34,962 nt of DNA from a virus (taxonomy: Duplodnaviria > Caudoviricetes): positions 1 to 34,962 of the IMG/VR virus record IMGVR_UViG_3300020151_001762; one strand, written 5' to 3'. A program made the position numbers and the translations under genes. Positions 1 to 34,962 of this stretch are shown here, one piece after another (position 1 is the first letter of the stretch; each line of letters starts with the position of its first letter). Below the pieces are notes generated by a model that saw nothing but the letters and a program-made list of their open reading frames with translations, did no database searches and was not told the origin of the DNA.

Positions 1-1
1 A

Positions 2-22
2 TAACAGCGGAATAAACGGCCT
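2..22 (+). repeat. Left copy of 21-bp terminal inverted repeat (TAACAGCGGAATAAACGGCCT)
   Basis: Exact reverse complement of 34942-34962. Confidence 0.95.
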
Positions 23-105
23 AGGCAGCTTTTCACGCAAACCGACTCGTTAGTTTTCAAAGGCTTACGCGAGTTTTGTGTAAAAAGATGGGTAGGCCGT
101 ATATT
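11..105. other. Long imperfect hairpin starting within the left terminal repeat
   Basis: AATAAACGGCCTA (11-23) pairs with TAGGCCGTATATT (93-105) with one A:A mismatch. Inner arms CTTTTCACGCAAA/TTTGTGTAAAAAG and ACTCG/CGAGT also pair. Confidence 0.7.
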
Positions 106-228
106 TACGGTTTTTATTTTTACGAGCAAAACCCATGAACTAAAAAAACATTCCGCAACAAAAAGATTTAGCCATGTCACCGAAAAAACGCAACTCAAAC
201 AATTCCGAACAAACCCATTGAGGTAATT

Positions 229-444
229 ATGGCAAACCTAATTAATACCGCAGAAATGGAAGAGCTGACCGGCGCCAAGGCCCCTGCAAAGCAGTGCGAA
301 GTCTTGCGCAAAAACGGCATGCGTTTCACGTTGAGGGCTGACGGACGCCCGTCACTTTCATGGGAAGCGTACAACCGTCAGCTAGCAACCGAGACCGTTC
401 ACCATCAAGGCTTCAATCAAGGCCCAAGACTGGAAGCTGTGTAA
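229..444 (+). CDS. xis: Excisionase/recombination directionality factor-like protein (DUF4224 type)
   Basis: 71 aa with ELTG.K....Q...L...G..F..R.DG.P motif. GAGG SD upstream; directly abuts the integrase start. Confidence 0.8.
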   Translation: MANLINTAEMEELTGAKAPAKQCEVLRKNGMRFTLRADGRPSLSWEAYNRQLATETVHHQGFNQGPRLEAV

Positions 445-1464
445 ATGGTAGGCAAAAGAAAGAATCCGGCTGACCAGTGGCTTCCGCCGCGCGTCTACCG
501 AGGCAAGTCTCAATATGAGTATCGCCCGAAGTCAGGCGAAACCATAAAACTGTTGCCGCTAGTCAAAGGTGAGCCGGAAACTGAGGTTCTAAAGGCTAAG
601 GTTTGGGCTGAGTATGCAAAAGCTAAGAGCGCACCAGTTAGCGTGGACGACATAAACAAACTGATTGATGCTTATCACAAGGGCGCGCAATTCTGCCAGC
701 TTTCAGCCAATACGCAGGCCGACTACGGCCATTACTCAAAGCGGATTCGCAGGGTATTTGGGCACATGCTGCCGCAAGACGTTCAGCCGCCGCACATTCG
801 CCAGTTTATGGACGCCCTTGCCGCCCAAGGTAAAATTGTTACTGCCAATCGCCATCACAGTTATTTAAGTGTGCTCTTTGGCTGGGGCATTGAGCGCTCC
901 TGGTGCGACAAAAACCCGGCCAAGCAGGTTCGCAAATTTCGAGAGCAGGCGCGCGATAGGTATATAGAAGAGTGGGAATACGAGCTTGTCTTGCAGATAG
1001 CCAGAGCGAGCAGTTACCCATACTTGGCACCCATGATGGAGGTTGCTTACCTGTGCCGAGCAAGGTCCATAGAAGTGCGCGCCATGACTGAGGCTAACAT
1101 GACGCCAGACGGCATCTATTTAAAACGAACAAAGGGAAGTATTAGCGAAATTACCGGCTGGTCAGAAAGGTTGCGCAAGGCGATTGCTGAAGCGAGGTCA
1201 CTGTTCCCCGACTCGCCCACATCAATGGATCGCCCCCTATTCCACTCAAAAACCGGAATGGCTATACCCAAGGAGGCATTTAAAACTGCTTGGGGTCGAA
1301 TCATGACCAAGGCAATGCAGAGCGGACTGAAAGAGCGGTTCACCTTCCACGATATTAAAGCTCGCGGAATTAGTGACCATGACAACAAGGCGAGCGGGCA
1401 TCGCAGCAAGAAAATGCAGGCCGTTTATGATCGCAAGCCGGGCATTGTCCCGTCTACAAAATAG
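445..1464 (+). CDS. int: Phage tyrosine integrase
   Basis: 339 aa. N-terminal LPPRVY arm-binding motif; catalytic-type motifs LCRAR, KRTKG, FTFHDIKA, SGH and VYDRK; adjacent to a tRNA-derived att core. Confidence 0.95.
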   Translation: MVGKRKNPADQWLPPRVYRGKSQYEYRPKSGETIKLLPLVKGEPETEVLKAKVWAEYAKAKSAPVSVDDINKLIDAYHKGAQFCQLSANTQADYGHYSKRIRRVFGHMLPQDVQPPHIRQFMDALAAQGKIVTANRHHSYLSVLFGWGIERSWCDKNPAKQVRKFREQARDRYIEEWEYELVLQIARASSYPYLAPMMEVAYLCRARSIEVRAMTEANMTPDGIYLKRTKGSISEITGWSERLRKAIAEARSLFPDSPTSMDRPLFHSKTGMAIPKEAFKTAWGRIMTKAMQSGLKERFTFHDIKARGISDHDNKASGHRSKKMQAVYDRKPGIVPSTK

Positions 1465-1556
1465 GCTAAACCGTTCCGAACATAAAAACCGCCATGCAGG
1501 CAAGTAAAGGCTTGCATGGCATCGAAAACAATGATTCATCTTTGGAAAAAATACAC

Positions 1557-1569
1557 TAAGTTATTGATT
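1557..1569 (-). promoter_or_regulatory. IHF binding site in attP
   Basis: TAAGTTATTGATT is a perfect match to the reverse complement of WATCAANNNNTTR, 17 bp from the att core. Confidence 0.75.
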
Positions 1570-1586
1570 GAAAAGGCTTGTGCCGA

Positions 1587-1634
1587 GGATTGTGATTCCA
1601 GTGGTCGTGGGTTCGAGCCCCATCAGCCACCCCA
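1587..1634 (+). tRNA. Partial tRNA-His(GTG), 3' part only; attP core, not a functional tRNA
   Basis: GGA-TTGTGAT-TCCAG-TGGTC-GTGGG-TTCGAGC-CCCAT-CAGCCAC-C-CCA gives the anticodon loop GTG, T arm, acceptor 3' strand, His-type C discriminator and CCA. The D arm and 5' acceptor strand are absent. Confidence 0.92.
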
Positions 1635-1714
1635 ATCCCAATGCGCACTCCAAGTAAGCTCACGCTCACATTCAATCAATTTCCGAACATGTTTCCGAAG
1701 ATGCAAACCGCCAA

Positions 1715-1730
1715 ATAGGTTGCAACCTAT
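1715..1730. promoter_or_regulatory. Perfect 16-bp palindrome over the HNH gene RBS and start codon
   Basis: ATAGGTTGCAACCTAT covers the AGGT SD-like motif and the AT of ATG 1729. Confidence 0.6.
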
Positions 1731-2217
1731 GGATAGCTTCATTCCAAAAAACCCAGCTAAACACATGTTTTGGTCGAAAGCAGAAATTAAAAATCCTGAC
1801 GAATGCTGGAGTTGGTGCGGCGCCATTTCAAAAAATGGTTATGGCTGCTATGCAATTGGGCGCACACGCGCATCCGCTCACAGGGTGGCTTACGAAATAG
1901 GTCACAAAAAACGAATTCCCGCCGGGCTTGTAGTTCGACACAAGTGTGACAATAAAAAATGCGTCAACCCTAGCCACTTAGAAATTGGCACCAGCAAGGA
2001 AAATTCCCAAGATATGGTTAGTCGAGGGCGCGCAAACAATGGCTGCCGAATAGGTGAAAATAATGGGAATGCAAAGCTCAGTTGCGACCAGATAGAGATG
2101 GTAAAGCATTTTATAGCGGCTGGGCGAACAAACAAATGGATTGCAAGCAGGGTCGGCGTAACGCACAGCATGATAAGCCGAATTAGGCTTGGCAAAAACT
2201 GGACCCGATCATCCTGA
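1729..2217 (+). CDS. HNH homing-type endonuclease with C-terminal HTH-like domain
   Basis: CW.W.G....GYG, AHRVAY, VRHKCDN..CVNPSHL...T..EN..D motifs, and GE.NGNAKL followed by an HTH. Start chosen at ATG 1729 because the longer ORF from 1516 runs through attP. Confidence 0.9.
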   Translation: MDSFIPKNPAKHMFWSKAEIKNPDECWSWCGAISKNGYGCYAIGRTRASAHRVAYEIGHKKRIPAGLVVRHKCDNKKCVNPSHLEIGTSKENSQDMVSRGRANNGCRIGENNGNAKLSCDQIEMVKHFIAAGRTNKWIASRVGVTHSMISRIRLGKNWTRSS

Positions 2218-2337
2218 AAAACACGAAAATCACCAAAAATAACCCATTGATTTTGCTCAAGTTATTTTCGGTACGGAGAAAACATTTTAGCCGATTTTGA
2301 TGCTTTTAGGCACCTGCAGCAGCGCCCCAATCAACAG

Positions 2338-2366
2338 TTGTTTCTAATTCGCGTCAGTGGCACTAT
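2338..2366 (+). promoter_or_regulatory. Putative sigma70 promoter for the small membrane-protein gene
   Basis: TTGTTT-17 nt-CACTAT with an extended -10 TG. Confidence 0.35.
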
Positions 2367-2389
2367 CCTAAAAAATAGGAGTGGCCCAC

Positions 2390-2665
2390 ATGTTCAAATT
2401 GCCCAAAAACGACCCAAGAGACGAAAAGTTTATTAAGCGCGCCCATCAGGACCCAAGCTGGCCGGAAGGATTGGACAAGCCTTGCGACTGGGACACCGTA
2501 CCCCTTTGGCGTAAAATCTGGTTCAAGATTAAAACGCCGGTGCTCTCAATATTTTGGGTGTTCTTCTTTTGCGCACTATCCATGGGCTTTATTGAATGGA
2601 TTGGTGCAGGCGAAGGAATGGACGAGCCCTACTGTCACCCTTCACCGCAGGGTTGTTATGAGTAA
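2390..2665 (+). CDS. Small single-TM membrane protein (moron-like; candidate superinfection exclusion)
   Basis: AGGAG SD 8 nt before ATG 2390. Hydrophobic stretch VLSIFWVFFFCALSMGFIEWIGA. Stop codon abuts the stop of the giant gene. Confidence 0.7.
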   Translation: MFKLPKNDPRDEKFIKRAHQDPSWPEGLDKPCDWDTVPLWRKIWFKIKTPVLSIFWVFFFCALSMGFIEWIGAGEGMDEPYCHPSPQGCYE

Positions 2666-5600
2666 TTAACGCGCTGGCTTTTCCATGTATTCGCGTTGCA
2701 ATTCCTGCAAACGCTTCTGGCGCTCAATCAGTTCCTTTTGTGTCTCCTGGTCAAACAAAATACCGGTGCGCATAATTGCTGTTTTCATCATGGTTTTAGA
2801 TGGGCGATACACAAACTCTCTATCTGCCGCTATCGCTCGCGCATCTTGTAATGACATTCCCGATAAGCGCAGCGCACCTACCGCTTCGCTTTGCGTCATG
2901 CCGGTTTTCATTGCCATTTTCACAGTGCGCCGCATATCGTTCCAAGCATCGCGGTGCATGCCCATGGATTTCTCATAGGCTGCGCGCAAATCCCCTTCAT
3001 CCACCTTGCCCATATCAGTGGCTTTTTCGCGCAGCACTACAGCGGCTTGGCGCTTTTTATCGGCATAGCCGTAGGCTTGATAGGTCAGGCCAACCTTGGC
3101 ATTTAGCGTGCCCTTGCGGAAGCCTATCAGTGCTAGCGCCTCGTCTTCGAGCGTGTATTTCTTTCCTGAATTGGTAACCGTTCCATTGGCGGCCTCTAAG
3201 AAACCAAGGCCGTTATTAACAAAGCCGGGCGCCAAGCCTTTAAACAATTTTTCATTCGCCTTCTCGCTGGTGATACTGTCATTAAAGAAGGCGTTGTAAA
3301 CGTACTCCCCCACCGTACCTGCAGCAATATCCAAACCAAGAAATGGCGATAGCGCCTCCCATGCGGCATCGCCCATGCGCGCACTCATATCACCATCACG
3401 CGCTAAAGCGGCAATCGGTTTTTTCCAGTAACCATAAGGGTCAAGCCAGCCCAAATCCATGTATTGCACCTGGCCTTTTTCGTCGCGACCAAGGAAAAAC
3501 AGTGAAGAACTTTTGCTCCATTCCGGCAGCATTTGGCGAATCGCTTCCTCTTCCTCGTCGCCCACATCGAACATTGAGGCAGAAAGCGCAGACAGGCCAG
3601 CCATCATGCCAGCGCCAAGCGCCAGACCAACACCCTTAGCCAGCACAGCAGGGTTTGCGTGGCCCAATGCTTTGGCGTCTTTATGGTAGTAGCGGAACTT
3701 GTGGTAAGTGGTGCGAATGATTTCAGCAGGGAACGATGGGAACGAACCAATCACAGGGAACCGGCGCAGCCATTGAATACCCTTGCCCGTTAATGAATAA
3801 GTTGGGTACGTATTGCGAATGCGCTCTGCCGCTTCTTTTTCGGCATCCGCTTCGCTCATTTTGTAGTGCTTCATCAGCATGGCTTTTTCGTTTTCAAAGC
3901 CAAGAATCTTCCAAAAATCATCGCCCAGTGCGTAAAACTCTTGCGCAAAATTAAGCGCCTTGCCTAGCTTAGATTTTCGGGTAGCCCGTGCCAGCCAATG
4001 CTCACTCTCGTTCACAGACTTAATCAAATCTTGCAGCTCGCGGTAATTAGGGGCATCGTAAAGAACGCCCAGCGTCAGCAGCTTTTTAATGTACTCGCGC
4101 GAACCTCTCACGTCTTTACCGGTGAAATAGGTATTAACAACCTTGACCGACTTTTCAAGGTGGACCGCATTCCAGTGCCCAGATGTGAGCGAGAACATTG
4201 AGGCAGACAAAAAGTTACGCACGGCCGTAGTAGGAGCCAACACAGTTTTGCCGTATTTCACCGCGCCATTTGCGGCCACCATCACCTTGTACCAGTCGGG
4301 CTCTGTATTAGCGCCCACCGCATCACGCAATGCCTGCTCAAATTCGGGGTAGGTGTACATGCCATTCAGCGGCGCATAAACCTCGCTGGCATCGGCTGCA
4401 ATTTTCTTGTTAGCACCCAGCGGGCGATTCTCTTCTTCAAAAATATACCCAAGCTGCAGCGATATATCGGTCATCTGGCGCAGGAACGCCGTGTTATGCA
4501 CCAGGCGGCTCATCTTGGTAACTGATTTCGCGTAATTGATCGCCGGGTCTTCGTACTCGCCCAGCAAGGCGCGAATCTCGGGCGCAATTTGCTTGCGCTT
4601 TTTAATCATGCTCAGGTCTTTTGAACCTAGCTTGCTCTCGGAAATAAACCGGCCAATAGAATCATAAGCCGTGCCTTCGTGAAGCATTAAATCCACTTTT
4701 TTGGTGGCCTCATCAATATGGTCGGCAGTTGGCTTTTCATCGCCAGCATATTGCTTGGCGAGGAAGTTAATCGCATTCTGGTAAACGTCCTCGGGCACTT
4801 TATTCGGCCATTCAGGGTCATCAAACGCGCGGTAAGACCGGTGCAAATAGCTGTCAAAGTTCTCGGTAATTGTCTCGATCAATGCGCGCTTAGCTGCTGC
4901 CGCCTCAAGCTTGCCGTCAGCCTCCAAATTAGCGGCATCCAATAGCAGCTCATTCATGTAAGACTTGGACAGGCTTTGAATCTGGGTGCGCATTCTGGCG
5001 AGCACTTCAATCATTGAATCGGTGAGCTTTACCGCGGTGCGGTCACCCTTCAAGTAGTCGTTAATTTCCTTTCGAGTAGCAAGCGTAAGCTCATGGTATG
5101 GCTTGTGGTAAATCGCAACAATTTGCTCGTAAAAATCTGTGAGAATGTAACGCTGCTGGCTGTCATCGGCACTCATCACGCCATCGCGGGCAATCTTTAA
5201 ATCAAAAATTTCACGCGGCAACAAACCGCGAGGCGCAAGCTGGCGCTTCACTTCGGTTTTGACTTTCTCATACAGGGTTTTATGCCCACCGCCGAGCTGG
5301 TTGTAAGCCTCTTTCAGTTGGTGGGGGAGCGTTGCGCCCCGTGGGGTTTTCGATCCGCCAAAAGAAAACCCGCCGAAGCGGGTTTTTTCTGAGGCATTTG
5401 AGTCTAGCGAGTAGAGTATCCCCCTTAAACTGGAAGATTCTGGTTGTCCTCGGCGCACTGCCTCCAGTAATTCGGATTTTTCGCTGCTCGTTCCGCGTAA
5501 AAAGGTATGTGTGAGCAACGCTCTCTGATTGCTTCTTCTACCCGTTGTATACGGGATTCCCTTTCTTCGTGCCACTCCTTCGACTGATCCGCGAGCCACT

Positions 5601-8600
5601 GCTTCGCCTCTGATACGGTTATTAATTTTATCGAAGTCTTTTGGAGCGATTTCATTGCCATCCTCATCCACAAAGGTGTCTTTGTTAATATCGTAGCGCA
5701 AACTTTCAAGCTCTGGCATCTGTTTTAAGACGTTTTTGTAACTAGCCATGATCATTGAGCGCAAATTGAAACTATCGGCACCTTCAATCCAGCTCACAGC
5801 ATCAACACCAGCAGCACCCTTAACTTGCCTTGCGTGCGGGCGAATGTGCTTGGTAGTGCCAAACTTTAGCGCCAGGCTGATCATGTTTTCAAGCCGACGA
5901 CTAACAGCTTCGTCAGACAGGCCGTTGGGGTCGCCAATAAATACCTTGCCTGCATTGTATGCGTAATTACCAGCGGCAGCGTAAAGAGCGCTCCCGCCTT
6001 CACTTGGCCCACCCAAGGCAACATTCAAATACACTTCGTCACCTTTCTCAATGACGAACATGCCAGTATCCTCACCGTTACGAATAATTGCCCACTGCTT
6101 GCGCCCCAATTTGTCGGCAAAGTCCTGGCGTTGCAGCGTTATACCTTGCTGCTTGCCCACCAACTCGAACACCTCTTTTATGTCGGTGCTGTCAGAAGTG
6201 GGGTATGAAAAAGCCTCATCGCTCTGCGCCATCAAACCCCAAAGCTCAAGCAGCCCCTTACCTTCGATCATCTTGCGCGCTTTTTCGGGCAATCCATCCA
6301 ACGAATACTTGAGCGGGTCGCGCTGCGCATTCAGCATCTTGCGATCCTGCTTGCTCAATCCAGCCAAGGCATAAATTAAGCCGGCAGTATCGCCCTGCTT
6401 GCCTTTGGTAACTGTCTCGCGCGCTTGTTTCAGAAGGTACACCAAGTCGCTCTCTGAAATAGCGGCCAGTTCCGCAAAGCCATTTTTACGCAACCAAGCG
6501 CGAATAGCCCCGATCAACTCTTTGGCATACTTGGCGACCGAAGGCTTGGTGTCTTCAGCCAAATGCGCAAGCAATTCTTCTGCAATCACCGCGTTTCGGT
6601 AGTCGGCGCGCTGGTCTTTGTACAATTCGTTGTAACTGCTTAGGTCTATGCCATGGCTTTTCGATAGCCGATCAATACCGCCCTGTCCGCCCATCGCAAG
6701 GTAAAGGCGTGATAGCGTACCGCTCAGCGCATCGCCAAACAGAGCCTGTAAGCCCATGTGGGTGTAAACCTCATGGAATATCAGCTGCTCAACATGCGTG
6801 GCATCTTCCAGCTTGCTTGCGTTCAGGTAGATATTGCCGGTCTTTGGGTGAAACATCGCCTGCACATCATCCAGCGACTTGCCGTCCTCACTTAACCGCT
6901 GGCGCACATCAGCAGGTAAATCACTCAGCGCCTCGACCAGCTTGACCTTAACGTCAACCGCCCAGCTTGAGGAAATGCGGTCTACTACGGCTTGGGCAGC
7001 ATCACGGGTGATGGAAGGGGAGCCTGCAGGCTTGGCTTTGTAGCGAATATCGGGATTAGATGGGTCGAATTCGCCGTTGTTGCCGGTGGCGGATTTGATT
7101 TGTTCCGACCTCCGAACCACATAAATTCTCTCAGGATCGTCACCTGTGGCATCGTAAGCAATTACGCCATCATGATTCCCTGCAGCCATCCAGCGGGCGA
7201 TGTCGCTATGCCTCACATCCAAAGCAGCTGCTGCACCTCCCCACTCCCCCGCATCGTCAAGAATTAACGGGTTATTTAATTTCAAATAAGCTGGAATTAT
7301 ATTTGGATTTCCAGCGGCATTCTTTGCGTATTCTGATGCGGTTGAACCAAACCCAAACCCTTTGTTAAGGTCAAATTCTGCAGCATTGGTAAAGTAAAAA
7401 CCAAGAGTAGATTGATCGAAATTTTTCCCTACTTTCTCAGAATCAAATACTGTGAAGTCTGATCCAGTGCCATGATAAACCACAAGCGGCTTTCCGTTTT
7501 CATCCACCACCTTGCTATCGCCAAACCAATTTTTAAAGGCAGCAGTATCGGTTTGATCGGAGGAAGGGGATTCTTTTGCGAGAGAGTACAGAACGCTATC
7601 GCCGCGCTCGTTTTCTTTTACGTTTATTTCGGCTATCAGCTTGTCGAATGCCTCACCAATAATCTGGCGTTCTTCACCGGCAGGATAGGCAAACGTATCG
7701 TCACCCTCGGCAAATTTCTCACCCTTGTCAGCGCGAACCAGATAATTGTTTTTGTTGCCATCATTAGCCAGTCTGTCCAGAACCCAGCTTTCAAAGGCGC
7801 GAGCAAACATTTCGTGTGGCGTAGTCCAGTAGGGCTTAGCGCCCTTCTCTCTTTTGCTTGAGCGCTTGTAAAAATCCGTATGGACCTTGCGAAGATTAAT
7901 GTCAGATTCTTTTTTGTTTACATAAAAAGAAACACCTTGCAAGTGAATGTAGTCTCGGTGCATTTCGGTAGGCGTCATGCCCATTGCATCAAAAACGGTT
8001 TTGATATTCGCAGGAATGGCGCCCGGTGATTTGCGCTTTCCCTTCGGAACAGGCAGCGCAACATAATCGCCAACATTGCCTTTTTCTATTTCAATCAGTG
8101 CATCCACCGCAGCTTGATTGCCCGCAATTTTTTCGCGCACCCCGCGCTGCTTAATGGAGAACTCCAAATTCTTTTTGGCTTGCTCAAGCCCGCGCCGATT
8201 GGCTGCGATAGCCTCCAGCATGGACTCCTGCTTTTTGCTCATCGCTTGGTATATGCCAGTGATTGCGGTCGCTACTTCTGGCCGCAACTGCCCATCGGCG
8301 CCGGTCATTTGTTGCGCTTCATAGTCCGCCAAATGCGAGGCAAAAGGATTGCTGGAGCGACCGCGCCCAGCCATTACACCAAAGTAATGGTCAAGTGCAT
8401 GCGCCCACTCATGCGCAACCGACCCAGCACCCATCGTCTTGGTGATGTTGATTTCGTTCACGCCGGGCACAAAGTGTGCGGCAAAATTACCGCCCCCGCC
8501 CTGCGCACCAAAAGCAATGCCAACCTCCCCACCCAAGCCAATTGCACTAGGCGGAATGTTCATCACCGCAGCCAAGTCGTGCAGCGCATCAAAGGCCGCG

Positions 8601-10162
8601 TTAATGTGTTGCTGGCGCTCTTTCTGGTTAACCCACTTGCCGAAATTAACACCACGGAAATTGAAAACACTCTTTAGGTCTTCCGGCGTTACATCGCGGT
8701 TATTTTCACGGCGCTCAGTGCCCGCACGCTCCCACCAGCTCTCATCTGCCGCAGAGGTATCGCTTTTACTGGTAGCGCTCTTGCGTGATGTTTGCGCCCT
8801 TGCCGCCTCGATTGCCTCCGCCTCGGTGTCGTGCGCGCTCAGCAATGAACGGGTTTTATTAAACAATGCATGCTTACCGGCCAATTGCTCTGCGCGGGCA
8901 TTGGCGGCCTTTTCTGCAGCCTCAACAGTGTCAAATTTACCAAGGCGCTCATAGGTTTTGCCGCGAGGACCAACAATATCCACATAGCCATAGACTGTAT
9001 CGTTAACTGTCTCGGCATAGCCCTTTGGCTCACCCTGCACAACAACGGTATAACCTTGGCGCTGCCACGCCTCTTGTGATGCAGGCCATCCGTCAGCAAT
9101 CGCCTTGACTGCTTTTACGGCAGAGCCAATATCAAAGCTCATGGCGTCAATCGCCTTGTTACCCAACATCATTGCGCGCTTATGATCAGGGGTTCCGCGC
9201 TGCCAGCGGCTTTTTGTTTCAGGGTTGACGGGGAATACCGCATCAAGCATTACTTTAAGCCCGCGAGTATCGCCAAGAGTGGCAATATCAATAGTGCTCA
9301 ATGACCGGCGAGAGGCTTGCGAACCAATTGCAGCAACAATGCCGCGCATCGCATCCATATCGCCAAGAAGGGATTCGGCAGCCTTTCGGGTTTCGTCAAC
9401 CGCACTTATGTATGCCTGCAGTGATTCATCATCGCTTTTTGGGGATTGATTCGGAATGGAATCATAAACTTTCTTAATCAAGTAGGCCGCGAGCTTAAAG
9501 CCATCCTGTTCTGCCTCGGGCACTCCATCAACAATTTGCTCCCAATTAGGCTTTGCCCAAACCTTGGCTTTGCTTGCGAGCTTCACTTTTAGCGTTTCGT
9601 TTTCGTCCTTAATATCATTCCATTTCAGGCCGCCCGCTTTAAACTTGCCTTTTTTGTTCCACGTCAAAGCGTCGCCAACGTCTTGAAGATCCGCTTTTTT
9701 CGGCGATGGCTCAGCCTTGGGCGCTGGAGCGTCATCTGCACCGATTCGGTCTTTAACGGGCAAGGCGGCCTCATCTGGAGCCTCAACATCATCACTCTTG
9801 ATTTCGATGGTATTGATTGGCTCGCTTTCTTTGATGGGCTCTTGAACTTTCTCGACCGAACCAACTGAACCCCTTGCTATTACTGGGCTTTCGCTCTTGA
9901 TTGGCTCTTTATTATCTTGAATGCCAGCCTTAATCTTATTAAACCGCGCAGGCATTTTGCGCTCAAACTCGGCCAGCACTTGCGCTTCAATACCGGCCTT
10001 AACCTCTTTTAATTCGTCCAGCTTATCAAGAATCGCTTGTTCTTCTGCCGCCTGCCGTTCCATGCCGCGCTCAACGTAGTCATTGGCTGCGGTAGACAAG
10101 TCTTCGCGGTCAACGGGCGCCATACGGGACGCATGCTTAATGCTGCAAAGTTTTAAGCTCAT
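2666..10162 (-). CDS. Giant polyvalent internal virion (ejection) protein, 2498 aa
   Basis: LPD1-like zincin domain (FRGVNFG.W, AHEWAHALD, YW..PHEMFARAFE). ART-PolyVal-like ADP-ribosyltransferase (FKNWFGDSKVVD..G.PLVVYHGT, GFYFT, PAYL...NP). Second peptidase-like motif HEVYTH..EE, a GNAT-like segment, and a helical/hydrophobic C-terminal region. Last gene of the virion operon. Confidence 0.88.
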   Translation of the reverse strand: MSLKLCSIKHASRMAPVDREDLSTAANDYVERGMERQAAEEQAILDKLDELKEVKAGIEAQVLAEFERKMPARFNKIKAGIQDNKEPIKSESPVIARGSVGSVEKVQEPIKESEPINTIEIKSDDVEAPDEAALPVKDRIGADDAPAPKAEPSPKKADLQDVGDALTWNKKGKFKAGGLKWNDIKDENETLKVKLASKAKVWAKPNWEQIVDGVPEAEQDGFKLAAYLIKKVYDSIPNQSPKSDDESLQAYISAVDETRKAAESLLGDMDAMRGIVAAIGSQASRRSLSTIDIATLGDTRGLKVMLDAVFPVNPETKSRWQRGTPDHKRAMMLGNKAIDAMSFDIGSAVKAVKAIADGWPASQEAWQRQGYTVVVQGEPKGYAETVNDTVYGYVDIVGPRGKTYERLGKFDTVEAAEKAANARAEQLAGKHALFNKTRSLLSAHDTEAEAIEAARAQTSRKSATSKSDTSAADESWWERAGTERRENNRDVTPEDLKSVFNFRGVNFGKWVNQKERQQHINAAFDALHDLAAVMNIPPSAIGLGGEVGIAFGAQGGGGNFAAHFVPGVNEINITKTMGAGSVAHEWAHALDHYFGVMAGRGRSSNPFASHLADYEAQQMTGADGQLRPEVATAITGIYQAMSKKQESMLEAIAANRRGLEQAKKNLEFSIKQRGVREKIAGNQAAVDALIEIEKGNVGDYVALPVPKGKRKSPGAIPANIKTVFDAMGMTPTEMHRDYIHLQGVSFYVNKKESDINLRKVHTDFYKRSSKREKGAKPYWTTPHEMFARAFESWVLDRLANDGNKNNYLVRADKGEKFAEGDDTFAYPAGEERQIIGEAFDKLIAEINVKENERGDSVLYSLAKESPSSDQTDTAAFKNWFGDSKVVDENGKPLVVYHGTGSDFTVFDSEKVGKNFDQSTLGFYFTNAAEFDLNKGFGFGSTASEYAKNAAGNPNIIPAYLKLNNPLILDDAGEWGGAAAALDVRHSDIARWMAAGNHDGVIAYDATGDDPERIYVVRRSEQIKSATGNNGEFDPSNPDIRYKAKPAGSPSITRDAAQAVVDRISSSWAVDVKVKLVEALSDLPADVRQRLSEDGKSLDDVQAMFHPKTGNIYLNASKLEDATHVEQLIFHEVYTHMGLQALFGDALSGTLSRLYLAMGGQGGIDRLSKSHGIDLSSYNELYKDQRADYRNAVIAEELLAHLAEDTKPSVAKYAKELIGAIRAWLRKNGFAELAAISESDLVYLLKQARETVTKGKQGDTAGLIYALAGLSKQDRKMLNAQRDPLKYSLDGLPEKARKMIEGKGLLELWGLMAQSDEAFSYPTSDSTDIKEVFELVGKQQGITLQRQDFADKLGRKQWAIIRNGEDTGMFVIEKGDEVYLNVALGGPSEGGSALYAAAGNYAYNAGKVFIGDPNGLSDEAVSRRLENMISLALKFGTTKHIRPHARQVKGAAGVDAVSWIEGADSFNLRSMIMASYKNVLKQMPELESLRYDINKDTFVDEDGNEIAPKDFDKINNRIRGEAVARGSVEGVARRKGIPYTTGRRSNQRALLTHTFLRGTSSEKSELLEAVRRGQPESSSLRGILYSLDSNASEKTRFGGFSFGGSKTPRGATLPHQLKEAYNQLGGGHKTLYEKVKTEVKRQLAPRGLLPREIFDLKIARDGVMSADDSQQRYILTDFYEQIVAIYHKPYHELTLATRKEINDYLKGDRTAVKLTDSMIEVLARMRTQIQSLSKSYMNELLLDAANLEADGKLEAAAAKRALIETITENFDSYLHRSYRAFDDPEWPNKVPEDVYQNAINFLAKQYAGDEKPTADHIDEATKKVDLMLHEGTAYDSIGRFISESKLGSKDLSMIKKRKQIAPEIRALLGEYEDPAINYAKSVTKMSRLVHNTAFLRQMTDISLQLGYIFEEENRPLGANKKIAADASEVYAPLNGMYTYPEFEQALRDAVGANTEPDWYKVMVAANGAVKYGKTVLAPTTAVRNFLSASMFSLTSGHWNAVHLEKSVKVVNTYFTGKDVRGSREYIKKLLTLGVLYDAPNYRELQDLIKSVNESEHWLARATRKSKLGKALNFAQEFYALGDDFWKILGFENEKAMLMKHYKMSEADAEKEAAERIRNTYPTYSLTGKGIQWLRRFPVIGSFPSFPAEIIRTTYHKFRYYHKDAKALGHANPAVLAKGVGLALGAGMMAGLSALSASMFDVGDEEEEAIRQMLPEWSKSSSLFFLGRDEKGQVQYMDLGWLDPYGYWKKPIAALARDGDMSARMGDAAWEALSPFLGLDIAAGTVGEYVYNAFFNDSITSEKANEKLFKGLAPGFVNNGLGFLEAANGTVTNSGKKYTLEDEALALIGFRKGTLNAKVGLTYQAYGYADKKRQAAVVLREKATDMGKVDEGDLRAAYEKSMGMHRDAWNDMRRTVKMAMKTGMTQSEAVGALRLSGMSLQDARAIAADREFVYRPSKTMMKTAIMRTGILFDQETQKELIERQKRLQELQREYMEKPAR
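5360..5390 (-). terminator. Intrinsic terminator embedded in the giant ORF
   Basis: Minus strand reads AGAAAAAACCCGC-TTCG-GCGGGTTTTCTTTT: GC stem, cUUCGg loop, U tract. It is also U-rich on the + strand, so possibly bidirectional. Confidence 0.75.
5425..5655 (-). CDS. Putative nested +1-frame gene (76 aa) inside the polyvalent protein gene
   Basis: GAGGA SD 5 nt before ATG 5655. Protein-like composition (12 D/E in 76 aa). The main frame becomes R/G/S-rich over it, and a terminator follows 35 nt downstream. Confidence 0.6.
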   Translation of the reverse strand: MKSLQKTSIKLITVSEAKQWLADQSKEWHEERESRIQRVEEAIRERCSHIPFYAERAAKNPNYWRQCAEDNQNLPV

Positions 10163-10395
10163 TAGTGCTCCAAAAATGAAATAGCAGCCGAAACGATAAC
10201 CAGCACAAGCTCGTCATCATCGGCAGTAAAATGAATAGCGGGAGAATGCAGGCGCGGGGTAGCAGAAAAACCGCCGCCACCCGAAAAAACAGGAGGGTAC
10301 ACAGGGGGGATAGGTATTACGGTAGCCTCAAGCCCAGCAAGAGCGCCAAAGGTTCGCGCTCTAAACGTTCTGGCACCAAAGGTTCTAAGTGCCAT
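10162..10395 (-). CDS. Small hypothetical protein with RTFGAR-type repeats and a DDDEL-hydrophobic C-terminus
   Basis: Fills the gap between the 439-aa and 2498-aa genes with overlapping start/stop codons (TAATG at 10160-10164). Confidence 0.65.
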   Translation of the reverse strand: MALRTFGARTFRARTFGALAGLEATVIPIPPVYPPVFSGGGGFSATPRLHSPAIHFTADDDELVLVIVSAAISFLEH

Positions 10396-11704
10396 CCGCA
10401 ACTATGCCGGTACGGTTGCCAAATTCGTCGGCGGTTACAATTAAGCGATCTTTTGTGTCGGCAATATCGCGGAATCGTTCGGTATCTGTTCCGGCGCCAA
10501 ATACCTTGCCAGCCAAGACAGCGTATTGAATACGCATCATCTGCTCAAAGGTTTTGCCGTTTTCGATGATGTATTCGTGTACAGCCTTCGCAATCTGTTC
10601 AGCAGTCGCGGAACTGGACGCAGCAGGAGCGGGAGCTATTGAGCTGAACACTTTGGTTCGTCGCAACAATGCAGCACCCGCAATAGGCAATATACCGCCA
10701 GTACCTATATGCACAAGCGCACTTTGACCCACTGCAGCTTTTGCCGTGGACGCAGAGCCGGAAATGGCAATACTGCCCAGAGCCTGCAGCGACCTAATGC
10801 GCGTTAGACCAGCCACGCCCGACAACGTAAGGCCGCCTTCGGCACGCAAAAAACAGGTTCGCTTGAGCAGAGCTGCACCGCCAGCAGCAGAACCGCCAGC
10901 GCCGGTATACTGAAATGCACCCAACACGGGCGCTGCGATCTTAGCCGTTTCCGCAGTGCCCGAAACAGAAGCCCCGCCGGTTGCCACGACACGACGAATA
11001 CGCTTTAAGACCGCAATACCAGAAAATAAACTTCCACCAGCGCCAGCGTAAACAAATGAGCTACTGGTCGGCGCAATTTTTGCAGTTGTCGCCTCACCAG
11101 AGAACACCGCCCCGCCAGCAGCCGTATAGGGGAATGAGGCACCGCCAGATGAATAAAAAACCCATTGGCTGTTGTCGGTTGGGAAACTAACCAGCGTGCC
11201 GTTATTGGCAGAATTTAAAAGATCGGGCAGAACAGTACCCGAGCTTACATTTTCCGCGCTGTACAAACGATTGCCGGTAGGTGTGGATATTGCCAACGAG
11301 TACAACCGCTGGGCGTAAATATCGTTGACTAGCCTACCTATGCGCGTAAGCGGCAGGCTAAAAACAGGCGTGACATTCAGCCATGACCGTAGTATTCCGT
11401 CCTTGTAACACTCGGTGACACCCCCGGAACAAACCAGCCTGATAACCGCGCGCTCGCCTACAGTAATAGGGCATGAAAAGGTATAGGTTGTATTCGATGC
11501 TCGAATTCGCACCTGATTAGAGTTGCGAAGCAGCGCAAAGAAGTTCGCGTAACTCGATCCACCATCACCCAAGAACGCATTGTCGATGTTCTGTGGGTCG
11601 TGTTCAGCGGCAATATCAACCACCACCTCCCAATCGCCCGACAGGGTGACGCCCGGAATCGTTACATGGTTAAGGGTGGGCGCAAAATTCAGGTAATACG
11701 GCAT
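10385..11704 (-). CDS. Virion fibre/decoration protein with an N-terminal LamG/ConA-like beta domain and G/A-rich repeats
   Basis: 439 aa. Beta-rich N-terminus ending in LPD.....NGTLVSFP, repeated GG...SG.A units, and C-terminal FRDIADTKDR...TAD..GNRT. Confidence 0.65.
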   Translation of the reverse strand: MPYYLNFAPTLNHVTIPGVTLSGDWEVVVDIAAEHDPQNIDNAFLGDGGSSYANFFALLRNSNQVRIRASNTTYTFSCPITVGERAVIRLVCSGGVTECYKDGILRSWLNVTPVFSLPLTRIGRLVNDIYAQRLYSLAISTPTGNRLYSAENVSSGTVLPDLLNSANNGTLVSFPTDNSQWVFYSSGGASFPYTAAGGAVFSGEATTAKIAPTSSSFVYAGAGGSLFSGIAVLKRIRRVVATGGASVSGTAETAKIAAPVLGAFQYTGAGGSAAGGAALLKRTCFLRAEGGLTLSGVAGLTRIRSLQALGSIAISGSASTAKAAVGQSALVHIGTGGILPIAGAALLRRTKVFSSIAPAPAASSSATAEQIAKAVHEYIIENGKTFEQMMRIQYAVLAGKVFGAGTDTERFRDIADTKDRLIVTADEFGNRTGIVADGT

Positions 11705-12402
11705 TAAACCGACTCCACCACGCCTTCAATCACGTATCGCTCGCCGCGCCAGCGAATCTGGCGCTGAAGCCCGTTGCTTGGGATGGCTTGGTAATAATTT
11801 CCGGCACTATGAACCGCCGTAAAATGCGCGACTCTCACCCAGTGAGCCCAGTCCTCACCGTTGTGTGACTCGCGCATTTCTACACGCACATTGTCAGGCT
11901 CGGGCAGATCAGCCTGTAAGCGCAGCAGCAAGCGCGATGTAACCGGCCCCAAAAGCTCAGTAAATGCGCCGGTCGCCATCAGATCCGGCGCGCGCACAGC
12001 TATCACGTCGCTCAGCGTAACATCCGGGAAATCCGGCTTATCGAACGTGGCCATACTCACCAGTTGCGCACGCTCGTCATCGGTAATCAGCCCAACAGCC
12101 ACCGCAGCATTCAGCATACCCGCCACATTGGGGTCAGCCAGATTAATGCTAAAAGTGCTTTCTGCAGCTAAGTATGCAGGTTGAATAGCCTCAGCCAAGG
12201 CCGCCGCCACTGGCACCTGCCCCGCAGTAGCCGCAGCCAAGCGTGCGCGCAAATTCACAGAGCTGATGAACACCTGTAAAAACTTCAACTGCGCGCCCCG
12301 AATACTGCCCACCGTAGGCGTGACGCGCGAGCGTAACAGCTCAAGGCACGCCGCATGAGTCAACCCGGTGTATTCTGGTTTTTCTAATTCAGCTGCCAAC
12401 AT
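11704..12402 (-). CDS. Hypothetical virion-associated protein (232 aa)
   Basis: Translationally coupled within the operon; normal protein composition. Confidence 0.7.
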   Translation of the reverse strand: MLAAELEKPEYTGLTHAACLELLRSRVTPTVGSIRGAQLKFLQVFISSVNLRARLAAATAGQVPVAAALAEAIQPAYLAAESTFSINLADPNVAGMLNAAVAVGLITDDERAQLVSMATFDKPDFPDVTLSDVIAVRAPDLMATGAFTELLGPVTSRLLLRLQADLPEPDNVRVEMRESHNGEDWAHWVRVAHFTAVHSAGNYYQAIPSNGLQRQIRWRGERYVIEGVVESV

Positions 12403-12407
12403 AGGTA

Positions 12408-12812
12408 TTAATCCATAGTGATTTTTGGGGTAATACGGATGGCATCGCCGTTGTTTGCGATATTGTAAGGCGCCGTCGGGAAACGCTCTGCGTAAGCGAT
12501 CCGGCCAGACGTAGCCCGAACCAAGTAATAACCGTAAACGTCCTGATTTTGGCTGCCTGCGGTAGACGTAAATGATTGCTCGGGGTAACTAGCCTCGGAA
12601 GGTGCGCCCTCGGTAATCGTCCACGTAGCACCGGTTAACGTGATCGGCGCATAGCCGGTAAACGTTGCTTGTGTATAGGTCGCTGCGGTATCGCCCTCAG
12701 CAGGGTTAATGTTGTTCGTGAACAAGCGAAGCACTAAATTTTCTGGTGCCGCATTATTTACGAAATAGCGCAGGGCATCGCCCTCGCCGTGGTTGGGTAC
12801 TAGTAATGGCAT
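12408..12812 (-). CDS. Small beta-rich virion structural (fibre/decoration) protein
   Basis: 134 aa with L.LF.N...P...D......AT..GYA.I.L....W and VYGYY motifs. GGAG SD. Confidence 0.7.
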   Translation of the reverse strand: MPLLVPNHGEGDALRYFVNNAAPENLVLRLFTNNINPAEGDTAATYTQATFTGYAPITLTGATWTITEGAPSEASYPEQSFTSTAGSQNQDVYGYYLVRATSGRIAYAERFPTAPYNIANNGDAIRITPKITMD

Positions 12813-12836
12813 AAAATGCTCCCGTGGATTTAAACA

Positions 12837-13100
12837 TCAAGAATTCCGCCCGCGCTTAGCTACGAGTCCGGTTATCTGGCCTCTGCTATCGCGCTGAACG
12901 GTAAATAAATAGCCATCGGCCGGCTTGTTTTTGGCGATAACTAATGCCAGTTGATTGGCCGCCTCTGCAATCGCGGCAGATAGAGAGCTGGATTGCTGGA
13001 CTAATGCAGCAAGAACCGCAGCGGAGTTATCCGCAGGCTGTGAAGGTGGCTCCTGCTTTTGCGGCTCAACAACGGGGGCTGATTTCTTTTTCGTAATCAT
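12837..13100 (-). CDS. Hypothetical protein (87 aa): coiled segment plus C-terminal TVQRD..G.I.G motif
   Basis: ATG 13100 overlaps the TGA of the upstream gene (ATGA), with a purine-rich SD. Confidence 0.7.
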   Translation of the reverse strand: MITKKKSAPVVEPQKQEPPSQPADNSAAVLAALVQQSSSLSAAIAEAANQLALVIAKNKPADGYLFTVQRDSRGQITGLVAKRGRNS

Positions 13101-16100
13101 TTGCCACCCTTCACGCAAGCCAGCATGGACTCAAAAGTGCTTATGTCATCGTTGACCGATTTAAGCGCATCGCGCGCAGGCACCTTTTCAGTTTCGTACT
13201 GCCCGGTGTCTTCGTTGTAAACCTGATAATCCACCATGAGTGATTTCAGTATTTTGGGGGGAACGCTTTTAAGCAGCTCAGCATTAACGTCAGCCTCGGT
13301 CATTGCTGGTGCTGCAGGCTCAACTTTCTCGGGCTCGCTTTTCTGCGGCTCAGAAACAGCAACCCCAGCGCTTGGCTGGGGTTGTTTTTCGGCCTGAAGC
13401 TCTTTACCTTCGGCGTAAATAGCCGCGAACTCTCGATGAAGTGATGGGGATAGCCGACGAACACTGTCTGCGGCATTTGCATCTATCTCACTAAAATATG
13501 CCGCCGATCCAGTATCTCGATCCATTACTTCCGTAACAGACCGAAGCGCGCCATCTTCATCCGTATAGGTCGTGAATCGCCAAGCAAAAACTTCATCAAG
13601 ATTCTTGAAAAATGGCCTGTCATTCTTTGGGATTTTTACGCTTGTGGTGATTATCCTTGAGGATACAACCTGGGCACCGTCAGGTATCGGTGCCTTGTTC
13701 ATAACCTGTTGTTCAACGTCGCGGCCAAATATTTTTAACTTAAGCGATTCCCCTTTGCTTGCTGGTTGCTTGACGGCCTCTTGATTGCGCAGCGCATCGG
13801 ATTGTTCAAAGCCAGCAATGGCGCGGCTTTCGCTCTTGATCGGCTCTTGATTGCTTGCGCTTATTTCATCGCTAACCGTAGTTGCGGGTTTTTCAGCTGG
13901 CAGAGCACCGGAATCACTGGGGGTTTTTATTTCATCACTAACCGCAGGCTTAGTCGCACGCTTCGCGCGTATCGCCTCGGCCAGTTCACCTAAGCGCATG
14001 GCTTTATAGCCGGGAACGCCAAGGGTTTTGGCGATGGGGCGGGCTTTGATTAGTGACTTATCCCAGCCTTCGGGTAGGTCTACTGGTTGTCGTAGTCCGG
14101 CGTCTCGCCCCGCGCTATCGCTTCTAGGTTCCGCTGATGCCCTGCTCTCAATTCCGCCCGGCGCGCCTCCTGCTTCTGCTGCTTGGCGTTGACGTGGAAC
14201 AGAAAGCCCCGCTTCAACCGCTCCAGGTTCACCGGCTGATCTTTGAACGGGTACTTGAACTCCTTCATCATCTCGTCGGTTACTTCTATATCCGGGTACA
14301 CTATCTCTCTTGCCATTTTGCTCAGGCTCGCTAATTGCGGGTTTGTTGGCCGATACCCATGCAGTCATTGCATAAGTGAGCTTGCCCAGGCTATCGGGGT
14401 AACGCTTTGCGTATTGCTCATGCGCTGCAATTACCTTATCAGGATCAATGCCGTACTGCACCATCGCGTCAGTCATCAATTCATTAAGCGCGGCATCTTC
14501 GGTAGTCGCATCCGCTTCATGCTCGTCACGGTTGCGCCATTGGTCTAGCTCGCGGTTTCCCTTGTTGGCAAGCATGGTGCGGGCGCGCTTTTCCCACTTT
14601 TCACCTATGGCTGCATCGTCGCGCTTAAAGCGATTGGTTGAATCAAGCACCTCTTGCACGATGACTGCTTGGCGAGCGCCCAGCTTTTCGCCGTTAAGCG
14701 CCTTGGTTACTGCCTGCTTAATTTCAGCAGGTGTGCCGAATTCGGCCAGCTCTTTAATGTAATCGGGCGCGGCTTGCGCAGACTGCAACTTGAGCTCATC
14801 TTCCGAAGAGTAGCGCTTGTTTCCGGCCAGTTCACCCAATACCGCCTCAATGGCAGCGCCGGAAACAGGAGCGCCGCTTTCGTCGGTGAACCCGCTAAAA
14901 CCATTCTGCGCGGCAAACTCCGCCAAGTCGTCTGGCGTCATGCCACCGTCAGCACGAAACGCTTTTGCGAATGCCGAGCCGTTTTTGGCTTTCAGATCAG
15001 CAGGATCAACACCTTCGCTCACCCACGCATCGGCATTCAAGCCGCCACTTTTGGCGGCCATTTCCAACAGGCTATCGGCTTTTTCAAACGCGCCCGCATT
15101 GGACTCAACACCCGCAGCCACATCGCTCAGGTGCTCGCGGTAACGGGAGCGCAGAAGGCGAACGTCCTTTAAATTTTCCGGCATGCGCGAGTTGCGTGCC
15201 TTATCGATATTGGCAGAAATCGCCTTTTCCACACCGCTGGCAAGCTGTTCGGTTCTTGCCGGCTGTGTGACAAAATCAATCCCGCCTTGCGGCTGATCAA
15301 GGGGCGCAAGGGTTAGCGGCTCCGGCTTTGGCACCGGCACGCGCTCAAAATTGACGCCACCTTCGTAGGCAATCGGTTTTTGAATAAAGCCGTTTTCTTC
15401 GCCAAACTTGCGCGCCACATCGGCAAGCGTAGTTTCTTGGTCTTCAGCTTGAGGCGATGCGGAAGGAATGGAAATAGCCGCTTCTTGAGCTTTGCGCGCA
15501 TCAATGCGACGACGAAGATTTGAGACAAAAGAATCGGTGTCCAACTCAAACTTGAATCGGTCATTCGGATTTTCAGGATTGCCTGCATCGCGCAGCAAGG
15601 GGCGTTCAACCTCGACGGGTCCAACGCTGCGCATGTTGTCTGGCGTGTCATCAGTAATGCCGCCGCCGACCTCAACACCGCCAAGGTTGCGCAACTGTTC
15701 GCCGTTTTGTGGTAAATCAATACCGTCTTGGTCAATGGTATCAGGACCGGCATTGCGCACATTGCGCCACGAATCAACAGCGCCTCGCCCTGCACCAAGC
15801 GAGCCACCAATACCGCCACCAATCAGCGCGCCCTCAAGCCCTTGCATTGCTGCCTCTTGCAGAGACATAGCCTTGTCGGTTCCGTAACGTTGCCCAACGT
15901 ACTCAAGCACGCCCGTCTGAATGGATTCCGTCAGCGCTTCTACAGTCGCCCCTCTCGCAGCCTCTTTGCCAATTTTCCCCATGGCGTACTTTGTTGCACT
16001 ATTGGCAATAGATCGCGCCTCGGCTTGCGTCATTGTCTCGCCGGGACGAAAGATCATTTTTGGCAACAGTCGTTCAAGCACTCCAGACGCAGTGCCGACC

Positions 16101-16756
16101 ACGGCGCTAATGGCAACATCTTCTCCATCAGGCGCAAGCTTTCCTTCCGTGTTCTTAACTCGCTCTCGTGCGGTGTTGCCTCCAATGGCAAAAGCAGTTA
16201 CTGGCGCATTCAGCATGTAGGGGATTGACTGGGAAAGCTGATCTGTCAGCATGCCCGGCACGCTCATGCTGCCAGCTAGCCAATTGCCCTTTGAAAATAA
16301 CTCTTTGGTTTTTTCTACCGAGTTGCGCTCTTTGTCATAACCAAAATCGACCGACTTTATTTCGTCAGCGATCTTGGCTGCATTCTGATACCCGGCCTCT
16401 TTGTGTGTCTTGAATTCCTCATCACTCATGCCGCGCTCAAATGCTCGCTGCTCATTCACCATAGGTGCAGCATAGTGCGGCACTCCAGGCACAACGCCGC
16501 GAGGCGATACCGAATCAAGCGCCGCCAAACCTTCCACTATCTCACCGCCAACACGGGTGAATGCAGCACCGATACCGCGCGCTTGGTTGTTCAGAAACCC
16601 GCGCCCATCCTCATCCTGTGCTGATTGAACCTCTGCCTCACGCGCGCGCTGCTCTTGCATCTGGCGCAACGCATCGCGGTAGGCTGTGCCAACAGGGGTA
16701 TCCAGCGAACTGAGCAATTGGAATACGTTCGGGTCTATGCCGCTGCGTTTACTCAT
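13097..16756 (-). CDS. Large internal virion (ejection) protein, 1219 aa
   Basis: Gly/Ala-rich membrane-interacting N-terminal third (EALTE..Q, GALIGGGIGG) followed by charged low-complexity linkers. Located among the ejection genes; GGAG SD. Confidence 0.8.
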   Translation of the reverse strand: MSKRSGIDPNVFQLLSSLDTPVGTAYRDALRQMQEQRAREAEVQSAQDEDGRGFLNNQARGIGAAFTRVGGEIVEGLAALDSVSPRGVVPGVPHYAAPMVNEQRAFERGMSDEEFKTHKEAGYQNAAKIADEIKSVDFGYDKERNSVEKTKELFSKGNWLAGSMSVPGMLTDQLSQSIPYMLNAPVTAFAIGGNTARERVKNTEGKLAPDGEDVAISAVVGTASGVLERLLPKMIFRPGETMTQAEARSIANSATKYAMGKIGKEAARGATVEALTESIQTGVLEYVGQRYGTDKAMSLQEAAMQGLEGALIGGGIGGSLGAGRGAVDSWRNVRNAGPDTIDQDGIDLPQNGEQLRNLGGVEVGGGITDDTPDNMRSVGPVEVERPLLRDAGNPENPNDRFKFELDTDSFVSNLRRRIDARKAQEAAISIPSASPQAEDQETTLADVARKFGEENGFIQKPIAYEGGVNFERVPVPKPEPLTLAPLDQPQGGIDFVTQPARTEQLASGVEKAISANIDKARNSRMPENLKDVRLLRSRYREHLSDVAAGVESNAGAFEKADSLLEMAAKSGGLNADAWVSEGVDPADLKAKNGSAFAKAFRADGGMTPDDLAEFAAQNGFSGFTDESGAPVSGAAIEAVLGELAGNKRYSSEDELKLQSAQAAPDYIKELAEFGTPAEIKQAVTKALNGEKLGARQAVIVQEVLDSTNRFKRDDAAIGEKWEKRARTMLANKGNRELDQWRNRDEHEADATTEDAALNELMTDAMVQYGIDPDKVIAAHEQYAKRYPDSLGKLTYAMTAWVSANKPAISEPEQNGKRDSVPGYRSNRRDDEGVQVPVQRSAGEPGAVEAGLSVPRQRQAAEAGGAPGGIESRASAEPRSDSAGRDAGLRQPVDLPEGWDKSLIKARPIAKTLGVPGYKAMRLGELAEAIRAKRATKPAVSDEIKTPSDSGALPAEKPATTVSDEISASNQEPIKSESRAIAGFEQSDALRNQEAVKQPASKGESLKLKIFGRDVEQQVMNKAPIPDGAQVVSSRIITTSVKIPKNDRPFFKNLDEVFAWRFTTYTDEDGALRSVTEVMDRDTGSAAYFSEIDANAADSVRRLSPSLHREFAAIYAEGKELQAEKQPQPSAGVAVSEPQKSEPEKVEPAAPAMTEADVNAELLKSVPPKILKSLMVDYQVYNEDTGQYETEKVPARDALKSVNDDISTFESMLACVKGGK
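13861..13944. repeat. 18-bp direct repeat (TTATTTCATCRCTAACCG), encoding VSDEI twice
   Basis: Copies at 13861-13878 and 13927-13944 with one mismatch. Confidence 0.7.
14080..14316 (-). CDS. Putative nested +1-frame gene (78 aa) inside the 1219-aa gene
   Basis: MAREIVYPDIEVTDEMMKEFKYPF... has 14 D/E in 78 aa. The main frame over it is G/R/A/S-rich. The SD is weak. Confidence 0.55.
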   Translation of the reverse strand: MAREIVYPDIEVTDEMMKEFKYPFKDQPVNLERLKRGFLFHVNAKQQKQEARRAELRAGHQRNLEAIARGETPDYDNQ

Positions 16757-16779
16757 TAAAAACCCTATCTCCAGAAAGC

Positions 16780-16805
16780 AAAAAAGCCAGCGAATGGCTG
16801 GCTTT
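16780..16805 (-). terminator. Intrinsic terminator between ejection genes
   Basis: AAAGCCAGC-CATTC-GCTGGCTTTTTT on the minus strand. Confidence 0.7.
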
Positions 16806-16881
16806 GGCGTAAATGTTTTTCTTAGGACGAGGAACCCTACATTGGTAAATTAAACCACAAAAGGAGGAATAAAGCAGCGAG

Positions 16882-17604
16882 TTATTGCCTAAGCATACCC
16901 GCAGCAGAATTGCGGCTTAGCGCATCCATTTCCTTAACCCTGTCAGGCCAGCCTGCTTGCGCTGGCGTTTTCTTGAGCAAGCCGGGCGCACCTGTAACCG
17001 GGTATTCTGGTTTTGGCTGCGCCTTTGGAAACCACTTATCGTACTGGGGGAACTCAGTGCGGATTGCCTGAACCTGCGCAGCTGAACGCTCTCGCTCAGC
17101 TTCCATCGCCGCCTCTGCTTCTGCCAGCATGGTAGCTCTACGCTCCTGAAAAGCAGCAGGGTCTTCTAGTGGGTTGCCGTCTCTGTCCACTTTAAGCTGC
17201 AGTGCTTGCGCATCCGCAAACCGCTGGCTCGCTGCACTATAGCCACTGAGCGCACCGGCAAGCATGCCTTGCACCCGATTGAATTCCTGCTCTTCGTTAC
17301 GCGCATCCATAGTCGCATCAAACTGGCGATCACTCTTATCAAGCGTTTGCTGGCGATAAGAATCCTCGGCTTGGTCGCGCTGCTGGCGATACTGTGCGTC
17401 CTGCTCACGCTCTTGGGTGCGCAAATCAACCTCCTGCTGCCGCTCAGCTTTGCGGTCGGCGCGGTTAATTTCGCGATCTTCACGCGCAAAACCTTGCTGC
17501 AGCTCCATCAATCGGCGCTGACGCAGTTCCGCAAGAGCGCCATCAGCAATGCTAACGCCCGCTTGCGCAAAACCTCGCGCGGCTTTTTTTAAGATGCTGC
17601 CCAT
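16882..17604 (-). CDS. Internal virion/ejection protein, coiled-coil (240 aa)
   Basis: N-terminal MGSIL...ARGFA.AG followed by Q/E/R-rich helices; position among the ejection genes. Confidence 0.7.
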   Translation of the reverse strand: MGSILKKAARGFAQAGVSIADGALAELRQRRLMELQQGFAREDREINRADRKAERQQEVDLRTQEREQDAQYRQQRDQAEDSYRQQTLDKSDRQFDATMDARNEEQEFNRVQGMLAGALSGYSAASQRFADAQALQLKVDRDGNPLEDPAAFQERRATMLAEAEAAMEAERERSAAQVQAIRTEFPQYDKWFPKAQPKPEYPVTGAPGLLKKTPAQAGWPDRVKEMDALSRNSAAGMLRQ

Positions 17605-18116
17605 TGATCTGTCTCCTGCTTATAGGTGTTCAATAGCTGCATGGCATTTTGCTCGCCCAGTGACTCGGCATATTCGTTAAATTCCGCCTCGTCCACACCG
17701 TAAGACTCCATTACAACCTGCAGCGAGACCATCAACCCCTGCTTGATCGCATTGTCATCCAACTGCATTGCCCCTGCAGTAGTCGCCACCTCATAAACCG
17801 CGTCATAAACCACACCGGTAAATTCCAAGATGACAACCTCATCCAGATTGATTTTTTTATCAATCTCGGTGACCAGAAATACGGTTGTATCAACCAAGCG
17901 ATTTAAAGGCGGTACATTTTCAGATGACAGTTTTTTGACGATAGACTGAAAAGAGTTTTCGTTTTTATACAGCAGCTCGCCAAGCGCGCCTTGGGCACGC
18001 TGCATTTCTGCCTCTTCTTCGGGTGTTGCTGGCTCTACACCGGCCACCTGTTCATCTTGCGGCTCCATTGGCGCCTCTTGCATTGCTGGATCTTGCATAT
18101 CAGTAGGCTCCTGCAT
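17589..18116 (-). CDS. Acidic hypothetical virion-region protein (175 aa)
   Basis: Coupled ORF with overlaps on both sides. Confidence 0.75.
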   Translation of the reverse strand: MQEPTDMQDPAMQEAPMEPQDEQVAGVEPATPEEEAEMQRAQGALGELLYKNENSFQSIVKKLSSENVPPLNRLVDTTVFLVTEIDKKINLDEVVILEFTGVVYDAVYEVATTAGAMQLDDNAIKQGLMVSLQVVMESYGVDEAEFNEYAESLGEQNAMQLLNTYKQETDQWAAS

Positions 18117-19101
18117 AAGTACGTTTCAGCAATGGTGCTGCGATAAATTTACGCGCCTCATCGGCGCGTCGGCGCCAATCTGTGGGCTGCACTTGCGATG
18201 CCTGTGCGTATTGGTTTGCTTCTGAGCCCGCCACAGCATTAGCCTGGGGGTTAAATTCGCCCCACTCTTTGCTGCGATCCTGGCGCCACTTGTTTTCATA
18301 CTCGTACTGCTGTTTAAGCAAATCCGCCTCATCCGGCGCCATGGCAGAGCTGACAGCGCCAAAGGCCATTTTGGCAACTTCCGGGTTCTGATTGATAAAG
18401 CCAGCCGTTTTCTTTAAAAGCCCGCCAGCCGTTTGCAACATGCCGCCAGAGCCGGACGCAGCCTGCCCAGCAGAGGTGAGCGCACCATCTGCAGAAACCT
18501 TGCTGGCCAAGTCTCCAAATTGCGCCACTGTATCGGCAGTCTGAGAGGCGGACGCAGCCTGTCCAGCAGAGGTGAGCGCACCATCTGCAGAAACCTTGCT
18601 GGCCAAGTCTCCAAATTTAGCCGCAGTATCGGCAGCCGGAGCCGCTGTGCCATTCCAACGCTGCACAATCTGCGAAAGGCTATCGCTTTTTACTGTGCCA
18701 AACAGTGACGTGCTGGCATTGCCAACCGCATTGGCGCCGTTGGATAGCGTAGCGGCAAGGCCATTGGCATTCATCATGGTTGCGCCCTTAGCGCCCGCAT
18801 TCATAACCGCCTTAATCGGGGCTGTAACCGCATTAACCACCATAGACGCAACACCACGCGCAACATTGCCCAGCGCACCACCAATTTTTCCCATCATGCC
18901 AGCGCCCTGTGCGGCCGCTTGCGCCCAACCTTGCGTCGCCATGCCAACCACCGGAACAACCAGCGAAACAACCATCAGCGCAATTTTCACATACTTATTG
19001 TTAAGCACCTTGGCGACCTTGCCTAATGCGCTCTTGAATTCTTTTTTCACTCCATTCAAAAGCCTTTTTCTCGCCTTTTTAATTTTCGACATAATGCCCA
19101 T
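18100..19101 (-). CDS. Ejection/pilot-like protein with a hydrophobic segment and an internal 32-aa duplication
   Basis: Basic N-terminus, TM-like IALMVVSLVVPVVGM, G/A-rich body. Start at ATG 19101 after an AAGGGG SD. Confidence 0.75.
   Translation of the reverse strand: MGIMSKIKKARKRLLNGVKKEFKSALGKVAKVLNNKYVKIALMVVSLVVPVVGMATQGWAQAAAQGAGMMGKIGGALGNVARGVASMVVNAVTAPIKAVMNAGAKGATMMNANGLAATLSNGANAVGNASTSLFGTVKSDSLSQIVQRWNGTAAPAADTAAKFGDLASKVSADGALTSAGQAASASQTADTVAQFGDLASKVSADGALTSAGQAASGSGGMLQTAGGLLKKTAGFINQNPEVAKMAFGAVSSAMAPDEADLLKQQYEYENKWRQDRSKEWGEFNPQANAVAGSEANQYAQASQVQPTDWRRRADEARKFIAAPLLKRTYAGAY
18453..18635. repeat. 96-bp-period tandem duplication
   Basis: 69-bp cores at 18453-18521 and 18549-18617 differ by one base; they encode FGDLASKVSADGALTSAGQAAS twice. 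Confidence 0.95.
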
Positions 19102-19103
19102 TA

Positions 19104-19538
19104 CTAAGACCCCTTTACCCGTAAATAACAACCGCCGACTTTTTTAAATCCGCAGCGCTCTAAAACTGGAAAAACTCTTTCGCTGATTTCGCAATCAAAC
19201 TGAAACCCAGCGCGACGAATCGCAGCGCGCGAATCCACCCATTCGCGGTATTGTTTCAACATTTTTACCCCATCACCCGAGCTTTCGCAGCGCCAGAGCA
19301 ATACGCAACTGCTTTGCTTTTGTGCCCACAAATGATCATACGAAATAGCAAATAAGCACCCGACAATTTTGCCATTGCACTCAGAAACAACTGCAAAGTT
19401 TCTCGCTCCTGATACGCACTCATCAAAAAGCTTGCGTATAGATACCGCGCTTGGGCGTAAATCGGGGTAAGCCTCTGCGCAACGCAACGCAATCGCATTG
19501 CACTGCGCAAAATCACTGACTATCGCGCGGCGTATCAT
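19104..19538 (-). CDS. GNAT-fold (acyltransferase-like) virion-region protein
   Basis: MIRRA..SD, V.E..GKIVG, G.G..ML and ERCGF..VG motifs. Confidence 0.8.
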   Translation of the reverse strand: MIRRAIVSDFAQCNAIALRCAEAYPDLRPSAVSIRKLFDECVSGARNFAVVSECNGKIVGCLFAISYDHLWAQKQSSCVLLWRCESSGDGVKMLKQYREWVDSRAAIRRAGFQFDCEISERVFPVLERCGFKKVGGCYLRVKGS

Positions 19539-20656
19539 CCTGCAAAATTATCCGAAATTAATCGCTTCTTAATAGCCTCGGCGCGCGTCATCTTTTTAGA
19601 CATCTTCATTCCTCTAGGCCCCGGAACATCCACGCTAATAGTTTCATTTAGCCATTGCTCGCGCGTCATTGGCGGCTTAGATGAAGGCGCCCCACTGTCA
19701 GTGTTAAAGGTATTGGTAACATTACCCTTTTTATCCGTGGTCGATGTTCCGCTTACCGTTGTTTTCGGCGCATAAGCCGACAAATCAACACCGTTCATCG
19801 CACTGGCGAGCGCCAAATTATCCGTTGTTGTTTGGTTTAAAATCTTCAGAGCGGCCCCGGCTTGGCTTGGAGTTATATTCGGTTGCGACATAATACTAGC
19901 CGCCTGCTGCTGATGATTTGCGTATATATTTTGCGCCGTTGCGCTAGCATTAATGGTTTGCTGATGGTCAAAGCGAATATCTTCCAGCGCCACATTATTT
20001 TTTGCTGCTAGTTCTTCCATCGTTATGCTGTTTTCCAACTGCCGATCATTGGCAATCGTTGCCTGCTCAGCGGAAAACTTCTGATCATTCCCTTGCAAAA
20101 GTAGCTGCTGCTCTCGCGCCTTCTCATTCTCGCCCGCGCTAAATATATGATCATTTTTTTGGTTTAACTGATTGAACGCTTGATTTACACCAGAGCTTGC
20201 AAATTGGTTTTTTGCGTTTAGATTGGTTATGTCCATGTTCGCATAGGTGCCAGCGTCTTGCTGCGCGATTGGTAGTGCACTTGATATTGCTGCTTCTTCG
20301 CCAGCCTGCACACCAATAGAGGAATTGTTTAAGCCTCGCTCAGCGGTAGCCATCGCCGCATTTTCACGCGCCCGCTTCATGAGCGGACCATTTGCCGCAA
20401 GCACTTTATCAAGCTGATTCTGCACAAGAGAATCGCCACTAACAGAGCCGGTTACCGCTTGCGATTTTGCATAATCCACCACTTTTTGGGCGGACTCAGG
20501 ATCAAACTCCGTTTGCTTTGGCACCACCTCAATTGGCCGCCCGCTCACTTTGGTTGGCTTATTTAATTGCTGGTTAGCGGTAAAAATACTTTCGGTAGTT
20601 TTGTCCGCAGTAGGCTTGCTCGCCATTGCTGTCACGGTGTTTTGCAGTAGCGCCAT
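19535..20656 (-). CDS. Internal virion/ejection protein (373 aa, Q/N-rich)
   Basis: RGL.NSSI..QAGE.A....ALPIA.QDA motif seen in podovirus internal proteins; lies after the tail genes. Confidence 0.7.
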   Translation of the reverse strand: MALLQNTVTAMASKPTADKTTESIFTANQQLNKPTKVSGRPIEVVPKQTEFDPESAQKVVDYAKSQAVTGSVSGDSLVQNQLDKVLAANGPLMKRARENAAMATAERGLNNSSIGVQAGEEAAISSALPIAQQDAGTYANMDITNLNAKNQFASSGVNQAFNQLNQKNDHIFSAGENEKAREQQLLLQGNDQKFSAEQATIANDRQLENSITMEELAAKNNVALEDIRFDHQQTINASATAQNIYANHQQQAASIMSQPNITPSQAGAALKILNQTTTDNLALASAMNGVDLSAYAPKTTVSGTSTTDKKGNVTNTFNTDSGAPSSKPPMTREQWLNETISVDVPGPRGMKMSKKMTRAEAIKKRLISDNFAG

Positions 20657-20659
20657 TGA

Positions 20660-21238
20660 TCAATTCTCCGGCCAATGAATGGCGTTGATTTCACTCGCGG
20701 TTTGCGCGGCATAGACCGCATCTTTTAATTGCCACTTAATCGAGTACAACTGAACAGAGCGAGCTGCAACGGCAACACCAAGCGCTATCGCCTCATCGGG
20801 CGTAAGCTGATAATTCGTGTCGCTTTGTGCGCGAAAAAGAATAACGGGATCGGTGATGCCACCAGCCTTAAACAGCAGGGCATTCGTCACCACGCCGTTG
20901 ATATTAATAAAATCACGCTCGTCGCGAGTCTGCACAATATCGCCAGTTTCACCAAACACAAACGGGCAGCCGTCTTTCTCCAATTGTATTCTGCGCCGCT
21001 CAAAATCCCCAATCTTTTGTTCGCGCAATTGCGATAAATCGGCCTCGGAATTTTCAGATGGCGCTGAAACCAAATCAGATTTTTTTAAAATAATTTGACG
21101 ATCACCGACGAGCCGCACCACTTCATCTTCGCCACAAGGGATCGGCTCAACGGTGGTGTAATTCTCCGGCAAAATTCCGCCAGAAACTTCAATGGTTTCG
21201 CCGGTATAAATCCCGCTTAATAATCGGTACGCTGTCAT
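20660..21238 (-). CDS. Tail fibre assembly chaperone-like protein (DUF4376 type)
   Basis: QTRD..D..NI, FR..SD....LT and C-terminal I.AI.W motifs; follows the fibre gene. Confidence 0.75.
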   Translation of the reverse strand: MTAYRLLSGIYTGETIEVSGGILPENYTTVEPIPCGEDEVVRLVGDRQIILKKSDLVSAPSENSEADLSQLREQKIGDFERRRIQLEKDGCPFVFGETGDIVQTRDERDFININGVVTNALLFKAGGITDPVILFRAQSDTNYQLTPDEAIALGVAVAARSVQLYSIKWQLKDAVYAAQTASEINAIHWPEN

Positions 21239-22704
21239 TTTGCCACCACATAAGAATAAAAAGCGGCGCCCGCCTTGTCATATCGCGGCGCGGTATCGGG
21301 TAGATACATTTCAGTTGAGGAATAGTTTTTGGTGGGAATTAAAATGCACTTGCTGCGGTCTTGTGCTGCGCCAATGAATACACCCCAAGGGGTATCGCAC
21401 ATACAGGAATAAATATTGCCGCCGTACATTTGGCTATCGGGAGCGCTACTATCCGCCATTGTGCCAACCACTCCACTGCTAATAGGCTGCACAACAAACC
21501 CAAATAGATCAGTGTAGCGGTAGAGTGCAATAGGGCGCGTTGCTCCACCAGCTCGCGGTAGAGCCAAAACAGATCCGTCAAAAAGCTGGGCGAACATCGT
21601 GTTTGCCCCGTTTGAAACCTTGTCCGCAATTTCACTGATGCCGACTATTTTTGATGAGCCAAGCCCAACACCAGAGGCGCCAACACGCATCACATACTGC
21701 TCGCCATTGGTTTCCAGCACGACATAATCGCCAAACACTTTTAGCCGACGATAGTATTTAATCTGATTAGGGAAATTAGACGAACTGAAATAACCAGAAT
21801 TTAAAAAGGTAGCCCCGTCCGCACTAATAAGAATCTGTGAGCTACTAATCTGAAGCACGATAAACAACTCATGTTTTGCCGAATAAACGCCGTGTGCTAT
21901 GCCAATGTTGCTACCGAGCCCCGCGCAATCAGACCATGAAGATCCATTGTTGGCCGAATACTTTGCGCCACCCGTAGAGGTTGATGCGTAAAGAAACGTG
22001 GTTAGAATTGCGCCGGTCTTGCTTGCCGAAACAGAGGTGATATGAATTCCACCATTGTTGTACGCTGAATTCTGCGCCCACGTTAAACCGTTATCGACAG
22101 AGTAATACAAGAGGCCGCTTGCAGTTCCTGCCCACCAACGGCCATTAAATACATCAAAACAGATTGCGGTAAATTGAAAGCTCGGCCCAACTATCGAGAA
22201 AGCCGCCCCATCGGTGCTGCGAATCAATCTTCCACCAGCGATCATCAGCACACCGTTAGCGTAAACAGACTCGTACATGTAGGGGATTGCATCGACGCCA
22301 GCAGCTGTAAGGGCGGCATTTAACGAAACCTGCATGCCAAATAAAACTTGATCTTGATAAACCTCTGCAAGTGCCGGGTAAACAGTTTTCAAAACCTTCA
22401 CGCCAGCCATGCGAATGAGCGCGCCGTCGTCCAGCGTGTCGGCCTTAATTGGCGACTCAACTATTTCGCCGATTCTTTTATCGCCGCGAATTGAAAGCTT
22501 GCTCAACTTCAGCAAGTCGATGGAGCTAGTCGCTCCGTTCACCGCATTAACGCGAGCTTGAATCTCAGCATCAATCGTGGCGTGATTAACGCCCATCGAT
22601 TCGCATGCCTTTCTTAAATTAAACAGGTCGTTTATTGTTGTTGCACCGGTAACGGCATCAATCCGGTTTTGCAGCTGTGTGCGCAGCGGTGTAAGTGTGA
22701 TCAT
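21235..22704 (-). CDS. Tail fibre/receptor-binding protein with Asp-box (BNR) repeats
   Basis: RSTDGAAF, YSVDNGLTW, YSANNGSSW and ISADGATF motifs, plus collar-like segments at both ends. Confidence 0.75.
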   Translation of the reverse strand: MITLTPLRTQLQNRIDAVTGATTINDLFNLRKACESMGVNHATIDAEIQARVNAVNGATSSIDLLKLSKLSIRGDKRIGEIVESPIKADTLDDGALIRMAGVKVLKTVYPALAEVYQDQVLFGMQVSLNAALTAAGVDAIPYMYESVYANGVLMIAGGRLIRSTDGAAFSIVGPSFQFTAICFDVFNGRWWAGTASGLLYYSVDNGLTWAQNSAYNNGGIHITSVSASKTGAILTTFLYASTSTGGAKYSANNGSSWSDCAGLGSNIGIAHGVYSAKHELFIVLQISSSQILISADGATFLNSGYFSSSNFPNQIKYYRRLKVFGDYVVLETNGEQYVMRVGASGVGLGSSKIVGISEIADKVSNGANTMFAQLFDGSVLALPRAGGATRPIALYRYTDLFGFVVQPISSGVVGTMADSSAPDSQMYGGNIYSCMCDTPWGVFIGAAQDRSKCILIPTKNYSSTEMYLPDTAPRYDKAGAAFYSYVVAK

Positions 22705-23346
22705 TTATAAACCTGCTATGGCCAGAGTTTCGAGATTCTTGTACGCGGTAGTGTTGGGCAAAGCAGCCTCGGTTAAATCACCATCTACTCCTTGAAGTGA
22801 TGCAAGCCACTGCGCTTGCGTACCAACAAATCCGTTATTAAGCGCAACCTGATAGGCGGATGCGCCGACAAGTGACGCAAGCCACTGCGCGCGAGTACCA
22901 ACAAAGCCCTGCCCCACAGCAACGTCATACGCATCACCGCCACCAGTAACAACAATCACCTGCTGGCGCATATCGTCAACTTCATCGCGCATCTGCTGCA
23001 CCTGCTCAAGAATTGTCTGGCATTGCCCTAGCGTCGCTATTGCCGCTGCCGCACTGGCGCTAGCGGAGTTCATCGCTGCGGTTGCGGAGTTGACCAGGTT
23101 TTGCAAGTAGAGCAACTTTGTAGCTGTCAGCTTCTTGTCATCGCCGATGGTCACCAGAGAGCCCGACACATCGGGAGTTTCGATTTCATTAACGCCATCA
23201 AAACCGGCAGGCAACAGAATTGCCCTATCATTGTCCTGAATGAGCGAACCGATTACTGCATGAATCTGGCCGAATATCGCATCCAGATCTTCAGCCAGAA
23301 TCGTTTGCCCGTTTTCAAAATCGGGCGGAGTAAAATTACTAATCAT
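22705..23346 (-). CDS. Proximal tail fibre/adaptor protein
   Basis: Coiled coil plus two AY.VA...GFVGT.AQWLASL.G repeats typical of phage fibres. Confidence 0.75.
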   Translation of the reverse strand: MISNFTPPDFENGQTILAEDLDAIFGQIHAVIGSLIQDNDRAILLPAGFDGVNEIETPDVSGSLVTIGDDKKLTATKLLYLQNLVNSATAAMNSASASAAAAIATLGQCQTILEQVQQMRDEVDDMRQQVIVVTGGGDAYDVAVGQGFVGTRAQWLASLVGASAYQVALNNGFVGTQAQWLASLQGVDGDLTEAALPNTTAYKNLETLAIAGL

Positions 23347-25118
23347 CGCGTTTTTGCTCTCGGCTCATGTTCAATTAAATATCCGCCCACCCTGATTGGG
23401 TCGGTATCGTCAGAATTGATGATTAAAATCACCGCAATTGCTCGCCCTACGCCAGACAAATACACCTGATTGATGGCATCATCAGCCACACCAAAAACAG
23501 ACTCTCCAAATACGGCCGAACCGTAAAAGCTTTCGTTGCCGCCGATCAGTACGCTAAATGGGTTTTGTCCTGGAGCATCACCGCTTGAATAATCCAGCTC
23601 AGCATAAATATTCATTGCTTCCATGCGCTCACAGTCTGCATTGATCGTGAGGCGCTTGAATTTTTTGCGCTGCTGAGGATTGCCTAGAAAGTTATGAGAG
23701 AAGCGAATTAATCGGGTGAACTCTTCGCCCGCATGGCTTGCGCCAACGTCAGCGCGGTAGACAAAACCATCCTCGCCGCCAAGCAGCAAGTATTCCTCGC
23801 CATTCACAACCGTACTGCAGCCGCAGCGCATCACCACTGGGTAGCTGCCAGTGAAAGCGCCAACCACTTTGCTGCCCAAGAATGTAACGCCGACGAATCC
23901 GCGCTGCGAAAAAATTCTGTACTGGTTTTTGTCCCGAACCGGAATTGAGAAAAGCACATCGTCATGCTGGATTGCTGACTTAAACTTTTCATCCAGGCTG
24001 GTCATGGAGAAATCGCCGTAAGCCTGCACGCGCGAAAGTCGCGTTAGTCCGGCCTTAGTGAGAAAAACAGAGTCCCCCACATTGGTTATTGAGCCGCGCT
24101 TTGCACCGGTCCCGTCATTGAATACTGACTTTGAAAAAGTGGCCTTGGTTTTACCCGAAAGGATATGAATTGAATTTTCACAGAAGATTGCGCAACGCTC
24201 GTCAGGCTGAAGCGCCAGACCGACAATCTTGTCTGAGCAGCCAATCTCAGCACCCACCGAAGCATCAAAGTTTGTCGGCGTGCCCGGCCCGCTCGCCATG
24301 AGTGAGCCATTATCAAAGCCCAGTAGTAAAACGTCTGAAGGCAACACTTCAATACTGCTTGGCGTATCGACTGGCATTGCCGTAGAAATTTGCGTGAACG
24401 TAGTCCCGTCATACATCAGCGCTTTATTGACACCATTAACGATGATCAGCTTTTGAGTGCCGGCGCTTGCGGTAAAGTTATGAACACTGAATTCATAGCG
24501 CCCATTTTTTAACAAATAACCACTTGTCGCTATCTCGCTCCAGCCAGTAGCTGTAGCCTTGTACATCCTGCAAGTGGTTGCGTCGGAGTGATCGCGGAAC
24601 GAGTAAATTTCGTTTTTGTAGCCAACAACGCCGCGCACCGGGCCAATACCGGGCACCGCAAGAATCGGCGCTCTCAGAATGTTAGCGGCAGTTTTTAAAT
24701 AAGCTTTGTGCTCTGCATACCCGCGCGCACCGATATTGGCGGGCAGTTCTCGCACCTGATTTCCGGCAAGCTGGTCACCCAATGTCATGGCCGGGCCGCC
24801 AAGCTTAATCACCGCGATGCGGCGATTATTTACGTCCGAACCATCAATTCCAACAACAGTGGCAAACGCACCAGAAGGAACCGCGACCACAAGATCACCA
24901 ACAGTAATGCCGTTGAGCGTGTACAGCCCAATGATTAAATACTCAACCTTGTTCGGCTCTGCGCGGCCGTCAAACTTTTCAATGCCGCGCATGGTTGAAT
25001 AGCTGCCACTGCTATCAACTTCAACGTTAACCAAAGCAACCGCTTCACCCGGCTTTAAATTCATCAATGAAGTTTCGGTGTTTAAGCCGCCCGCGCAGCT
25101 GACTGAATTTAATGGCAT
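23343..25118 (-). CDS. Tail nozzle (tail tubular B / DNA stabilization-like protein)
   Basis: 591 aa, beta-rich. N-terminal GGLN......L..GE...L.NV and C-terminal KKFKRL; follows the adaptor. Confidence 0.8.
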   Translation of the reverse strand: MPLNSVSCAGGLNTETSLMNLKPGEAVALVNVEVDSSGSYSTMRGIEKFDGRAEPNKVEYLIIGLYTLNGITVGDLVVAVPSGAFATVVGIDGSDVNNRRIAVIKLGGPAMTLGDQLAGNQVRELPANIGARGYAEHKAYLKTAANILRAPILAVPGIGPVRGVVGYKNEIYSFRDHSDATTCRMYKATATGWSEIATSGYLLKNGRYEFSVHNFTASAGTQKLIIVNGVNKALMYDGTTFTQISTAMPVDTPSSIEVLPSDVLLLGFDNGSLMASGPGTPTNFDASVGAEIGCSDKIVGLALQPDERCAIFCENSIHILSGKTKATFSKSVFNDGTGAKRGSITNVGDSVFLTKAGLTRLSRVQAYGDFSMTSLDEKFKSAIQHDDVLFSIPVRDKNQYRIFSQRGFVGVTFLGSKVVGAFTGSYPVVMRCGCSTVVNGEEYLLLGGEDGFVYRADVGASHAGEEFTRLIRFSHNFLGNPQQRKKFKRLTINADCERMEAMNIYAELDYSSGDAPGQNPFSVLIGGNESFYGSAVFGESVFGVADDAINQVYLSGVGRAIAVILIINSDDTDPIRVGGYLIEHEPRAKTR

Positions 25119-25768
25119 CGGAACGCGCTCGACCCAAACTTAATCTCAGGCTTCAACTTATGGTGCATGAGAGTCAGTATTTTTTCTGACTGCTCAGTCG
25201 CTTCCGCGTAAAGCGATTGATCCTCATCGAACCGCGCATAGCTTTTAACCGCCTTCCACCAGATTGCGCTGTGATAGGCTGCGCTGCAGATTGGAATATC
25301 AAGATTGCCCGCCAGCTCTTGCGGCAAGCGCTGGTAATGCACCTTAATCTGGTGATTGGCATCAGGGATTGAATCGAATGTAAACGTGTCATTTGCGAAA
25401 TAACAAACCAGCGGAAAGCCCGGCGTTTTGTTTTGCTGCAGAATATGAGTCACAGACGACGGCGAGCGAACCACACGCATGGACTGATACTGCCCATTCA
25501 CAAGAATGTACACAGCGAGAACTTCTTGCAAATCGGTAAGCGCAAGCTGCGCCAGCGTGAATGACTCCTGCCCGGCAACAAGACTGCACACCTTGTCAGT
25601 TTTTAAAAACGCCCACTCAGACGACTCCTGCTGTATTTCGGTCCACGCATCGCGCACCCAATTTACAAAGCGCTTTTGATGACCTGTAGCGGACGAAACA
25701 GAAGCCGGGCCATCGCCCGACTGCCCTGCTTTCTCCCAAGTCTTTCTGACCAATTCAAGAAAGTTCAT
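25109..25768 (-). CDS. Head-tail adaptor (tail tubular A-like)
   Basis: MNFLEL, W..IQ....W.FL and D.P.....YH.AI motifs; position after the capsid gene. Confidence 0.8.
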   Translation of the reverse strand: MNFLELVRKTWEKAGQSGDGPASVSSATGHQKRFVNWVRDAWTEIQQESSEWAFLKTDKVCSLVAGQESFTLAQLALTDLQEVLAVYILVNGQYQSMRVVRSPSSVTHILQQNKTPGFPLVCYFANDTFTFDSIPDANHQIKVHYQRLPQELAGNLDIPICSAAYHSAIWWKAVKSYARFDEDQSLYAEATEQSEKILTLMHHKLKPEIKFGSSAFRCH

Positions 25769-26220
25769 CAGTCTTCAAACTCGCCCGGCTGAACATCAAA
25801 CTTAATTACGGTGAAAGGATCGCTCTGCACCTCTCGCTGTGTTACCTCGTCGCCCTTCTGCTCGTACTCAATCGTGATCGCATTTTTCAGCAAATCGTAG
25901 ATTGGGTAAGGAACAGTGACCTCAACGCCGCGCTGTATCGTGGTGTGAACACCGTTTACGCCCACAGTTAATTGCCGGTCAGCGCCAGCTTTTTCAAACA
26001 GCTTGATGCGCACTTTGGTTTTGCAAAGCGCATCAATATCCTTGCCGGCTGAAACCTTGGGCGGTTCGTCGCTGCTATCTTCAACTTTTCCGCCATTGCT
26101 GCGAACCAGCTCAAGCAATTCCTCTTGTGTTGCACCTTCCGGCGCCTTAATACCCAGCACATCCTGCAAATATTTGACAATCGTTGCAGGCTTGCTCTTT
26201 ACGGTAATGGTTGTTGACAT
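25768..26220 (-). CDS. Hypothetical post-capsid protein (150 aa)
   Basis: VGVNG....IQRG.EV.VP motif; GGTG SD. Confidence 0.75.
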   Translation of the reverse strand: MSTTITVKSKPATIVKYLQDVLGIKAPEGATQEELLELVRSNGGKVEDSSDEPPKVSAGKDIDALCKTKVRIKLFEKAGADRQLTVGVNGVHTTIQRGVEVTVPYPIYDLLKNAITIEYEQKGDEVTQREVQSDPFTVIKFDVQPGEFED

Positions 26221-26245
26221 GTTGTTTCACCAATATTCGGACAAT

Positions 26246-26266
26246 AAAAAAGGGGCCGAAGCCCCT
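26246..26266 (-). terminator. Intrinsic terminator after the major capsid gene
   Basis: AGGGGC-TTCG-GCCCCT-TTTTT on the minus strand. Confidence 0.85.
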
Positions 26267-26305
26267 GCCAAGTTGGCACCCCTTGTGCCTGCCATGTTCA
26301 AGCAG

Positions 26306-27310
26306 TTACGCGAGGTTGGATGCAGCCACCTCTGCGCGCACAAGCCAAGTGCCGTTCAGAATCCCGCTTGCGTGCCAAGTCTTCCAGCCGACAGAACCCC
26401 ACTGTCCAAGCTCGTCACCGTGCCTCGGAGTGCCAGGCTTCAGAACCATCATATTGATGCCTTCGGAACCCTTGAGTGCAGTCACACCGAACGCATCCTC
26501 GGCGACGTAAATTACCGGGTACACGTCAGCACTGGTGCCACCAGTAGTCATCACCACACCACCATGCGCGCCACCAGCGTTGATCCAGGGCGTCATGTTC
26601 TGAGTGAGGATGTAGCGAACGTCCTCTACAGAGCCGATTTCCTCAGCACAAAGCGGCTGCACAGTGCCGTACTCAACAACCGACTTAAAACCAGCCAGGC
26701 CGCGAATGTCTGCCTCAAGGTCCGTGTGAGCAAACGCCACATAACATGCCTCAATCGGGCGAGTACCAACCTTCACAGAAGCGGAGAGCATCTTAGTGAG
26801 CTTTTTACCCTTCGCATTTTTCAATGCGCGAGTAGCTTTACGCTGCACATTTAACGTGAGCTTGGTATTTACCGCTGAACGCACCGCGCCGTTCGCAAAC
26901 ACAGCATTAGAGCCGCCGATGATTGCGCCGATAACGATCTTTTCGACCGTCTCAGCAGCTTGCTCACCAGACAGCATGGTCATATCAGACAACACCGGGT
27001 CTTCGTGGGTATCTTCCACTCGATCAGTGAAGCGCGCGTAAGAGCCGTACTGCGCAAGCGTAAATGTCACGTCCTCGTATTCCAGCTTCAGCGGAGAAGG
27101 CTTAACACCTTCAGTTAAGGGAGTGGTAGCGAGAGGCCAAGGCTTGGCGCGGCGCATCTTGATTGATTGGCCCTTGTTTTTTGGAATTGGGCGAGACTGT
27201 CCAAATTTCGCAACAACAAGAACAGGGTCGGCATGCTTGAGTGCTTTCACATCCAAATGCACACCAACGCGTGGGGGAATATCACCGTATAAAGTATCGC
27301 CTGTAGGCAT
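26306..27310 (-). CDS. Major capsid protein, N4-gp56 family
   Basis: YGDI.PR, PL.EGV.P, L.QYG, EIGS.E.VRY and D.LGQ.G.VGWK motifs. GAGG SD; terminator downstream. Confidence 0.92.
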   Translation of the reverse strand: MPTGDTLYGDIPPRVGVHLDVKALKHADPVLVVAKFGQSRPIPKNKGQSIKMRRAKPWPLATTPLTEGVKPSPLKLEYEDVTFTLAQYGSYARFTDRVEDTHEDPVLSDMTMLSGEQAAETVEKIVIGAIIGGSNAVFANGAVRSAVNTKLTLNVQRKATRALKNAKGKKLTKMLSASVKVGTRPIEACYVAFAHTDLEADIRGLAGFKSVVEYGTVQPLCAEEIGSVEDVRYILTQNMTPWINAGGAHGGVVMTTGGTSADVYPVIYVAEDAFGVTALKGSEGINMMVLKPGTPRHGDELGQWGSVGWKTWHASGILNGTWLVRAEVAASNLA

Positions 27311-27333
27311 GATTTACGTCCTCAAATAACGGA

Positions 27334-28215
27334 TTAAAGTTTTCCGCTGTCCGCAAGTGCCGCCGCGTGCTCAAACAACGCATCGCGATCACCGCCCGGA
27401 GCACTTGAGCGCAACGCGCCCTCACTCGGCAGTGATGCAAGGTCATCAATTGAGCGATGAACAACGGAGGTTTTAGTTTGCGTAGCGGGAGTCTTGTAGT
27501 TCGGGTTTGATTGCTTGAAGTAAGTAATTGCCGCCGACACATCAGCCGCCGAATCACTAAACGCCAGATCTTTCACTGCTGCTGGCTGCGAATTTATCCA
27601 CGACGCAAACAAAGGATTGCCGTCAATCTCTTCGTAGTCCGGGTGGATCGTTTTTAACGACTCAATTTCAGCCGCCTCACGCGCTTGCGCTTCTTGGTGC
27701 TGCGCAGGCGTGAGCACTTTTTCTTGCACTGTGCCGCGCAGCTTTACCAGCTCAGCATGCGTGTCCTTTGCAAACTTGACCAAATTTCCCAGCTCAGGAA
27801 TCTCATCAAGCAGCGCAGAATCCAGCTGCAATTCTTCAATTTGTTCTTCAATTTTTTCAGCAGCTTTGGTGTCGCCCTTGCCTTGCCTTTGCAGCTCCGC
27901 CAATTGTTTTTGGAGTGCGCTAACACGGCCCGAATCGCTTGCTACTTTGTGTTCCAGCTCTTGAAATCTTTTCTGTGCAGCAGGAGGAAGAGAACTAATA
28001 TCAAAAACATCGTCCTGACTATCAGTAGCAGCTGGTTGCGCGCTCGCATCAGCATCGCCATGAACATCAGTGGCAACATCTTTGGTGTCTTCGTCACTTG
28101 CATCATCAAAGGTTTCCAGTGGGGCCTCACTATTCTCTGAGTCCAAGGTGTTTGCTGCTTCGTCAAACACGTCGTCGAGATTAAGAGAATCACTGTTTTG
28201 GTTTACGGTAGACAT
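27334..28215 (-). CDS. Capsid scaffolding protein
   Basis: Acidic N-terminus, coiled coil, HPDY..I.....F..W motif. Start at ATG 28215 after a GAGG SD. Confidence 0.8.
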   Translation of the reverse strand: MSTVNQNSDSLNLDDVFDEAANTLDSENSEAPLETFDDASDEDTKDVATDVHGDADASAQPAATDSQDDVFDISSLPPAAQKRFQELEHKVASDSGRVSALQKQLAELQRQGKGDTKAAEKIEEQIEELQLDSALLDEIPELGNLVKFAKDTHAELVKLRGTVQEKVLTPAQHQEAQAREAAEIESLKTIHPDYEEIDGNPLFASWINSQPAAVKDLAFSDSAADVSAAITYFKQSNPNYKTPATQTKTSVVHRSIDDLASLPSEGALRSSAPGGDRDALFEHAAALADSGKL

Positions 28216-28275
28216 AAAAAATCCTCGCCGCCGTCGCGTGAGCAAGGGCAGTTGTTGGAAGTTGGTTAAAGGGAA

Positions 28276-28488
28276 TTAATAAAACGGATTGATGGAAATC
28301 TTTGCGCAGCGATCTTTGTCGTGCTCAATAACGGATTTGAGAGCGCTGATTTTTCCGCGCAGCATTGGAATTTTTTCGGGCGGACAAGTCTCACTACACA
28401 GCTCGCGCACGCTCTCTTGAATGCCCATCACTGCTTTGTTGAAGGTTGCGATCCATTCGTTCGAGTGGAAATTAAAAGGCTGTGACAT
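28276..28488 (-). CDS. Small post-portal protein (70 aa)
   Basis: W..........L..........LRG.I.ALK motif; coupled to the portal stop codon. Confidence 0.7.
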   Translation of the reverse strand: MSQPFNFHSNEWIATFNKAVMGIQESVRELCSETCPPEKIPMLRGKISALKSVIEHDKDRCAKISINPFY

Positions 28489-30653
28489 TATTTACCGTCC
28501 AACCCAAAGTTGGCAGTCATGCCCTCTGCCTGCTTAACCTGCAGTTCAGCCTGGAACATGGATTTTTTCAGATCCAGATTCCAGCCAGCCTCTTGCAATT
28601 TCGCCTCAAGTTGCGCGAGTGTCATATTCTCGCGGCTGGCCATCTCAAGCATGGCGTGCTGAATTTTCATCTGCGCAATTTCAAACTGCAGATTGTTTTC
28701 CTGTCCGCGAATTTCTGCCTCGATTTCCAGTTCGCGAATGCGGTTTTCTGCGCGAAGCTTCTCGGCGGTGATGCGCGGGTCTTCTTGCTGCTGCCCGCCC
28801 TCTTCCGCTTGCTTGCGCGCTTGCTCTTGCTCGGAGGTAAGCTGGTCATCAGTCTTGAGAATGTCATCAGGGTTGATGTGCATGGCCTGAACGGCTTTGC
28901 GCAGCGCATCAAGCCCGCCCGTTTTGAGGAATGTAGAGAGTATTGGGTGGCCAGCATATTTATCGATGAGAGCAATCAACGTTTGCGCCTGCTGCTCTTT
29001 CATCAGTAGCGCACTGGTGCCGCGTGCGCGAACCTGCAAATCACCCTTGATAGACTCGTCTTTATTAAACTGCATGTTCCAGTTGTAAAAGCGGGTGATC
29101 ATTGGGACGGTAACATCGTCATCCCAGTTTTTAACCTGGTGGCGTCGCTCGGAGTTGGCGGCATTCATCAGCATGGACATACCGCCGACAGTTGGCGTAA
29201 CTTCGCCCTGCTCGCCCTGCTGAATTGCAGGCAATCCGGTTTCTTCGTCGAGCTGGCCTTTTGCAAGCGTGTAGATGTTTGCAATTTCGTTTTGAAATGA
29301 AGGAAAAGGAAACACACCGAACGCCTCATTCACTTTCAAATTCGGGTCGGTCTTTCTCCAGCGCCCCCATGGCACGATCTTTCCGCCGTCCATCGATTCA
29401 ATGCGCGAATCAAATACAACTTGTGGCCCGGCCGCCTTGGTCGCGTTATCCAGCATCAAGCGCCACGCAGTATTAATCACCGCCTGAGGGTGTCGCGCAG
29501 CGCGAGGAATCCCGATACCGAAAATACAATTGGGGTCTTTTTCCCAGCAAAAAACCGAGTACGGCCAATCCTCGGTCTCCATGGGATTAATTGCAGCTTT
29601 TAGCACTTCGCCGCCGCAGAAAATAACAATCCCGTCGTATTCGTTTTCGGCTTTTTCTGCATGCTCCGGCTTGATTAACCCCGCAGCAATCAGCACGCTT
29701 TTTTCAATCGGGCCGCGATAAGTCCACACTTCATAGCGCTGATCATCGACCATTGAGATGATGCCGCTCAGCTCGCGCAGCGTAGAAACATGCTCGCTGA
29801 AATTCTGTGTTGATTTTGGGCTGACTTCGTTTAGCAGACGATTCAGTGCGGGCTTTAAAATACCTTGGCGACGGCGCAACGTCTTGAGCGTCTTTTTGCT
29901 CATGTACGCGCGCTCAAAAATCTCGTTGCACTCTTGAATTTCTTTTGCTGCCAAATCAGGGAAAAAATCCCACAGCGGAACATGGCGAACGCGCGGGCGC
30001 TTGTCAGTGGTGAATGCTGCACGCATTTGCCCGGTATTTGGATCTTTAACCCACGTCGCCTTCTCGCGCATTTCAACTTCGGGTCCACAGAGAACGCCAG
30101 TGCCGAGAATAGCGGCATACTCAATAGCATCACGACAAGCTGCGTTGTATTTGCACTCGACCAACTGGTCGTCTATCGCAACCTCCATTTTCTTGGCGCA
30201 CTCTTCGGCTTGCTCCATTTCCATTTTCGCAAGGTCGCCAGTGGTAAGCGGGTCTTTATTGTCCTTAAACCGAAGCTTGTCTCCGTTTGGCAACACAACA
30301 GGCTCCTTACCCTGCGACGCCTCCGCCAAATCAGGATCTGGCGTTGGGCTTATGCCGTAGTTTTTATCGTCGCTCGGAAACAGCATATCGATGAGCTGCG
30401 CCGTTCCGTTTTTAGTTTTTGACTTGGTGATGTTGACGAATATTCTGCTGCCGCCCTCAGGCATTGCCGCCAAAGTTTCAGGGCTATACATGCCTTTGTA
30501 CTGCCGATAGTCCTCAACCCATTCGCGCTCAATCTCAAGTCGCAGCTGGCAAAGATTGGCAACGCGCTTCTGCAGACCAGCACCAAAAAGAGCTAAATGA
30601 TCAGCGTGCCCACTGCTTGATTCATCAGTAGGAATATCGATTTCGTCAGTCAT
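28488..30653 (-). CDS. Portal protein with C-terminal coiled-coil barrel
   Basis: About 720 aa following terL. R...E..W....RQY.G, LFP..D, GTG...GP, WDFFPD and G.GIP motifs; Q/E-rich tail. Confidence 0.9.
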   Translation of the reverse strand: MTDEIDIPTDESSSGHADHLALFGAGLQKRVANLCQLRLEIEREWVEDYRQYKGMYSPETLAAMPEGGSRIFVNITKSKTKNGTAQLIDMLFPSDDKNYGISPTPDPDLAEASQGKEPVVLPNGDKLRFKDNKDPLTTGDLAKMEMEQAEECAKKMEVAIDDQLVECKYNAACRDAIEYAAILGTGVLCGPEVEMREKATWVKDPNTGQMRAAFTTDKRPRVRHVPLWDFFPDLAAKEIQECNEIFERAYMSKKTLKTLRRRQGILKPALNRLLNEVSPKSTQNFSEHVSTLRELSGIISMVDDQRYEVWTYRGPIEKSVLIAAGLIKPEHAEKAENEYDGIVIFCGGEVLKAAINPMETEDWPYSVFCWEKDPNCIFGIGIPRAARHPQAVINTAWRLMLDNATKAAGPQVVFDSRIESMDGGKIVPWGRWRKTDPNLKVNEAFGVFPFPSFQNEIANIYTLAKGQLDEETGLPAIQQGEQGEVTPTVGGMSMLMNAANSERRHQVKNWDDDVTVPMITRFYNWNMQFNKDESIKGDLQVRARGTSALLMKEQQAQTLIALIDKYAGHPILSTFLKTGGLDALRKAVQAMHINPDDILKTDDQLTSEQEQARKQAEEGGQQQEDPRITAEKLRAENRIRELEIEAEIRGQENNLQFEIAQMKIQHAMLEMASRENMTLAQLEAKLQEAGWNLDLKKSMFQAELQVKQAEGMTANFGLDGK

Positions 30654-30656
30654 CAA

Positions 30657-32132
30657 TTAATAGCCGGTGAGTTTGTCTGCCACGCTGCGAGGCGTGCTTT
30701 GTGTTTTAGATGGGAGTGCGTGAGCGAGATGCTCGGGTCTTGCAATCATGCAGAGGTATTGCAACGCATCATGCGGATGCGAGAAACGATTCTTGTTCGG
30801 CATATCGCGAAAGCGTGCTTCAGCTCCGCCCACTTGAATGCGCTCGAATTTGTAACCGCCAGCAAAGCCTTTTCTAAGCACCGGGCAGTTAACGCCGATG
30901 GAGAATGCAGGCAGTGCTCGTCCAACCAAATTGGATAACCACCAGCGAACAGCACCAAGGCGCGGCTCTAGTGAGTTGCTTGGTGCCGGTATAACGTCAT
31001 AGCCAGCGGTGCGCAAAATATCAAAGCAGCTTCGCTCGTCGTTGTCTGAACCCTTCACGCCGGACGGGTCACCAACAACAACTCTTTCAAAGCCGCGATA
31101 CTTGCGTGCAACTAACGGATTAACGCAGTCCTTTAGGAAGCCCTCAAGACCCATGCGATCCGTGGTCACTTCATCCAGGATGCGAAGCTGACCAGTTGCT
31201 TGAACCTGACCAACAACAAGCGCCGGGGTTAAACCGAAGTCAAAGGCCATGATGATTGGCAGGCCTTTGATTGGCAGGAATTCATTGGGTGAATTGTGGA
31301 TCTGCTCGTTGTAGTGATCGCCGTAAACGGGCTTACCGTCTTCAGTGGTAGCAAATTCATTCAACACGAACGCCTTGATCCAGTTCTTTTGCTTGCCGCC
31401 CAACATGTCAAGCCAATAGTCATAGCCTTTAACATGATTTCTAACGTTCTCGGCTTTTGGGTTTGGAACATAACGGCCATCTGGAAGCAGCAGCAATGCA
31501 CCAGGCTGCGCGAAGAATTCCCACTTGTTTGGAGTGGCAACGCATTCATATTCGTACCACCAGTGATCATCATCAGGGCTGTTTGTGTCCATGATCACGC
31601 CGTTCCAAGTGGCGCCGCCGTCCTTCATTGACGGGTAGCGCCCTACACGCTGGGTGACACCATCAAGAATGGATTTGTGAATCTCTTTTGCTTCGTTAAT
31701 GAATGCCCCGGTCAATTCGAGCGAGAGCAATTTTTTAACGTCCTTGGGATTATCCAAAGCGAGGAAAATAAACTCGGCGACGACAGTAGTGCCATCAGCG
31801 AGAGGCAGAGTGAGATTGCCAGTGATGGGCGCATCATACTTAAACGGGCATATCTGCTCCGGCACCCAATCCTGAAACGTTTTAATAACCGTCGATTTCA
31901 ACTCAGGATAAGTGTTGCGGATTAGCGCCCAACGAGTGCGACGCAACTTGCTTGAGTCTGGCGCTTGCTGAACCGCCTTTGATAGCAGCTCAATAACACA
32001 AGCAACCGACTTGCCCCCACCCACTGGGCCGCGAAGCCCTCGAACAAATGCCTTTGAGGCGTGAAACTTTACCGCCGTCGGGCTTGCGCAGTAGCGAATC
32101 GCAATGCGCTGTGGGTTACTGGGCTCCACCAA
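30657..32132 (-). CDS. terL: Terminase large subunit
   Basis: Walker A GPVGGGKS, Walker B AFINE, nuclease motifs FDFG and HPHDALQY. Confidence 0.95.
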   Translation of the reverse strand: MVEPSNPQRIAIRYCASPTAVKFHASKAFVRGLRGPVGGGKSVACVIELLSKAVQQAPDSSKLRRTRWALIRNTYPELKSTVIKTFQDWVPEQICPFKYDAPITGNLTLPLADGTTVVAEFIFLALDNPKDVKKLLSLELTGAFINEAKEIHKSILDGVTQRVGRYPSMKDGGATWNGVIMDTNSPDDDHWWYEYECVATPNKWEFFAQPGALLLLPDGRYVPNPKAENVRNHVKGYDYWLDMLGGKQKNWIKAFVLNEFATTEDGKPVYGDHYNEQIHNSPNEFLPIKGLPIIMAFDFGLTPALVVGQVQATGQLRILDEVTTDRMGLEGFLKDCVNPLVARKYRGFERVVVGDPSGVKGSDNDERSCFDILRTAGYDVIPAPSNSLEPRLGAVRWWLSNLVGRALPAFSIGVNCPVLRKGFAGGYKFERIQVGGAEARFRDMPNKNRFSHPHDALQYLCMIARPEHLAHALPSKTQSTPRSVADKLTGY

Positions 32133-32616
32133 GGTTTAACTCGAATGTCACAACCGACTTGTTCGTGTTGTCAGTTTTAATTGATGCCAGGTGACCATCC
32201 ATTTTGTTGAGCTCTGCAATAGCACCGATAGCACCCTTTGCATTGAAGGTGTACCCAACCAATTCTCTATCTTCGCCGTAACCTTCGTATTCCGGCACAA
32301 CCTCTTGAACACAGCGCTGTGCAATCTCCCAAAGCATCTTTTTCTTTTGCTCAAGTGTGCCTATTTGCTTGGGCAATGACTCAAGTTGAGCAATCTTTTG
32401 GAAGAGAGTTCTGTACTGGGCAATAGCTGGGCAGCGGTCAATTGCTTTTTGTGCATCTGCTGAAGGCTTTCTGCTCTTATAACCAGCATCAATGTAGGCC
32501 TGCTCCTGCCCTTTTCCTGATGCCAACTCTTTTGCGAATGCCAATTGGTTTGGTGATTTAAAGCCTGCAGCCAGATCGGCTAATTCGGATTTGAGAGTGG
32601 TCAACTCATCACTCAT
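32116..32616 (-). CDS. terS: Terminase small subunit
   Basis: Q..FA.......QAY..AGY and A.ELN.KM.G motifs; immediately upstream of terL. Confidence 0.85.
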   Translation of the reverse strand: MSDELTTLKSELADLAAGFKSPNQLAFAKELASGKGQEQAYIDAGYKSRKPSADAQKAIDRCPAIAQYRTLFQKIAQLESLPKQIGTLEQKKKMLWEIAQRCVQEVVPEYEGYGEDRELVGYTFNAKGAIGAIAELNKMDGHLASIKTDNTNKSVVTFELNLGGAQ

Positions 32617-32870
32617 CAGTACTGCTCGCCAGCTGCATGCAACGTAGTATCCACAGCAGCATCGATAAGCTCGCGCTCCAATATCCGCAACTCGCCAATC
32701 AACAGGATTGGGCTTCCGATCGTGTAGTTATTGCCTGTGCAGCCGTCCGCTGTCACCAAGGCGGCCGCACAGGAAACAATCTTTCCAGCCTTTGCCATAG
32801 ACAGAAGGTCTTCGAGCATTGCGACTACAGCCGGGACCGGCTCCATTACGGGGATGGGCACAATGTTCAT
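32616..32870 (-). CDS. Hypothetical protein (84 aa)
   Basis: LE.LL..AKAG.I motif. Start at ATG 32870 just after the upstream stop codon. Confidence 0.7.
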   Translation of the reverse strand: MNIVPIPVMEPVPAVVAMLEDLLSMAKAGKIVSCAAALVTADGCTGNNYTIGSPILLIGELRILERELIDAAVDTTLHAAGEQY

Positions 32871-32872
32871 GC

Positions 32873-33265
32873 TTACTGCAATTTCTCTTTGAGCGCATAA
32901 CCCATCAAGGGCCAAATCTTGCTGATTGCATTTTGACGAGCGATTTTACGGCCCATCTCAGCATCGAAGTTTTCAGGGCTGGCGCAAGCGCTCTCACCAG
33001 TGACGGTGAATCCGTTGCGCAACACAAGTACGCAAAATGTCAGCAGCCCAAGAGGGTTGCCGTAAGGGGCGGATTGTCCGCTAGCCGTATCGACGCCATT
33101 TATGCGCTGATGAAGCTGAAGCACATTCATAGCACCCGAAACACCATGCTCAGCAGTGAAGAAGTGCTCACTAAAAATTGCCGCCTCAATATCAGCAGGG
33201 GTTACTCGCGGAGCGGTCAAACCCTTTGCCTGAATCTCTTGTTCAATTTGGTTATCTGTACTCAT
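32873..33265 (-). CDS. Gp49/Gp66-family phage protein
   Basis: APRVTP..IE..I, LTFCVLVLRNGFTVTGESAC.SPENFD.E.G..IA and IWPL.GY.L motifs. Confidence 0.9.
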   Translation of the reverse strand: MSTDNQIEQEIQAKGLTAPRVTPADIEAAIFSEHFFTAEHGVSGAMNVLQLHQRINGVDTASGQSAPYGNPLGLLTFCVLVLRNGFTVTGESACASPENFDAEMGRKIARQNAISKIWPLMGYALKEKLQ

Positions 33266-33540
33266 TACTCAACACACCCAGCCATAGCAGCCTGCAATTG
33301 CCCAATGAAGATAATGCGCTGGTGCCTATCCACCATGTACGCATCGGTGATTACCTCCAGCGAGTCGGTGGGCTTTAGCTTATCCACCTCAAACACCGGA
33401 GCCTTTGGAATTTCTTTAACGCACTTAACCGGTACCGGGACATTCACAATCTTGGTTTCAATGCGAGGCGGAACGCTGCTACAAGCACATAGCGTGAAAA
33501 GCACTAGTGTCAGTGCTGCTACTCTTGCCAGAATTCTCAT
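33265..33540 (-). CDS. o-spanin lipoprotein (Rz1-like)
   Basis: Signal peptide with lipobox LCAC, Pro-rich body and C-terminal Cys; ATGA overlap with the i-spanin. Confidence 0.8.
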   Translation of the reverse strand: MRILARVAALTLVLFTLCACSSVPPRIETKIVNVPVPVKCVKEIPKAPVFEVDKLKPTDSLEVITDAYMVDRHQRIIFIGQLQAAMAGCVE

Positions 33541-33923
33541 AGCAGCGCGTCCTTGAGCATCTTTTGGCGGATATTCTCTAATCGCACACCTGAATCACTT
33601 GATACAGAGGAATGCTGAGCGCTACGAATTCCCAAAATCCGCCGCTCTTCTTCCTCAACAAGTGGTTTTAGTTCCGCCAAAGCCTGTTCTGATTTATCAA
33701 TTGCCCTGTCCGTTTCATCAGCAAGAGAATCAATTGCATCGTTTTGTATGCGGACAGCGGTATCCAATACGGCTGTATTTTTATCCAGTGTCGCAATGGT
33801 TTTGTTCGCCTCACCAACCTGGTGCTTCAGCTGCCAAATATGGATGCTTGCGCCCCCAATTATGGCCAGCGCAACGATCAGCACCACGACCAAAACAACA
33901 TTAACAACCCTATCGGCTACCAT
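33537..33923 (-). CDS. i-spanin (Rz-like)
   Basis: N-terminal TM segment followed by coiled coil. ATG 33923 after a GGAGG SD. Confidence 0.8.
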   Translation of the reverse strand: MVADRVVNVVLVVVLIVALAIIGGASIHIWQLKHQVGEANKTIATLDKNTAVLDTAVRIQNDAIDSLADETDRAIDKSEQALAELKPLVEEEERRILGIRSAQHSSVSSDSGVRLENIRQKMLKDALL

Positions 33924-34494
33924 TGAACCCTCCGCAAAATTTGTATTCATCGTGGCGGCGATTAGCCAAACCTTGAACGAATTTGTATTCAGGCTTGCCA
34001 TTGATGATTTTTCCAGTCTTTACGAATGACCACACCGGGCGCCCTTCGTCAGACCGATATAGGCGCTGGCAGCCAAGCTCCCAGTTACCGGAATTCCATG
34101 CCTGCATTGCCAGGCTGCTGCATGTGTTCGCCACCCCGTTATTCCAAGCATGGGAGCTGGCGGCATCGAAAACGAATTGAGAAGGGGAATGCTTGAAGCA
34201 CTTAATCAAGCGCGATTGAACTTTGGTAATTGCCTTGCGCTCTTCAGCTTCGCATTTTGATTTTGACCAAACCTCACCAACAATGATTGGTGTGTCGGTC
34301 ACATGCTTGGTCAGTCCACGGCAAACAGTTGGCAATCCGCCAGCGAGCTTGTCAGCGTAAACCGTGTATTGGCTCTCGCCTTCCCACTTACCAAGGAATG
34401 CAACAAGTGAGGCAGACGCAAAAATAAGTGCGGCGCCGGTCTTCGCAAAATTATTCAACGCCGAATAACCGCTTGCGACGCATTTCAGATTCAA
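33910..34494 (-). CDS. SAR endolysin (GH24 / T4 lysozyme-like)
   Basis: Weakly hydrophobic N-terminal helix, then WEG...Y.D..G..TVC.G.T and C-terminal GL.NRR..E. The start could be TTG 34494 or TTG 34458. Confidence 0.9.
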   Translation of the reverse strand: MNLKCVASGYSALNNFAKTGAALIFASASLVAFLGKWEGESQYTVYADKLAGGLPTVCRGLTKHVTDTPIIVGEVWSKSKCEAEERKAITKVQSRLIKCFKHSPSQFVFDAASSHAWNNGVANTCSSLAMQAWNSGNWELGCQRLYRSDEGRPVWSFVKTGKIINGKPEYKFVQGLANRRHDEYKFCGGFNGSR

Positions 34495-34738
34495 CGCTCT
34501 CTCTTCGGTCGCGACGCCACTGGAAATACAGCGATGTAAAATAACCTACGAACGCAAGAAACAACCCTCCCAGTGCGCATATACCCGCAACATCAAGCGA
34601 GCCTGTACCAGTAACAAATTCGACAACCCCGGCCTTTTCCGCCGCGCCCGTAACGCCAGCAGCAACGCCACCACCGACCGTCAGTTTTTGGCTGGCGCCG
34701 ATAGTAATTGCTTCAACGCTGTGTTGAGTGGACGACAT
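34451..34738 (-). CDS. Holin
   Basis: 95 aa with hydrophobic segments and a C-terminal YF.WRRD.RE basic tail. First gene of the lysis cassette; AGGA SD. Confidence 0.8.
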   Translation of the reverse strand: MSSTQHSVEAITIGASQKLTVGGGVAAGVTGAAEKAGVVEFVTGTGSLDVAGICALGGLFLAFVGYFTSLYFQWRRDRRESVESEMRRKRLFGVE

Positions 34739-34759
34739 AAATACTTTCCTGCGGGCAAT

Positions 34760-34789
34760 AAAAAACCCGCCGAGATTGCTCTGGGCGGG
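34760..34789 (-). terminator. tR'-like terminator upstream of the holin
   Basis: CCCGCC-(CA)GAG-CAAT-CTC-GGCGGG-TTTTTT on the minus strand. Confidence 0.8.
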
Positions 34790-34831
34790 CTGGTTAATTT
34801 GTTTCGGGGCGTTAATCCCCAAGATGACTAA

Positions 34832-34859
34832 ATCATAGCAGGAAGATGTATTTTTGCAA
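34832..34859 (-). promoter_or_regulatory. Late promoter (pR'-like sigma70)
   Basis: TTGCAA-16 nt-TATGAT with an extended -10 (TGcTATGAT), pointing into the terminator and holin. Confidence 0.7.
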
Positions 34860-34941
34860 TACAAATCAAATCGTTATCGCAATTATAAATACAGTTAATA
34901 ATAGCGGTTAAATCGATAGCGCAATTGGAGATATACGGCTC

Positions 34942-34962
34942 AGGCCGTTTATTCCGCTGTTA
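34942..34962 (-). repeat. Right copy of 21-bp terminal inverted repeat
   Basis: AGGCCGTTTATTCCGCTGTTA is the reverse complement of 2-22. It overlaps a hairpin at 34927-34955. Confidence 0.95.

Follow-up and report, generated by a model that had tools for sequence, protein, structure and literature searches.

The stretch of viral DNA analysed here (the window, 34,962 nucleotides) raises the question of whether a small gene written in a shifted frame inside a giant virion gene is real and, if so, whether its product neutralises the very domain in whose coding sequence it lies. The giant gene and the domain of interest occupy the following positions:

2666..10162, minus strand: host gene for a 2498-aa polyvalent virion (ejection-type) protein, from the ORF call and domain matches
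5405..6313, minus strand: LPD37 module of 303 aa, from LKYSL to ILYSL (Pfam PF18853, E 8.5e-59)
6299..6313, minus strand: upstream linker motif LKYSL, kept in near relatives but not across the whole family
5405..5419, minus strand: downstream module boundary ILYSL; free-standing homologues end just past the equivalent FY
5825..6034, minus strand: conserved enzyme-like core, module aa 94-163, weakly GNAT-like, from column conservation in 181 proteins
5453..5539, minus strand: C-terminal helices of LPD37 in the host frame, module aa 259-287, overprinted on the nested gene's core

According to Pfam, the host protein carries LPD1 (aa 772-847), ART-PolyVal (aa 887-1032) and LPD37 (aa 1307-1525), and its C-terminal part matches the PHROG 22602 virion structural protein. 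Portal, capsid, adaptor, terminase, and lysis genes are found nearby, and an integrase is encoded in the window (Pfam). A single giant ORF that combines several conflict domains and belongs to a cluster of virion genes, it encodes a polyvalent virion protein. LPD37 has an internal position in it, with about 900 residues C-terminal of the domain. The module matches PF18853 with 199 bits against a gathering cut-off of 27, which makes it a member of the LPD37 family, and is predicted to form a single folded domain (AlphaFold2, mean pLDDT 87, pTM 0.86). Carriers of the domain number at least 859 protein clusters.

A sequence-only reading had described a cassette bounded by LKYSL and ILYSL, holding a GNAT-like effector segment, an overprinted gene and a terminator. 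The 2498-aa ORF, LKYSL (6313-6299), ILYSL (5419-5405), and the EGGSALYAAAGNYAYNAGKVFIGDPNGLSDEA stretch are all found in the sequence. LKYSL fails as a family-wide upstream boundary: it is conserved in near relatives only, and even among these the usual swap point lies elsewhere. The terminator is located just 3' of ILYSL and hence outside the module.

The enzymatic nature of LPD37 is less clear than its family membership. The most conserved residues of the core in 181 proteins are G104xxG107, Y111, A118, N120, FIGDPxGLS, R139-R140, M144, T154, P159-H160, and Q163. The acetyl-CoA loop of GNAT enzymes has the motif R/QxxGxG/A, whereas the LPD37 loop reads GxGG. The GNAT-like segment is present as a stretch of sequence, and the resemblance of the domain to a GNAT fold is weak. 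Many GNATs, including RimL/RimJ-type folds, appear among the weak fold matches of LPD37, below significance. The top match is DUF1122 / AQ1966 (PDB 2arh), with a Z of 5.3 (rmsd 4.4 across 134 residues), a score that unrelated proteins also reach; the same protein scores 0.88 as a feature look-alike, a search in which all leads stayed below 0.9. Foldseek returned no match for the module at E 0.001. Three sequence searches of a kind that remote relatives can escape were also negative: the host protein against Pfam for GNAT at E 0.01, LPD37 against PDB sequences, and a profile comparison to one real GNAT sequence. LPD37 is a predicted acyltransferase-like effector.

The nested gene and the signals around it are as follows:

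5425..5655, minus strand: nested +1 gene of 76 aa, predicted to form three helices, recognised by its open frame, selection and motif across the family
5661..5665, minus strand: Shine-Dalgarno sequence GAGGA with a 5-nt spacer to ATG 5655
5690..5719, minus strand: predicted weak sigma-70-like promoter ATGCCA-18-TACGAT, in host coding sequence, 34 nt 5' of the inner ATG
5360..5390, minus strand: predicted intrinsic terminator, a UUCG hairpin with a U-tract and a preceding A-tract, from sequence and shuffles

The ORF runs from ATG 5655 to TAA 5425 in the +1 frame relative to the host, exactly as first described, and could also start in frame at ATG 5667, ATG 5661, or TTG 5709. It had been said to follow the effector domain; it is present, and overlaps the last conserved part of LPD37 rather than being merely downstream, with G258, T261, R264, and L283 conserved in the host frame of the overlap (column conservation in 181 proteins, on helices from AlphaFold2). 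The acidic residue counts were likewise accurate, at 12 D+E in 76 aa against 3 in 169 aa of the shadow ORF 15313-15822. Among 27 +1 stretches of at least 50 codons in seven large ORFs, the D+E fraction is at most 0.055 in 25 and 0.12-0.15 in the other two. The inner protein family contains 12% D+E and 13% K+R, so it is neutral, and acidity has been rejected as the mark of an antidote. As for the host frame, its enrichment in R/G/S over the nested ORF is modest (0.29) and within the 0.07-0.35 of other stretches. The same phage has another candidate nested gene, placed in a floppy linker of its 1219-aa ORF.

Conservation was followed in a first collection of 165 loci, reduced to 126 representatives below 80% identity, of which two do not cover the region (n=124). 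An initial scan of viral contigs with one protein as query had given no relative. Across module aa 225-285 the +1 frame contains no stop in 123 of these 124 loci, against 18/121, 14/126, and 17/125 for control stretches of equal length, and shuffling synonymous codons left it open in 38.3 +- 3.9 loci (maximum 48 in 100 shuffles). A second collection of bacterial-genome loci, which was not de-duplicated and shares some records with the first, has the frame open in 60/61 (controls 4/61 and 6/62), and 54/62 of its inner proteins reach at least 15 bits with a profile made from the first set. Synonymous differences within 43 disjoint pairs, counted where the host residue is identical, drop from 0.39-0.41 to 0.16-0.18 in the overlap, the reduction that had been anticipated for the main frame. 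Identity in the +1 frame goes up there from 0.44-0.54 to 0.66-0.73, and that of the host frame is 0.60-0.76 throughout. The needs of the inner protein are also seen in host codon choice: the R264 codon is AGA or CGA in 109/124 loci, against 19/126 at R139 and 7/126 at R140, and the codon at host position 270 is xCC in 112/124, which encodes an inner proline. The inner proteins share the motif RLKE..SS.P(F/W)YA..A..P.YW, with P51 and W64 each present in 111/118, and a conserved stop position. As judged from these sequence comparisons, this is a conserved overprinted gene with both frames under selection. Conservation in part of the Pfam LPD37 model is accounted for in the same way, some of its columns being set by the other frame.

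The inner protein resembles nothing known in the searches made. As a single-sequence query it found no match, and no PHROG matched. A set of 94 inner proteins gave no Pfam family, only single matches at chance level, and no known antitoxin family, and no fold match to the predicted structure exceeded Z 4.9. Neither LPD37 nor the inner protein matches any PADLOC model. A profile search recovered 9 short proteins lacking genomic context, which makes it a weak search for unlinked copies.

Start signals of its own had been ascribed to the nested gene, and the family bears this out. An ATG with a Shine-Dalgarno sequence occurs at module aa 203-224 in 57/125 loci against a null of 22.3 +- 3.8, with four control windows at or near the null. 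Stops in the +1 frame of homologues, or a missing ATG and Shine-Dalgarno sequence, had been named beforehand as refuting the idea, and the comparison refuted it on neither count. ATGCCA-18-TACGAT is present at 5719/5695; it is weak and not among the 5 sites listed by a stock scanner. In three relatives (L005, L086, L167) TACAAT or TATAAT stands at the same codon as its TACGAT, and a promoter-like score of at least 14 is found at module aa 170-210 in 75/125 loci, against a null of 34 +- 4 with which four control windows agree. The higher-scoring promoter-like site TTGAAA-18-TAAAGT (5892-5863) was set aside, its region showing no family-wide enrichment. The cUUCGg terminator 35 nt past the stop is real and recurs in near relatives, among which its stem varies, but a strong one is missing from about 85% of homologues, so it is no universal part of the unit. 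The hairpin, CCCGC-UUCG-GCGGG, has a z of -2.2, was equalled by 5/200 shuffles, is unlisted by the stock scanner, and is translated in the host frame as SEKTRFGGFSF. A terminator lies no more than 90 nt from the inner stop in 14/103 fused and 4/16 free-standing loci (about 15%), and 5/817 control windows have one.

LPD37 is also found as a gene on its own, about 290 codons long and finishing at the same FY boundary. These genes lie outside virion operons, are scattered at several places among the fused ones in a quick tree, and keep the nested ORF in 17/17 cases. One of them (L175) has OLD-TOPRIM, UvrD, TIR, and PIN genes as neighbours, and others adjoin HsdM (L179), ThsB (L112), or Mrr (L161); other copies adjoin ordinary genes, and the defence-type neighbours are individual examples. 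Free-standing copies with the nested ORF, together with the fused forms, make the unit a mobile two-gene module, in line with the early proposal that domain and nested ORF move as one cassette.

What the nested protein does has to be argued from these patterns. The favoured reading, to which a probability of about one half is assigned, is that it is a putative antidote of LPD37. The internal promoter would yield the 76-aa protein while the late operon is silent in the prophage and also ahead of its switch-on, and the terminator would keep the inner transcript out of the rest of the giant gene until late antitermination reads through it. The small protein would bind or otherwise block LPD37 and so protect the virion-making cell, or a lysogen injected with LPD37 by a related phage, while a naive cell would be given LPD37 with no antidote. 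Free-standing copies would, on this view, serve in defence or in the manner of toxin-antitoxin systems. With the antidote encoded within the effector's own gene, domain shuffling could not part the two, and we tentatively suggest that LPD37 and its nested gene form a self-immunising effector cassette: an injected enzyme that carries antidote, promoter and start signals in its own gene and can either join any giant virion protein by in-frame fusion or act independently in defence.

The strongest competitor, although rather unlikely, is that the nested protein is an obligate partner of LPD37, namely an activator, chaperone or second subunit, possibly one that a resident element supplies to license or fold LPD37, as in two-component defence or superinfection sensing. 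Linkage of the small partner to the effector gene is strict (123/124, 60/61, and 17/17), but it is also expected of a cofactor, and physical overlap by itself forces co-inheritance; the selection data and the free-standing units adjoining defence genes fit an obligate partner too. Against it, the injected domain would reach a cell in which no partner has yet been made, and an internal promoter with its own terminator would suit a pre-loaded blocker better. In two loci the inner ORF is broken. In L193 the loss accompanies Y111H and a frameshifted host tail, in favour of an antidote. L054 has a core that looks intact and no nested ORF, which speaks against the antidote reading and against an obligate partner alike; residues differ at its N-terminal positions D32 and P38, its contig (54% complete) holds no copy of the nested ORF elsewhere, and a search for its relatives found L054 alone. 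A table of altered cores against altered inner proteins was uninformative, several altered rows being cut-off extracts or W-to-F changes, and co-folding the 76-aa protein with aa 19-303 of LPD37 (score 0.00, mark 0.32) gave no verdict either way.

Less probable again is that the gene is real with a job unrelated to LPD37, as moron-like cargo or as an exclusion or anti-defence factor riding in a tolerant stretch. The second candidate in the 1219-aa ORF would fit such a habit, but the LPD37 nested ORF was never found apart from LPD37 in the loci examined, it is retained in the free-standing genes, and even distant Verrucomicrobia copies of LPD37 keep a diverged +1 ORF. Quite improbable is that ribosomes shift into the +1 frame near module aa 205 and end a shortened virion protein with another C-terminus. 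That frame does open at a fixed place, aa 205-206, and an ATG with a 4-nt Shine-Dalgarno match is found there in just 57/125 loci, yet starts, Shine-Dalgarno sequences and promoter-like sites all exceed the null immediately upstream, and the start moves among aa 204, 207, and 218-224. That the host amino-acid make-up merely holds open a shadow frame encoding no protein is very improbable, as host sequence alone would open it in about 31% of loci (38/124) and would account neither for the near-universal opening with forced rare Arg and Leu codons and halved synonymous divergence, nor for the conserved inner residues and stop.

The records of Erwinia phages Pavtok, Stean, and PEp14 and of a Massilia plasmid annotate just the giant CDS over the nested gene, so existing annotation overlooks it. 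A literature search, covering mainly freely accessible papers and the main text of Iyer et al. 2017, returned no description of a nested gene in LPD37. An uncharacterised polyvalent-protein domain hereby gains a partner and a simple test, and the locus is a natural example, spanning several bacterial phyla, of one DNA stretch that encodes two proteins under selection. If the antidote reading is general, nested genes of polyvalent proteins would be a hidden, domain-specific immunity, shielding lysogens from the effectors of kin phages.

The host gene belongs with the polyvalent proteins of Iyer et al. 2017 (PMC5512222): it combines LPD1, ART-PolyVal, and LPD37, and its neighbours include portal, capsid, and lysis genes. 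That paper reports solo forms for several LPDs; its main text makes no mention of LPD37, overlap or linker, and the passages compared name no nested gene or immunity partner. For gp47 of phi24B (LPD5, LPD1, LPD38), presence in virions has been reported and ejection proposed; by analogy, the LPD37 host protein may be packaged and injected.

Small same-strand genes lying wholly inside another in a shifted frame include Rz1 in Rz of lambda, which are functional partners, and E in D of phiX174. The nested gene is of this kind, but here a 7.5-kb gene encloses it together with a predicted promoter and terminator of its own, and the pair moves between chromosomes and virion proteins as a cassette the size of one domain. 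Polymorphic toxins have a C-terminal toxin domain with a separate immunity gene directly downstream, and type II toxin-antitoxin systems include GNAT toxins. LPD37 is likewise an effector-like domain with a small, tightly linked partner, although the inner protein matches no known antitoxin family. Internal promoters are found in some toxin-antitoxin operons, such as axe-txe (PMC4803016). In contrast to the classic polymorphic toxin arrangement, LPD37 is internal rather than C-terminal and its partner is placed inside its coding sequence, which would account for how an internal effector in a giant protein can still keep an immunity gene.

The 35-kb contig belongs to a temperate phage encoding integrase, SU10-type portal and adaptor, capsid, terminase, lysozyme, and holin. 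An HNH homing-endonuclease-like gene directly follows the integrase gene and faces the late operon end (1516-2217 and 445-1464, respectively, both plus strand). The features discussed here are:

2666-10162, minus strand: 2498-aa ORF with LPD1, ART-PolyVal, and LPD37 domains
5405-6313, minus strand: LPD37 module of that ORF (Pfam domain match, E 8.5e-59)
5655-5425, minus strand: nested +1-frame ORF, 76 aa
14080-14316, minus strand: another candidate nested +1 gene (78 aa, counted from its ATG), in an R/G/S/P/Q-rich linker of a 1219-aa ORF

Because of its three domains, the 2498-aa ORF counts as a polyvalent virion protein as Iyer et al. 2017 (PMC5512222) use the term. The motifs LYSL, IRYK, LKYSL, and ILYSL, at aa 858, 1039, 1285, and 1583, recur at its domain ends and are possible marks of self-processing or recombination. 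The local features listed by the sequence-only reading are all present: the nested ORF, its GAGGA Shine-Dalgarno (SD) sequence at 5 nt spacing, the promoter-like ATGCCA-18-TACGAT, and a UUCG hairpin with U-tract 35 nt past the inner stop. Its D+E counts are correct on recount.

An alignment search (30 rows) of viral and metagenome contigs supplied 160 loci, the best 80 of 110 plus the best 80 of 100, which with four annotated records and the window gave 126 representatives at <80% identity. Of the 124 representatives that cover module aa 225-285, 123 have no +1 stop there, against 18/121, 14/126, and 17/125 in three control windows of equal length. Stops in this frame number 0-0.13 per 100 codons at aa 206-280 versus 1.7-6.0 elsewhere, and shuffling synonymous codons by each locus's own usage left 38.3 ± 3.9 loci open (maximum 48, 100 rounds). 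A set of 62 bacterial-genome loci, used without de-duplication and sharing some records with the first set, has the frame open in 60/61 versus 4/61 and 6/62 for controls. The inner stop lies at module position 293 in 63/124 and at 296 in 19/124.

The host R264 codon is AGA or CGA in 109/124 loci, compared with 19/126 at R139 and 7/126 at R140. Thr, Ser, and Ala all occur at position 270, yet the codon there is xCC in 112/124, so that an inner Pro is encoded. Judged by these frequencies, host codon choices are bent towards the inner protein. Across 43 disjoint pairs, identical host residues show synonymous differences of 0.39-0.41 in the core and 0.16-0.18 in the overlap, while +1 identity climbs to 0.66-0.73 and host identity remains at 0.60-0.76. 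These results place both frames under selection. Two of the checks proposed earlier, +1 stops in homologues and host synonymous variation, favor the nested gene.

The 118 inner proteins have a median of 78 aa and a common motif, RLKE..SS.P(F/W)YA..A..P.YW, with P51 and W64 each present in 111. The window protein, predicted as three helices (pLDDT 85), is identical to that of Erwinia phage Pavtok at 18/38 residues across the motif region; family, PHROG, and fold searches gave no known match. A Massilia/Janthinobacterium-like clade (L004, L034, L037, L048, L050, L059, L063, L126) carries a 50-60 codon insertion in both frames at module aa 215, conserved in the inner frame (HPF.HL...Y.LTNPL.EN.L), giving nested proteins of ~105-140 aa. 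In two distant Verrucomicrobia copies (L225, L226) the +1 ORF has another type of sequence, common to both (PKEIL.LS.RDWTPETAELVR.HFLGPL), and may encode a partner that has diverged or been replaced.

An ATG with a 4-nt SD occurs at module aa 203-224 in 57/125 loci versus 22.3 ± 3.8 in shuffles, with four other windows at or near null level. The start falls at aa 204 or 207 in most loci, with GGAG provided by the host's P-E codons, and at aa 218-224 in the window and its near relatives. Sigma-70-like sites (score >=14, by simple weights of this analysis) are found at aa 170-210 in 75/125 versus 34 ± 4, and four other windows equal their nulls. In near relatives the Tyr and Asn codons at aa 207, TACAAT, form the -10 box; the window's TACGAT has the same position, so the weak promoter proposed there was rightly placed. 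Terminators near the inner stop are enriched (19/119 versus 2-6/113-118), yet a minority of homologues carry one, and the window's lies just outside ILYSL. A separate count gave 14/103 fused, 4/16 free-standing, and 5/817 controls; five near sequences differ from one another in both arms of the stem but all keep the U-tract.

The candidate at 14080-14316 resembles the LPD37 nested gene in D+E (0.149) and host Arg codons (AGA/CGA in 8/11). It has no clear SD ahead of its first ATG, and searches of annotated phages and of PHROGs matched nothing.

Free-standing LPD37 genes make up 17 of the 126 representatives. Most span ~270-320 codons, two are truncated at the 5' end, and the nested ORF is kept in all 17. 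Many end right after an FY matching the LY of the window's ILYSL (FY-stop in 14), and in a quick tree they are scattered at several places among fused copies. Serratia and Brenneria genomes hold two more. The proposed cassette is supported, with a correction to its upstream limit: among nine near proteins similarity to the window stops at aa 1585-1603 in five, making the downstream boundary a swap point, whereas upstream it continues to aa 1055 or beyond in all nine, so LKYSL is not one. In distant relatives LPD37 comes after a methylase-helicase instead. Two proteins (P0049, P0050) have two LPD37 copies each, ~560 residues apart, and within L203:21-4590 a short LPD37 ORF adjoins an apparent CRISPR array, recognized by motifs that repeat in translation. 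Four free-standing copies with the nested ORF lie near defense-type genes:

L175:4920-5795: OLD-TOPRIM and UvrD (Gabija-like), TIR, PIN
L179:4824-5795: HsdM, DUF927/Toprim pair
L112:1887-2834: ThsB
L161:36-743: Mrr

Such copies are candidates for an unrecognized defense or toxin-antitoxin unit; other free-standing copies have ordinary neighbors.

AlphaFold2 gives a confident alpha/beta domain for LPD37, overlapped C-terminal helices included. G107, Y111, and R139 are invariant and D128, R140, T154, Q163, and W175 near-invariant, a conservation pattern that suggests an enzyme. Fold searches returned weak matches to many GNATs and AQ1966, and sequence searches against PDB sequences and one GNAT sequence matched nothing, leaving GNAT likeness a lead rather than a result.

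Comparison of homologues shows the nested gene to be real, with expression signals, strict linkage, and mobility. The best reading, at a probability of roughly 0.5, takes the pair as an effector that carries its own antidote: the nested gene would be expressed in the prophage state, late antitermination would read through the terminator, LPD37 would be toxic, and the small protein would inhibit it. One locus fits, L193, where the nested ORF is lost along with Y111 and the host tail. Against the antidote count L054, with an intact-looking core and no nested ORF, the lack of acidic bias in the inner family, and the overlap itself, which forces linkage whatever the function. Strict linkage would also suit a cofactor or second subunit of LPD37, an unlikely reading though the foremost rival. 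An unrelated passenger is rated somewhat lower still, and the retention in all 17 free-standing genes does not favor it. A frameshift product is improbable beside the enriched ATG-SD starts. A shadow frame is barely credible given the shuffling result.

Embedded genes are known, as in Rz1 within Rz, and so are toxin-immunity pairs and polyvalent proteins. In the literature searched, mostly the main texts of open-access papers, no description of a gene nested in LPD37 was found. The LPD37 overlap falls within a region of the domain that is conserved and predicted to be folded, and free-standing genes retain it; this links the small protein to LPD37.
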